A stretch of DNA of 63,805 bases, filler included, from Craspedostauros australis (taxonomy: Eukaryota): assembly GCA_030167865.1 (NCBI GenBank). It is 21 parts of 21 records of this genome, joined end to end, with 100 filler letters (N's around TTAATTAATTAA, not from the genome) between each part and the next. Parts side by side here need not be neighbours in the genome. Positions count along the whole stretch, not along the records: positions 14,044 to 15,601 come from JALAGF010002833.1; positions 15,702 to 18,656 come from JALAGF010002834.1; 19 more parts are not named here. One strand, given 5' to 3'. The notes beneath the pieces are model-generated. The model was not told the DNA's origin and ran no database searches. It saw only the letters and a program-made list of their open reading frames with translations. How positions within the stretch are numbered: the first letter of the stretch is position 1; every line of letters begins with the position of its first letter. A program made the translations under genes and the position numbers. This document shows positions 1 to 63,805 of the stretch, piece after piece.

Positions 1-1629
1 GCATACAGGAGCCACCCATGGACGAAACACTGTTGCAGTGGTGATGTTGGTGTACCTGTTGTTGTTGTTATTGTTGTGGTTGTGATTGTGATTGTGATTG
101 TAACAGGAACGAAGTGCTCTGTGGAGCAATGATCTCTGTGGAGAGTGTTGGGGTTGTGAGTTTTGTGTGCTCTGCGCTGGCCCAAGACAGCAGCCTTGTT
201 TTGCGCGGACCGGAGACGAAAACACGCTCAGCAAACACCGACACAGTGTAAAGTGGGGAAATGGAGCAATGACGAAGAGCGAAAGCAACTCGGGCGAATT
301 TTGGGGGGAAAGCACCAATTATCCAAAAANNAACNAAAATGCCATATTATTCCGTCGAGGATAAGAACTAGGCGGAAACAAGCGATTTATGACTTAAACG
401 CTATGAAATAGAGCCAATTATTGCATTTTGAACTGCCCCCCCAGGTGGAAGTTGTCACGCACATCGATGATTGGTCAATTTCATGCTCTTTGTTCCAGCA
501 GTTTCGCCACATCTTCAAAACACGAGCAAAACTCTCACAATTAGTATGTCAAATGACACCTTTCAGGACATTGTCCCCGCAGTAGTGCGTTACACTTATG
601 GTGCCTTTCGGCATCTATCCCTGCTGCGTGTTAAGTGCAATCCTCTCAGTCCGTCGCTGATGCTGAATTTTCATCGAGAAGAACAAACACATCACTGGAC
701 ATTCATTTAACGCCACGAATCTCGCATTGACGAACCACGTTTCCGCGTTCCTGCATTTTCACATCGACCAAAGTTTCTCCCTTCTGTTGTGTTTCCACCA
801 GAACAATCATGAAGCAACAACGAAGCAATGACAACACGAAGTGGAGTGATGGAGCAATGACGTTGGGCGGAGAAGGAATCGTGGATCGAACACGTCCAAC
901 ATCGACAGAGCGTGAAGCCTTTGGCGTTGTGTTGCGTTCCGTTGGATGGATCGTTCAACCGAGTGGCCAATCCTCATGCAACACCTCATCCTGGTGTGCA
1001 AGTGCAATGTGGGAGCACGCGACCATGGCGGTTTTATCGTTTCGGGTTGCCGTCGCATTCCTTCACTCGTCTTGGTTTCTGTTCGCTGAACGCGCACCGC
1101 CTTCACACTCACCATGCTCCACGTTTCATGCGGATACGTTCTGCTGGGCATGTGATGGAACGTGAGCCAGATCAGATGTTTGCAATTGCATTCCTGGCCT
1201 TCCGTGCCGGTACACACAGCCGCGTCCCCTCCTGCCCTCGAGAGCAGGGTCGGCTCTTCTTCATCGTTTCACCTTCACTGCATCTGTCTGACATCTTCAA
1301 CAGCTCCTCTCGTATCAGCCGCACATCCAAGAGATCATGACATAACGTGTCGTCTAATGATAGGTTGATTATGGTCTGGTGTGCTCCACTCGTGTATGCA
1401 CAACATGCGTGTTGCGTGGATGCGTACTGGTATTGACTGGTTGATTGCATTGGATTGGATTCATTCGGCTCAGGCCCGCCACCACGTCGAGTTGCATCTA
1501 TTTTCGTCCTTCACGCGATGACGGCATCGGGTTGCATCCCAAAGAGCTGCCATTCGTCCTCACACGCGCGCGCATTGACGCATGCCATGTACATTCACAC
1601 GAAAGTGCAACACTACACTATGCTTCACC

Positions 1630-3960
1630 TTACGAAGTCGTCCCCATGAGGAACGTCAGCATTTCATCAAAATTGTCCCCGAGCAGTTCGTACGCCTTGA
1701 TGACCTTCTGCAGAGGGAAGCCGTTCATCGTCAACTCTTGCACGATGGCGGGGTACTCTTCCGCTGCTGTGCTCATCAGACTCGTGCCGGTGGATGCATC
1801 GTCCAAGGATGCCACCGCGGAAGCTGCAGATGGCATCGATGCGACGGACGCAGCTGCCGGAGGGATGCTGATGCTGCTCGTTGGTGCCATGGAGTGCGCC
1901 TGCGATCGGAAGTCACCCAGCCCCAACGACGACGATGATGGGAATCTGGGACCTCCTGCAATTTTCACACCTCCTGTCGACGGCGCGGCGGCGACAGCAA
2001 CGATCGGTGGTGGTTTGGATTCGCCCGTGCGGTGCTTGGAATCACCTCTGGAGGAAGCGTTCGCCTGTTGCTTCAAACCGCTGGTTGTCTGCGAGGCCCG
2101 CAGTGACTGCTCCAACACTGCTTGCTCCATTTCGAAATACGTCGCGTCTGCATCTGACAAGTTCAAGGCGCGCTGGCTATACATCTACAGGATGGCAGCG
2201 ATCAGATTGATGAGTAGAAACAGCGTAACACAACGCAGTGCAGTGCAGAATAGTGCAGTGTAATATGGTGCAGCGACAACGATCGAAGCATCGACGCAAG
2301 CAATGGATCCGTGAGAATGGAACAGAGCAGAACTGTCAAAATCTTGGTACAGACATCAACAGAAGCGCCCGCAAGCCGCGCGCAACGTTGGAACTTACAT
2401 GCTCCACGGAGAGGCTGCTTTCCTTGATGGTCCGCTGCAATTCGTCATCTTCCGACTTCTTCATGACGCGCTGCAGCTGCTCCTCATCCGCCGCTTCATC
2501 CGATGCTGCCACCGCCTTCGCCACCTGCATCTTGTCGGCGAGGCCGGGCTGCAGCCCAGGTAGACCCAGTCCGAGACCTGCCGTGGGCACGAGCGGATCC
2601 ACCACCGCGTTGTAATGATTGCCGTCGTGGTAGCTTAATCGAAGGGGTGCGTCGCCCGTCTTGTAGTCGGCGTGGAAGATGTTGATGGGGAGGGGTCCGT
2701 TGTCAGGACAGTACACCTCGACAGGTCGATTGAAGAGCTCGCTGATTGCCTGTATCTCCGGATTGTTTCCATGGACGCCATCCCGCCGTTTGCGCTGCAC
2801 ATACAGATCGAATGGTTCACCCGTCACGAACTGTGCGAAGTGCTGCTGATCTCGCTCCTGTCAATGGCGTTGATATGAGCATGAAATAGTGCCCAGCCGT
2901 TCCAGTTGTGCCAACGTCCAGTCGAAGCGAGAAGAAAGGCGAGCCGAGATGAGAATTGACTTCTGGAAAGTTTGCCGCCAACATGAACCGACATTGATGC
3001 CAACGTCCACGCCAACACTGCACGCGAGTGTCTCATGGTTCCAAACACAACTTGAATAACGAGTGCTCGTAAAAGTCCTTTTCATACACATACACACACC
3101 ACATCGCAACACATGACATGACATGATATGACATGACATGCCGAACTCACCATAAAGTCCATGCATTGGTTTCGTATTTGCCCATGCATGGACGGATCGC
3201 CGTACACCTGCAGACTCACGGCGCGGAACAGACAGTTGCCGTCGCCTTCCTGCGGACGAATCTCTAGGCCCCGCTTCTTGAGCTGCGTGGCAAAATCTTC
3301 ATCGGACAGCATGAGATCCGTGCTGCTGACGCTGGTGCGGCTGGTGCGGACCGACGACGTGGGCGAGTGGTCACGCACATAGAGCCCCATCTTGCGTGCG
3401 GGTGGTTTGCGGTCGCCGACGTCGATGGGTGGTGATTTTATTTTGGTGGATGCGACGGCGATGGAAGTCTGACCGACGGTTGTCGCGGTGGAGTCAAGCT
3501 GCTTTGTTCGTTTGGTTGCGCAGTCGGATGGCGCTTGCTTTGCGTTGGGCTGCAGTGGAGCTGATTTGCGCTTTCGGTCGGTGGATTCCGGCGTTTCGCG
3601 CTTTGCAGATGATGACTTGGCCTTCGTCTCTTTGCAGCCGATCGGTGATTCGCGAGATGAGTCGTCGTCCGTGGAACGTGTCGTCTCTTCGGGTATTGAG
3701 TCTCGATCTGGGTTGAGGCTGTCCTTGGCGTTTGCTCGGTCGGATGCACCGGCTCGTAGCTGTATCGCAGGCTCGTTAGAAACGGCGTTGGCAGCACCCG
3801 CTCTCTTCTTGACGGTTGGCTTCTGCAGGACGCTATCGCCCTTGCGCTTGCGTGAAGTTGTGTCGGTTGCCGGCCTCTTTTCTTCCGTCGCGTTGCTACT
3901 GCTGTCGTTCTCTTCTTCGTCGTCGGAATCTCCCTTTTTGAGCGGGACAAGGACTCGCAT
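1630..3960 (-). CDS. OTU-domain deubiquitinase (OTUD5/OTLD1-like) with C-terminal UBA-like domain; 3 exons (3960-3151, 2857-2399, 2184-1630)
   Basis: Catalytic motifs QEGDGNCLFRAVS and YHDGNHYNAV. GT-AG introns 3150-2858 (GTGAGT..CAG) and 2398-2185 (GTAAGT..TAG) join CMDFM|ERDQQHFAQF and SVEH|MYSQ in frame. Ends in a UBA-like VQELTMNGFPLQKVIKAYELLG. Start codon uncertain. Confidence 0.9.
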
Positions 3961-5797
3961 TTCGTTGCGTGTGGGGTTTTGCAACGATAGATGAGGAAGC
4001 TGCGAGATGCACTGTACTCTCTGGAGAGTATGTGCTGCTGTGGATCAGCCGTGATGGGGAATGAAACGGCGCTCCGAGTCTCCACGCTGCGCTGGTTGCA
4101 GTTTGTGTGTGTGGGCGAGTCAACTCCTGTCAACTCCTGTTCGTTGGCCCTGTGCAGCTGTTGCGATGCTGGGAATGGACTTGCGGATTGTGAACGAAGT
4201 CTGAAGAACGGCTGTCTCCGAAACCAATCAACACGGTCGCGGCAGCGAGAATGGAGAATGAGTTCTCTGGAGAGAGCAATCGAGAAAGAAGCGGCGCGCA
4301 GTCTCCGATTGGTTGTGCTTGTGCTTGTGCTTGTGGATGTGCTTGTTATTGTGGATGCAACTGTGACTCCTCTGTCTGTCTATTGATTACGAATGTGCTA
4401 TCGCCAACCAGGGCGTCAAACTTCGTCCCACGGTCGCGGAGAGCAAGCTATGATACAAACTAGAGAAAGTGCTGCTCAGCTCAGCTCTGTCCTACTCGTA
4501 CTCGTATCAGTGTTCGTACTCGTCCCGGTACTGGTGCACGTGCAGACCAAGAAACGTGGGATGTCGAGAATTCCTCCCAACAACTTTCTTGATGGATGCG
4601 CTCACGTCGCAAAAGGGTCGTTCTGCTCTTTCCGATTGGTTGCTCGTCCCTCTCTCTCTCCCTCTGTGTCTTTCCAACTCTCCTGGATCTGTGGCGCTTT
4701 CCAATGGATGTGCTGCCGAGGCGATTGCTCTGGAAGAAGAAGGAGATGTGATGAATGGTATGGAGGTGTCTTGGTTGCTTCTTGGTTGTGGAGAGTAGCA
4801 CAAGGCTGTTTGTGCTGGTCCGGAGCATGGTGTCCTCCTCTCTGCTCTCCTGTGGTTGCCTTTCCAAGCGTTCTCGCTCTCCGCGATTGCTGTCAGCATC
4901 GCGCGTAACGCTACACGAGAACGGCCTCTCTGGCATCATCGCCTGCCAAGAAACAACGATGCCAAGACGTGTCCTATGAGACTGTTATCGGACGTTCTTC
5001 ATTTAATCTTGTTCAGTCAACGATAAAACGAGATGTCACACACACAATTATCGACCACGACAAAACATGGTCACACGATGCCTCTCTCCGTGCAATACTG
5101 AGTTCACAGCACAACCGCTTCCGCAAACACTGATCTCCCACCATCCGTTGGCTGTTTCATGTCAGGTGGCGCAGATGCATTACTCCACGTACGACTATTA
5201 TTCTCGGAGTCAACATCATTGATGCACATCGTACTCGTCTAACGCACGACACACCTCGTTGCACGTACAAGTGAGGCGCGGATCGATGCAGGCCGCATGT
5301 CGTCTCTGCGAGCATCGGCATGCTATTCGTTTCAGTGCTTTTATAGATACAATTGGAATAACGGAATATGGGTCTAAATTGGTGTAGTTTATCATCTCTT
5401 TGGATGTTTCTGAATCACAAACGGAGGAGCTCATTTTGTGCGATTCGTTGTATGGGTCAGGTTGGTGCGCGGGCCAATGCAGCACGTCGTCGAGGAACAT
5501 GGATGCGGCAGTGTCGATGACATTGGACGATGATGGTGCAAGCGGGACGTGGCGAGCATCGCTGCCGTCATCATCGTCGTCGTCGAAATGAATGCAACGC
5601 GTGTAGTGATATGAAGGGTCCAAACCTTCACGCTTCGTATGCCATTGCAATCGTCGCCGCCGTTGGTCTGAGTGGATACGTGGAATACAATACTTACCAG
5701 ATGTGAAGGTCGGATCAATATGAATGTAGGAGTACAGATACGGATAGTGTGGGAATTCTCAGACCGCTCGCCCTCTCTCCAGTGGTTGCCTTGCGTC

Positions 5798-6430
5798 TTA
5801 CACAAGCAACGTGGATTTGGGCGAGTCGAAAGTATCGGAGAAGGTGACAGTGTTGCGCTTCTTGTGCTGGACGATCATCTTTGGAATGTCTCTCCCTTTC
5901 TCTGCGTCGCGAAGCTTCTTGTCTCGCGACTGCTTTGCGCCTGCGCTGCGAGGGCTACCGCTGCGACTTCGGCTGCGTGCAGATTTCTTGCCCGCGCCGC
6001 TAGCACCGGGTTGCTGACTTGCCTCGGCCTCGGCGTCTCTCTTGGGCAGCATCTGAACGCGGAAGGGACCCATCTGATAGTTCTCGGGCAGCGGAGCACC
6101 AAACATCATGACGCATGCCTTCCAGCAGACGTCGGGCCGTTCGACGGTCCTGTCCGTGCTCGGCATGGACTCGATGGCCGGGATGGCCATGTCGAGAGGC
6201 GATTCCAACACCAGCGGCCGTTTCTTTTGCGGCGTGTAGAAGAAGCGACGATCCTTGCGCGCGAAGCATCGCTCGTAGTTCTTGTCTTCGTCGAACTGCG
6301 CGAGCTCTGCCAGCACTGCGTCGCGAACAGACGCGATCTTGCCGATGATGTTGTCGAAGATGTTCGGCGGGGTCCATGACGGCGCTCCCGTCAGGGAAGC
6401 GAAGGATTGGGACGGCAGGATGGTCACCAT
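5798..6430 (-). CDS. hypothetical protein
   Basis: About 210-aa ORF with GC3-rich coding-like codon usage; no recognised motif. Confidence 0.4.
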   Translation of the reverse strand: MVTILPSQSFASLTGAPSWTPPNIFDNIIGKIASVRDAVLAELAQFDEDKNYERCFARKDRRFFYTPQKKRPLVLESPLDMAIPAIESMPSTDRTVERPDVCWKACVMMFGAPLPENYQMGPFRVQMLPKRDAEAEASQQPGASGAGKKSARSRSRSGSPRSAGAKQSRDKKLRDAEKGRDIPKMIVQHKKRNTVTFSDTFDSPKSTLLV

Positions 6431-7060
6431 GGTTGCCTCCTCCACCTCGCGTCTTTCGTTTTCGCTTTCGTCTCTGTCGCCGTTGCGTGCTGCTGCGTCT
6501 CAACGACCGGGTCGTCCACCTCAATGCGATCCCGTCTTTTGCGTTTGTTCGCATTCGATCACTCTTGTGCACAATCCAGTCGTTTCATTTTTATGCGCCT
6601 CCGCGAATTTCAACGATTCCCATCGCCTTGTTGCCATGGTGCATGCGCAGCAGACTAAACTTACACAGCGTGCCCCCTTGGGATCCGACAACAATCCCAA
6701 CGTCGTGAGTTGCGCCAACGCCGCCACACAGGAGTTCAACCGAAGTTTTCCACATGCTCAAATGCGCCGAGATGTGCGCCATCTCCAAATTGTGACACCC
6801 GCTTGGCGCACCGTGTCTGTTGCGAGCAATCTTGCTTTTGGCGCGACTTGAGCGAAGGGCCGAAAAATCTTGGTTGTTCTTCATAGTAGTCTAACGTCAT
6901 GAGAATAGAACTATGCGGTTTTGCGTGATGGGGCGAAGTGTTTCCAACGGGGTGTGGACCGCGACTCCAATTGTTGGGATATCTTCGTCCACTCATCCTT
7001 TCGCTCTCCACTGACTTCGAATCGACTTCGAATCGACTTCAAATCTACATCATGACTACA

Positions 7061-7930
7061 TCAATCTTGCGTGCAATAGGAAGGCGGGAGGAACAGTTTT
7101 TCGACATCCTCTACCTGCGATGTTGGCGCGTCGGTCATGTCTTCGTATTCCAACACATGAAACGATGCCTTCATGCTATGAAAGTACCACTGCACTGGCT
7201 CTCCCGTGTCCTTATCGGCGTAGTATTCGATGAAGTCCGCCTTCGTCCATCCGCACACCTTAGTGGACGTGTGATGTTGCTGTGCTGTTGCGTGCCTGGG
7301 CGTCGTCTTGTTGCGTGTGACACTGCCGCTCACATCATCAATCCAATACTCGCCCGTTGGTGATGCACCCTTCAACCAATCAGGCCGGAGGATGCCGACA
7401 GGGAAATGAATCGATTTGCAGGTCTTGAGAGATGGATAGAAGTAGTAAGATTCGTAGTACGTGTCGTCATCGGGTGTGTGCTTCGCAAACGACAACTCCA
7501 GATCCCACAGTGTCGGCTTGCTTGTGTTGTCCAGAGATGTGATTTGGACCAGGTTCGCGCCGTAGATCCAATCGTAGTATGTGACGGCGATGGCCGTATC
7601 AACGCGGCTGTCCGCGTCCGGGATACGTCGTTGCACCACCTTCAAGCGATCTGGCCAAATTGGTGGTGGTCGATTCAAGCAGTCCTGCGTACTTGGCGGC
7701 GTTGACGTGCGCTGCTTCTGCATGAAAGGCTGCGCAATGGCAACCGGCTCTCTCATGTCACGCGTCGTCTCTGTCAGCTTCTCCGCCCAGCGACGTGTCG
7801 CCATGGAAGCAACTGTCCCCCTTCGCAGCGATATCATCGTCATTGGCATGCGCGTGGCGATGGTGATTGCCACCACGATGAGGCAAGGCACAACGATCAA
7901 GGCACATGAGTGCGCGTATGACACCTTCAT
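7061..7930 (-). CDS. membrane-anchored/secreted protein of the plant At4g14100-like uncharacterised family
   Basis: N-terminal hydrophobic segment, then WP..YYDW..GANL..I..LWDLE..C.S.HFPVGILRPDWLKGA..W.KADFI.YY.D..T.EPVQW.F..P.YC, matching the family pattern as I recall it. The ORF extends upstream to 8260. Confidence 0.7.
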   Translation of the reverse strand: MKVSYAHSCALIVVPCLIVVAITIATRMPMTMISLRRGTVASMATRRWAEKLTETTRDMREPVAIAQPFMQKQRTSTPPSTQDCLNRPPPIWPDRLKVVQRRIPDADSRVDTAIAVTYYDWIYGANLVQITSLDNTSKPTLWDLELSFAKHTPDDDTYYESYYFYPSLKTCKSIHFPVGILRPDWLKGASPTGEYWIDDVSGSVTRNKTTPRHATAQQHHTSTKVCGWTKADFIEYYADKDTGEPVQWYFHSMKASFHVLEYEDMTDAPTSQVEDVEKLFLPPSYCTQD

Positions 7931-8612
7931 AGTCAGTCGTAGCGTAGAGTAGAGAATAGCGGGGGATGTCGACCTTGAACCGGATGGTATTGTACCAAAG
8001 TCGAGGTGGAAGCAACACGAAGCCAGAACGAGAAAGAGTGAGCAACCTGAAACCGGAGATGGGGAACAGGCTATCCAAGTCTTGCTGGCGGCTGCAGCTG
8101 GTGGCGGGATTCTGATCTCCGGAAACATCAGCTGCTGTCCTGTTGCTGCTGCGTCCTTGTCCTTCTCGGGCAGCAGATGTCCACCGCATGAGAAAAAAGT
8201 ATCTTTCGCGGAGATTCTCATCGTCTCGCTCTGTGCCATGTCGTCGTCGCTCACCGACAAGCCGAAGGCTGCCTGTCACATGCAGCACTTCACGCCTCGT
8301 GCTGACGCGTATGGCGATGTGACGCCTGGAAAGCAGCGAGGCTTGAGCAGAAGCGCCACAGCAAGACGTGGCGCAGCGACGCAGTTTCTGAATTAGATCA
8401 TGTTGTGAACGGATGAGAGCAGAGCGGAAGAGGGTGAAGTTGTAAAACTGTAGGTATTGTATTATAGAGTATTATATTATGTAATAGATGTATGCATGGC
8501 GATACATGTCCTGGAATGCAGGTTCATGTCCATGTATTGGACAATGTATTGGACGATGTATTGTGGAGTACTTTCATTTGAAGCACGGATAGTCAGCGTG
8601 TCACGCGCCACT

Positions 8613-9665
8613 TTATTTGCTCCACTTGTGTGGAAGCTCCGTGAGAAGGGCGTGCATGAGGTTGTGGTTGCGCCCTGCCCGCGCCAGCACATGAGGAAAG
8701 ATGGACGGCGGGGTATCATCTCTCCGCATGATGGCGCGTCCTCGGCAATTGGCATCGATCCAAAACGTGAGCTCCTCGCGAAACGGCGAGGAGTACTGGA
8801 ACGTGTTGGAATACAAAAAGATGCGTTGGAGACGGTGGTTGTTGTTGCGCAGACACAGGCACAGCTCTTGGATGCCGCAGTCGCCGATCTCGCACTGGCC
8901 CAGAGCCAGGATCCGAATCTTCGTGTCGAGCTCGTTGAGTGCGTGTTGGCAGAGGTAGTAGACTCCGGTGTCGCTTACGGGGTTGTTGGAGAGGATGAGG
9001 TGTTGCAACTCCTTCACGTTTGGAATTCTCAACGCGAGCTGCTCTGCGACTTCCCATCGGATGGCATTGTCGTCGAGATCCACCGTCGCCAGTTGTGGAC
9101 ATCTGGTGAAGGCATCAAACAGCCTCTCCCAGCAACCCTGATCGAAGAGCGAGCCATCTTGCCCATTGGTCTTCTTCAGCTCAACAGACTTGAGCATTCC
9201 GAACCATTTGAGGTCGTGGAAGGTGGGTAGGACGGTGGCCAGCGCAGAAAAGACCTCGGGGCATCGTGGCATGTTGGAGCACTCCAGACGGTGCAACGAC
9301 TTGATGTTGGCAAGGACTGACAGCAGCCTCTCAAAAACAAGGAAAGAGTCAGCGCCACCAAAGAGCGCAGCATCGCAACCCGCGTCTTGGTCACGCGACA
9401 ATCTCCAAGTCACCTCAACGCGCTCCGCCACGATCTGTTTCTTCGTGTTGCCATCGCTGCCATCGTCGCGAATGGTTTGCAGCACGGTTTGCTCCCACAA
9501 TGCCATGTCGCTGCTTGCGCGCATGTTCTCGATCAAATCAGCCATGTCAATGCTGACCGCCGCATTGTGAAACAACGAAACGAACGAAGATGAGAATTCC
9601 TCACCGGACGGGCATCGAGTTGCGCCGCCGCCAATCGCAGTGATCTTGGATACCAACGCCGCCAT
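8613..9665 (-). CDS. RNI-like leucine-rich repeat protein
   Basis: LRRs LATVDLDDNAI, LQHLILSNNPVSDTGV, IRILALGQCEIGDCGI, LQRIFLYSN; C-terminal FWIDANCRGR..PSIFPHVLARA typical of diatom LRR proteins. Confidence 0.85.
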   Translation of the reverse strand: MAALVSKITAIGGGATRCPSGEEFSSSFVSLFHNAAVSIDMADLIENMRASSDMALWEQTVLQTIRDDGSDGNTKKQIVAERVEVTWRLSRDQDAGCDAALFGGADSFLVFERLLSVLANIKSLHRLECSNMPRCPEVFSALATVLPTFHDLKWFGMLKSVELKKTNGQDGSLFDQGCWERLFDAFTRCPQLATVDLDDNAIRWEVAEQLALRIPNVKELQHLILSNNPVSDTGVYYLCQHALNELDTKIRILALGQCEIGDCGIQELCLCLRNNNHRLQRIFLYSNTFQYSSPFREELTFWIDANCRGRAIMRRDDTPPSIFPHVLARAGRNHNLMHALLTELPHKWSK

Positions 9666-10409
9666 CGTGACTGTGTCTTGGAAGGAGATTCGTGTGGGGT
9701 GAATTGGTATGATGTGTAGTGCTCGTGGAGGTATGGCGGTGCGGTCGGTTGCTTACTTCGCTTCTGCTCTGTTACGTTTGCTGATGCTGTTCTTGTTGCT
9801 GTTTATGATGTCTGGGCTGTTGCTCTTGTTCTTTGCTGGGAGCTTCTGCTGCGGATGTTTGGCTGATCGTGAAGTTGGACTCGGGGAGGCGCGGTGCGAA
9901 GATTATGACAACAACCGACCATCGGTATCCGAACCACGATCGTGCCTCTCACATCACCAGGCGAAAGCCGCACACGGACACAACAACACCACCTCTCTCG
10001 CTCAGCCTTGGTTGCGGTGTTCTCGTTGCGACCGCTCAAAAAGCGCACAAGGAAGAGAAAGAGAAGTACAAACGCAACATCCGCCACTGCTCTTGGTGTC
10101 AACGAAACCAGAACCCTGGAACAAGGTGGGAAAGTGTGCAGAACACGAGCGAAAAAAAACATACCTTCGCTGAGAAATGTGAGGTTGGCGGTTAATCAAG
10201 CGTTAACGGAGGTTCACGAAATGACTGGGAAGACATCAACGGAAAGAACCCATGGTGCGAGCTCCGCGTCCTGGGCTGTCCGGCGTTAGAGAAAGAGAAT
10301 AGAGAGTGGGCAGGGCGGCGTGTAGTCGTATGCAGTGACGAAGACTATCGCTTATTCTCTACTGGTTCCGTAATGATACGATGATCTGGTCTGTATCCAT
10401 GATAGCTTC

Positions 10410-10955
10410 CTACTTCTTCAACAAAGCATCCTTCTCATCGCCATCGGCCTTGTCGCCCTTTCCTTCTTCGATCCTCACGTAGCGTCCGTGGATGGGGTGA
10501 AAGACTCCAACCGGCGCGTTGCAGGAGGATGTGCGAGTGGTCATGCAGCGAAGCAAACGAAGACATCCGTAGCATCCCCAGATGCCCATCACACACGAGA
10601 GCAGCACGACGGTGACCACCCATGCGATGATCGTTGGCAAGCTCTTTTCGAGACCGTCGGCGGCGGCGTACACCACGCGAGTCAGCTGCATGGCGTCGGC
10701 TTGGCAGTTCACCTCGACGTGGGTGGATCCTGCCGGGATCTCGTCGAAGTACTGCGCCAGACGTTCTTGGATGACGGGGTTGTCGACCGCGTGGCAACGC
10801 GAGCCAACAGCGACGCACATATCCGGGAACAGCATGAGCTTGTCGGCGATGGTGTCGAAATCATCGAAGTCGTCGCTGCTGAAGGAGTCCCACGAATCGG
10901 AGCTGTCCATGAAGTTCTGAGTCATGTTGAAGAACCAATGGAGCGGTTGAGGACG
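10410..10955 (-). CDS. single-pass membrane protein, 5'-partial, unknown function
   Basis: Frame open from the contig end; TM segment IIAWVVTVVLLSCVMGIWGC near the C-terminus. Confidence 0.55.
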   Translation of the reverse strand, partial: RPQPLHWFFNMTQNFMDSSDSWDSFSSDDFDDFDTIADKLMLFPDMCVAVGSRCHAVDNPVIQERLAQYFDEIPAGSTHVEVNCQADAMQLTRVVYAAADGLEKSLPTIIAWVVTVVLLSCVMGIWGCYGCLRLLRCMTTRTSSCNAPVGVFHPIHGRYVRIEEGKGDKADGDEKDALLKK

Positions 10956-11055
10956 NNNNNNNNNNNNNNNNNNNNNNNNNNNNNNNNNNNNNNNNNNNNT
11001 TAATTAATTAANNNNNNNNNNNNNNNNNNNNNNNNNNNNNNNNNNNNNNNNNNNN
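10956..11055. other. artificial contig spacer N44-TTAATTAATTAA-N44 (first of 20 in the window)
   Basis: Same six-frame-stop linker near 11000, 13988, 15646, 18701, 20175, 26054, 30180, 31771, 34045, 36513, 38938, 46908, 52518, 54056, 55387, 56664, 58385, 59866, 61556 and 62664. Confidence 0.98.
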
Positions 11056-13615
11056 ACTGTTGGAGTTGGAGAGCACATGTTTGGTGATGTGTGTGGATGT
11101 TGCACTTGGTCGCGTTGAGTTGAGATGAGTTCGATTGACATCACTCATGGCGGAATACCTGATGCATCGAAACGCACCCTGATACCAACTGTGCTTGAAG
11201 TCTGCGTGAGCCACCCTCAGAGTTGGAGATGAAGTATCAGAAACCACGAACCAACCTTCGTATGCAGGATGGATCCGTTCGCATCGCATTTTGATGTGCG
11301 AAAGGTTGTCCCCATGGCGTTGCTGTTGCTTCGCCAGATCAACATGACATTGGCTTACTTCAGCCCGTGCCCTTGTCTGTTCCTTCGCTCTTGTTGTTGC
11401 TCTCACTCTCATTCTCATTCTCGCTTTTGATCTTGGGTTTGATCTTGTCCCGTGAATACCGGAGTGTCATCAGAGAGACACTTCACTTCACGTCGCATCG
11501 GAGCCTTGGCGCATCTTTCCATCACTCAGACTGTAATACCATGCACTCCAATCGTGCAGATATCTTCTGCAGTTTGTGGGAGGTTAGCGCGAAGGATCGG
11601 TGGATCAATGGAGCAACCTTTGCATGGAGTACTTGTAGTAGTACTCGTTCTTGCGCTCGTATGCAGGATTGATACGTTCGCACGTTGGGTTGATCGTGTC
11701 TGGAATTGCCATTGCTTTCGTGAGATTTCGCCGGCATATGTACCAGCAGAATGGCGGATTCCAAACTCGGAGCGTATCCTGTTGTGTTCCTTCGCTCTTG
11801 ATCTTGCTTTTGACCTTGATCATGTTCTAAGACGGTCTCGCAGCATCACGAGAGAGAGGCACTTCACTTCACATTGAAGAGGAGTGCGTGTTGCTGATTG
11901 TGAGTATCTGATTTGGTTTGTTGGTGGTTGGGGCGAAGCAGATCGGAGTGGCGATAGTTGCGTATGAAGCGAGTCAGCGAGTGGACCAACCATTTGTGCT
12001 CGCTGATGTTACCTTTTTGGAATAGAACAATATAAAACATATCTTGTCAATCCTTGTAGTGTAAATTGCATAATCGAAAGCAAAGAATGTTTCTTAAAGT
12101 TTATATTTTAAGTTTTATGGACCATCGAAGATATGGAGTCACTTGGGTCAAACAGAACAGTGCACCGTCTTTACTCTTGAAAATTTTTCTTTGGTGTTCT
12201 GTGCGAATAGCAGAAGGTGTCCACTCACGCTCTTGATTCCAGTTTCCTTCTCGCTTGTTCGTTGCAATGTCTATCGCAGAAGAATAGAAGTGGTCCGAAG
12301 AAGAACGTGATACCGGGTCCGTAAGACTTCAAATAGGCTATTATTCAAGAAACTAATTGCTCCTTGTAATAAAGACACTGCAAGGATTACAAATATATGA
12401 TTTCTTAGGTTGTTCCCTGATATGATATGAAGCCAAGATGTACCATACTTTTCGTTTACGAACTATGCCGGCTGGATGCAAAATCGAACGCAAGCGACGG
12501 TTGTGATTGGCTATTTTCAGGACAAACTTCTTCAAGTCGTGCATCCTGGGCTCAAGCCACAAATTTGTTGTTTCTTCGACGAAACTCGAACTCTGCGCAC
12601 GGCAAGTCATGGCAACAGCACTCTATCGTCAGCTACGACGTGAGTATGAAGCGCGACAGCGGTCCTCGCCTGCACACAATAAGAGAACCCTTGGAGATTG
12701 ACGAAACTGTAGCAACCACTCTTCCACTCGCTTGCGTTCTTGCCATGGTATTTGCAACACTCGCCACACCGCGATCTGATGGGGCTCCCGAAGCAGACGA
12801 GTTCCGAGCAGCCAAAGGAAGCAACACAAGGAGCAGCAACAACAGCATCGATGGAAGCGTCCAAAACCCACGCAAGTGATGGACAGGATGGCCTCGTGAG
12901 CGCATCCTCTACTGTGCATGGGCCAGCCAGTTCATACACAACGTGATATTTGATGCAGTGGCGGTTGCAGTTGTATCATGGCTTGCAAGGACATGACTTG
13001 TGCCTTGCTCGTTCATCGCATTGTCGCACCGAACTCAAAAGACGCGATTGATCATGCAGATGAGAAGTTGGAAGGAATGCTGAAGGGCAGCATGGCAGAA
13101 CCAGAAGAGATGAAAGTGGTGCTCAATCATGCTGGCAACATACTTGGCGCTATTTCGTGATCTCCCATTCGCTGCAGTCATTAGGCGATTATCGACTGGT
13201 GGTTTCGTTTGCAGCTGTGGCAATTAGTGAGAGCAGAGCAGAGTAGCCCATCGACCACTTCCATTGGCGTGATGGGGCAACAGAGAACAGACTAGCAAAA
13301 TAGCACAGCAACACATACTCAGAGTACATAGTGATTACGACTGCATGGTGAGTGCTTGTTGTATCAAGTGTTCTCGTTGAGCTAGAACACCATTGCGACG
13401 ATCCCAGCAATCGCCAATTGCAAAATTCAATGAAGCATCACCAGAAACACAATACAGAATATGACTACAGCGTCGTTGTTGTACCAGCAAACAGGCATCA
13501 GACCTGAAGAGTCTACTCGTGTTGTGTCATTCTGCTCGACAGCTATATCCAATTCACGCGGCTTCAACTGCTTCGTCGATCAAAAGGAAATCAACTCTGC
13601 TTCGGCATATGGTGC

Positions 13616-13943
13616 AGAAGAAAATCCGGATAGCTGGCCCCATGGTGGACCCGATGTAGATCTGGTCAAAGTTCTGTCACTGCTATTTTTCAGTAGTGAC
13701 GTCAAAAAGTTGGCAGCCAGTTGGGTGTTGGCAACCACCTGATTGTGCTCATTCTCGACGTTTCCGACGGCGACGTTGAGACACATGATCTTCGTTGTCT
13801 GGAACGTGATGGCGGCCTTGATCTCGTCGATCTTGCCTTGCATGTCATCTCCCAAGGCCAGAAGGGTTGGGAACTTGCCTTCCTTCGCCCAACCCGGTCA
13901 CAACAGACGCGGGTTCTGCTTGATCATGTTGGCGGAGGCGATG
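13616..13943 (-). pseudogene. RPL10A: 60S ribosomal protein L10a (uL1) pseudogene, 3' part
   Basis: IKQNPRLL*PG..GKFPTLL..KIDEIKA.I.FQ..KIMCLNVAVGNV..ANFL.SLLK. In-frame TGA at 13898-13900, then a frameshift and a second stop before QN..QIYI.STMGP. Confidence 0.85.
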
Positions 13944-15767
13944 NNNNNNNNNNNNNNNNNNNNNNNNNNNNNNNNNNNNNNNNNNNNTTAATTAATTAAN
14001 NNNNNNNNNNNNNNNNNNNNNNNNNNNNNNNNNNNNNNNNNNNTGCGAAGAACAGAGCAGGTGTGATTCAATGATGGCAAAGCAGCCTATTTGCACTCAT
14101 GACTGATACCACTGGTTGCCTGATCTGCGCACTGAATGAAGCAACACTGGCATGGCTGGAAAAGAGGTGACGCGAAGAAGTGTCGACAGCGTATGAGCAC
14201 GAACAGAAGCACCAAACAAGACTTGTGGTTGTTTTGCATGTATTCATAAGGGGGGCAGACACAAAGTATTCTATTGTATAATATGCTGGAGTAGAGCAGA
14301 GCCGAGTAGTGCAGAGTCTTTGTTCTGATATGAGCAAGAGCGTGAAGAGTACCAGCCAAAGCATTCATCATGCCATGCGTCGGTTTTGGGGTTGGTGCCA
14401 ACACATCGCCACACACCAAACTTGCGCTGTGTGCTCAAGTCGGCATGCGAAGAAATGTGCTGTTTGATTGCATTGCCACGTCTCCAGGACTGTTGCAATG
14501 CGTGTGGTGAAGTGCTGGCACGCTCTTCTCCTTCCACCACGCAGAGAACGTTCTGGCATTCCGTTCTCAGCCTCAACATGACATCCTGGCGAAAGGCGAG
14601 AACCAATACAGAGCATGTGAACGTAGAACACTATTGTTACAGATGTGGCAAAAAGAAACAATGCCCCTTGCATACTTATCCTGAGGGGAAGAGAACAACG
14701 TGCTTGTTGTAATTGTGGTGTTGTTCTTCTCCATGTCGTGCCTGCATGTGTTGTTGCAAGCAAAGCAGTGNNNNNNNNNNNNNNNNNNNNNNNNNNNNNN
14801 NNNNNNNNNNNNNNNNNNNNNNNNNNNNNNNNNNNNNNNCTCACATGGGAGCATGCGTTTGTTCCGAACACAATTTTCAATGTGTTTCGAAAACTGGTTG
14901 GTCACGATGCAGCAACAAACACGATTGTTGATGTGCTTCAAAAGTGCGCGACAGACCTGCGTTGGTGCCCAAGTTGCTGCCCGCACACCGCTTTGTGCAC
15001 CTGATTGCTTGCGTCATTGCGCATGCGCAGTAAATGCACGACGTGTGTACCTGTGCAAGTGCGGGGGAAGTGGATGCGCACGGAAAGCACACGTGCAGTG
15101 TGTGGCGCAGAAATCCCCAACACGTCTCCTGATGTGTGCATCGCGGTGTATTTCCCCAACTCCATGCATCTTCGCTTCATCCACGCAATTCCCAACGATG
15201 GCCATTCATCGGTGCATCCGCACAATTCCCACGACATCACTGCGACACTATTTGGTCATGACTATGACATAAGTTGTATTCTGTATCTAGACAATACTGA
15301 ATAGACTAACATCATTGATCACTCAAAAGAATCATAAAACGAAGAAAAGAATGATCTTATTCAATTTCATCGCTATCTAATGGCCAAGAACACTAGTAAT
15401 TTATTTGATCCTCTGTTGTTTATTGCTTAACAGCATTGAAAGTTAAAGTGGAAGTGACACTGTGATGGCAAGAGGCGGGATCGGATTCATGTCGTATCGG
15501 ACTTATACAAGACATGTAAAAGACATATTTTTGCATCAAAATGCGAGACGACCCGGATGTGCAGAGAATGTGCAAATTGAAGGGAAGGTGTTGGCAAATG
15601 TNNNNNNNNNNNNNNNNNNNNNNNNNNNNNNNNNNNNNNNNNNNNTTAATTAATTAANNNNNNNNNNNNNNNNNNNNNNNNNNNNNNNNNNNNNNNNNNN
15701 NTGGCCTACCGTGGTGATGACGGGTAACGGGGGATTAGGGTTTGATTCCGGAGAGGGGGCCTGAGAG

Positions 15768-15926
15768 GTACGTTTCCTTGTTTTCTTGCTTTCTCATTAC
15801 ACCAAATCACTTGGTGTGCGAAGATCTTCAATGAAATCGATTCAATTCAATCAATTCAATCAATCATCTCACACATACATATTATATCCTCCCCTTCTTT
15901 TCACAATAACATTCCAACAATTACAG
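15768..15926 (+). other. 18S intron 1 (159 nt)
   Basis: GTACGT...TTACAG with pyrimidine-rich 3' part. Confidence 0.92.
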
Positions 15927-15987
15927 ACGGCCACCACATCCAAGGAAGGCAGCAGGCGCGTAAATTACCCAATTTCGACACGAAGAG

Positions 15988-16155
15988 GTACGTACAACTT
16001 GAACCGACCAAACCAAGTCAAAGTAGATACAACACATCACATCGATCCATAGTAAAAGCATGCATACATATATATATACAACACCCACTCACACATCCAT
16101 TCCTATTCATACACCATTTCCCTCCCTTACCCTTTCCCATCTCTAACAACTTCAG
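15988..16155 (+). other. 18S intron 2 (168 nt)
   Basis: GTACGT...CTCTAAC..TTCAG. Confidence 0.92.
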
Positions 16156-16255
16156 GTAGTGACAATAAATAACAATGCCGGGCCTTTCTAGGTCTGGCAA
16201 TTGGAATGAGAACAATTTAAATCTCTTATCGAGGATCAATTGGAGGGCAAGTCTG

Positions 16256-16607
16256 GTAAGTAACAGCGACAGTACCAGCGACAGTACCAGCGACAGTACC
16301 AGCGACAGTACCAGCGACAGTACCAGCGACAGTACCAGCGACAGTACCAGCGACAGTACCAGCGACAGTACCAGCGACAGTACCAGCGACAGTACCAGCG
16401 ACAGTACCAGCGACAGTACCAGCGACAGTACCAGCGACAGTACCAGGAACAGCAACAGCAACAGCAACAACTGACGTGGCACAACACGCACAGCGATCAA
16501 CCAAACCGAAAACAAACAACCAAACTAACAAACTTTTTCGATCATTCATTGACTTCTCTCAATACACACTATCACTATCACCACTATCATTGCCCTTGCA
16601 ATCACAG
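16256..16607 (+). other. 18S intron 3 (352 nt, contains minisatellite)
   Basis: GTAAGT...ACTAAC...TCACAG. Confidence 0.92.
16264..16443 (+). repeat. perfect 12-bp tandem repeat (CAGCGACAGTAC)x15 inside 18S intron 3
   Basis: Directly visible; followed by short CAGCAA repeats. Confidence 0.97.
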
Positions 16608-16627
16608 GTGCCAGCAGCCGCGGTAAT

Positions 16628-16808
16628 GTAAGTAACACCCCAAGAATCTGTGACACTGTGGCGTGTCATCGTCGGAATAAAGTCTTGGACCAATAGATCA
16701 GCCAGCAGCCAATCATACATATACTCACACATACGCAACCATATCTACTCTACTCTACTCTACTCTACCCTACCCTACCCTACCCTCTGTCACTTTTGGA
16801 AACTACAG
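16628..16808 (+). other. 18S intron 4 (181 nt)
   Basis: GTAAGT...CTACAG; (TCTAC)n/(CCTAC)n tract. Confidence 0.92.
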
Positions 16809-17133
16809 TCCAGCTCCAATAGCGTATACTAATGTTGTTGCAGTTAAAAAGTTCGTAGTTGGATTTTTGGCAGACGTTGGCGGCCTGACACTTAGTGTTT
16901 GTGCTTGCCGACGTCGCCATCCTTGGGTGGAACCTGTGTGGCATTCAGTTGTCGTGCAGGGGATGCCCATCATTTACTGTGAGAAAATTAGAGTGTTCAA
17001 AGCAGGCTTATGCCGTTGAATATCTTAGCATGGAATAATAAGATAGGGCCTTGGTACTATTTTGTTGGTTTGCGCACTAAGGTAATGATTAAGGAGAACA
17101 GTTGGGGGCATTCGTATTCCATTGTCAGAGGTG

Positions 17134-17371
17134 GTAAGTACTATATTACGCAATACATTGCGATACATTGCATTATGCATTGCAATATGCATTGCAGCAT
17201 ACTGGTCTAGATTCAACTAGACTAGACTATAACGACGCACAGCACCGTATCTCGAGACCAGCAGACACAAGAAACCATTCACTCACACAACATTATCCAT
17301 CTTCACTCCACTTCACTCCACTCCACTCTATAACATGGACTCGTCATCATTCAACTTCCTTCTCTCCACAG
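17134..17371 (+). other. 18S intron 5 (238 nt)
   Basis: GTAAGT...CTTCCTTCTCTCCACAG. Confidence 0.92.
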
Positions 17372-17469
17372 AAATTCTTGGATTTCTGGAAGACGAACTA
17401 CTGCGAAAGCATTTGTCAAGGATGTTTTTATCAATCAAGATCGAAAGTCAGGGGATCGAAGATGATCAG

Positions 17470-17678
17470 GTACGTTCAAATCATTGCTACCACGCTATAT
17501 GCTACGCCTGTATGCTATGCACCAGGCATAGCCACTCTTGCAACTCTCTCGAACTATTGCACGACACGACATCACACGACATGGCACTAACCTAATATCC
17601 AACATCACTCCATCTTCATTTCCGTCTCCATCTCTTCCACATGTTCTACATTCCACACCTTGCTCCTCGAATTATCAG
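17470..17678 (+). other. 18S intron 6 (209 nt)
   Basis: GTACGT...ACTAAC...TATCAG. Confidence 0.92.
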
Positions 17679-17782
17679 ATACCATCGTAGTCTTGACCAT
17701 AAACTATGCCGACAAGGGATTGGTGGGGTTTCGTTTAGTCCTCATCAGCACCTTACGAGAAATCATAAGTCTTTGGGTTCCG

Positions 17783-18022
17783 GTAAGTCCGCAATTGGAG
17801 TGGCGACAGATGTGCATCTACGCTTTGCTGCTGCTCTGCGTAGTTGGGACACTCTGCTTCTGGACTGCACATGTTCAATTTCAATCTCATGAGCACACAC
17901 ACATCCAACCCGACGCAAACAAACGATCCAACTAACCACATTCTGTTCTGCTCTTTTCCTCCCAAAACTACATTCCGACACGAATCAATCGATCACTCGA
18001 CTCAACTCAACTTGACTTGCAG
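17783..18022 (+). other. 18S intron 7 (240 nt)
   Basis: GTAAGT...ACTAAC...TTGCAG. Confidence 0.92.
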
Positions 18023-18033
18023 GGGGGAGTATG

Positions 18034-18238
18034 GTAAGTTAACTGAAGCTCTGCTGCTGCTGCCGATCGAAGCATATTGACATAAACGCCAAGCGCGGCA
18101 GATAGATGGATTAATACAATACAATACAATACAGACAGACGATCAAATTGAACTCATGACCCCGATACTTACCTATTCCATTCCAATTCCCTCTTTCCCT
18201 CCTTCTTGGCTCTCCATTTACTACGATTACAATTACAG
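18034..18238 (+). other. 18S intron 8 (205 nt)
   Basis: GTAAGT...polypyrimidine...TTACAG. Confidence 0.92.
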
Positions 18239-18284
18239 GTCGCAAGGCTGAAACTTAAAGAAATTGACGGAAGGGCACCACCAG

Positions 18285-18486
18285 GTACGTTTCATCATCA
18301 TCTTTAACTGCTTCTACGCCAACGACGACCAGTATTCGAGATTGATACTGACACGCCATGAAATTCATGACGACCACATCATCTCACAAAATCCTTTCTC
18401 TTCCTATCCACGACATTACATTACATTACATCACATTACATTGACTGGCTCATCGACCCATCACATCCTCCTCTTTCATCTTACAG
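18285..18486 (+). other. 18S intron 9 (202 nt)
   Basis: GTACGT...TTACAG. Confidence 0.92.
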
Positions 18487-18520
18487 GAGTGGAGCTTGCG
18501 GCTTAATTTGACTCAACACG

Positions 18521-18656
18521 GTAAGTTTGATTCCACTACATTATCTTTATTTTTTAGAAATTAAAGAAGGAACAAACAAACACTCTGATTTATGAGACAA
18601 AACGATCGATGGCGTATCACTCACACTTAATTTCTTCCACAACTTCCCTCCGACTC
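18521..18656 (+). other. 18S intron 10 (3' end lost in gap)
   Basis: rRNA homology stops at CTCAACACG and is followed by GTAAGT; acceptor not visible. Confidence 0.8.
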
Positions 18657-18756
18657 NNNNNNNNNNNNNNNNNNNNNNNNNNNNNNNNNNNNNNNNNNNN
18701 TTAATTAATTAANNNNNNNNNNNNNNNNNNNNNNNNNNNNNNNNNNNNNNNNNNNN

Positions 18757-20130
18757 GTTATCACCAAACATCCAGCTGGGACCGTCGATGGGAATGCCCA
18801 TCTCGCGGAGAGCGAGACGGAGAGAGATGATCTGTTCGGTAGCCTGCCTGGCGGCGACGAACTCAGATCCGTAGGTTGCGGTCTCGACAGTAGCCTGGCG
18901 CTTGCTGAACCACTCGATGGGAGTCTGGTTAACAAGATGGAGAACGCCGGTTGCGGACCTGCCAGTGACCTTGCAGTGGAGGAGGTTGGCATCCACGAAA
19001 GTTGTGGTGCGGACGATCGCGCCTTTCGGAGTGGGCACATCTGGGTCGGTTTCCTCCTGTGTTTTCCCGTACACGGAGTAGAGCCAGTCGTGTTTGGGGA
19101 CCACAAAACTCTTTTCATGATCGGGAACCCCGGTACGGAACCGGATGGCGGCATCGGGATGTTTGCGCAGGTACCCGTAGACGCGTTGAGCGCGCTCGAG
19201 GTGACCTTTGCGAGGAGCGGCACGGAAGCGTGCGAGGGTCATGACAGCGACAGAGATGTCGAACCGTCCAAGGGTGATGCACCATTGTAGAGCCCCGATC
19301 AGCGACATGAACTTGCGTTTGTCGATTTCAGAGAGCTCTGGTGAAGTGTCGAGTTCCGGGCTGTCGGAATGGTCGAGAGGGCAGCTGGCCTTCGTGGGGG
19401 CACAGCCGAACATGCGCTCGTAGTTNCCGAGCATGCGCTTGATGTACGATTGCGGGCTCATTTTCATGGTGCCATCGCTATCGCGACCGAAGTCTGCGCC
19501 GAGGTGGTATTTGACGGGTCCGACACCCTTCAGCTTGTATCCATAGACGGAAGTGAGGGTATCGAAGAAGGCTTGAGGGTCCTTCATGGTGGCCATGAGG
19601 TCGTCCACGTAAACGCAGACGTACTCCCAATGGTCACCACCGTCGCGCATCCACACATCAGGGTCAGATCTGCATTGGAAGAATTGCAGGTCCCTGAGTG
19701 TGTCCGCGAGCGCTTCGTGGAAGCGTGCGCCGGAAGTGCGGAGGCCGTAGAGTGCCTTCACGATTTGCATCGTGTGGCCGGCCTTGTCTCCGAACTCGTC
19801 TCCAGCGACAAAGCAGATACGTTCCTTGGTGTAGGCTTCCAAGTACGCGTTGCCAATGTCGCCGACCATGGTCTGAAGCCCGTTCATCTCCCCAGCGAGT
19901 AGTGCGAGGCGGAGGGAACGGAGGCTGACGACTCCAGCGTAGGCTGTGTCTTTGCATGGCGCTGTCAGGTGGCCGCCAGCGACGCATCTGGCCTTGTGAC
20001 GCAGATCGTGCTTCACGGCGTATACCCATTGCAACCGAATCTTCTGGAACCCATCGGGTACCTTGGCATGGTATCCGAGGGTCTTGAAGGTCTCGTAGCT
20101 CGTGAGCTGGTCCATTTCCTTGCGCTCGGC
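18757..20130 (-). mobile_element. Ty1/copia (diatom CoDi-type) pol fragment: RT and RNase H
   Basis: KARCVAGGH, KALYGLRTSG, VYVDD, TFVDANL, SKRQATVETATYGSEF; frame open across the contig. Confidence 0.95.
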
Positions 20131-20230
20131 NNNNNNNNNNNNNNNNNNNNNNNNNNNNNNNNNNNNNNNNNNNNTTAATTAATTAANNNNNNNNNNNNNN
20201 NNNNNNNNNNNNNNNNNNNNNNNNNNNNNN

Positions 20231-20645
20231 ATGTCGACGTGGTGACATGTTGACATCCTGTCGATGTCAGTAGGCGTCCTTCTGCTCTCCAGATGTCACG
20301 TTCCATTGGTGATGAAGTAGTCTGTCAGATGATATCGTCATCTGAGGTTTAGTTGGGAAGTACCTCGAGATTCTCTTGGTACCATTGATGGATGGACGGA
20401 CGATTATTCCAATTCTCTCAGAAATCGTCAATTGCAAATTTCCTCCAGAAATCTTGCTCCTTTTCGTGTGTTCCATTTCCGCTGTGATTCTGACAAATCA
20501 CAGCATACTATTGACACGAATGTAGTTATACCGTCCAAGTGCGTATGAGAGAATAACGGGTGAACGATGCACATATACTCGTACATCTCGACATATACTC
20601 ACATGTACATCTCGACAGGACGACGGACAGACTAAAGGCGTGACA
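20231..20645 (-). repeat. LTR family R, 5' part (starts TGTCACG on minus), abutting another LTR
   Basis: Reverse complement matches 26110-26430 and 56720-57090. Confidence 0.75.
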
Positions 20646-21259
20646 TGTTTTGAGATGATTGACGAACCAACATGGCGAACAATGGATGCGAAAGGGAGAC
20701 TGGAGCACCGAAGTGTTCCAAGCACGTGGGTTGACCAGTCGAACCGAAACATCTATGCGAGAACGCTATCACTGTTGTATCAATCAGAACTCAGAACATG
20801 ATTACGTGACTGATAGAGAACCACCGAAGGAGAACAAAGCGCGGACTGGAATATCATCGAAGGACTGGACTGATCATGCCAGAACTCCATGTTCTGAACA
20901 AGTGTGACTACCAGTGAACATGTGAGAAGAGTGAGTGAACAACACGAAAGAGTGCACTGAATGAGTGATGGATGCCTGATGAGAAGAGAGTGAATCGAGC
21001 ATTGGCATGCATGCATCTCAGGAGTGTAGGAGGGCACCTCTATGAACAAGTATGATGAAATGCACTTGTCATGAGCAGTGAGATGCGAATGAAGGAGAGG
21101 GTTTGTTACAATGATTGCAAGGGGCAACTACAGGGGGCCATCGGCATCATGGTGAGCAAACGAATTGAGGAGTTGAGAAATGAAGGTGTTGTTTTCACAG
21201 TTCTAAAACGGTACAGTTTAATAAGCATTAGACTATATCTATACCCCGAATTTCCAACA
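20646..21259 (+). repeat. 3' portion of another LTR ending CCCCGAATTTCCAACA
   Basis: Terminal CACAGTTCTAAAACGGTACAG..TTTCCAACA shared with the LTR at 58245-58340 (minus). Confidence 0.6.
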
Positions 21260-21266
21260 CATATCC

Positions 21267-22988
21267 ATGTTCAATCGAGATGTGGCAAGTCTAATGATTG
21301 ACACCACAGAAGGGAGAATGAGGCTGGATGAGTTCATCGCAGCAAGCCAACGAGTCGAAAGAGGAGATTGGAACGAGACGTCCGAGCATGCATACACAGC
21401 TATGATGCTGGACCCTACTACCTTCGAGGAATGCTGGGATCATGCAGATCCAGCTAAGCGAAGGAAATGGCGGGAAGCCATCAATAAGGAATTCTACGAT
21501 ATGTTGAGACGAGGAGTCTGGCAGAAGATCAAGAAGAACGAGATGCCGAGGGATCGGCGATGTGTGAAGACGAAATGGGTCTTCAAGGAGAAGAGGAACG
21601 GAGTCTTCCGCGCCAGGTTGGTTGCCTGTGGATACTCGCAGATTGCTGGAGTAGATTTCTCCGCTCATCATGCGCCAGTGATCCATGACGCAACGTACCG
21701 AGTCATGCTGACTATGAAGATGCTGTTGAAGACAGACAGCATCATCATCGACTTCGAAACCGCCTTCCTGCACGGAGATCTCGAGGAGGAGATCTACATG
21801 CAGTGCCCCAAGGGAATGGAGCATGAACCGGACGAATGCCTGCTGCTAAAGAAGACCATCTACGGGTTGGTTCAGTGCGCAAGGCAGTGGAACAAGAAGC
21901 TTGTGGACATCCTGATCAAGCTTGGCTTCCGGCAGAGCAAGGTGGACCCATGCCTGATAAGTCGGAATCGGGAAGGGAACCTCGTCCTCATCGGAACGTA
22001 CGTCGATGATTGCCTGTGCATCGGAAGCACCCTCGAGCTGAAGCGACTGGTGCAAGACATCAAACGCGAACGATTCGGAATCAAGATCGAGGATGGACTC
22101 GAAGACTACTTGAGTTGCCGGATCGAATTCAACGAGAGCGAAACCAACTGCTGGGTGAACCAGCCACACATCATCAAGAACATCACGGATACATTCAAGA
22201 GCAACGTGATGAAGCTTCAACGATACGGAACCCCAGGCACACCAGGCCAAGGGATCCAGAGGAACAGCGAAGCACCCAAGGTCGACAAGGATCGACATAG
22301 CAGATACCGCAGTGGAGTGGGCATGCTGCTATACCTGGTGAAGCATTCGAGACCAGACATCGCGAATGCAGTCCAAGAACTCACGAAGGTGTTGGATGGA
22401 ACAACGACCACAGCATACAAGGAGATGCTGAGAGTGATGAAGTTCGTGTCGGACACGAGAGAATACGGATTGAGGATGGAGCCCAAGCCGTTGAACAACA
22501 ACGCATGGAAGATCGTGGTGTACACCAACAGCGAGTTCGCTGGAGACAAGGACAACCGCATCAGCGTTGGAGGACATCTGGTCCTACTGCAAGGCGTGCC
22601 CATCATCTGGAGATCGAAGGTGCAACGCAGCGTGACATTGAGCTCGACTGAGGCCGAGTACGTCGCACTGTCAGAAGCTGGAAAGGAGATCCGCTTTTTG
22701 ACTCAACTGATGGAGGACATCGGGTTGAAGATGGAGAAACCTGCAGATGTGATGGTCGACAACGTGGGGGCGATCTTCATCGCCACCAATCCATCGACAT
22801 CAGCGAGAACGAGACACATCGATATACGCAACCACTTCATCAGAGAGCTGATTGCTAACAAGGAGGCGAGAGCTCGATTCGTGAAGTCAGAGGATAACAT
22901 CTCCAACGGTTTCACGAAGAACACAAAGAAGGAGATCTACGATCGGCACAAGGGGAGCATCATTCAGCCCAGATCAGCATTGGACTGA
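21267..22988 (+). mobile_element. Ty1/copia pol (RT-RNase H), 5'-truncated, with RNase H catalytic Asp residues mutated
   Basis: KWVFK..RARLVACGYSQ, KTIYGL, TYVDD, YTNSEFA (D>N), RHIDIRNHF. Confidence 0.95.
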
Positions 22989-23026
22989 ATACGGTGGATG
23001 ATATGGTTGGAGCGGCAATGGAAGGG

Positions 23027-23855
23027 TGTCAGGAATCGGGTGTTCTGAAACACCATATTGCCGCACCTCCCAAGAGTAAGGAGCCGAACGTCGGGATATT
23101 CTACATTATCGCAACTCCCACGTTTGATCATTGTGACAGAAAAATGTGAGCTGCACATGTTCTGATGACGGAGAACGACACGTGCCGAATGCGAACCGTA
23201 CCTTGGCGTTCGTGACCTCAATGCAGGAATGCCAATCACACGTGAATGTCGCAGGGGGCAGGGATGTTGGAATCGTGACCAACATCACGATACGAGCGAC
23301 TACGGCCCCCATGTCGCAACCAATGAGAAAAGAGTACTGGAGGAAGGCCGATGTCACGAAGTGTGAGATGGTCTGTGAACGAACCTGGTATGAGGAACTT
23401 CCAGGAAGCCGGTGAAGTAATCGGCGAAGTAAGCGGAGAAACGACAGGAGAAACATCGGAGAAGCATCGGAGATGATCGGAGATGTGAGATGGTCGAGGA
23501 GCTGAATGAGCTCCCAACCAAGATGTTCCCGTGACGAATGGGAGACCGTGATCTGGTTGAATGGACCGACCTGTGTGATGCCTACGACTCGGCGATGTCT
23601 AAGGCATCGAAACTATCAGCGGAGGACAACGTGCTTGTGTGCACGGACATGGGGTACTCGGTGGTGCTTGCATGTCCATGGTGAATTTGCGATGAATGCA
23701 AGATGGATATGTGCTAGAGCAACAGAGGGACCTATGGAGATCTCAGGAGGAGATCGAACTTTGCAATTGAGAGCAATGAAGAGCTCACAGTTCAGAGAAG
23801 TAGATTCTAACAAACGATTAGCTTTCTACTATCACACCACCCCGGATTTCCAACA
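23027..23855 (+). repeat. 3' LTR (family P) of the upstream copia element
   Basis: Purine tract GGAAGGG, then TGTCAGGAATCGGG...GGATTTCCAACA; homologous to inverted copies at 27709-28505 and 28895-29731. Confidence 0.85.
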
Positions 23856-24568
23856 ATTGGTGTCATGCTTGATGCCCTTTTCTGAAGTGTTCTAGTCCGC
23901 AGGAGGCACGTGTCCTATTCTCCAGATGGGGTGATCACGGACCTGCTGGTCATCGATCTTTCCCCTAAGACGTCGTTGTTTGGATCGTCGCGATGCCATG
24001 TTTGATGTTGGGACATCCTGTTGGCGATGTCGCGGCTTTTTCTTGATTCAGATAGGACAGGCTGTTTTCCTCTGTAAGACTGAGATCAGTCACGTGGGTC
24101 TTGACTCACGGGTGTGATAGATAAGACTCAAACGTGTATTGAATAATATTCAAAGGTGTGATGAATAATGTTGGGGGAGGTGCGGCAATCATAGATATCT
24201 CGACAAAGTCGTACCCTCGATTCCTAACGGAACAACATCTTGTCATCATCTCATAATCTGAGAGTTCAATCAACTCGACAACACCCAATCTAAATCGACA
24301 ACTAACGATTACAATTACCTCCAAACCAGAGCCCACGATCTCACCACTGCACACGTCTTGCTAACAGTGCTGACATCTGGAACCAATATCACAAATACAT
24401 CATTCGAAATACCTTTATGTCTACCGCACAATAACTGTCTCAAAGTGTACTATACGATCTATGGAGGCACTGTAACATGGACGATGCTAAACTCTCGCCC
24501 TGGGACGTGTATGCCACACTAGAGCACGGACCCACCCCCTATCGACCTTTGCTCGTCGCTCGTACTGC

Positions 24569-25861
24569 CTACTCTTCGATCTTCATCATTTGACGGATCT
24601 TGCGCTTCAGAGATCCATCTCCCACGCCGTCACAAGCGGAGAAGTATTGGTTCACGCTGCGGTCGGGGTCAAGGAAGAGCGGGGCGTTGTTGTACTCATT
24701 GTACAGCGACTCATTGGCCTCCATGCGCCGAATCAGATCGAGCGCTTCATCTGGTCTGGTGACGTCGTAGTAGACGAACGACTTTGGATTGAAGATGTCG
24801 TGAACGATGCGGGAACCTGTGTAGATCGGCAGGCATCCGCCGAGGAAGCCGTTCATCAACTTCTCGGTGATGTATCCCGCCTGGCCAACCACATTTTCCA
24901 TGACCAAGCAGTATTTGTATTGACCCATCGTCTGGAAGTTGTTGCTGAAGCTCTGCCTGCCTCCCAGCGCGGTGTCGGGAAATAGACTGTTGTTGCGCAT
25001 CGGCACGTTGGGCTTGCACTGGCCGTGATAGACATCGAGGAATTCCGACAACCGTCGTGCGGCCTCGTCGCGAAAGTCGACGCAGTGGCCGTTCTTGTAC
25101 AGCACGCCATTGATTTGACGCGTGGAGTTTCGGCGCACGCCAATCTCCGGGTGCAAGATCGGATCCACGTCGGGCGAGGGCCTGGCCTGCGCCATTCCCG
25201 TCATGAAATGCATCTGGTACGAGTTGTCTCGCTGCAGATGCGAGACGGGACCGATTTGATAGAAGCGGTCGCCGATGTCCTGCGGCGAGAACCTTGCCCA
25301 AATATCGCCGTACGACTCGGCGTTGTAGAACAGGATCTTGCCGGGACGCTGGCTGTCAGGCTTCCGCTTGGCTCCCTCACCCCACAGCATGTTGCCGCTT
25401 CCCGGCAGTTGGGCGTGCATACCGAACACCACAACGTCGTTGGGAGTCAGCGGCGTCTCCTCCTTCCAATCGCCGCTGAAATTAAAGTCGGGGAACAGGC
25501 ACTTCGTGATGGCCTTGCTCCAGGCCCCGGTCACGTAGACCCGACCCGGTTCCATCAGCATCCTGGGTGTGTGCTCGGATGATTCGACCACTTCGGCTTG
25601 GTGCCTCGCGGTACCTTCTGCATGATCGGCCGTCGAGTTCATGGCGCACTCTGGACCAACGTACTCCTGCATGGTCGTGGTGGAGAAGATCATCCCGGTG
25701 CGCGTGTTCCCAAGCACCAAGTTGATGATGACGATAACGATGAGCACGGCAAAGGATGATGGCTGCAACCATGAGTTGCTCTTCGTCTTTCGAGACGCTC
25801 GCCGTGTCCTTCCTTCATCCGCGTCTGTTGGGTTTGGTTCACCCATCATGCCATGTCGCAA
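24569..25861 (-). CDS. glycosyltransferase family 10 (alpha-1,3/4-fucosyltransferase-like), type II membrane protein
   Basis: N-terminal TM (FAVLIVIVIINLVL); GT10 motif YKYCLVMEN..GYITEKLMNGFLGGCLPIYTG. Confidence 0.9.
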   Translation of the reverse strand: MRHGMMGEPNPTDADEGRTRRASRKTKSNSWLQPSSFAVLIVIVIINLVLGNTRTGMIFSTTTMQEYVGPECAMNSTADHAEGTARHQAEVVESSEHTPRMLMEPGRVYVTGAWSKAITKCLFPDFNFSGDWKEETPLTPNDVVVFGMHAQLPGSGNMLWGEGAKRKPDSQRPGKILFYNAESYGDIWARFSPQDIGDRFYQIGPVSHLQRDNSYQMHFMTGMAQARPSPDVDPILHPEIGVRRNSTRQINGVLYKNGHCVDFRDEAARRLSEFLDVYHGQCKPNVPMRNNSLFPDTALGGRQSFSNNFQTMGQYKYCLVMENVVGQAGYITEKLMNGFLGGCLPIYTGSRIVHDIFNPKSFVYYDVTRPDEALDLIRRMEANESLYNEYNNAPLFLDPDRSVNQYFSACDGVGDGSLKRKIRQMMKIEE

Positions 25862-26109
25862 ACCAGCAGGATCTCTGTATGGAGCCGAGTCGGCGAATGT
25901 GAGTATGGAAGTGTGTGTGGGAACAAGAGGAAGAGGAAGGGCAGGAGGAGGAGTATTGGAACGTAGGTATGTATAGTGAGTGGTACGTAACTTGATGTAA
26001 TTGATCGGTNNNNNNNNNNNNNNNNNNNNNNNNNNNNNNNNNNNNNNNNNNNNTTAATTAATTAANNNNNNNNNNNNNNNNNNNNNNNNNNNNNNNNNNN
26101 NNNNNNNNN

Positions 26110-27642
26110 TTCACCCGTTATTCTCTCATACGCACTTGGACGGTATAACTACATCTGTGTTGATAGTATGCTGTGATTCGTCAGAATTACAGCAGAAATG
26201 GAACACACGAAAATGAGCAGAATTTCTGGAGGAAATTTGCAANNNANGATTTCTGAGAGAATTAGAANCATCGTCCGTCCATCCATCAATGGAGACGTAT
26301 GGTACCAAGAGAATCTCNAGGTACTTCCCAACTAAACCTCAGATGACGATATCATCTGACAGACTGCTGCATCACCAATGGAACGTGACATCTGGAGAGC
26401 AGAAGGACGCCTACTGACGTCGACATCTGTCTGCGAGTCAGAGCAGGAGGCGAAGATCCGATGACCGAAGGGCATCAGGATCATGGATACGGGAGATGAC
26501 CTTCAAATGGTAAGTACTCATGGAGTAGGAACCAGTACTGAATGAACGGAGTGTCAAATGCGGAGTACGCATCAAACACGGAGTATCGTGTAGCACGAAG
26601 TACACGATGCTGAGACAGAGAGAGAAAGAGAATACGAAGAGCAGTGAGAGAGCTGTCAGGAATCGGGTGTTATGAAACGCATGATTGCCGCACCTCCCAA
26701 GAGTGAGAAGACAAGTGCCATGAAACATTGTATTACCGCACCTCCCACTGTGACATTGTGAACACCAAAATGTGAGGTACATGACAGGGCGAATGGTACC
26801 CTGAGAAGGATGGTGAATGACAAGTGTGGATCGGATGATGATGACTGTGAAGGGTAATGCAATCATCCAATACACAGTTGCATGTCACACAGGGCTGGAA
26901 TGATGCACTCGTGACCACCATCAGGTACAAGCGAATACAGCCCTCATGTAATGACGAACAAGGAACAGAGGAGTCGGAATATCCCATTACCACGAAGTAC
27001 AAAAAGGACCGTGAGAGAACTCTCCGGTGATAATGGATGAGGCTGGTGACGAACCAGCGAAATGCATGTGATAAGGGATGGCTGCCTCAACACGAGACAT
27101 CGTGTGAGAAATTGTGAGAACAACGGTTCAACCGTGAGAACGGTTGTGTCTCTTGTGTTTTGTGAAAAACACGAAGATGACGATCCGACCGAGTGAATCG
27201 AATCGGTGATGCCTGTGAATCAACCATGTCTACGATGATGAATCTATCAGAGGAAAGACAGGGTAAATTCACAAGATGGGCAACCTTGCAAGATGAATGC
27301 ATGGGAGATGAGCAGATGCAACCATGAGGATTGCAGCAGGAGATCGATCATCAAGATGAAAGAGCAATGAAGAGCTCACAGTTCGAAAGAGTAGATTCTA
27401 ATAACGATTAGTCTCCTACTACTAACACCACCCCGGATTTCCAACAGAGAGCATCTCGCGTACCGACTCATAGTCGGGTGATCGAATCTACGAAACAGAT
27501 TGAAGCGCCAAGAGCATTGGGCAAGAGAACAAACGGACACCGAGAGGATCGGAGTGCCAACGTAATGAAATAGCAAACGAACCACTATCAACCAATACCA
27601 TCTTCCATGATCGTAGGCTTCCAATCACGGAATATGCCAACA
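26110..27642 (+). repeat. LTR family R interrupted by a solo LTR at 26654-27446
   Basis: Collinear with 46964-47461 and 56720-57500 once 26654-27452 is removed; ends GCCAACA. Confidence 0.85.
26654..27446 (+). mobile_element. solo LTR (TGTCAGGAATC...TTTCCAACA) flanked by a GAGAGC duplication
   Basis: TG..CA termini; GAGAGC at 26648-26653 and 27447-27452. Confidence 0.88.
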
Positions 27643-27708
27643 TCCATGTACCATCACTGAAATGAGGGTGAACCTATGACCCAACCACTAGGGATGCATT
27701 TGCACATG

Positions 27709-28505
27709 TGTTGGAAATCCGGGGTGGTGTGATAGTAGAAAGCTAATTGTTTGTTAGAATCTACTTCTCTGAACTGTGAGCTCTTCATTGCTCTCAACTT
27801 CAAAGTTCAATCTCCTCCTGAGATCTCCATGGGTCCCTCTGTTGGTCTAGCAGGCATCCATCTTGCATTCATTGCAAATTCATCATGGACATGCATGCAC
27901 CACCGAGCACCCCATATCCGTGCACATATGCACGTTGTCCTCCCTTGATAGTTTCGATGCCTTAGACATCGCCGAGTCTCAATCATCGTACAGATCGGTT
28001 CATTCGATCAGATCCCGATCTCCTTTTCGTCACGGGAGCAACCTGGAGGGGAGCTCATTCAGCTCCTCATCATTGCACATCTCCGATCATTTCTCCGATC
28101 ACTTCACCGATCACTTCACCGGCTTCCTGGAGGTTCGTCATCCCAAGTTCGTTCACAGGCCGTCTCACACTTCATGACATTGGCCTTCCTCCAGTACTCT
28201 TTTTCCATTGGTTGCAACATGGGGGCCGTAGTCGCGTGTATCGTGATGTTGGTCACGATTCCAACATCCCTGCCCCCTGCGACATTCACGTGTGATTGGC
28301 ATTCCTGCATTGAGGTCACAAACGCCAAAGTACGGTTCGCATTCGGCACGTGTCGTTCTCCATCACCAGAACACGTGCAGCTCACATTTTTCTGTCACAA
28401 AGATCCAAAGGTGGGAGTTGCGGTAATGTAGCATATCATGACACTCGGCTCCTTACTACTGGGAGGTGCGGCAATTCGGTGTTTCAGAACACCCGATTCC
28501 TGACA
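27709..28505 (-). mobile_element. solo LTR, family P
   Basis: Inverted homolog of 23027-23855, inserted in sequence homologous to the LTR at 46412-46863. Confidence 0.85.
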
Positions 28506-28894
28506 TACAAGAGCCAAGACCATATGTGATACTGCCTATAAGTCCCAAGCAAGTCGACGCGCATCGACGGACAAGGAGTCATCCCAATTGGAGAAACGGC
28601 GAGAAGGAGAAACGGAGGTGATCCCTTATTCACCCAAGAGCATGAATGAAGACGCGACATCAGACGAACATGATCGCTGAGACCGTTGTGGTGGCATAGG
28701 AAGAATACTGAGGAATCAAAGACGATGTGGGATCGATTGGTCTGAGACCCATGCTGAGGTACCCGTGTGGCTACAAGAAATCCTGCTTGAATGTAGACGA
28801 GGCATGGCACTACAGGAATGCAGGATGAATCTGCAGGGGAGAGCATGAGAGCAAGATGATGATGCAGATGAAAGCAATGATGGACAAGTGTATG

Positions 28895-29731
28895 TGTTGG
28901 AAATCTGGGGTGGTGATGATAGTAGAAAGCAAATCATTTGTTAGAATCTACTTCTCTGAACTGTGAGCTCTTCACTGCTGTCAACTTCAAAGTTCGATCT
29001 CCTCCTGAGATCTCCATGGGTTCATATACTGGTCCAGCATGCATTCATCTTTTATTCATTTTGAATTCGTCATAGACATGCATGCACCACCAAGTTCCCC
29101 ATGTCCATACACTCATTGCGTTGTCTTCCCTCCAATAGTTTTGTTGGCATAGACATCGCTGAATCACAGGCATCACCTGGCTCATCCAATTCGATCGGAT
29201 CAATCTTCCATGCTTTGCAAGAACTACTTGGATGATTGCTTTCGCAGCTTCTCATCATTGCACATCTCTAATCATCTCCAATACTTCACCAATGCTTCAT
29301 TGATCCTTTGCTGGCTTGTCATCAGTGATTTGTTCACAGGCCATCTCACACTTCGTGACATTGGCCAGTCTCAAGTACCCTTTTCTTGTTCGTTGCGACA
29401 TGAGGGCCGTAGTCGCGTGTGTCGTGATGTTGGTCACGAAGCCAACATCCCTGCCCCCTGCAACATACACAAGTGATTCCCTTTCCTACATTGAGGCCAC
29501 GAACATCACGGTCCGGTTCGCATTGGGCACATGGCGTTCTCCGCCACAAGACGTGTGAAGCTCACTTGTTCTGTCACAAAGATACAATGTGGGGGGTGCG
29601 GTAATATATCATTTCACAATGCTCAGCTCCACACTGTTGGGGCGTGCGGTAATATACCATTTAGAAATGATCAACTCCACACTATTGGGAGGTGCGGCAA
29701 TCTGGTGTTTCAGAACACCCGATTCCTGACC
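28895..29731 (-). mobile_element. diverged LTR, family P
   Basis: Inverted homolog of 23027-23855 with a short internal triplication near 29580-29700. Confidence 0.8.
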
Positions 29732-30135
29732 GGTATCGCGGGTGCGAGCATTTGGCGTTGGATTGGTTCCACCCCGTCTGGATCCTGACGAGTTTTTTCA
29801 CGCTGGAGGAAGATTCCATCCAATCAATCCAGTCAGCCTTGAAGGACCATTGTCATCGCCATGGATGTTGTTTGAACGAACATGCAGAGGTATCGTCGGT
29901 TGAATTGGACAATACTAACGCAAACTATTCCAACGTGATATTGCCACCGATCACCGCAGACACGTTCAACTTCGTGTACCAATGCCGATCGACGGGTAGT
30001 TCAGCAGCATCCAATGCGTTGCGGGAAGGAGCCGTGCCGAGACGGCACACCGTGACAGAGAATGGTCTGAAATACGAAGTCCGGTTGCTGCAAGGTCAGA
30101 ATCAAGGCATATTCCTCGACATGGCCAATGGCCGG
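29731..30135 (+). pseudogene. RlmI/RlmK-like SAM-dependent methyltransferase fragment, 5' end replaced by an LTR
   Basis: GCEHLALDWFHPVWILTSF..VYQCR..VTENGLKYEVRLLQGQNQGIFLDMANGR; runs into a gap. Confidence 0.65.
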
Positions 30136-30235
30136 NNNNNNNNNNNNNNNNNNNNNNNNNNNNNNNNNNNNNNNNNNNNTTAATTAATTAANNNNNNNNN
30201 NNNNNNNNNNNNNNNNNNNNNNNNNNNNNNNNNNN

Positions 30236-31726
30236 AGCAACAACCCAAGCAGTGTCGGTGATACCAACGCACCAAGTACTTCGCCAAGCACCTCGCCCAG
30301 CAACAACCCAAGCAGTGTCGGTGATACCAACGCACCAAGTACTTCGCCANNNNNNNNNNNNNNNNNNNNNNNNNNNNNNNNNNNNNNNNNNNNNNNNNNN
30401 NNNNNNNNNNNNNNNNNNNCGCCAAGCAACAACCCAAGCAGTGTCGGTGATACCAACGCACCAAGTACTTCGCCATCATCCGCACCCAGCAACAGCCCAA
30501 GCAGTGTCGCTGATTCCAGAGCACCAAGTACTTCGCCATCATCCTCGCCAAGCAACAACCCAAGTAGTGAGGGTGGTACGAGTGCATCACCGTCAGCAAC
30601 ACCATCAACACAACCAAGTTGGACCAGTGACGTCCCAAGTGCCCAACCATCGAGCAGTGAATCACCATCGTCATCACCATCAACACAGCCAAGCACCTCA
30701 ATTGACGTCCCAAGTTCTCAACCATCGAGCAGTCAATCACTCTCTTCAGCACCATCAACACAGCCAAGTACCTCGAGTGACGTCCCAAGCTCTCAACCAT
30801 CGAGCAGTGAATCACCCTCTTCAGCACCATCAACACAGCCCAGCACCTCCAGTGGCGTGCCAAGTGCTCAACCATCGAGCAGTGAATCACCATCATCGGC
30901 ACCATCAACACAGCCAAGCACCTCAAGTGACTTGCCAAGTGCTCAACCATCGAGCAGTGAATCACCCTCTTTAGCACCATCAACACAGCCAAGCACCTCA
31001 AGCGACTTCCCAAGTGCTCAACCATCGAGCAGTGAATCACCCTCTTCAGCACCATCAACACAGCCAAGCACCTCCAGTGGCGTGCCAAGTGCTCAACCAT
31101 CGAGCAGTGAATCACCCTCTTCAGCACCATCAACACAGCCAAGCACCTCAAGCGACTTGCCAAGTGCTCAACCATCGAGCAGTGAATCACCCTCGTCAGC
31201 GCCATCAACACAGCCGAGCACATCAAGTAAAGTGCCGAGTAGCGCACCTTCAACCAGTCAGATGCCATCAACGATGCCTACATTGACGCCGAGCGCATCC
31301 AGTGATGTCCCAAGTGGAAATCCGTCACTGACACCATCATCCATCCCGAGCACATCGAGTGATGTTCCAAGTGCACGGCCATCCGGAAGTGAGTCTCCAT
31401 CCTCTGCACCGTCAGCACAGCCCAGTGCATCCAGTGAGATTCCAAGTGCCCAACCATCGAGCAGTGAAACACCATCATCGGCACCATCAACACAGCCGAG
31501 TGCGTCAAGTAATGTTCCGAGCAGTACCTCTTCGAACAGTCGAGCTCCGAGCGGAAATCCGTCTGGCAGTGAGTCGCCATCTGCGGCGCCGTCATCGACA
31601 CCCAGTGCGTCAAGTGATGTGCCGAGCAGCTTGCCATCAGATGGTGAGTCTCCATCATCAGCACCATCCTCAGCACCATCATCAACACCGAGTGCATCCA
31701 GTGATGTCCCGAGTAGGTCGCCTTCG
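30236..31726 (+). CDS. Pro/Ser/Thr-rich (mucin-like) tandem-repeat protein, internal fragment
   Basis: One open frame with 20-aa (60-nt) repeats PSAQPSSSESPSSAPSTQPSTSSD and PSSVGDTNAPSTSPSxxPSNN; both ends in gaps. Confidence 0.8.
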
Positions 31727-31826
31727 NNNNNNNNNNNNNNNNNNNNNNNNNNNNNNNNNNNNNNNNNNNNTTAATTAATTAANNNNNNNNNNNNNNNNNN
31801 NNNNNNNNNNNNNNNNNNNNNNNNNN

Positions 31827-33439
31827 TCGTCCTTGACCAGCATCCGAATGAACTGTTGGACGAAGAAGACGTTCCCATCGGTCTTCTTGAAGACTATTTC
31901 TGCCAGTCCGTAGCTGCTGTCGCTTCTGTTGCTGTCGCGCTCAGCATCATTGCCATCGCCATCGTCATCGTCGTTGTAGATTCCCAACAGCTGCTTGAGC
32001 ATGGTGTGCACGTTGTCTAGTGACAGATTGTTGACCTCCAGATCGACGTACCGGATGAAGCGCTCCTGTCGCATCTTCTGGATAGACGCCAGTATCTGGC
32101 CAACTGCGTTAGCTGCGCTGGACGTGGCCACAGAGTCCAAATCGGAGCCTTGGACGTTCCCATTGCTGATAGTACCATTTCTGACTCCTTCCATGTCGAC
32201 GAGGTTGGATCGGAAGCAGATGATAACCATGAGAGAGGAGATGGTGATATCCAACACCCATGACTCGATCATGTTGAGCGACTCCTTGTCTGCCCATTGG
32301 ACATCGTCGGAAACCCACACAAGGGGGCAGTAGGCNCAGATGACCTTGATGAAGCGGCGGAAGGCAAACTTGAGTTGGATGGACTGTTCCTTGAAACCTT
32401 GTGCCACTTGCGCGCGTTGATGGGCAGACACGACTGTGCTTTCGTCGCCATCGTTGGCGTGATGGTCTGCGTGGCACAGCGCATCGTTGCCGATGACATT
32501 GGCGAGGTTGGGGACGAGCTTGTGAAGTGCTTGCAGCTCGTCGACGTTGAGACCCTTGATGATGTGCTGTTTGATCTCGTCGAAACTGCGGGTGTCCTGT
32601 CCTTCACGTACGCTGCCGTTGGCTTTGGTCCTTGGGAGGCTGCAGATCTGGGAACACAGATCGATCATGGCAGCTCGGAAACCCGAGTATGGCTCATTCA
32701 TCTGCTTGAGATCGAATTTCCCGGACACGAAGAAGACATGGTTGCTTCTGCATTTGGGACGCAGGGTGGCAACCAACGCCGACTTGCCGGTGCCGGAGTA
32801 GCCGGAGATGGATACGAGGGATCGGACGGTGCTCCCTCCTGTGTCTGCATGCTGGTCGATGGACTTGCCATTGTCGAAATCGTTGTCAGTATCGTGGAAA
32901 CCTGAGATACCGGTTTCCTGGACACGGCCGGCAGCCCTTTTGTCCAAAGAAGATGCGGATTCTTCGGATGTTGGCTTCTTGAGGATCTGTTGGAAGAGCC
33001 GGCTGAGGACGCGTTTCTCCTTGTCCCTCCCAATGAGTCCGATACGTGAGAAGTCTAGAGATGCCTGCGAGATCTCTGCCAGCTTTCTGGCCGTGCGCAT
33101 GCGTTTGGTCTCCGTGGCCATTGTTGGTCGCTTCTCAAACATGTTGCTTGGCGGTGGGGGCCGGTTCGAGGAGGATAGTCTGGGGGTGGAGAAATGGGAG
33201 GACCCTCTTCCCAGCTGTTGGCTGCTTGTCCCGCTTCTGATACTGAAGTCGGCGGACAGTGTGCTTGATGCCTCAACAAAGCTTGAGGAGCCATTGTACT
33301 TGACTTGCCCCTTGCGATTGATGGCGGCAGAGCGTCCAGAAGAAGCGTCATCGTCGGCGGTACAGGATGCCGCCGTCCGATCGTCGAGCTTGTCATCATT
33401 GCTGTGTGCCATCGCATTTGTCGTGGCCATTGGTTTCAA
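31827..33439 (-). CDS. STAND-class AAA ATPase (AAA_16) protein, 3'-partial
   Basis: LIGRDKE, Walker A ISGYSGTGKSALV, SGKFD..EPYS, Walker B DDVQWAD, KTDGNVFFV. Confidence 0.9.
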
Positions 33440-34100
33440 ATGAGCTTTCGGGCAACGGGAGGATCGATCTTCTATTATTGTTGGCGATGATGATGTCTGA
33501 TGGCGATGCCTCCCCTGTTGAAGCCTCTTCCTTCAGCGGTTGAGGTTGGACGATTGCAAAATCATGAACGCCTTTCCTTGTTGTGGTTGCTGCCACATCA
33601 ACTGCGATCATCACATCGCTGAAAACCTGTGCGCAAGTGAGAGCTTTTCGTGAGAGTTCAGGTGTCATCATCCTTGTTTGCACAGCACAATCCGCGCCCG
33701 ACAGATTGTCGTTGCCGCGTCTGCTCGTCTGTATCGTTGGCCACGAACTTCTCGTCGTGTGTTTGGACGACCGCTGCGACTAAAGTTACTTATGCCTACG
33801 ACATACTCTCTCTGTGCAACACTGCTCAGCGACTCCCTCCAGCAAAGCGACCATTGAAACGTGCATTCTTTTCTCACCTCATTCCAGGGACTGAGCCGAA
33901 CTAATTCTCCCGAACAAAGTTTTTGCGAAGAACGATCGACATCTTGGCGCTTCTCGATGAGATCGCGCATCACCGCTTCCAGAAAAAATACAGAGGCTGG
34001 NNNNNNNNNNNNNNNNNNNNNNNNNNNNNNNNNNNNNNNNNNNNTTAATTAATTAANNNNNNNNNNNNNNNNNNNNNNNNNNNNNNNNNNNNNNNNNNNN

Positions 34101-36310
34101 TTGTGTGACACCCTGCTGGGTGAAAGGTCTGTGGAGACAGCTTCAGGACACAGGGGTGAACATCATAGAGACCACGAAGTCTCTCGAGTTGCAGCGGGAT
34201 GGGGATGAGTTCCATATGTCCTGTTAGGTTCGAGATGGCTTGAAGGGGGCCGAACTGTATCACTTGAATATGTGCAGGATGAAGATGGGGGTAGCTAGGA
34301 TGTCGGATATTGTGGACGCGGCTGGTTCGTCACTGTCAATCGGCATCATGGAAGGGCAAGGGGCCCCAGCTCAAGTCAGCCAGTGGGCCAACCGGCCAGC
34401 GGAGTTGCCCAGCGGATGGTGGAAAGAGTGGCAGCGTTGGTGTAAAAGCCTGTGTTACCAAGGCCGATTGCTTCTGACAACCCTAGGGAGATGGCACTCG
34501 AGCGACGGAACGTGGCAGTGGTGGAAGTCAGCGATGACCGGTGAAATCTACGACACAAGCACCCGTCCGATACGAGTGTACATGCTCGTTCGACGACGGC
34601 GGACCCGCCTTGCCGCGTACCGCCAGCAAGGGACGGTGATAGCTCTCCCTACGCTAGTGCATCGGGTGTCGGTGGTTGTTACAGCCAGAGGAATCAACTG
34701 GGATGGGCGTATTGGTCTGGACCGGGAGCCGGAAGGTGTCCCAGCGCCCTATGATCCCGTGGAGGACTTGGGAGGAGATGCCACCTGGGAGCACATGCTG
34801 ATGGCGGCGCGTAACCACAAGTTACTTCTGGTGAGCGACGGATCGTACAAACGTGCACGAGGTACCTCATGTTCGATCATGTTCGACGAGGACACGGAAA
34901 AATACGTTGCGTGTAACTCCTTCGTGCCAGGGCCAGCATCGGTCCACAGCTCATACCGCAGCGAGATAGCCGGGATATGGGCGTCTTTGGAGATGTTGGC
35001 AATGGTGCCAGGTCTCGACGAGGAGTGCTCGGTGATCATCGCTCTTGACGGACTACAGGCTATGCGCCAAGTGCAGGAGGAATTCATGAGCCCGGGCAAA
35101 AAGGACTGGGACATTCTCGTGGAGATCCGACGTCTACGGCGAAGCATCCGTGCTAATCTGAAATGGGTGTGGGTGCAGGGACACCAGGACGACAAAGGAA
35201 AGCCGCTTACTCGATTGGAACAGTTGAACGTTGAGTGCGACAAGCGAGCCAAGGCGTTCTGGGAAACGACGGTTCTGCGGCGGCGAGTCAAGCGCTGGCG
35301 GTCGGTGACGAATCGATGGACTTTGGTGATCAACAAGGAGCACTACTCGCACGTGGGACAGCAGGAGGTATACAACACCTTGCAATCCACGGCCACCCTG
35401 GCCTACTGGGCTAGGAAGTTTGGCTGGAGTATGGAGGACGCCCGAGGTGTTGACTGGGAAGGCTATCAAGGTGCGCGGGCTGCTAAAGGCAATCGGGAGG
35501 TAGCGAAATTCGTGACCAAATGGTCGTCCGGGTTCGTTGGAGTTGGTCGCAAGATGAAATAGATGGGACAGCAGGAGAGTGCAAAATGTTCCTTCTGCGG
35601 TTCTGAGGAGACTACAAAGCATGTTCTGTGGTGCAGAGAGCACGAAGACACCTGGAACACCGCGACAGAAGCTCTGCTCGACAGGATGGTGTCCATCGGT
35701 ACGGCTCCGAGGCTGGCGGCTAACATGCGTGTTGGCTTGGTTCGCTGGTGACGCGGGCAGGTCACATCCAGTCCTCAAGGCAGTGTCGGTTGGTACCCGC
35801 TATTGCTGGGCTTTCTACACAAAGAATGGCGACGACAACAGGCTCAATGGATGGAACGCAACGAGTGCCGGTTTCCTGACGATCTCGCGTGGATGAAGGA
35901 GGTGGCGCGATGGATCTGGAAGGTGCCATGGAGCATTTGGGTGTCACGCAACGAGAAAGTGCACGACACTGATCAGAATCCGTCCCTGTCGGACCTTCGA
36001 AGACAGGTGCGGCGGATGACCAGTGGAGTTAGCCAGGACATGACGGATTCAGAAATGGCTCTACTTCGAGAGGGGCATCTTATGGAATACGCAACGGAGT
36101 CGCAGATGCGACAGTGGATACTCAACATGACGGAAGTTCGAGCAAAGGTGTCGGCCCGGCAACAGGCGCGCACCATGGAGAACGAGAGAAGGTTTATGAG
36201 CAGCTGGCTCGGTCTGAAATGATTGGGGTATCCGACGGCTCGCTCGAAGCTTGGTCCTACGGGGCCGGTGGAGGCGAGGGTAAAGCCTACAGAGCACATT
36301 TATAATGTAA
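34101..36310 (+). mobile_element. non-LTR retrotransposon (Ambal-like) 3' part: RNase H and zinc finger, with internal stops
   Basis: LVSDGSY, SSYRSEIAGI, WVQGHQDD, LNVECDKRAK, CSFCGSEETTKHVLWC, W..RN..VH; stops ending at 35562 and 35751. Confidence 0.85.
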
Positions 36311-36568
36311 TCCCTGAGTTATTATTATGATGCAGAAAAGCAACATCATGCAGAGTAGAATAGTAGGGTGTGCGTAGAGTATGTAGTGCACATGATGTTG
36401 TGATGGATGTAGAGGAGTATGACACAAGGTCACTCAACAAAAACGCGCAGTGCAGAACGGAAAACAAANNNNNNNNNNNNNNNNNNNNNNNNNNNNNNNN
36501 NNNNNNNNNNNNTTAATTAATTAANNNNNNNNNNNNNNNNNNNNNNNNNNNNNNNNNNNNNNNNNNNN

Positions 36569-37030
36569 TGGAGATCCTGAATTGGGGTAGGCATCATTGT
36601 TGCTGTTGCTGTTGCTGTTGCTACTATTGCTATTGCCATTCTCTGCCTTGTTGCTCCGTTCCAGCATGTACTGATACACATTGCGAAGCTTTTTGAGTTC
36701 AGCCTGACGTCCCATCAATGGGATGTTGGAGAGGTTGAGTTTGGTCTTGAGCTTGGCGCTGAGTTCCTCCTCATTGTACCCATCATCGTAGAAGTCGTTG
36801 CCTGAAGTGAACACCTGTGATGGATCCCTTGTGTGTGGTGTATTCCTAGCGGCAGTAGTAGTAGTAGCAGTAGTAATAGTACTGGTGCCAGCGCCAATAC
36901 CAGCGCCAATACCAGCGCCAATACCAGTATCAGTGCCAGTGCCAGACCTTGTCTCTGCGAGGACTCGTCCATCTGCGACCGCAGTCNTGGCNTTGTCCAT
37001 GCTCATTGCAGTTGTCATCGTTTTGCTCAT
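36569..37030 (-). CDS. N-terminus of an AAA_16-family protein, copy 1 (3'-partial)
   Basis: KLNLSNIPLMGRQAELKKLRNVY resembles SLDFSRIGLIGRDKEKRVLSRLF, which precedes Walker A in the 31827-33439 gene. Confidence 0.6.
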
Positions 37031-38993
37031 TGGTATTATATAATGGGCTTGCCTCGGATGTCAGCGATTGTGTATTGACTGATGGATGCTGTCGCGTTCT
37101 TGTTGCTGCTACTCTTTTTGTGTTGATTGGGTCAGCCTTGGTTGCGGCTTGCGTTTGGAAGTGGTGGTCTGCTTTGGTCTGCTTTGATCTGCTCTGTTCT
37201 GCCTGCGCGATTGTTGGTATTGGTATTTGAGGCGGGTGTTGGTGACCACTTTGTGGCGCTGGCGCAACCAACTCTGTCTGGCGCGGTTCCTCCTCGCGCT
37301 CCCGTGAGTACTTGTTGGCCACGGCCAAACACACTCCTGCAAGTACTACTACTCGTACTACTACTCGTAACCGGACAACTATCTGCACCATGTTCGTGCC
37401 GCACCACGCTTATGGGGACATACGATGAATCACGCACAAGGGAAGTGCAAGGGCAGAGGGGCCACTCATGCGAGGCATGGCGGATGCCAAAACGGCTCTC
37501 CCAAAGGAAGGAACAGTGTCACCCAACATTTCTCGCTGGGCACTTTCGAGACGTTTGCGTTCTCCCTGTGTTGGACCCTGGCATCCGTCCATGCATCCAC
37601 TCTTGATCGGACGTGGTTTGCTTCGGTGCTCCCAAAGAGAGGGAGAGCGAGCGAGGGTCGTGGTTCGTAGTCCGTTTCCGCCTGGTCGTGGTCCATCTCT
37701 GTGCAATCTGTCATGGTTCTGTGCCCAACCAGTGAATCTTGCGCCATACCGAAATGTTGGTGGCGTCCTGTCGTTGCGACCCCAGCCTGGAATAGCAAGA
37801 AAGACAGGGAATAGAAATATTCGCCCATTATGGTCTGCCAATCCCCGATGTCCACCTACTCGACTCGCGAACATCACAGCGGTCGCAACAAAAGGCGGAA
37901 TTGCGACGATGGTTTCCTAGTGCAGCACGTACTCATGAACCCAAACCCCGACAGCACCTATCTCCAGACCGACAGCTACGACTATGTGTAGAACGATTTG
38001 GAATACGACCAAAGAACTCCTTGGAGCAATTCGCGAAGTGAAGGCACCCCTTTCTCACCTTCAAGCGCATCTTTGTACTGCGTCCACATGGGTTCTACTT
38101 GCGCAGTACTACTCCCCATACTATGTCGTGTGTGACCACAAGGGGCTACAAGCGCGCAAGCCCTTCCAGAGTTCTGGGGAGTGAAGTGTCCATGTCCTTG
38201 CGACTGTGCCAAACAGGGATACGTGTGAAACGGTTAAAACGGGGTTAACGTGCGAACACGGGCATCGCCCAACAACAGGAGAACAGTGTACTCTCTGACA
38301 ATCCTACACGACCCTATAATCCTTATAATCTGAATCCTTTGGGTTTCCAACCCTCAATGACAATGCATGTGTGTGTTAACTTGGTTTATCATTACGCATC
38401 CGCTCACGCGGGCCATGCGCAAGCACGCGGGGACCGCCTGAAGAGGCGATGATAATACTGGGACCCCGCTCCGAGGGTGGACCGCCGTGAGCCGGCACAG
38501 CTTGGAATCGTGTTGCATCCCCTTTGACAATGATGTTCTGGTGCATTTGGCCGGTGCCAGAGGGATGTACTCCCACCGTTCGCTTTGGCGTGGTGCGGAT
38601 GGCAAGACAGGTGGACGCACCAACCGCAGGCCACGCGGAACCCCTACTGAGACACGCGCTCCTAATGAGTGAAAGATTGTGTGCCTTGTTGCCACATCCG
38701 TGCTTCTCAACGTGGGTCGAAAACATCGACACACACACTCCGAAGACTCACACGACGAAACACGCTCTGTCCCAGCGACGATTTCTGTCACAATCCAACA
38801 ACTTGCCGCTTTTCCTCTCCTTTTTGCATTCAACAACCATACGACAGCCAACATGTTGACCAACAGCGATGAGATCCGCAACTACCTTACCAANNNNNNN
38901 NNNNNNNNNNNNNNNNNNNNNNNNNNNNNNNNNNNNNTTAATTAATTAANNNNNNNNNNNNNNNNNNNNNNNNNNNNNNNNNNNNNNNNNNNN

Positions 38994-39455
38994 TGGAGAT
39001 CCTGAATTGGGGTAGGCATCATTGTTGCTGTTGCTGTTGCTGTTGCTACTATTGCTATTGCCATTCTCTGCCTTGTTGCTCCGTTCCAGCATGTACTGAT
39101 ACACATTGCGAAGCTTTTTGAGTTCAGCCTGACGTCCCATCAATGGGATGTTGGAGAGGTTGAGTTTGGTCTTGAGCTTGGCGCTGAGTTCCTCCTCATT
39201 GTACCCATCATCGTAGAAGTCGTTGCCTGAAGTGAACACCTGTGATGGATCCCTTGTGTGTGGTGTATTCCTAGCGGCAGTAGTAGTAGTAGCAGTAGTA
39301 ATAGTACTGGTGCCAGCGCCAATACCAGCGCCAATACCAGCGCCAATACCAGTATCAGTGCCAGTGCCAGACCTTGTCTCTGCGAGGACTCGTCCATCTG
39401 CGACCGCAGTCTTGGCGTTGTCCATGCTCATTGCAGTTGTCATCGTTTTGCTCAT
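38994..39455 (-). CDS. N-terminus of an AAA_16-family protein, copy 2 (identical to copy 1 at all called bases)
   Basis: Same translation as 36569-37030. Confidence 0.6.
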
Positions 39456-41219
39456 TGGTATTATATAATGGGCTTGCCTCGGATGTCAGCGATTGTGTAT
39501 TGACTGATGGATGTTGTTGTTCTTGTTGGTGCTGCTCTTTTTGTGTTGGTTGGGTCGGCCTTGGTTGTGGCTTGCGTTTGGAAGTGGTGGCGTGCCGACA
39601 CGAGCGTTGGTATCTGAAGCGAGTGTTGGTGACCACTTGGCGTCACCAACACTACCAACTCTACCTGGAGCGGTTCCAGCCATTTCGCCGCGCTTCATCC
39701 GCTCCCGGTCACCCTGATCCGCGTGAAGACAACTGTGGGAGAGATGAGGTGGTACGAATAGACGGGCCACTCCCGTGAGAACTCGTACTTGTAACCGGAC
39801 GACTATCTGCGCCATGTTCGTGCCACGCCACACTTATGGGGATATACGATGAATCACGCGCAAGGAAGTGGGAGGCGGAGGGTCGCTGACGCGCCTCCCA
39901 GCGCATGCCAAAACGGCTCCCCTAAAGGAAGGAACAGTGTCACCCAACATCTCTCCTGGTTACTGTCAAGGATGTTTGCGTTCCCCTGTGTTGGGCCTGG
40001 CATCTGTTCATGCGTTCACTCCTGACTGGGTGTGGATTGCTTTGGCGCCCACAAAGAGAGAGAGAGAGATGGTCGTGGTTCGTTTTCGTCCCTGGTCGTG
40101 ATCCATCTCTGTGCAATCTGTCATTGTCCTGGCACCCAACCAACGAATCTTGTGCCATACCGACATGTCGGCGGTGTCCGTCGTCTTTGTGCCCGTCATT
40201 GTGACCCTTGACTGTGTTTTGGAAGAAAGGCAGGGAATAGCAATATTCGCTCATCACAGTATGCCAAATACCGATGTTCACTAACCCCGCCAGTACCTAT
40301 CTCCAGACTGACAGTCATGTGTAGAACGATTTGGAATACGACCAAAGAACTCTTGAAGAAAGCTGCGAAGTGAAGGCACTCCTTTTTTGCCTTCAAGCGC
40401 TCCTCTGTACTGCGTTCACATGGTTCTACTTGTGCAGTAATGCTCCCCATGACTATGCCGTGTTTACTCACCAGGCTACAACTGCACAAGCCATTGTAGG
40501 GTTCTTGTGAGTGAAGCGCTCATGTCCTTGCAACTGTGCAAACGGCAACGAAACACGCTCGCTGGTTCTTGCTTGATGGGCAGCTGCGAGTTCGCCTCCG
40601 TTTTTCCTGACGGCACCTCTCGTTGCCGCCGCTCGTTTCCTCTTTTCTCAGAGAGTGGACAACAGAGAGAGAACTCAATCCACACCAGGCTGATGTTCTT
40701 TGGAATGGTGCCATGTTTCGTCTCGTCCGGAAACTTCATTTCTCTGGCGGTGTCTTTTCTTGTCCAGTGGGTGGACTGCTGCGTCCAGAGGTCCCACACA
40801 CCTGTTCCTGGACGAATTGGTCCACGGCACAGCGGATCGCTGGCGGCATTCGAGGATCGCAGCAAGGGTCGCCGTCCCGTTTTCTGTCCAAGTGTCACGT
40901 GTACTCTTGCTCGTGCAAATGGCCAGGCTGCGTGCCTCTGATCCATCTTGCTTGTTCCACAGGAGTGACAGTGAGGAACATTCCATCACAACCGATGAAC
41001 GAGATCTTGGACGTTCTGTTGCGTGAAGGTCGTTTGTCGGCACTGACAGGAAAGTGCAGGGCTCTTTTGGTGTTTCGGTGCTTGTGCAGACGAAGTATTG
41101 AACAAATACTCTCACACGCGTGTTCGAGAAGGACAATAACATGTTCGAGTTCGCTTGAAGTTTCGACGGAATATTGACGGACTATTGCGAACACAAGCAC
41201 ACAACACGGACAATTTTCA

Positions 41220-44200
41220 TGTGATAGACGTTAAGACAAGTTACGACACACGTGAAACTGATTTAGAGTGAAAAAGAGTAAAGATGCAGATTATGAGTCT
41301 TATCGATGTCGTATGTGTCAGTGCAGTTGTCTCATTACCGTGTTGTCCATGATTGGTAGTGGCGACTATCGTGTAACGCCGTTTCAACGGTTTCATACAT
41401 ATCCCGGTTTGGTCCCCTCGATGCGCGGTGGCTGTGCTAGCCGTCGTATCGTCACATTTTGGTTGCATTCGGGATGTACCTGCTGCATGCCCCACATATG
41501 GACACCGCAGGGCGCTCATCCCACCAACCATGAGCAGATCCCATGATTGACCACCCGTGGGTACTATTGCGCAGCGCCGAGGTCAGAAGAGGACCCGTTG
41601 TGCTTGTTCTTTTCGTCTCGGTCCTTGTTGTTGTTTTGTGAGCATATCGGATAGATTGGCCTCTGATGGTTCATGTTGGACCACCAAGATGCCCGCAGCA
41701 ATGCTTTCTCTGACGAAGTGATATGCGATAGCATTGGACTTCTTCCGCAGTTGTGATTCTGGTAGTGAGGAGTTGTACACCACACTTTGATTATTAACAC
41801 GTACGTCCGCTGGGCCCTCCAGTGGAATGCCCATCATGCGAAGCTTGTATCTCATGCTGATGATGATCTCAGTTGCAACCTTGAGCGCTGTGAACTCGCT
41901 GCTGAATGTGGATGTCTCAATGCTGTTCTGTTTCTTGCTGTACCACAGTATCGGTGATGTATTCAAAAACAAAAGCACACCAGTGCGAGAACGTTGTGTG
42001 ACGCGGTCACCTGCATGGTCAGCGTCAACAAAGCACGTCATTTGAACTTCTTTTCCGCGCGGTGGTGTCATGTCAGCAGGTAGTTGTTCATGGGCATCAG
42101 GGTAGAAATCGTTCCAGTTGGGTTGCATCACAGGCGGTTTGTCAATGTATGCATCATCAAAAATAAGGCGAGAACGATCGTGAGATTTGAGGTATGCGAA
42201 CATGTGAAAGAGAGCATGCAAGTGACCAATTCGTGGCGCAACACAGTATGATGCCATCATCGAGGTCTCGCAACATATGTCGATCCGTCCAAGTTCAACA
42301 GTCCAGCGCAGTATACCAATCAGCTGCTGGTAGAAAGTTGTTTGCTCGGAGTCACACAATTGCGATCCATCCAATTCTGGTCGGTATTTGTTCGGTAGGA
42401 CGCTGGATGCTTTCGTTTTGAGCCGTAGATTGTTGTCGGTGAGGTACTTCGTGACGATCTTGAGAGCGGATTTGATGTATTCTTGTGAGCCCATGCTCCA
42501 TTTGGGATGTGATGGATCGGCAGTGAGATGGAATTGTGAGATGGTAGATCCAAGATATGTTGTTGGAGGGCCAATGGAACTCGGTTTGAGGAAAAAGTGT
42601 GAGTCAATCGCATCAAGGATGCGTCATGGTTGTTTGGATACGGCAAGGATGTCGTCGGTGTACACGAGCACATATTCGTAATATTCTGACCCATCGCTCG
42701 CAACAGCAGGCTTCATCCAGACGTCGCTGTCAGCACGGCAGGATGTGAATCCCAACAAATCGCGCAGTGTCTCCGCCAGATGTGCTCTCCATGCTGCTCC
42801 GCTTGATTTCAATCCGTACAGGGCCCGACAAATGATGGCGATCTTCCCCTGGTCGGATCCGAACTCCGGACCACATCGTGTGTATATGCGTTCCCGACAT
42901 GGAGCGTTGAGGTATGCATTCTGAACATCCGCAGCAAGGATGTCCAAGTCATTGAGTGCAGCAATCAATAATGCGATGCATACACTTTTGCGTGATACCA
43001 CACTTGCATATGTGATTGTTGCAGGTGCCTCCGTCATGTGTCCCCCAGCGACAAGTTGCGCCTTTCTTGTGAGGTCCACCTTGACGGCAAATATCATGTG
43101 GCATTCCATGTATTGGTAGCCCACAGGATCGGGAGTATCCGATTCTTTGATATCGAACGCTGGTTGCACAGCCTTCATCTCCTTTGCAATAGCTTGTCGC
43201 CACAGATCCGTGCCTGTAGCCGCGTCAATTGCGAGGGCGTGACGCACTGAGGTAGGGAGCTCCACGCCAAACATTTCGTTCTTTCGGACGTGTCGCCGTT
43301 TCGTTGCCATGATGATGCGTTGTCGTTGACGTAGAGTGTGTGGTACCCACCACTTGAATGCAAGTTCGTTGACAAGTTTGTTGTCTTCTGCGTATTCGGC
43401 AACGCGTACTGGGTCGGCTTCTTTTGCGTCACGTAGGTGGATCCAAGATGTGGACCTGTCTTTCCATCGGATGCAGAGCTTCCAGCCTTTTGTGGATTTG
43501 GAGTGAGGAGGTGGAGAAGAAACAGAGGGCAAGCGTTTGTGATCAATGATCTCATCCATCAACACAGTCGTGTATCCGTCGTCATCAATGCGCGCGTAAA
43601 TGTTCTCCGCGATTTGGTTGGCACTGAACACCTCATGGTGTCCATCAAGAAATTCGACTTCGTATTGCGCAGTATCGAGCATCGGATTCGGATGGGATCT
43701 GCCAATGAGATTGCCTTCTGTGTCTCGTTTGCGTTGTTTGACTGTTCCATGTTGCATTTCGTCCCCTGTCGGTAGAATGACTTTAGTTGCAATGTATTTG
43801 TCGAAAGTTGCACTGTCAACATCATCTGGCTCCACGATTTGTTCCAATGGTTCGGTGTTCTACAGGATCGCGATGTCTTCGGCAGTATCGTCAACATCGT
43901 CGCCGTCATCGTCGATTGTGATTCCCTCCATTCGTTGTTTCCATTTGGATCGTAGTGTGTCCATGAATTCGTTACATTTATGTGCGATGACGTTGCTGTG
44001 TGTGTCGTCGTGAGAGAGAGGCAAAACAGAGGATTTGGAGACAACAACGCCGTTGGCAGTGAGGATGTACGAGCACATGGCATCACCAACAGAGCGGCTT
44101 GGTCCAAGGTACCGACCAAGTTGTTTGACGTTCATGGATGCGTCTTGGATGTTGATATACCACACAAAGTCAAACCAGCCAAATTCAGCAATGTGGGAGA

Positions 44201-46300
44201 TGTCCGCTGTGTCACCGGACAAGATGGTGGCCGGTGTCTCGCCGTGAAGATCATGGATGGCGAGTGCAGTGTGACTGCGTATCTTGGCACAGTATTCAAA
44301 GCAGTAGTCCCATAGGTACTCCGGTGTATCGGTCGAGGTCATCAACCGCCAATAATGTCGTCGCAGTTCGCGGATGGTTGCTTCTGCTTTGTTCTGATTG
44401 TGGATGTATGCCTCGATTGGTCAGATGGAGACTTGTGCTCTGTGTAGTTAGCGACGGAATTCGCCAGCCACGAGTTCTTTGGCGTTGTCTGGGATAATGG
44501 TATGTGGGATGCCGTGGTCGCGAAACAGTTCGTCAAGTGTACGATGTGCTTCCTTGCGTTCCGCCATTGGGTACACCCGGACCCAGTGAAACGGTGTACA
44601 GTAGATCATGGCACATTTGTTGCCACAAATCAACTTGGTCTTTGCGTGCATGGTGTCGGCGTAGAGTTGAGTGTCGAGTCGACGATATCGTAGTTGCATG
44701 GCGTATGGATTGAGACGACATGTTCCTGAAGCATGACGAAAGTCACGAATGGCCAGTTGTGTGGTTGCGTCAAGCGTGCGTGATGCAGCTTCCGTTCCGA
44801 TGCGCCAGCGTTGTGCGAGGACATCAGGTGTGATAGTCCCCTTTCGATTGGACGTATGCGTGCCATGGATGTGGGTGGATGATATGGTTCGTTGTGATGA
44901 GAGAGACGCTCGGATGGCATCTTCGTCGTCCCCTGACGACCATTGGAATGGGTCCCATGTGGCCTCTTGTGTCATCATGACATAGATGCAGTCACGATCG
45001 GATTGGACTTCTTGTTGTGTTGGCCTTCTCATGTGGAAGTAGGATACAGTGCCTTGCAATCGTAGAGGAACATGTAGGTCGTCGTCGGTTGATACCACAG
45101 AGTGGTCTTCCGGCTTCCGTTCGTGCTCCCTGATCATGAGCAGAGGAACATCATTCACGACTATACCCGCAGCCCTCATTTGATTTGGGCACAACAAAGG
45201 ATGTTCAAGACAAGGAAAGTAGATCGATTGTGGAAAGAAAAGAATGAATGTTTGATATGTAATTGGATCATCGTATGCTATCGCGGCTGTAACGATTGGT
45301 GCATTATCGATGGACCCAAGTGAGTCAATAAAAGGGGTTGCAGTGACGGTTTGATTGGTCTGATGTACAATGTACGCAGTGTCACCAAAGCAGCATGTAT
45401 CCGCATGCGAGTCAAGCTCTGCCCGTGGGGTATCAGACGACAGAGACATGCTGACGGATGTGAGCCGTCGAATACGACCTTGTGGTCAGGAACGTCCTTG
45501 TTGGTTGCGACGGGTAGCCATGCTGCCAATACCGGCTTGGTTGCTAGTACCGGTTTGACCGTCGCCTTGGTTCGTAGCATTGCGTGGTCCATAGTGACCG
45601 TCTGTCTCATCGTGGGAGCGTTTCGATGGCGTGTTTCTGCCCACCGACATAACCCCACAGCGCTTGTCTCGTTCGGCACGCATCTCAAGTGCCTTGGTCT
45701 TCTGTGCGGATGACATGACCGACCATTCGTCAGGTGAGTAGTGGCGATCGGTGATGACCATGTTAGGGTCATATTTCTTGGGTTTGCCTTGGCCTCCGCG
45801 ACCACCCTTGCTTGGTGTTCCATTGCGGTTGCCACGACCGCCCTTGCCACGGTCCATCGAGCCAATGGAGCGTCTGGGTGATGCGATTTGTTTGTGGTCA
45901 ATGACTTCGCTCAGGATGTTGATAGCCCCAGGTAGGTCTTCGCGAAGGGCTTTGTTGATCTTGATAGCAACACATGCGCTGTCGAGACGCGAATCGCGGA
46001 TACCATCGAGGAAGTGGCGCACTTTCGCCGCATCAACGAGTGGCTCACCACATTGTGCCATGTCTTCAAATGCACCTTTCATAATTTGTGCGTATCGCTC
46101 GAAAGAGAACTGGCGCGATTTGCCGTCATAGAAGCTGGTTGCGATTGTCTTGGATGCTGCTGCCTTGGTACGAGCCTGAAACGAGTCGCTGTGATAGTGT
46201 TCCTTGAGGGCAATGAATGCTGCACAGCCGTTGCGTGCACGTTCGTAGCCTTGCACCCAAGCCCACGCGGGTCCGCCGTGAGTCACATGACGAACGACCT
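41220..46300 (-). mobile_element. near-complete decayed Ty1/copia CoDi-type element: gag, PR, IN, chromodomain-like region, RT, RNase H, probable short 3' LTR
   Basis: gag GPAWAWV..ALKEHY; PR AELDSHADT; IN YADTM / IIPDNAKEL / QNKAEATIREL; RT VYTDD; RH CFVDADHAGD; PPT-like GAGGGGAC near 41420. Several stops and frameshifts; 5' end cut by an LTR at 46301. Confidence 0.93.
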
Positions 46301-46863
46301 TGTTGGAAATCCGGGGTACCCCAGTCTCTAGTAGTAGTATCTGGTTACCTATTCATGTTATTGCATTGTTGGAACTGTGAGTACAACATCTTCATCACTT
46401 TCAATTCCATTTGTCAGGAATCGGAGGTACGACTTTGTCAAGATATCCATGATTGCCGCACCTCCCAATAATATCTTCACGACTCAATAGATTCAACATT
46501 GTTGATCACACTCGGACAACCTTGTAAGCCTGTCCCACCTCACGCAACCAATCGTGTCTTGCATCACAGGGTCTGTCCACGGTCCGTCATGGAAGTGAGG
46601 GCGAACCTATGATTTTACCACTAGGGATGCATCCGCGCATGGGCCAACAACTATGGACAACGCGAACAATAAATCCCAACCAAGTCGACGCGCCTCTACG
46701 GACAGAGACACACCGGAGTCACCTGAAAGGGAGAAACGGTGAGAAGGAGAAACAGAGGCGATCCCCCAGTCACCCAAGAGCACGAAAGAGAAACGACAGG
46801 TGACATGATGGTCGTGTGAGAGGAATTCTGAGGAATCGAGGACGATGTGGGATCGATCGATAC
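46301..46863. repeat. two nested LTR pieces: minus-strand LTR end (46301-46411) and plus-strand LTR start, family Q (46412-46863)
   Basis: TGTTGGAAATCCGGGG at 46301 and TGTCAGGAATCGG at 46412; 46575-46860 homologous to 27643-27708 plus 28506-28740. Confidence 0.7.
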
Positions 46864-46963
46864 NNNNNNNNNNNNNNNNNNNNNNNNNNNNNNNNNNNNN
46901 NNNNNNNTTAATTAATTAANNNNNNNNNNNNNNNNNNNNNNNNNNNNNNNNNNNNNNNNNNNN

Positions 46964-49900
46964 AGACTACTGCATCACCAATGGAACATGACATCTGGAG
47001 AGCAGAAGGACACCTACTGACGTTGACAGGATGTCATCATGTCACCATGTCGACATCTGTCTCCAAGTCAGAGCAGGAGGCGAAGATCCGATGACCGAAG
47101 GGCATCAGCATCATGGATACAGAAGGTGAACTTCAAATGGCGAGTACTCATGGAGTAGGAGCCAGTACTGAATGAACGAAGTGTCGAATGCGGAGTACGC
47201 ATCGAACACGGAGTATCGTGTAGCATGAGCACACGATGTTGAGAGAGAGAATACAGAGAGGAGCGAGAGAGCATCTCGCGTACCGACTCATAGTCGGAGC
47301 CCGAATCTACGAAACAGATTGAAGCGCCAAGAGCATCGGGCAAGAGAACTGGTGTACACCGAGAGGATCGGAGTAGCCAACTAATGAAATAGCAAACAAC
47401 CGACTATCAACCAACACCATCTTCCACAATCGTAGGTTACCATGAGCGGAACTTGCCAACACGTTTATAAACGATAGATCAGGGCGAGCCCGCGGATCGG
47501 ATCGTGCGAGGAAGACGAACATCATTCAGGAGCAGCAGATTGAATGAGCGAGGAAGAGGAATTGAAAGATATCCCTCTGTCCCAACTAGCTATCAAGCAA
47601 GAAGAAGGTGCGAGTGAGACTCTACTTCAAGAACAGAAGGAAGTAGCAGCGGCTACTGTCCTATCAGGCAAAGACGCAAGCGCAATCGGCGAGACCGAAG
47701 AGGAACGGTCTGCAAGACTACACCGTAAGGAGAAGAGGATTCTCAAGGCGGTCAAGCAAGAGGAGACTGGTGTGACGAAGAGCATTCGCACAGCCAAACA
47801 GGGTGGGAAAAGTGAGACACCACCAGGAGGAGAATTTGTGAGCAAATCAATCCTCGCGAAACAACAAGCGAAAATCGAAAAAGTGACAACACAGAAACAG
47901 ACAGAAATCAAAGGCGCGAGCGCACCAACAACGAAACAACGAATCAACATGGCGACATCAGCCAACATGAACAAGCAACGCATCAAGGCGCTGATGTTCA
48001 GCGGTGAACAAGAGGATTATAGCGCATGGGAGTCCCAAGCAAAGGCATACGCTCATACACAGAAGACGAGAGACGTGATGTTGGGCAAGACGAAGATCCC
48101 AACAGTGAGTGAGATCGTGGCAGCCGCCGGCGATGCCAAGGAAGCGATGGAGGAAATCTACGAGCTGGGATGCGACTGCTTCAGCGATCTGATCCTCATG
48201 ATGGATGCAGAGAAAGGAAAGGGCAAGCAGGCCATCCAATACATCAATCAGTGCATCTCCGACGATTACCCTGAGGGGAATCCACACACGGCATGGAACG
48301 TTCTCGCGGAGAAGTTCTGGCCATCCGACGCGGCGACGAAGATCAAACTCAAGCGTCAATTCAACAACGAAAGGATGAAGAAAGACTCGGACCCCGACAT
48401 CTACATCACATGACTCGAGGGTCTACGATCGCGTCTCCACGATGTCAAGTACACGATCACAGACGAGGAGATGATCATGCAAATCCTCAGCACGGTGAGC
48501 AGCGAATACAGAACTCACATCGTGAACTTCCAACACCAACTCACGTTCAATCCGGAACTGGTTACCATCAACGCGATCAGAGGAGTGCTCCGTACTGCAT
48601 ACGCCACCCACAGAGGAGGCAAGGCATACGTCGACGACTTCCAAGACAGTAACACGAAGAGCAACGACACCGGCTTCACGAGTACCGGTAACTTCAAGGG
48701 TACTTGTCACAACTGTGGCGTGTATGGTCACAGATCCGCCGATTGCCCAGAACGTAAGAAATCGAACAACAAGAAAAACAACAACAACAACAACAAGATG
48801 AACGGAAAGCACAACAACAACCGCAACAAAGGAAGCGGCTTCAACAGGAAGTGCAACTACTGTGGCATCTTCGGACACCGCGAGGCGGAGTGCCAAAAGA
48901 AGAAGTTCAACGAGAACAAGAAGGCCAACGAACAAGCCAACACGGCAACGGAAGGACACAACAAGAGCGGGCACGAGATGGTACTCTCAGCAAAGGACAT
49001 GCCGCTCTGCATGTTGGTGTCCGACAACTACATTGAAGACTCCTTCTTCGATAACTTCGAATGCGTCGGGAGTGACGACGAAGTACAGGACGATGAGATC
49101 GTCCCGGAGTGGCTCAGCGAAGAGCCAATCATCCACGAGGTGGATCCAAGACGCGAAGTAAGCTACGAATGCTGCTTCAACGCGAACGACCTGATTGGTC
49201 CATATGGCGACGGAGCCGAGATGGGCAACGAGGCCAACGATAGCAACATCGAAGAGGCCATGAGTGAAGAGGCCGACGATGAGATCAACGAGAATGATAG
49301 AGGCCAAGATGAAACGAACGGCGGTGCGGCGCCTCCTCCTCCAGCGGCAGGGAACAACAGATCGGGCATCTTCGACGAAGATGATAGCGATGAAACCGAA
49401 AATCATCCGGACGACAGCTTCAATCCAAACGAGCGTGTCGTCTACCCAGCGAACATCGAGTTCCCGCCGATCGGGAATCCCAACGACTTGAACTACCTCC
49501 ACCGTCATGACACCATTCCGTATGGAACGGAAACAGCATTGGTAATCCAGAAGCAGCTCATCTTCGATGCCGTAATGGAAGCAGGAGTGAAACTATTCCC
49601 AGGCGTCGCACAAGGAGTGCTCAGACCGATATGGGTGAACATGATGGGATCCATTCTGTCCAAGAACTTCAGATCAATCGAAGAGATTCTCGTCAATTCG
49701 GTCGTCATCAATCGCATACTGGAAGCGGCTGACACAGAGACGATTCCAGAAACGGATCTGCATTACATCCTTGGAGGATGCATGTGTGTGCTCTTGCGCG
49801 AACGACCACGCGTCAACCCATATGATCCAGCCACAGGATTGCATCGAAACAGTACGATTCCATCCGACTACGCGCAACTACCCGACAACATGGATGACGA

Positions 49901-52473
49901 GGACCACCATCATCCATACAACGAAGACGGAGTCCACGAAGACGATGATGATGGCAGCTTCGACGACGAGATAGCTGCGGCAGCTGTGGAGCAGCTCCAC
50001 GAACTGAGCACCAGATACAAGGGCAAGGTCAACAAGGACACCTGGCTCACCAACAGTGGAGCTTCGTGTCACATCGTCAACTCGGACGCCGCTCTCTTCA
50101 ACGTGCGGCACATCAAGTCTTTCGTCCAAGTGGGAGACAGCACGAAGCTGGACTCTCCCAAGATGGGATCCATTCGCTTGAAGGTCAAGCAGCGAGACAA
50201 CACTGGCCACATCATCCGGCTTGATGATGTGAAGTACACACCAACAATGGCGGTGAACCTTTTCTCAACAAACAAGACTCTGTACAATGGTTACCAGCTT
50301 GGTAACAACGGCATTTTGATGGACATCATCAACGGATCCGGAACGAAGATTGTGTTTGATCGAGTCTTCCCCACATCCAACGGATTCATCACAGGAGTGC
50401 AGATGCATCCCATCATGCCATCAAACGACGACAAGGCTTCCACAGCCATCATCAAGAATCCATCCAAGGAGATCAGCGCGGTGAACTTGCACCGAATGCT
50501 CGGCCACGCGCCACTCGAGACCATGAAGCGGACGGCCGCTCAGTACGGATGGAAGATCATCGGCGAGATGCCGGTATGTCGCGACTGCGCGGTCGCGAAC
50601 GCAAGAGTGAAGAACATCCCGAAGGCAACGATTCCAAGAGCAACTCGCCGCGGCGAACGACTCTTCATTGACATTAGTTACACTAAACACATAAGCTTCA
50701 GAGATAAACGCTACTGGACCCTGATTGTGGACGACTGCACAGATCACTGCTGGAGTTTCTTTCTCAAGAACAAGAGTGACCAACCAGGGTACATCAAACG
50801 ATTCGTTCAGACGATCAAGTCACAGACTGGTGATCAACAAATCATCTTCCGAGGAGACAACAGCGGAGAGAACAAATCTACGCAGGATACTCTCATCGAT
50901 GCAGGACTCAATGTGAAATTCGAATTCACGGCATCAAACACGCCGCAACAGAACGGTAGAGTAGAACACAAGTTTGCGTACCTCTACACCAAGATCCGCT
51001 CCATGCTCAACGGAGCACAACTCGACGAAGAGTATAGGCATGGCCTATGGGCAGCAGCTGCTAGCACTGCCACCGCCATTGCCAACATCACCGTAGCGAA
51101 GAACCAGAAGGAGTCACCACATCGACAATTCTTCGGCAACGATCCACCATATGCGGATGCACTCCGNACNTTNGGAGAGGTGGGTGTTGTGAAGACTACC
51201 TACGGCGGGATCACCGCCAAACTCAAGAATAGAGGAGAAGAGATGGTGTTCATCGGATATGCACACCAACACGCATCAGGGGTCGACAACATGTACAGAC
51301 CATCGACCAAGTCACTCATCTGTTCACGGGACATCAAGTGGCTCAACCAATCATACGGACAGTTCCGTGGCTGGGCACCAGCACCAAACATATCCAGCGA
51401 AATGGGAACGACAGACGCAGACGGCTTCACAACCATCGGATAGAAGGGAGCAATGCCAAGGATGGCAATGCGTCAAACATCAGAAGCGAAGAGAGTATCT
51501 TTCGCCGACACGAACAAGTATCACATCATATCAGATAGCGACGATGAGGATGACGAAGACAATGGAGCAGTGACTCAAGTAATCCATAACAACAACGAAG
51601 ATGGGAGCGAATCCAATCAGGAGGATGACGAAATCCAACCATCCGGTGATGAAGCCGACGATGACACAGGCGTCACTCCTCCAAACACACCAGCAAGGTC
51701 TACACATGACACACCATCCAGACCTCCACCAACCAAACCAAGCAAGCGTGACATAGCTAGAAAGGAGAGAATCCGACGTCATGAAGCACGAGGCAGGAAG
51801 GGAGAAACCAATCCCAAACCGACTGCAGGGAAGAGCATTCCTAGAGCTCTGCGTGAGCTCGCAGACTTCAACGAACGAGGTCGAAAGGAGGAAGGCTATG
51901 AGCAAGTCATCATCCAATGACGACAGTGACGAACTCAGCGATGAGATAACCGACGAATCCAACAATGAGACTACAGATGACGAAGAAATTGTAGACGGAG
52001 AAGAAGAGATCGAAATCACTCATCATAGCACAACAGGACTCTACGGGATGAATGCAATCATCACCGAAGCACCAGCAATCGACATTGGACTGTTGATGCA
52101 GGACGAGAACAAGGAACCAGAGAAGCACATTGAACCAACGACATTCGATGGAGCCTTCAACCACCCAGATCCCATCCATCGAAAGGGATATCGAGCAGCC
52201 ATCAAGAAGGAGTTCGACTCCATGGATACACGAAAAGTGTACAGCAAGATCAAACGAGACGCCATCCCACGCGGCCGCAGATGCTGCAAATGCAAATGGG
52301 TCTTCAAGTTGAAGCGTGACGGCACACATCGAGCNCGGCTCGTTGCATGTGGCTATTCACAAGTCGCAGGAGTAGACTTCCAAGAGCATTACTCACCCGT
52401 CATTCATGACGTGACCTATCGGGTCATGATGGTGATCATGCTGATCAAGAAGATGGACTGCGCACTCGTCGAT
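46964..52473 (+). mobile_element. Ty1/copia element: 5' LTR family R (to 47461), gag with two zinc knuckles, PR, IN and start of RT; inactivated
   Basis: CHNCGVYGHRSADC, CNYCGIFGHREAEC, WLTNSGAS, LHRMLGH..CRDC, LFIDI..IVDD..RGDNSGEN..QQNGRVE, KWVFKLK..LVACGYSQ; stops at 48411 and 51441, frameshift near 51900. Confidence 0.95.
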
Positions 52474-52573
52474 NNNNNNNNNNNNNNNNNNNNNNNNNNN
52501 NNNNNNNNNNNNNNNNNTTAATTAATTAANNNNNNNNNNNNNNNNNNNNNNNNNNNNNNNNNNNNNNNNNNNN

Positions 52574-54011
52574 ACCCAGGCATGTCCACGATGGTGGCAG
52601 CCACCACAGAGAAGCTCCAAGCCATGGCAAGAAAGCACAGAAGCTACATTTGGCAGCCGTGCCAACTTCGACTGGACAGGGACTTCCAATTGGACATGCT
52701 GGACGGCCACTATGGAACGACCACTCTTGGGCAGTTCTTGGCAACACAAGTCACTCCAGAAGGCAACCCATACATCCACGACGTTCACACAACGCACATG
52801 TTGGATGGAGACAAGGATGCCATCCACATAGTGGCTTNCNAAGACCGTTTCGACCAAGCACGGGCCATCATCAACTTGATCACAGTTGTGTGCAGCACAG
52901 AAACAAACTTGCTCACAGACGAGTGGTTCTCCAACAACATCATTGACATGAGCAGAGGATCCACCAAGGAAGAAGGCAGGGACAGCTATATGGACAAGGA
53001 AGTTGAAGGGTTCCTAGACTTCATCATGGATGAGGACATGGGCGTGGTGGTCCTTGAGGGGATGTAAGGCGTGGAAGACGATATGGTGGCAACAAAACAG
53101 GAATGCGAGGGCGGTCCTCCAGACCGGCCGAAAAAGAAGAAGCTGGATGATGAGAGCTTCTGCACGTTCATCACAGAATGCGGGAAGTCACTTACGTCTA
53201 CAGTATACAGTGTGGCAACTTCAACAGAGGGCATGAATGGTGAGGGAACAGAGACAGAGCATGCAATCTGGGAGGTGCACGAACGCCAAGAAGCAGAATG
53301 CAACAAGAAAACAGTGGAGGAGCAACAACAACAACAACAACAACTTATCAAGCATGAACGTATCATCAAGGAGCTCCAAGCACAGCACGCCAAAGCTGCG
53401 CCCAAGGACTCCAACCCTCCTGCCTCAAGCATGGGCGGGGGGCAAGGCTCTGAATAGCGCAAGGCTGGGGGTAGGCAAAGCACCAATAACCGCCCCTGCA
53501 AGCCCAACATATGCACAAGTGGAGGTAGTGGGTCGGGAANAGTGCCACCTCCAAAGCCCTTGCTGCNGCAACAACCCACATGACAAAGGGAGCCACACAA
53601 CATGGCTTGGCGCCCTGAACATTGGATGTCTCCCTGTNGAAGCTGGACACTGGAAGAACAGAGATTTATGGCAACGGATCAAAACGCAAAAAAATGGACA
53701 TATCTCTGCTCTCTGAGCTTGGGCTGAACTGGGCAAAAGTTCTGTGCCAGTACTCCTGGCAAATGTGGACAAAAGGCCATTTCAGCTCTAGCCGCCATGC
53801 AAAGGCGCACAGCACACATGAAACCGTCAGGCCAATACGTCAGTGTGTGTGAGGGGGACTACACCGACATCATGCATGGCTAGCCCTGCACACCACCATC
53901 TCCAGGACGTTGGAGTACCCTCTGGCAAGCTCCACGTTCACCAAGGAAGAGGCAGAGCACATCATGAGGCCAATGCTTCAAGTGGCACTGCCTGCAGCTG
54001 AGATACAATGC
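52574..54011 (+). mobile_element. decayed Ambal-like LINE: ORF1 end, APE endonuclease start and an RT C-terminal piece (internal deletion)
   Basis: LGALNIGCLP..DISLLSELGLNW (APE-like), then TISRTLEYPLASSTFTKEEAEHIMRP, homologous to KKLEYVLPVAQLSREQCNRIMKP of the RT at 62721-63805. Confidence 0.65.
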
Positions 54012-54111
54012 NNNNNNNNNNNNNNNNNNNNNNNNNNNNNNNNNNNNNNNNNNNNTTAATTAATTAANNNNNNNNNNNNNNNNNNNNNNNNNNNNNNNNN
54101 NNNNNNNNNNN

Positions 54112-55342
54112 TCGTTTGATCTTGCTGTACACTTTGCGTGTGTCCATGGAGTCGAACTCCTTCTTGATGGCTGCTCGATATCCCTTTCGATGGATGGGAT
54201 CTGGATGATTGAAGGCTCCATCGAATGTTGTAGGTTCGATGTGCTTCTCTGGTTCCTTGTTCTCGTCCTGCATCGACAGTCCGATATCGATCGCTGGTGC
54301 GTCGTTGATAATTGCGTTCATCCCATATAGTCCTGTTGTGCTATGATGAGTGATCTCGATCTCTTCATCTTCGTCTATGATTTCTTCGTCATCTGTACTT
54401 TCGTTGTTGGACTCGTCGGTTATCTCATCGCTCAGTTCGTCACTATCGTCATTGGATGATGACTTGCTCTCATAGCCTTCTTCCTTTCGACCTCGTTCGT
54501 TGAAGTCTGCGAGTTCGCGTAGAGCTCTGGGAATGCTCTTCCCTGTAGTTGGCTTGGGATTAGATTCTCCCTTCCTGCCTCGTGCTTCGTGACGTCGGAT
54601 CCTCTCCTTTCTAGTTATGTCACGTTTACTTGGCTTGCTCGGTGGAGGTCCGGATGGTGTATCATGTGTAGACCTCGCTGGTGTGTTCGGAGGAGTGACG
54701 CCTGTGTCATCATCGGCTTCGTCGCCGGATGGTGTGATCTCGTCATCCTCATGATTGGATTCGCTCCGATCTTCCTCGTCGTCATGGATTGATTGAGTTA
54801 CTACTCCATTGTCCTCATTATCCTCATCGTCGCTGTCTGATAGGATATAGTACATGCTGCTGTCAGCAAAAGATACTCTCTTTGCTTTCGATGCTTGACG
54901 CGTTGCCGTCCTTGGCATTGCTCCCTTCCGTCCGATGGTTGTGAAGCCGTCTGCGTCCGTCATTCCTCTTTCGTTGGATACGTTCGGTGCTGGCGCCCAG
55001 CCACGAAACTGTCCGTATGATTGGTTGAGCCACTTGATGTCGCGTGAGCAGATGAGTGACTTGGTCGATGGTCTGTACATGTTGTAGACCCCTGATGCNN
55101 NNNNNNNNNNNNNNNNNNNNNNNNNNNNNNNNNNNNNNNNNNNNNNNNNNNNNNNNNNNNNNNNNNNNTAGGTAGTCTTCACAACACCCACCTCTCCGAA
55201 AGTGCGGAGTGCATCCGCATATGGTGGATCGTTGCCGAAGAATTGTCGATGTGGTGATTCCTTTTGATTCTTCGCTACGGTGATGTTGGCGATGGCAGTG
55301 GCAGTGCTAGCAGCTGCTGCCCACAGGCCATGCCTATACTCT
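54112..55342 (-). mobile_element. second copy of the IN C-terminal/RT N-terminal region of the 46964-52473 copia
   Basis: Near-identical translation to 51030-52256, without that copy's stop and frameshift. Confidence 0.93.
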
Positions 55343-55442
55343 NNNNNNNNNNNNNNNNNNNNNNNNNNNNNNNNNNNNNNNNNNNNTTAATTAATTAANN
55401 NNNNNNNNNNNNNNNNNNNNNNNNNNNNNNNNNNNNNNNNNN

Positions 55443-56619
55443 TGGATGAAGATGGACAAGAGCCAACGCCAAGCATTCCTCCAAGCAAAGGGGAAGTGGG
55501 ATCCCAACCGTGCCAAAGGCGGCCGCAATCGCTCTGTCAACAAGACAGACAAGACTGCTCTCAAGGCCGGATCTGAGTCGGCAGCTGGAAGCGGAGATGC
55601 TGCGGCCAACGACACTGCGCCACNCGCACCTCCAGGCGACGCCATCAGCCGCATGCTCGCCAACGCCAAGACGACCGGATCATCTGACGTGCCTGTCCTG
55701 TCCTACAAGGGGCAAACCTGGCGTCTCGCCAACCAAGCCGTGATTCGCTACGAATTTCACAAGGCATCCAAGGAACTGCACGGATCTCTCGTCGACAGTG
55801 GAGCCAATGGTGGTCTCGCTGGGGATGATGTCGTGGTGCTGTGCAAGACTGGACACACCGCTGATGTCAACGGCATCGGAGATTTGGCCATCGGCAACCT
55901 CGACATTGGTTCTGTTGCTGGACTCGTCCAGACCACTGACGGACCAATCATCGCCGTATTCCATCAATACGCGCTGTACGGGAAGCACAAGACAATTCAT
56001 TCCGCCAATCAGCTCGCCTCCTTCGGTGTGGATGTCAATGAACGTCCCCGTGATCTGCCTGGTGGCCGACAGACCATCGTGACCCCTGGAGGTCATGTGA
56101 TTCCATTGTCAATCCGCCAAGGCTTGTCGTACATGGACATGCGTCCTCCGACTCGTGCCCAACTCGATCAGCTCCCTCACGTCGACTTCACAGCCGATGA
56201 TGAATGGGATCCTTCCTCACTTGACCATGAGCTTGATGTCACCGACATCGCTCCACAAGATCCAGAACCTCCATCGGATGACCGCAGCCATGCCATCGAT
56301 GTCTTCGTTGTCGACCAACACCCATCTGCGGACGACTCTATCGTCCCGACAGGCGGCATCCAACAACGCCCCTCGCCTATCGACTACGAGGCACTCCGTC
56401 CGCACTTCGGGTGGATCCCTTCTCGTCGTGTGCGAGACACTCTTCGCTGCACATCGCAGTGGTACCGCACCGCAGAGAGGTTCTCAATGCGGAAGCACTT
56501 CAAGACCCGCTTTCCGGCAGCCAACGTCGATCGCCTGCATGAGGTGGTGGCCATGGACACCCTGTTCTCGGACACCCCTGCGCATGACGATGGAGTGCCT
56601 GGACATGGCGGGTGCACCA
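55443..56619 (+). mobile_element. Ty1/copia CoDi-type gag end, protease and integrase start
   Basis: SLVDSGANGG protease; MRKHFKTRFPAANVDRLHEVVAMDTLFSD. Confidence 0.88.
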
Positions 56620-56719
56620 NNNNNNNNNNNNNNNNNNNNNNNNNNNNNNNNNNNNNNNNNNNNTTAATTAATTAANNNNNNNNNNNNNNNNNNNNNNNNN
56701 NNNNNNNNNNNNNNNNNNN

Positions 56720-57500
56720 TATATGTCGAGATGTACGTGTATATGTGCATCGTTCACCCGCTATTCTCTCATACGCACTTGGACGGTACAACTACATTCG
56801 TGTATATAGTATGCTGTGATTCGTCACAATTAAAGTGGAAATGGAACACGGAAATGAGCAGAATTTCTGGAGGAAATTTGCAATCGACAATTTCTGAGAG
56901 AATTAGAAACATCGTCCGTCCATCCATCAATGGAGACGTATGGTACCAAGAGAATCTCGAGGTACNTCCCAACTAAACNTCAGATGACNATATCATCTGA
57001 CAGACTGCTGCATCACCAATGGAACGTGACATCTGGAGAGCAGAAGGACGCCTACTGACGTCAACAGGATGTCATCGTGTCACCACGTCGACATCTGTCT
57101 CCAGGTCAGAGAAGAGTTGAAGATCCGATGACCGAACGACATCGAGATCATGGATATGAGAGGTGAAGTTCAAATGGTAAGTACTCATGGAGTAGGAGCC
57201 AGTAGTGAACGAACGAAGTATCGAATGCGGAGTGCGCATCGAACACGGAGTATCGCGTAGCACGAGCACACGATATTGAGAGAGAGAGAATACAGAGAGG
57301 AGCGAGAGAGTATCTCGCATACCGACTCATAGTCGGAGACCGAATCTACGCAACAGATTGAAGCACTGAGAGCATCGGGAAAGAGAACGGGCGTACACCG
57401 AGAGGATCGGAGTAGCCAAGTAATGAAATAGCAAACGAACGACTATCAACCAACACCATCTTCCACGATCGTAGACTTCCAATCACGGAACTTGCCAACA
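56720..57500 (+). repeat. LTR family R inserted into the gag of an oppositely oriented copia
   Basis: Homologous to 46964-47461; ends CTTGCCAACA at 57500. Confidence 0.85.
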
Positions 57501-58340
57501 CTTCGATGCCGGTGAACTTGAGCCCGATGAGCTTCACATCCATCTCATAGTCCCTTGCGAGGGCATTGAGAACGAGCATGTGGTACTGCATCATGTTCAA
57601 GTCGATCCCGGCGTGGGAGAGGCGTCTGCGAAACACTTCCATCTCGGTGAGGAACGTGTCCGGGTGTTCTCCCTTCTTCATGCGCATCCTGTTGAGCTGC
57701 GCCAACAACTTTGCCTTCATAGGCGCAGTGCGCTGCTCGTAGATACGCTCAAGAGCCTTCCATGCCTTACGTGGGTCTCCTCCCTCGTAAGCGCTGCTCT
57801 TGCATCCCAACACAGCCATGAAGGCAACATTGCCTTTGGTGGTCTCATGGCTGATAGCCATGGTCAGTGCTTCAAACGTGTACTTCGCCAACGCCTTCTT
57901 GTACTCAGCCTCCTCTTTGAGAGTCATGTCACTCGGCTTCTTGTCTTTGGCCTCCTTCTTCTTGCCTTCCACGAGGAGGGCAGCAGAGGAGGGGACAAAC
58001 GGTTCTTCCTTCACAATCACGTCACCCATGTCCTTGAGATACAAGTCCCCGTAGCCCTTGCGGTTGGCGCNGGCCAGGAACTTCGCACTCCAAGCTTTCC
58101 AGCTGGACCGCTTGCTGTCGAACATGATCATGTAACAATCAGTCTTACCTAGGAAGGATGTCATGGTGATGATGGTGATAGGATGTTTGTTGCTGTGCTG
58201 ATGATGGTAGAAACGTAGGATTTCAATCGTAACGTTTCGAAACGTGTTGGAAATCTGGGGTTATTGTTAGTACTGTAATCTAATCCGCTGTTAGAAACTG
58301 TACCGTTTTAGAACTGTGAGCACAATCTCACTTTCTCTTC
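57501..58340 (-). mobile_element. copia 5' LTR end (58340-58245) and truncated gag (58164-57501)
   Basis: WKAWSAKFLA..GDPRKAWKALERIYE..HPDTFLTEME, homologous to the gag at 47950-48500. Confidence 0.85.
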
Positions 58341-58441
58341 NNNNNNNNNNNNNNNNNNNNNNNNNNNNNNNNNNNNNNNNNNNNTTAATTAATTAANNNN
58401 NNNNNNNNNNNNNNNNNNNNNNNNNNNNNNNNNNNNNNNNC

Positions 58442-59821
58442 ATTGGGTCAGAGGCATGCAATTCCACTGGACGCCGAGTTGTGCAGAAGGCACCATCATT
58501 TCGCTTCCGCAGCCATATCGACATCGGGGCGAATGCGTGCATTGGCAGCAATGCCTGCAAGGATGCCCATTCCACCGTGAGTCGTTTTCCTGGTGGCAAG
58601 ATTGCAGGAAGCCTGACCATCGGTGATGGCGGCTGTGCTGATGAAGGCTCATGCGAGAAGCTTGGCTTGAATGACAGGATGAGAACAGATATCATCGTCC
58701 CTCCTGGCGGTTGCGGCGGTGTTCAGAGCTGCTGGGCATGCATGACGAAGACAGAGTGCAACTTTGATGAGGTATATCTCATCAGTGATGCAGAGGAAGC
58801 TTGTCCCAAGGGAGGCAGGGACACAAACTTCCTTCCAACAGGTGACAAGGTGGAGGAGTATTGCGTTGCCAAGGACACCTTGCCAACAGAGTGTCCGACG
58901 TTCTTTCCCACCCCATTTCCTACCGTGTCGGTTGAACCCACATCTGTCCCCACATCGGCTCCGACATCAGCTCCCACATCGGCATCCTTGACTGTTGGAT
59001 GTCTCTCAATACCAGGTAATGGCACATCAACGTTCAATCTCATCACTGGTGATGTATTGTGCGATGGTGCAACAGGCACATGCACGGGCTTCGCCTCCAT
59101 GGTTAATGCTCTGACTGATGAGGGGAAGAGCAAGATGATCAAGAGCATCTTTGGATGCAATGATGAAGACCCTCCACAGCCCGTGACGTTGGAGGTGGCG
59201 CAGGAACGCTTTGATAAGATCAAGAATGACGAAAGTGTGACCAAGGCATTGCTGGAGACAGTGGCAACCCTGAAACTATTCACTGGAAGTGGGACTGTGG
59301 TGACGAATGCGTGCAATGGCAGATGCTGCACTGATCAGTTCAGTTGCTTCACTGATCCTATCGATGAGGGTGTCATCACGGTGAGCTCAGGGTCATGTAT
59401 CGGGCGTTCCGCTTGCGCCTTCGCACGTCGCGAAGTCATCATACTTGACAGTTGCAGAGGAGGAACTTCTTGCTTTCGGTTGGGCAATTTCTTCGAAGAT
59501 CAGCCAGCTGCTGGTGCCCAAGTCGGTTTCAGGGTGATCGGGCCAAGAGCTTGCCTCGCGGGCGCGAGTTGCAACGGTATTGGACTTAACACCTTTGGCG
59601 ATATACGAATAGAAGAAGGAGCATGTGATACAAGGGATGCATGTACTGCCATTGCACATCGCACCAACCAAGGGTCTACAACCACGACACCAGTTGTGGC
59701 CAGTGTCTCCATCGGAAAGAATGCGTGCCAAGGGGAATCCGCTTGCGCCAGGACACATACTCGTGGGAGGGCTCAAGATATCAAATTTGCAGGAAGCATG
59801 ACCATCGAAGCTGGTGCCTGC
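58442..59821 (+). CDS. Cys-rich repeat protein with PTS linker (probable extracellular/cell-surface), internal fragment
   Basis: Repeats IGANACIGSNAC, SGSCIGRSAC, DSCRGGTSC, GPRACLAGASC, GKNACQGESAC; PTSVPTSAPTSAPTS; both ends in gaps. Confidence 0.75.
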
Positions 59822-60216
59822 NNNNNNNNNNNNNNNNNNNNNNNNNNNNNNNNNNNNNNNNNNNNTTAATTAATTAANNNNNNNNNNNNNNNNNNNNNNN
59901 NNNNNNNNNNNNNNNNNNNNNCTCAAGTGCGCAGACCGCTGTGTCCAACGACACTGAGCCCAAAGGCTCCAAGCCTCTCAGGACCAACGACCCTGACTAG
60001 CAATCGATGAAGTTAGCCCGAAGGCAACTCATCAAACCAAGCCCTTGCTAAGCAAGCGCATCCACCAACACCTGCAAACCAGGTGTACGTCTCAATAGCA
60101 CTCCTGCCAACGCCCCGTGCACACCTTCACCATCGAAGGGGGAAGCGCAGCCAAGCCCGAGACAACCGTCGACACCAAGCGAAGCCCAACGACTTCGACA
60201 CCTCCACCGCCTCACC

Positions 60217-61511
60217 ATGAGCGNCCAAGGAGAAGACACGAGCATCAGCAGCGAAGAACGCAGGCTGGAGGCCTTCGTGGAGCGGCTCAACCAACAAGCC
60301 GCTCAAGCCCTTCGAGATCTCAACGAATCACGAATCTCGCGAGGAGCTAACCCCATCCCAGCTCGGCAAGGGGACCAAACGGCCACCGGGCAAGAAGAAG
60401 GCGACCTCGCCCAAGACAACACCGGGGATGCCAACAACCCACCGAACCCGGGTGAAACCGAGGGAACCGCAGGACGCGAAGGGAACGTAGGCAACCAAAC
60501 TGGATCCACTGGAGGTGCCTTTCCCTTTGACGCCGACGAAGACCCCATCGGACCCGAAACCACGTACGTGGCGTACGAAAGCGAAGACAAGCCAGAGAAA
60601 CCCATCATGGGTGGTCTCACTAAGGCCGGTCGCCACTGGGTACCATGGACGGGAGGTAAACCGAACGTCGAATGGACAGGCCTCGCTGAAGACGCAGCCC
60701 TGTCCTACGACAGCTCCCAACAGCAGTGCGTCCTCCACAACGGCTCGGACTCCAAGAACCAACCGGAGCGGGAGAAAGGCATCCGCCCACGCTTCCGAAT
60801 CGGGGACAACCGCCAGCGCATGCTGCGCCTCCTCAAGGACCACATGTCCACCGCAGGTCTCATCTCGATGACCTACATGAGGAGCAACGAACACCCTGAT
60901 GAGATGGTGTGCGTCCTCGACGCCCCAGGCAGCACCACCATCAGCCAAGCCACCGACCACCACGACACCTATCGCCACTTGTGGGATCGATACGACAAGC
61001 AGAACAACGCATCTGCCGCTCGATTCCTACGCGACAGCCTTGACCCCGACCTCGAAGACCGNNNNNNNNNNNNNNNNNNNNNNNNNNNNNNNNNNNNNNN
61101 NNNNNNNNNNNNNNNNNNNNNNNNNNNNNNNNNNNNNNNNNNNNNNNNNGACAAGTACGCACGGCTCCAAGAGAAGGTCAGAAAGACCACGCCCCAGAAG
61201 TTCCAGGGAGAGAACATCCAAGCCATGGCTGACGCTCTTCGCATCATGTGCAAGGAACTTCAAGACGCCGACCAGTTCGAGATTTCGCTCCTCCGTACCA
61301 TGACAGACAACTTCTTCATGGCAGGAGGCAGAACCACGTCAGGAGAACGATACCGTCATCGAATCCTCGACATCAGCGACCGACTCAGACGACTCATCGA
61401 AGACAAGTCCCTCAAGACCTACGAGCAAGCGGAACCCCACCTTCTCCGCGAGGACCTCACGTGGATGGACATCTGCAGCGTAGCCGAGGATGCCTATCTC
61501 GACGAACTGCA
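60217..61511 (+). mobile_element. probable LTR-retrotransposon gag-like ORF, 3'-partial
   Basis: WTGGKPN, WDRYDKQNNASAARFLRDSLDPDL, PQKFQGENI; resemblance to diatom copia gag is from memory. Confidence 0.55.
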
Positions 61512-62720
61512 NNNNNNNNNNNNNNNNNNNNNNNNNNNNNNNNNNNNNNNNNNNNTTAATTAATTAANNNNNNNNNNNNNNNNNNNNNNNNNNNNNNNNN
61601 NNNNNNNNNNNTTCTATCAATTGGAGGAGGAGGCTAACAAGCTGCGTTTGGTGGGAGTCGACAAGCGGCCACGAATCGCCTCCGCCAGCGTTTGATCTGC
61701 GCATCCCTATGAGAGCAATCGATTCTGGACCACGACCACCAGATACACAGAACCAACCACGCTGTGGCTTGGCGATGCATCCGTGTTTGATGGCGAAGAC
61801 GAGAAGATGATGAAGCGGGTCGACCCAGAGGTGCACCTTGGCAGCAAGCTCAAATCGCTACCGAGTCAATTCGATTCGAAAGGTTTGGACGTCATGCAAC
61901 GCATCGCAGAAAGCAAGGACGGCACTGATGCTCTGCACATCATCNTGTCGAAGAGGCGTCCCCACGAACAAGCAGACNCACCTTNCTCTACGCCTATGGT
62001 GCCTTTGAGGTCGTGTCGGTCCGCATTACAACCTGCAACAGGTCTGGAATGGTGGGAATGTGGCGGCGTCTGCGCGGAAACCAACATGTACGGTGGCGGA
62101 GCATTCGGTCCAGGCTGGCATCAGGTGAGTGACAAGTGTTGTTGATGTTGCTGCTGCTGCTGTGTATGATCGTGTTGTACACTTGCGCATTTGCACCTGG
62201 CATGTGCGCGGCGCAGAGCAGACCAAAAAATCAGGAATGGAAAGCGTNCACAAAACAGGCGCATTGAAGGAGTACGACTTTCAGAGATTGTGGGGACATA
62301 TGCCATTGATTCCTTGATTCTATTCCATTCGTATTCCCACTTCAATTCACATCATACTCACAATTGAATCAATCTCCGATTGGTTGGCATGGCATGATAT
62401 GATATGATACGAACTGCGCCCATTCTGTGGTACTGCTCGCACACACTCTCATCCCGAATGATGGACTCCACTCCAACCATCCGTCTGAATTGCTGCAATA
62501 TCGTCTTGCTGGAGGCCGCGGTGCACGAAAAGCGTACCAAACCACACAAAGACTTCATCGCAGCTGCTGAGGATTTGATTTCGTCGAAGTATGAAAAGCC
62601 AAAACATTGGTCATCCACGNNNNNNNNNNNNNNNNNNNNNNNNNNNNNNNNNNNNNNNNNNNNTTAATTAATTAANNNNNNNNNNNNNNNNNNNNNNNNN
62701 NNNNNNNNNNNNNNNNNNNT

Positions 62721-63805
62721 CGGATCCGGATATTGCATTCATTGGCCTCTCGCCACACCGTTTTCACCCAGCATGCCGTAGCCAGGAATTCCCATTCGTT
62801 GTACTTTACTTCGAACATGGACGTTCCGGCCCCGACCTCCGTCTTCATCGCTTGTATGCATCCCCGCATCAGTTTGCCCGTCATGGTCGCTCTGTCGCCG
62901 TGCTCGAGTATCATCTTCATATGTTCCACCACTTGTGTGGTATGAAGCTCGTGAAGATTCGCCCCTAGCCACTCGTCCGTCGCGTAGGCCATCTCCCTTG
63001 GAAACCCCCGGTTGAGGCCAATCTTTGACATCATCGTCTTCCAGACTGGCTTCATAATCCTGTTGCATTGTTCCCTCGATAGTTGTGCCACTGGCAGCAC
63101 ATATTCCAGCTTTTTCATCAGAACTGTCCGTATCGCCGTCTCCGCATCTTCCTGTCGCATACGCCACGACTTCACATTCTCAACCCACTTCTCCGCCTTG
63201 CTTCTTAACGTGGCCTCTATCGCTGACCCGTTGCCATCGGGCGCAAGCTTCACACCTAATGTTTCGAATGCTTGCTCGCTTCCGCTTCTTGGCATCGCTT
63301 GCGGTACTCCCGTAGTCCCCTTCATCATCAGCTTGGCTGGCGTCTCTGNGTCCGTCGCATATCGCCACGTGCCGTCGCTGTTCCACTTGAAATCGACAGC
63401 CCACCACATACATTTNTCCACNACCAGTGCGCCGCCTGTCGCTCTTGCCANGNTCTCCCACGATTGTACNCTCCGCTGCATGCGCTGGATCGTTTGTTGT
63501 ACGTCCTCGCCTTCCCGTGCGTTTACCACCAAATCCGTGTCATCCACAAATGCATACCCCACCATCTCCACGTCTTCTCCGCTCGCCGCTGTTCGGAAGT
63601 TGGCTGTGTGCCCTTCTCGTTTCATGATTTCCAGTACTGGCGATGAGATCACTGCCCATATCACCGGCCCTGCTCCATTCCCTTGGTAAATACCCTGCAT
63701 TGGTACCACCCATCGCTTGCCTCCGTACGTGAGTCGAGATTCGCCGTACGCAGTCCTGATGTAGTGCTCAAGTTGCTGGAGTGTGCTGAACATACACACC
63801 ACTTC
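62721..63805 (-). mobile_element. non-LTR retrotransposon (Ambal-like) reverse transcriptase fragment
   Basis: IRTAYGES, QGIYQGNGAGP, GYAFVDDTD, ATGGAL..KC.WW, ETLGV. Confidence 0.92.

Follow-up and report, generated by a model that had tools for sequence, protein, structure and literature searches.

The window, i.e. the whole stretch of 63,805 nt that was analysed from the Craspedostauros australis assembly, carries at positions 15702-18656 a stand-alone contig of 2955 nt with eukaryotic 18S rRNA sequence on the plus strand. We found that a total of 865 nt of 18S rRNA (positions 15702-18520) is split into 10 exons, with nine complete inserts of 159 to 352 nt between them and one further insert that is cut by the contig end (Table 1), which corresponds to a density of about one insert per 87 nt of 18S. 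Coordinates, counts and motifs agree with the initial annotation, which had described a ten-insert 18S gene with 865 nt of rRNA in 10 exons. The contig scores 386 bits against the Rfam model SSU_rRNA_eukarya, and the alignment to this model shows inserts 1-6 with sizes that equal the intron length plus the model's own residues. The 20-nt micro-exon (exon 4) is presumably the universally conserved '530 loop' stretch of the 18S rRNA. Insert 3, the longest one, contains a 12-nt minisatellite with 17.2 copies at 16259-16464. The contig is bordered on both sides by N runs with TTAATTAATTAA linkers, so that the adjoining contigs of the window are unlinked to it.

Table 1. Exons and inserts of the 18S rRNA gene, in positions of the window. 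Donor and acceptor are given for each insert as first..last letters.
Feature	Length (nt)	Position	Strand	Remarks
18S exon 1	66	15702..15767	+	contig begins inside the exon; L119 18S positions 313-378
Insert 1	159	15768..15926	+	GTACGT..ACAG; AG-free tract of 101 nt
18S exon 2	61	15927..15987	+	3-bp predicted hairpin with three compensated pairs relative to L119
Insert 2	168	15988..16155	+	GTACGT..TCAG; CTAAC 9 nt and CTCAC 64 nt before the acceptor
18S exon 3	100	16156..16255	+	Rfam and L119 alignment
Insert 3	352	16256..16607	+	GTAAGT..ACAG; CTAAC 79 nt before the acceptor
18S exon 4 (micro-exon)	20	16608..16627	+	identical to L119 over all 20 nt
Insert 4	181	16628..16808	+	GTAAGT..ACAG; the only donor without a preceding G
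18S exon 5	325	16809..17133	+	includes V4; predicted V4 hairpin with 6 compensated pairs relative to L119
Insert 5	238	17134..17371	+	GTAAGT..ACAG; inverted repeats in the 5' part (fold z -2.8)
18S exon 6	98	17372..17469	+	Rfam and L119 alignment
Insert 6	209	17470..17678	+	GTACGT..TCAG; CTAAC 88 nt before the acceptor
18S exon 7	104	17679..17782	+	predicted hairpin with one compensated pair; another pair compensated with exon 6 across insert 6
Insert 7	240	17783..18022	+	GTAAGT..GCAG; CTAAC 87 nt before the acceptor
18S exon 8 (micro-exon)	11	18023..18033	+	L119 alignment
Insert 8	205	18034..18238	+	GTAAGT..ACAG
18S exon 9	46	18239..18284	+	L119 alignment
Insert 9	202	18285..18486	+	GTACGT..ACAG; same site as the single insert of L119
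18S exon 10	34	18487..18520	+	L119 alignment
Insert 10	at least 136	18521..18656	+	GTAAGT..; 3' end cut by the contig end

Splice signals of the inserts

All ten inserts start with a GTRAGT-like 5' splice site, either GTAAGT (6/10) or GTACGT (4/10), and all nine complete inserts end in CAG, a recount on the contig that reproduces the numbers given earlier. The plus strand of the contig contains exactly ten GTA[AC]GT hexamers, every one of them located at the 3' end of an exon. By comparison, 2000 first-order Markov simulations of the contig produced 0.59 on average and never more than 5, and the rest of the window has 0.23 per kb per strand. The placement of the hexamers at exon ends is thus not due to chance. 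The donor is directly preceded by G in nine of the ten inserts (P=9e-5 at 28.4% G) and by T in the remaining one, and a purine follows directly after the acceptor in 8 of 9 cases (P=0.04).

Each of the nine complete inserts shows an AG-free tract of 95-145 nt before the acceptor; compared with shuffled sequences, P is ≤0.018 in all but inserts 1 and 2, which have values of about 0.10. The G content drops to 2-9% in the last 95 nt of the inserts, versus 14-23% in their 5' part, and the AG-free tracts may be a simple by-product of this depletion. When both strands of the whole window were screened for an AG-free, G-depleted tract followed by YAG, nine sites were found, eight of which are acceptors on the rDNA contig. 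The pyrimidine-rich tracts that had been noted ahead of the acceptors are present in part, with 50-82% pyrimidine in the last 22 nt, but depletion of G is the clearer feature. Regarding possible branch points, CTAAC is found in 4/9 complete inserts, in line with the earlier mention of such motifs in several inserts. The more degenerate CTNAY is present at ≤50 nt from the acceptor in only two of the nine inserts and at 55-100 nt in all nine; given their shortness and the C/T/A-rich surroundings, these distal motifs may have arisen by chance. A scan of the other contigs for ORF breaks was too noisy to provide trustworthy mRNA introns of the same organism.

Comparison with other intron types

Rfam searches detected neither group I nor group II cores (E≤1 on the contig, E≤0.1 in the window), and SSU rRNA was the only match. 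With no core on the contig at E≤1, T before the insert in only 1/10 cases and G in 9/10, a group I intron is rejected, and the absence of a group I core and of a U|...G boundary rule is upheld as first described. The inserts had also been called unstructured. This applies to most of them, as nine of eleven folded pieces have energies similar to those of shuffled sequences, but not to the 5' part of insert 5 with its inverted repeats. Uniform U1-type donors, CAG acceptors, the lack of a group I or group II match and the mostly shuffle-like folding together support the view that these are spliceosomal-type inserts, judged by their sequence.

On this contig the inserts do not qualify as introner-like elements: the 45 insert pairs gave a median z of 1.3, and the best local scores of 30-33 represent short matches.

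Comparison of the exons with L119

L119 is an 18S rDNA contig that is filed in a bacterial genome bin, is nearly intron-free and is taken by us to be diatom-like from the general features of diatom 18S sequences. When the exons are joined in silico, all 865 nt align to L119 18S positions 313-1177 with 91.4% identity (869 columns, 67 mismatches and 8 gap columns), and the mismatches include several 18S core positions. The gap columns are all located in V4, ≥82 nt from the nearest junction, so no indel is present at any of the nine junctions, which confirms in silico the claim that excision restores the rRNA without junction indels. Within its 18S positions 1-1200, L119 carries only one insert (121 nt, GTATGT..ACAG), located after 18S position 1143, with CTGAC 49 nt upstream and a T-rich tract. 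This is exactly the site of insert 9, and the two inserts show no sequence similarity (z 0.8).

In exons 1, 2, 5 and 7 we compared 159 predicted pairs with L119, the helices being predicted from the same two sequences and hence biased towards kept pairs: ten pairs differ at both positions and are still paired, 16 have one-sided changes that keep the pairing, and none is broken. One predicted helix pair lies across insert 6 (positions 962/999) and changed from U-A to C-G relative to L119. The predicted helices demonstrate rRNA-type structural constraint on the exons, also across an intron.

Relation to known introns in rRNA genes

18S genes split by introns of this type are already known from other diatoms and from lichen fungi, but the present copy holds an unusually large number of them for its length. 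Bhattacharya and colleagues reportedly described spliceosomal introns in the rDNA of lichen-forming ascomycetes in 2000. The lichen introns are, as in our contig, GT-AG introns at an ectopic location in rRNA genes; they are described as absent from the mature rRNA, and one of them was correctly removed by yeast from Pol I rRNA transcripts (PMC8527467). Differences concern their number, as these fungi are said there to have 'a few' spliceosomal introns per gene and many group I introns, while Rfam detected no group I intron on our contig, and their length, which is 57 nt for the intron tested in yeast versus 159-352 nt here (PMC8527467).

Among diatoms, Chaetocerotaceae carry spliceosomal introns in 18S and 28S rDNA (PMC6306197), a precedent that the initial annotation had named correctly. 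The same paper counts 17 sites of spliceosomal introns across diatom 18S, where one gene can hold as many as 10 of them besides a group I intron. It gives the intron layout as GTDHNN, a variable part, YTRAC, a CT-rich part and YNHAG, and describes variation in presence and absence of these introns within individuals; its Table 1 also includes group I introns in diatom rRNA genes. The contig resembles these genes in having many short inserts per diatom or, in our case, diatom-like 18S, with the same order of elements, the GTACGT donor also occurs among their introns, and two sites only 22 nt apart that are occupied in one taxon provide a precedent for micro-exons (PMC6306197). In contrast to the ten inserts in 865 nt of rRNA found here, the taxa in that table have at most 6 spliceosomal introns and one group I intron in the same part, and with about 96-199 nt their introns cover the length of 3/9 of our complete inserts, the other six being longer. 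Our contig further differs from the genes described there in that its exons can be as short as 11 nt, that the G-depleted tract lacking AG spans ~95-145 nt and that candidate branch motifs lie 55-100 nt upstream (PMC6306197). The AG-free, G-depleted tracts, the compensated exon changes and the L119 insert that shares the site of insert 9 are new here.

Regarding the insertion sites, we take the two group I sites tabulated for Chaetocerotaceae to be the classical S516 and S943 sites. By arithmetic from these assumed sites, site 1147-1148 of the table is that of insert 9, and sites 385-386, 548-549, 888-892 and 989-990, compared by position and without their sequences, are 1-4 nt away from inserts 1, 3, 5 and 6; inserts 4, 7, 8 and 10 have no counterpart in the table (PMC6306197). 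The diatom endosymbiont of Durinskia kwazulunatalensis has four inserts of 86-95 bp in its 18S rDNA, which a comparison of rDNA and rRNA found to be missing from the mature rRNA; according to this report they are mostly without known intron motifs, in contrast to the canonical GT-AG pattern in all ten inserts here (PMC12519138).

The novelty that had been claimed for such a density in a raphid pennate diatom is overstated. Olifantiella is a raphid pennate genus, and Han and colleagues are said to have found in its 18S several intron sites that are lacking in cDNA; with the seven sites reported for the whole gene, the density would be below that of this contig. Apart from the up to 10 introns per diatom 18S in PMC6306197, Olifantiella sp. 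(Han et al. 2018, J Phycol 54:105) is cited as a second diatom case of spliceosomal rDNA introns (PMC6306197, PMC10756210).

Probable origin and processing of the intron-bearing 18S gene

The source of the rDNA appears to be diatom-like, judging from the identity of 91.4% to L119 and from a fucosyltransferase-like ORF on a neighbouring contig of the window, for which Bacillariophyta are the nearest Atlas clusters. At a probability of roughly 65% we favour the interpretation that the contig is a piece of the nuclear 18S of a diatom-like alga with at least ten U2-type (GT-AG) spliceosomal-type introns. These would most likely be removed from the pre-rRNA by the spliceosome, as has been proposed for the rDNA of Chaetocerotaceae and lichen fungi and was shown in engineered yeast. 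The copy would be functional and the intron-bearing rDNA unit transcribed by Pol I. U1 would recognize the GTA[AC]GT donors, a CTNAY motif 55-100 nt upstream of the acceptor would act as a distal branch point, and, with a G-free tract behind the branch point, the first AG downstream would be the acceptor.

A bolder and tentative proposal, which we would rather doubt than expect to hold, is that the contig represents the working 18S gene of the organism or its main class. Every small subunit would then need at least ten splicing events, including the joining of micro-exons of 11 nt and 20 nt. The uniform layout of the inserts would be adaptive, allowing fast and accurate splicing in a highly structured Pol I transcript; its elements would be perfect U1-type donors, a branch motif located ~80-90 nt upstream, and a G-free tract of ~95 nt in which neither G-C nor G-U pairing with the rRNA would be possible. 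No other known rRNA gene would then bear so heavy a spliceosomal load, by extrapolation ~20 splicing events per small subunit should the density hold over the unseen half.

Alternatively, the contig could be a minor or non-functional rDNA paralogue (orphon, pseudogene or array variant) that exists beside working 18S genes with fewer or no introns, which we regard as unlikely. It is only 2955 nt long and broken at both ends, as would be expected if the assembly graph forks there between variants of a repeat, and such introns are described as polymorphic in presence and absence within individuals (PMC6306197). Furthermore, the exons differ by 8.6% from L119, core positions included, and an exact 22-nt V4 word of this copy is absent from the metagenome collection searched. 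However, none of the predicted pairs is broken and exon changes are compensated, in one case across an intron, and a decaying copy would not be expected to retain every donor, every visible acceptor and all nine G-free tracts intact.

That the contig comes from another organism in the culture or sample, i.e. a second diatom or other stramenopile, is quite improbable. The contigs of the window are mutually unlinked, the G+C content of the rDNA contig is 44% as opposed to 48-60% in most others, and L119 itself is an example of a diatom-like rDNA contig in the wrong bin. On the other hand, the composition of rDNA often deviates from that of the remaining genome, the fucosyltransferase-like ORF fits a diatom assembly, and with another source the introns would have a different owner but be of the same kind.

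We give very little credence to transcription of this rDNA class by Pol II, for instance as a non-coding host transcript with mRNA-like splicing outside the normal Pol I ribosome route. Spliceosomal introns are, as is generally known and restated in PMC8527467, normally tied to Pol II transcription, and nothing on the contig indicates its polymerase; yet Pol II is not required, as is evident from the Pol I transcripts in which yeast spliced out an intron of this kind (PMC8527467). The rRNA structure kept by the exons also speaks against this explanation, but the contig, which includes no promoter region, does not contradict it.

Fragmented rRNAs exist in other protists. Even so, removal without the spliceosome, be it of degenerate group I or group II introns, by a bulge-helix-bulge endonuclease or through excision without ligation that leaves fragmented rRNA, is hardly credible here: group I introns do occur in rRNA genes elsewhere, also in diatoms (PMC6306197, Table 1), but on this contig there is no group I or group II match at E≤1, G instead of U precedes the insert in 9/10 cases, 9/11 folded pieces are shuffle-like, the uniform GTA[AC]GT..CAG ends would be without a role, and rRNA fragments as short as 11 and 20 nt would be improbable on their own.

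Implications

If the spliceosome indeed removes these introns from the pre-rRNA, a diatom with a sequenced genome and an intron every ~87 nt of 18S would offer a natural test system. To our knowledge, it has barely been studied how the spliceosome acts on a Pol I transcript while the ribosome assembles co-transcriptionally, and the cases we know of are lichen fungi, which grow slowly and are difficult to work with experimentally, and diatom strains represented solely by PCR sequences. Such a diatom could be used to address whether splicing is nucleolar, in which order it occurs relative to rRNA processing, and what it costs the cell. On the practical side, an intron-crowded 18S defeats standard 18S primers and V4 metabarcoding, as noted for Chaetoceros (PMC6306197, PMC11007259). 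Tools for rRNA annotation likewise see only fragments of such genes; a default Rfam scan reported only positions 16831-17782 of the rDNA contig.

Ten inserts split an 18S rRNA gene fragment

The window consists of about 25 unlinked contigs separated by N runs around the linker TTAATTAATTAA, which introduces stop codons in all six frames, and many of these contigs contain single-N positions. The split gene described here occupies one entire contig (the rDNA contig, see the table); since the contigs are unlinked, its neighbors are uninformative on linkage. The Rfam eukaryotic SSU model scores 386 bits on the rDNA contig, starting at model position 337. Exon limits were read by eye and then checked by script, which yielded ten 18S exons of 66, 61, 100, 20, 325, 98, 104, 11, 46 and 34 nt, 865 nt in sum. 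The exons of 11 and 20 nt are the smallest rRNA exons that we have seen described so far. The nine complete inserts, 1 to 9 in order, measure 159, 168, 352, 181, 238, 209, 240, 205 and 202 nt, while insert 10 (at least 136 nt) is ended by the contig end; together the inserts make up about 71% of the contig.

Insert donors are GTAAGT in six and GTACGT in four of ten cases, and all nine visible acceptors read CAG. The plus strand of the contig holds ten GTA[AC]GT hexamers, each one a donor; 2000 Markov simulations of the contig averaged 0.59 such hexamers and never exceeded 5, and the remainder of the window carries the hexamer at 0.23 per kb per strand. Nine of the ten donors have G as the exon base before them (P=9e-5), and eight of the nine acceptors are followed by a purine (P=0.04). 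The split of the 18S gene is real and far beyond chance.

Table. Features of the rDNA contig and of other contigs, in window coordinates
Feature	Position	Strand	Remarks
N-run joints (examples)	15602-15701, 18657-18756
rDNA contig	15702-18656	+	2955 nt, 44% G+C
Minisatellite, 12-nt unit AGTACCAGCGAC	16259-16464		inside insert 3; 17.2 copies, 96% matches
Default Rfam scan	16831-17782		only part of the 18S fragment detected
Pairs compensated on both sides			six in V4 hairpin; one in exon 7; beside insert 2, three out of the four in a small hairpin
Copia-type retroelement ORF	21225-22985	+
Fucosyltransferase-like ORF	24572-26008	-
AG-free, G-poor tract	25875-25955	-	ends in CAG
Copia-type retroelement ORF	42627-43859	-
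Copia-type retroelement ORF	48414-51440	+
AAA_16 ORF			on another window contig

Excision judged against an almost uninterrupted reference

Scanning a prokaryote genome collection with a 23-nt word from exon 7 returned a single contig, L119. Its eukaryotic 18S gene covers model positions 1-1225 at 1047 bits, with about 1 kb of spacer on the 5' side, and we take it to be diatom-like. L119 lies in a bacterial genome bin, presumably as a contaminant. The bin also has an ordinary bacterial 16S (L122); a search of the bin for further eukaryotic rDNA gave only the L119 contig and the bacterial 16S. When the exons were spliced in silico, all 865 nt aligned with L119 18S positions 313-1177 at 91.4% identity (869 columns, 67 mismatches, 8 gap columns). 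The gap columns all fall within the V4 variable region, at least 82 nt from every junction, and in L119 numbering inserts 1-10 follow positions 378, 439, 539, 559, 884, 982, 1086, 1097, 1143 and 1177. Judged by this alignment, in-silico excision of the inserts is exact. The initial annotation had described ten exons with 865 nt of 18S, GTAAGT or GTACGT donors, nine CAG acceptors and excision without junction indels; the sequence and the script check confirm the former points, and the alignment of the joined exons the last.

A shared 3' architecture of the inserts

All nine complete inserts have an AG-free tract of 95-145 nt upstream of the acceptor, which is longer than in shuffles of the same insert at P≤0.018 for seven of them; inserts 1 and 2 reach only about 0.10. 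The last 95 nt contain 2-9% G versus 14-23% in the 5' part. Scanning both strands of the 63.8 kb for 80 nt free of AG, with ≤8% G and ending in YAG, gave nine sites, eight of which are rDNA acceptors; the acceptor of insert 7, with 9% G, lies narrowly outside the limit. The ninth site lies on the strand of the fucosyltransferase-like ORF, close to its 5' end, and may mark the 3' limit of an mRNA intron starting beyond the contig end. A scan of the other contigs for mRNA introns by ORF breaks returned mostly artefacts, even within the rDNA contig.

Each of the nine complete inserts has a CTNAY motif 55-100 nt upstream of its acceptor, as CTAAC in inserts 3, 6 and 7 (at 79, 88 and 87 nt) and as CTCAC or CTCAT in the remaining complete inserts, and only two of the nine have such a motif within 50 nt of the acceptor. 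We read these motifs as candidate distal branch points, with a long AG-exclusion zone behind them, bearing in mind that they are short and that the tract composition favors them.

The inserts are neither ribozymes nor copies of one family

Rfam scans for ribozyme cores returned only SSU rRNA on the rDNA contig (E≤1), and across the whole window no other family was found (E≤0.1). Group I introns are expected to follow a U; here nine inserts are preceded by G and one by T, contrary to this rule. The originally noted lack of a group I core and of the U boundary agrees with the permissive scans and with the pre-insert bases. Eleven pieces of ≤150 nt from eight inserts (1, 2, 4-8 and 10) had folding z-scores from -2.8 to +1.2, two of the 11 at ≤-2. 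By pairwise scores the inserts form no repeated family: the median z of the 45 insert pairs is 1.3, and even the two pairs at the top (z 7.8 and 5.6) reach local scores of only 30-33. Their interiors contain micro- and minisatellites, with shorter 5-nt repeats in inserts 1, 4, 5, 6, 8 and 9 besides the minisatellite in the table. On both strands of the contig no credible ORFs were found, only low-complexity or repeat-derived frames. A spliceosomal nature of the inserts is well supported at the level of sequence.

Structural constraint on the exons

RNAalifold was run exon by exon on the alignments of exons 1, 2, 5 and 7 with L119. None of the 159 predicted pairs is broken between the two copies, a count biased toward kept pairs since the structures were predicted from the compared sequences themselves; ten pairs are altered on both sides and sixteen on one side, yet all of these still pair. 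In addition, a U-A pair between position 962 in exon 6 and position 999 in exon 7 has become C-G, with both partners changed; its helix spans insert 6 and is marked as paired in the Rfam alignment. This pair was listed by a count of compensated pairs over all helices of ≥6 bp, a count that serves only this listing, as the observed 6 lies below the random null mean of 8.3. Such co-variation across insert 6 would be expected of exons that are linked within a single folded RNA, and on the predicted structures the exons behave like working rRNA.

At L119 positions 603/954 (listed under the equivalents of window positions 16603 and 16954) both partners differ, C.A in L119 and U.U here. In this helix the Rfam consensus shows C-G, and Rfam flags the pair of the present copy as non-canonical; the change may be a co-variation of a non-canonical pair.

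A possible route to mature rRNA

Starting from the observed anatomy, we infer each step of a pathway in which a Pol I transcript loses its inserts through the spliceosome and the exons are ligated by intron definition, and we put its probability as a whole at about 0.65. Pol I would transcribe the rDNA unit, U1 would pair with the near-perfect G|GTA[AC]GT donors, and the far-upstream branch motif would be bound by U2. The G-free tract could form neither G-C nor G-U pairs with the G-rich rRNA and would stay single-stranded; as it offers no competing AG, we propose that the first downstream AG is used. Intron definition would then also serve the micro-exons of 20 and 11 nt. The main alternative, in which the rDNA copies are heterogeneous and the present one is a minor or dead variant, we consider unlikely: both the intact splice signals and the compensated exon changes speak against decay, although each is compatible with a young variant.

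Comparison with other diatoms

Spliceosomal introns in rDNA are already known from diatoms and lichen fungi; new here is a denser case with a strikingly uniform 3' architecture. L119 has one insert only (121 nt, L119 2140-2260, GTATGT..ACAG, CTGAC 49 nt upstream, T-rich tail), at the identical site as insert 9 but without sequence similarity (z 0.8). Gaonkar et al. (PMC6306197) bear out the initial mention of Chaetocerotaceae as carriers: they give 17 spliceosomal sites in 18S, up to 10 of them plus one group I intron per gene, occasional presence/absence polymorphism within individuals and the same order of intron elements as here, leave the crowding unexplained, and refer to Han et al. 2018 for Olifantiella. 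We anchored the comparison on two group I sites of their table, assumed to be the classical S516 and S943. Given this anchoring, site 1147-1148 equals insert 9, and sites 385-386, 548-549, 888-892 and 989-990 are candidate counterparts of inserts 1, 3, 5 and 6, from which they lie 1-4 nt away; for inserts 4, 7, 8 and 10 the table offers no counterpart. Any taxon there has at most six spliceosomal sites in the corresponding stretch compared with ten here, so that the present copy is about 1.7 times denser. Four 18S inserts of a dinotom's diatom are missing from mature rRNA, according to PMC12519138. The Haslea paper PMC8070900 reports organellar introns only, and PMC11646303 treats rDNA introns in general terms. 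Our literature search, which makes no claim on all print, met no diatom 18S richer in inserts than that of Chaetoceros diversus 2, which has eleven.

The metagenome scan gave no match to an exact 22-nt V4 word, and a scan of prokaryote genome contigs gave none to the exon-4-plus-donor junction. The exon-6-end plus donor pattern hit at least 118 metagenome loci; none of those listed matches any exon (blastn-short, E≤1e-3), and they were rejected as relatives because the pattern is too short and matches by chance. Word shares in 17 sequencing runs were 0.24 for one and 0.09-0.10 for 16 metatranscriptomes, values that say nothing about expression, splicing or habitat.

Other contigs of the window

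The copia-type ORFs carry RVT_2 and Pol_BBD + zf-CCHC domains, and in-frame stops separate some adjacent ones (41586-42623 / 42627-43859). For the fucosyltransferase-like ORF, most of the Atlas clusters that come nearest belong to Bacillariophyta, an affinity that may serve as a pointer, short of proof.

Follow-up and report, generated by a model that had tools for sequence, protein, structure and literature searches.

Ten GT...AG introns within about half of a divergent, diatom-type 18S rRNA gene with conserved base pairing from the Craspedostauros australis assembly

Results

An unplaced contig in the window (the whole stretch of DNA that was analysed, 63,805 nucleotides long) probably carries, with a probability that we put at roughly 0.6, about half of a nuclear 18S rRNA gene from a diatom-type alga, interrupted by ten GT...AG introns, the gene belonging to a fast-evolving lineage and being either functional or inactivated only very recently. 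The identity of the gene, the exact borders of its introns, its intact pairing and its excess of compensated changes were demonstrated directly.

Gene identity and origin of the contig

The contig (15702-18656, + strand, 2955 bases) lies between runs of N and is separated from both neighbours by N44-TTAATTAATTAA-N44 joiners. The Rfam eukaryotic SSU rRNA model RF01960 matched it with 386.2 bits (gathering score 50), and with 266.4 bits in a scan of the whole window; default Rfam settings found 952 of the 2955 bases, and no second Rfam family matched the contig with E up to 1. Coverage ran from model position 337 to about 1200, the gene being broken off internally at both contig ends, so that 336 model positions are missing on the 5' side and roughly 630 on the 3' side. 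Outside this contig, Rfam and sequence searches of the whole stretch turned up no rDNA.

The small contigs that make up the window are unrelated, so that the neighbours of this contig carry no linkage, and the rDNA of minor contaminants assembles readily because of its copy number. These points would agree with rDNA from another organism, such as a second diatom or other culture contaminant assembled into the unplaced bin, an origin that is nevertheless very unlikely: the core grouped with diatom-type sequences, and a protein-coding contig of the window was closest, among named relatives, to the diatom Cylindrotheca (about 28-31% identity), which is a matter of consistency and not of linkage.

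Exon-intron layout

The ten inserts opened with the donor GTAAGT (6 of 10) or GTACGT (4 of 10), and the acceptor was CAG in all nine complete inserts. Their removal left a core of 865 bases, which formed one gap-free alignment (65 mismatches, 92.5% identity) with L038, an intronless metagenome 18S used as the reference for the core and for pair mapping. All features lie on the + strand. Exon 1 (15702-15767, 66 nt, containing G15758), cut by the contig start, was followed by intron 1 (15768-15926, 159 nt, GTACGT...TTACAG), and exon 2 (15927-15987, 61 nt), with C15932 and the hairpin UUCG-ACA-CGAA (15974-15984), by intron 2 (15988-16155, 168 nt, GTACGT...CTAAC...TTCAG). After exon 3 (16156-16255, 100 nt) came intron 3 (16256-16607, 352 nt, GTAAGT...CACAG), in which a 12-nt unit was repeated 17.2 times between 16259 and 16464. 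Exon 4 (16608-16627), a micro-exon of 20 nt that we take to be the 530-loop region, did not differ from the aligned L038; intron 4 (16628-16808, 181 nt, GTAAGT...CTACAG) separated it from exon 5 (16809-17133, 325 nt), which included V4.

Intron 5 (17134-17371, 238 nt, GTAAGT...CCACAG) preceded exon 6 (17372-17469, 98 nt, containing C17449 and T17441), while intron 6 (17470-17678, 209 nt, GTACGT...TATCAG) divided a model hairpin loop, presumably the 790 loop. Downstream were exon 7 (17679-17782, 104 nt, containing G17695), intron 7 (17783-18022, 240 nt, GTAAGT...TTGAC...TTGCAG), the 11-nt micro-exon 8 (18023-18033), whose position was set by the gap-free L038 alignment, intron 8 (18034-18238, 205 nt, GTAAGT...TTACAG), exon 9 (18239-18284, 46 nt) and intron 9 (18285-18486, 202 nt, GTACGT...TTACAG). 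Exon 10 (18487-18520, 34 nt) contained T18496, the pairing partner of which is off the contig, and intron 10 (18521-18656, at least 136 nt), starting with GTAAGT, was cut by the contig end.

Kind of intron and proposed removal

The inserts combined a GTRNGT 5' site with a YAG 3' site at borders that restored the exon sequence exactly, the pattern by which introns were classed as spliceosomal. That the inserts are an artefact of assembly, or self-splicing (group I) elements in a degenerate state and not spliceosomal-type introns, is extremely unlikely. No point in favour was found, the exons were collinear and restored the gap-free 865-nt core, the borders were uniform, and no Rfam group I (Intron_gpI) or group II intron model gave a match with E up to 1 on the contig, while the same tool, as a positive control, detected Intron_gpI in L036, a related contig from a metagenome (50.2 bits). 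Only five of the ten introns, the truncated intron 10 among them, had a YTRAY branch-point-like motif in their last 60 nt.

The introns did not match each other by BLAST (E up to 0.01), nor any of 63 metagenome loci, and against the rest of the window the sole match was 26 nt long, a stretch of intron 3 recurring at two places. An introner-like repeated family, being contradicted by introns alike neither to each other nor to the 63 loci, was therefore rejected within the window.

By analogy with the proposal made for Chaetocerotaceae and with a lichen intron placed in yeast, the spliceosome would remove the inserts from the precursor of the rRNA. The pre-rRNA would be transcribed with its introns included. 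Since introns lie within core elements, two flanking the 20-nt exon and one sitting in a conserved hairpin loop, exact excision at the GT and AG borders would be required before the small subunit folds, and the spliced product would lose none of the canonical pairs in the consensus structure. We infer that the copy is the organism's ordinary rDNA and no special class. A word search of sequencing runs returned one run, possibly of RNA, that held 0.24 of the contig's sampled words (words wholly inside exons were calculated at about 0.20), a lead only; 16 metatranscriptome runs held 0.09-0.10 each, likewise leads only and silent on habitat or strain.

Base pairing and compensated changes

Consensus pairs of RF01960 were mapped onto the core through L038 (n=144). 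Compared with L038, nine pairs were changed on both sides and still paired, five were changed on one side with pairing retained and none was broken; two further changes both fell in already non-canonical pairs. Canonical pairs numbered 128 out of 144, the other 16 being the same 16 non-canonical pairs as in L038. When the comparison was made with the majority of the 16 closest references, the counts were seven double changes, seven one-sided changes and no broken pair. When the same substitutions were placed at random (20000 trials), 6.4 pairs were broken on average, nine trials broke none, and no trial reached seven or more double-compensated pairs.

The substitutions thus clearly did not fall at random with regard to pairing, which argues that selection has acted on the folded RNA and that the copy is no long-dead pseudogene, as the preliminary description of this DNA had proposed from its covariation. 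Substitutions random with respect to pairing, the counter-case raised in that description, were not what was found, and the broken helices that accompany them in an rRNA pseudogene were not found either.

The double changes that the description had picked out all held up, each lying on RF01960 pairs. The pair 15758/15932, which spans intron 1, is G-C here and A-U in L038; its states among the 59 metagenome loci covering it were A-U (42), G-C (14) and C-G (3), so that G-C is a common alternative state. In the exon 2 hairpin, 15974-15976 pair with 15984-15982 as U-A, U-A and C-G, against C-G, C-G and U-A in L038, and the resulting stem UUCG..CGAA was carried by none of 61 metagenome loci. The pair 17449/17695, across intron 6, is C-G as opposed to U-A in L038. 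Four double changes were added to those already described, at 17095/17429 and 17109/17415 (across intron 5), 17724/17744 and 17727/17741. Four single changes, at 15711, 15715, 16829 and 18496, have their pairing partners off the contig. Within the V4 block (63 pairs of an RNAalifold structure), one double change, three one-sided changes and one broken pair were counted, with 0-4 broken pairs in the references.

The 30 reference sequences displayed the same compensated pattern, with 0-4 broken pairs each. Compensated change is typical of any functional, fast-evolving 18S, and the covariation is therefore no pointer to a special class; it records the history of the lineage and does not prove present activity of this copy. 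Being unplaced, 2.9 kb long and broken off within the gene on either side, the contig would also fit an orphan or heterogeneous copy. A piece of rDNA that died recently, as a truncated or orphaned copy lying apart from the active array, descended from an intron-rich functional ancestor and too young to have broken pairs, is accordingly conceivable: the contig is unplaced with both ends inside the gene, intron 3 holds the 17-copy 12-nt repeat, and the functional reading is drawn from sequence. It is nonetheless an unlikely account, since no canonical pair was broken, which at about 0.27 breaks per substitution would limit the estimated neutral drift since inactivation to a few percent per site at most, and the splice signals were perfect (donors 10/10, acceptors 9/9).

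Divergence of the core

References were 63 metagenome contigs picked by an exact 29-mer shared with this gene, a biased sample from which close relatives may therefore be absent. The core was placed among diatom-type sequences, on a terminal branch of 0.088 compared with 0.000-0.038 for the 14 nearest tips, and of the 63 differences separating it from the majority of the nearest clade, 19 occurred in none of 30 references, in line with the divergence first ascribed to this 18S. Eighteen changes affected sites invariant across the references; together with the long branch, these could reflect relaxed constraint.

The sites described as normally conserved do differ from the references, the variant base being present in 3/30 references at 16829, 1/30 at 16833, 0/30 at 16852, 0/24 at 17441 and 0/16 at 18496; all of them are lower-case (variable) in the pan-eukaryote Rfam consensus. 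In the model, 16852 pairs with 17441, and this C.A pair has become U.U. A 40-mer holding two of the variant sites had no match in the metagenome scan. A candidate intron-bearing relative, L032, was rejected, as it consisted of an 18S fragment of about 105 nt and unrelated bacterial-looking sequence, probably a chimeric assembly.

One or two kinds of 18S

The long terminal branch with its unique differences, the fully retained structure and the unplaced, fragmentary state of the contig would suit a second, divergent 18S class, as was suggested at the outset: a canonical intronless array would coexist with a separately maintained, structurally selected, intron-laden variant, which might serve particular conditions or stages or be splicing-gated. 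An analogue would be provided by Plasmodium, where stage-specific, sequence-divergent rRNA types, two sound and different 18S types, are found within one genome; the cases known to us are without spliceosomal introns, and here no second type was seen within the window. The SSU rDNA of the raphid diatom Olifantiella sp. reportedly shows heterogeneity in intron presence or absence (Han et al. 2018, J Phycol), copies differing in intron content within one strain, a likeness taken from the title alone. Intron presence or absence also varies within individuals of Chaetocerotaceae, according to the available part of the report on that family (PMC6306197).

A second class is nevertheless doubtful. 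No other 18S was present in the window, a sole functional rDNA would equally be expected to display the compensated pattern, and the published diatom cases, in the available text of PMC6306197, treat the intron-bearing sequence as the 18S of the taxon and mention no divergent second class. Less likely still is the fuller proposal of two 18S kinds, a canonical array and a divergent intron-packed type, in which the spliceosome, beyond Pol I alone, would gate the output of variant ribosomes; if true, splicing would here control a form of ribosome heterogeneity.

Comparison with known rDNA introns

Introns of this type have parallels in fungi and in diatoms. Lichen-forming ascomycetes are said to carry spliceosomal introns in their rDNA (Bhattacharya et al. 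2000). When one such lichen intron was tested in yeast, the host splicing machinery removed it from rRNA transcripts made by Pol I (PMC8527467). The likeness to the present gene lies in GT...AG introns within conserved core regions of Pol I-transcribed rRNA genes, whereas the lichen introns are fungal, occur in small numbers in each gene, are short (the one tested had 57 nt, PMC8527467) and coexist with many group I introns, of which none was found in this contig.

The other comparison was with Chaetocerotaceae. Spliceosomal-type introns occur in their 18S and 28S rDNA, the 18S carrying up to 11 inserts with the signature GTAAGT...YTAAC...YAYAG and a total insert length exceeding that of the gene; an intron-crowded 18S is the ordinary rDNA of some published diatoms (PMC6306197, available part). 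Common to both is a diatom 18S core crowded by short GTAAGT-like...YAG inserts. Insertion sites were compared in a derived numbering, that of Table 1 (PMC6306197) anchored on L036, rather than by aligning the published sequences; on this basis three to four of the ten sites coincided, two were offset by 2-4 nt and four were without counterpart. Introns 1, 5, 6 and perhaps 9 fell at or beside locations 385-386, 891-892, 989-990 and 1147-1148, while introns 4, 7, 8 and 10 had no counterpart among the locations of Table 1.

Further differences concerned density (ten introns per 865 nt, against at most seven inserts over the same span in any Table 1 taxon), intron length (159-352 nt against a typical 96-199 nt), the YTAAC-type branch motif of the signature, mostly missing here (YTRAY in 5/10), and the micro-exons of 11 and 20 nt, unlike the genes described in the available part of PMC6306197. 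The gene is a new, unusually dense example of the rDNA intron type already published for Chaetocerotaceae, as presented there. A paper on Haslea, in the part available (PMC8070900), deals with organellar introns and is irrelevant to this gene.

Significance

As a rule, spliceosomes process the transcripts of Pol II, and spliceosomal-type introns in rRNA genes stretch that rule. To our knowledge, the cases recorded to date come from lichen fungi and a small number of diatoms. Genes of this kind defeat standard 18S primers and rRNA annotation. With ten introns in 865 bases, two micro-exons and an intact consensus fold, all in a genome assembly, the present gene would suit as a natural system in which to ask how many splicing events per pre-rRNA proceed without wrecking subunit assembly, and whether intron load and a fast-evolving core are linked.

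Organisation of the 18S gene

RF01960, the Rfam eukaryotic SSU rRNA model, was the sole Rfam family matched on the 2955-base contig at 15702-18656, with 386.2 bits from model position 337 onward when the contig was searched alone and 266.4 bits in the default whole-window scan, where coverage extended just over 16831-17782. At E values up to 1, Rfam displayed no other match on the contig or elsewhere in the window, and a BLAST search of the window with 63 related rDNA loci yielded no additional rDNA piece.

Reading the sequence against the model gave ten exons of 66, 61, 100, 20, 325, 98, 104, 11, 46 and 34 nt (865 nt in total) and ten inserts of 159, 168, 352, 181, 238, 209, 240, 205, 202 and at least 136 nt. 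The inserts started with GTAAGT (six of ten) or GTACGT (four of ten), and all nine complete ones ended with CAG. Once spliced, the 865 nt aligned to L038, an intronless metagenome 18S used as reference, in a single gap-free alignment (65 mismatches, 92.5% identity), which fixes the exon/intron borders to the base, including those of two micro-exons at 16608-16627 (20 nt) and 18023-18033 (11 nt), each lying between introns of 181 to 352 nt. Exons of 11 and 20 nt are extreme, even by mRNA-splicing standards.

The 63,805-base window was a chain of small contigs rather than a single locus, with a fixed 100-base spacer (44 N, TTAATTAATTAA, 44 N; e.g., 15602-15701 and 18657-18756), so adjacency in the window is not genomic adjacency for the 18S contig. 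More than 25 small contigs were concatenated, many of them with single N calls. On neighbouring contigs, ORFs encoded Copia-type reverse transcriptases (RVT_2) and a zinc-knuckle/Pol beta-barrel polyprotein (18757-20115, minus strand; 21267-22988 and 48471-51443, plus strand), content consistent with a bin of unplaced repeats. Further ORFs on other contigs encoded an AAA ATPase and a fucosyltransferase-like protein, the nearest named relatives of the latter being from the diatom Cylindrotheca (about 28-31% identity).

Base-pair changes and their test against chance

Consensus structure was taken from two cmscan alignments of L038, with pairs rebuilt by bracket matching and mapped onto the spliced core; 146 pairs were mapped, 144 of them within the 865 nt. 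Relative to L038, nine pairs were double-compensated (both sides changed, still pairing), five were changed on one side and still paired, none was broken, and two changes fell in already non-canonical pairs. The 16 non-canonical pairs of the gene were the same 16 as in L038. All three covariations proposed in the preliminary description lay on model pairs: 15758/15932 across intron 1 (A-U to G-C), the three swapped pairs of the hairpin (15974-15976 with 15984-15982), and 17449/17695 across intron 6 (U-A to C-G). Two additional double changes spanned intron 5 (17095/17429, 17109/17415), and two more were found at 17724/17744 and 17727/17741. Differences at 15711, 15715, 16829 and 18496 fell in helix strands whose partners lie beyond the contig ends.

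Relative to the majority state of the 16 nearest references, the gene showed seven double and seven one-sided changes, no broken pair, and three changes in non-canonical pairs. When the same 41 substitutions were scattered randomly across the 631 modelled columns (20000 trials), a mean of 6.4 pairs was broken (sd 2.0), zero broken pairs occurred in only 9 trials, and double-compensated pairs never exceeded four. A second randomization, restricting the 25 paired-column substitutions to paired columns, gave zero broken pairs in 2 of 20000 trials. Substitutions random with respect to pairing, named beforehand as the pattern that would speak against selection on the folded RNA, were thus not what the gene displayed (0 broken against 6.4 expected). 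Under the same scoring, 30 reference sequences had 0 to 4 broken pairs each. The V4 block lies outside the Rfam model, and its structure was obtained with RNAalifold on 15 references; among its 63 pairs the gene had one double change, three one-sided changes and one broken pair (0 to 4 broken in references). The substitution pattern of the gene is that of working rRNAs. Because no model pair was broken, any period of neutral decay can have added no more than a few percent divergence, as estimated from the break rate under randomization. Covariation speaks to the history of the lineage; present activity of this very copy is beyond its reach.

Divergence and sharing with relatives

References were 63 metagenome contigs with an exact 29-mer match to exon 3, 30 of which covered at least 600 nt and entered the alignment. 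The highest identity of the gene to any of them was 92.5%, in a biased sample from which the nearest relatives may be missing, while nearest-neighbour identity among the 16 clade reference rows ranged from 93.4% to 100%. FastTree placed the gene inside a clade of diatom-type sequences, on a terminal branch of 0.088; the 14 other clade tips had branches of 0.000-0.038. Of the 63 positions at which the gene differed from the clade majority, 19 had a state found in no reference and 18 were reference-invariant sites. One metagenome contig, L032 (1-2177), carried about 105 nt of 18S flanked on both sides by unrelated, bacterial-looking coding sequence, and is probably a chimeric assembly.

At 15758/15932, 59 loci displayed A-U (42), G-C (14) or C-G (3), and the G-C state is therefore not special. 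The full UUCG..CGAA hairpin occurred in none of 61 loci (partial versions: CUUG..CAAG in seven, UCUG..CAGA in one, the latter read in the metagenome contig L036), and the 17449/17695 state in none of 24 references. A 40-mer with two variant sites had zero exact matches in the metagenome collection. The preliminary description had further listed differences at normally conserved sites; in the pan-eukaryote consensus these sites are written in lower case, which marks variable positions, and at 16829 and 17467 the gene has the consensus base. One of the two changes in non-canonical pairs relative to L038 links two of these sites, 16852 and 17441. Both are invariant in all references and form one model pair, where C.A has been replaced by U.U, a case of correlated substitution at a pair that is non-canonical and conserved.

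Properties of the introns

All ten introns (15768-18656) were strongly depleted in G on the sense strand: G made up 13.3% of the pooled sequence, and GC skew was -0.39 pooled and -0.27 to -0.64 by intron, compared to a median absolute skew of 0.11 for the remainder of the window cut into 200-nt pieces. Possible causes of this G-poverty are a mutational bias and selection to avoid G-rich pairing or cryptic GT sites. In only five of the ten introns did the last 60 nt contain a YTRAY motif. Intron 3 contained a 12-nt unit, AGTACCAGCGAC, repeated 17.2 times with 96% match (16259-16464), and shorter repeats of 5-15 nt occurred in introns 4, 5 and 9. BLAST of the inserts showed no sequence shared between inserts or with the 63 loci. 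In the rest of the window, the inserts had a single matching stretch, 26 nt of intron 3 (positions 190-215 of the intron), which matched 36597-36622 and 39022-39047 on two other contigs with 96% identity.

Group I and group II intron models found no match in the inserts (Rfam, E up to 1), while the same search detected Intron_gpI in L036 as a positive control. L036 holds a diatom-type 18S (1-1366, minus strand). One of its inserts (GTAAGT...ACAG) lies 4 nt upstream of the site of intron 2 of the gene. Another, about 1 kb long, occupies the 530-loop region (549-550-type site) and has a group I core (50.2 bits) and a 231-aa ORF that matches the zinc-binding loop of His-Me homing endonucleases (PF05551, E 5e-14). 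Spliceosomal splicing is the probable mechanism of insert removal in this gene, given the uniform GT...AG borders and the precedent of the Chaetocerotaceae inserts and of a lichen spliceosomal intron excised by yeast from Pol I rRNA transcripts (PMC8527467). The preliminary description had proposed that the gene may represent a second rRNA class coexisting with an intronless array; the single hint on this point came from one sequencing run, which contained 0.24 of the sampled 31-mers of the contig, near the 0.20 calculated to lie wholly within exons. Such a share would be compatible with mature rRNA or with intronless DNA carrying identical exons.

Comparison with known systems

Intron-crowded diatom 18S genes are already published: inserts of the same kind occur at 17 locations, up to 11 per gene, in Chaetocerotaceae (Gaonkar et al., PMC6306197, which cites Han et al. 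2018). In a numbering of Table 1 of that paper anchored on L036, derived rather than aligned to the published sequences, introns 1, 5, 6 and perhaps 9 fell on listed sites, introns 2 and 3 were offset by 4 and 2 nt, and introns 4, 7, 8 and 10 had no counterpart among the listed sites. By our own count, no taxon of that table had more than seven introns in the same span, compared to ten in 865 nt here.

As rRNA evolution goes, the compensated substitutions are ordinary; the striking features of the gene are its intron density, its greater intron length and its pair of micro-exons. The sequence most likely represents an 18S gene under structural constraint in a fast-evolving diatom lineage, with a precursor that would undergo at least nine or ten splicing events within this gene half alone.
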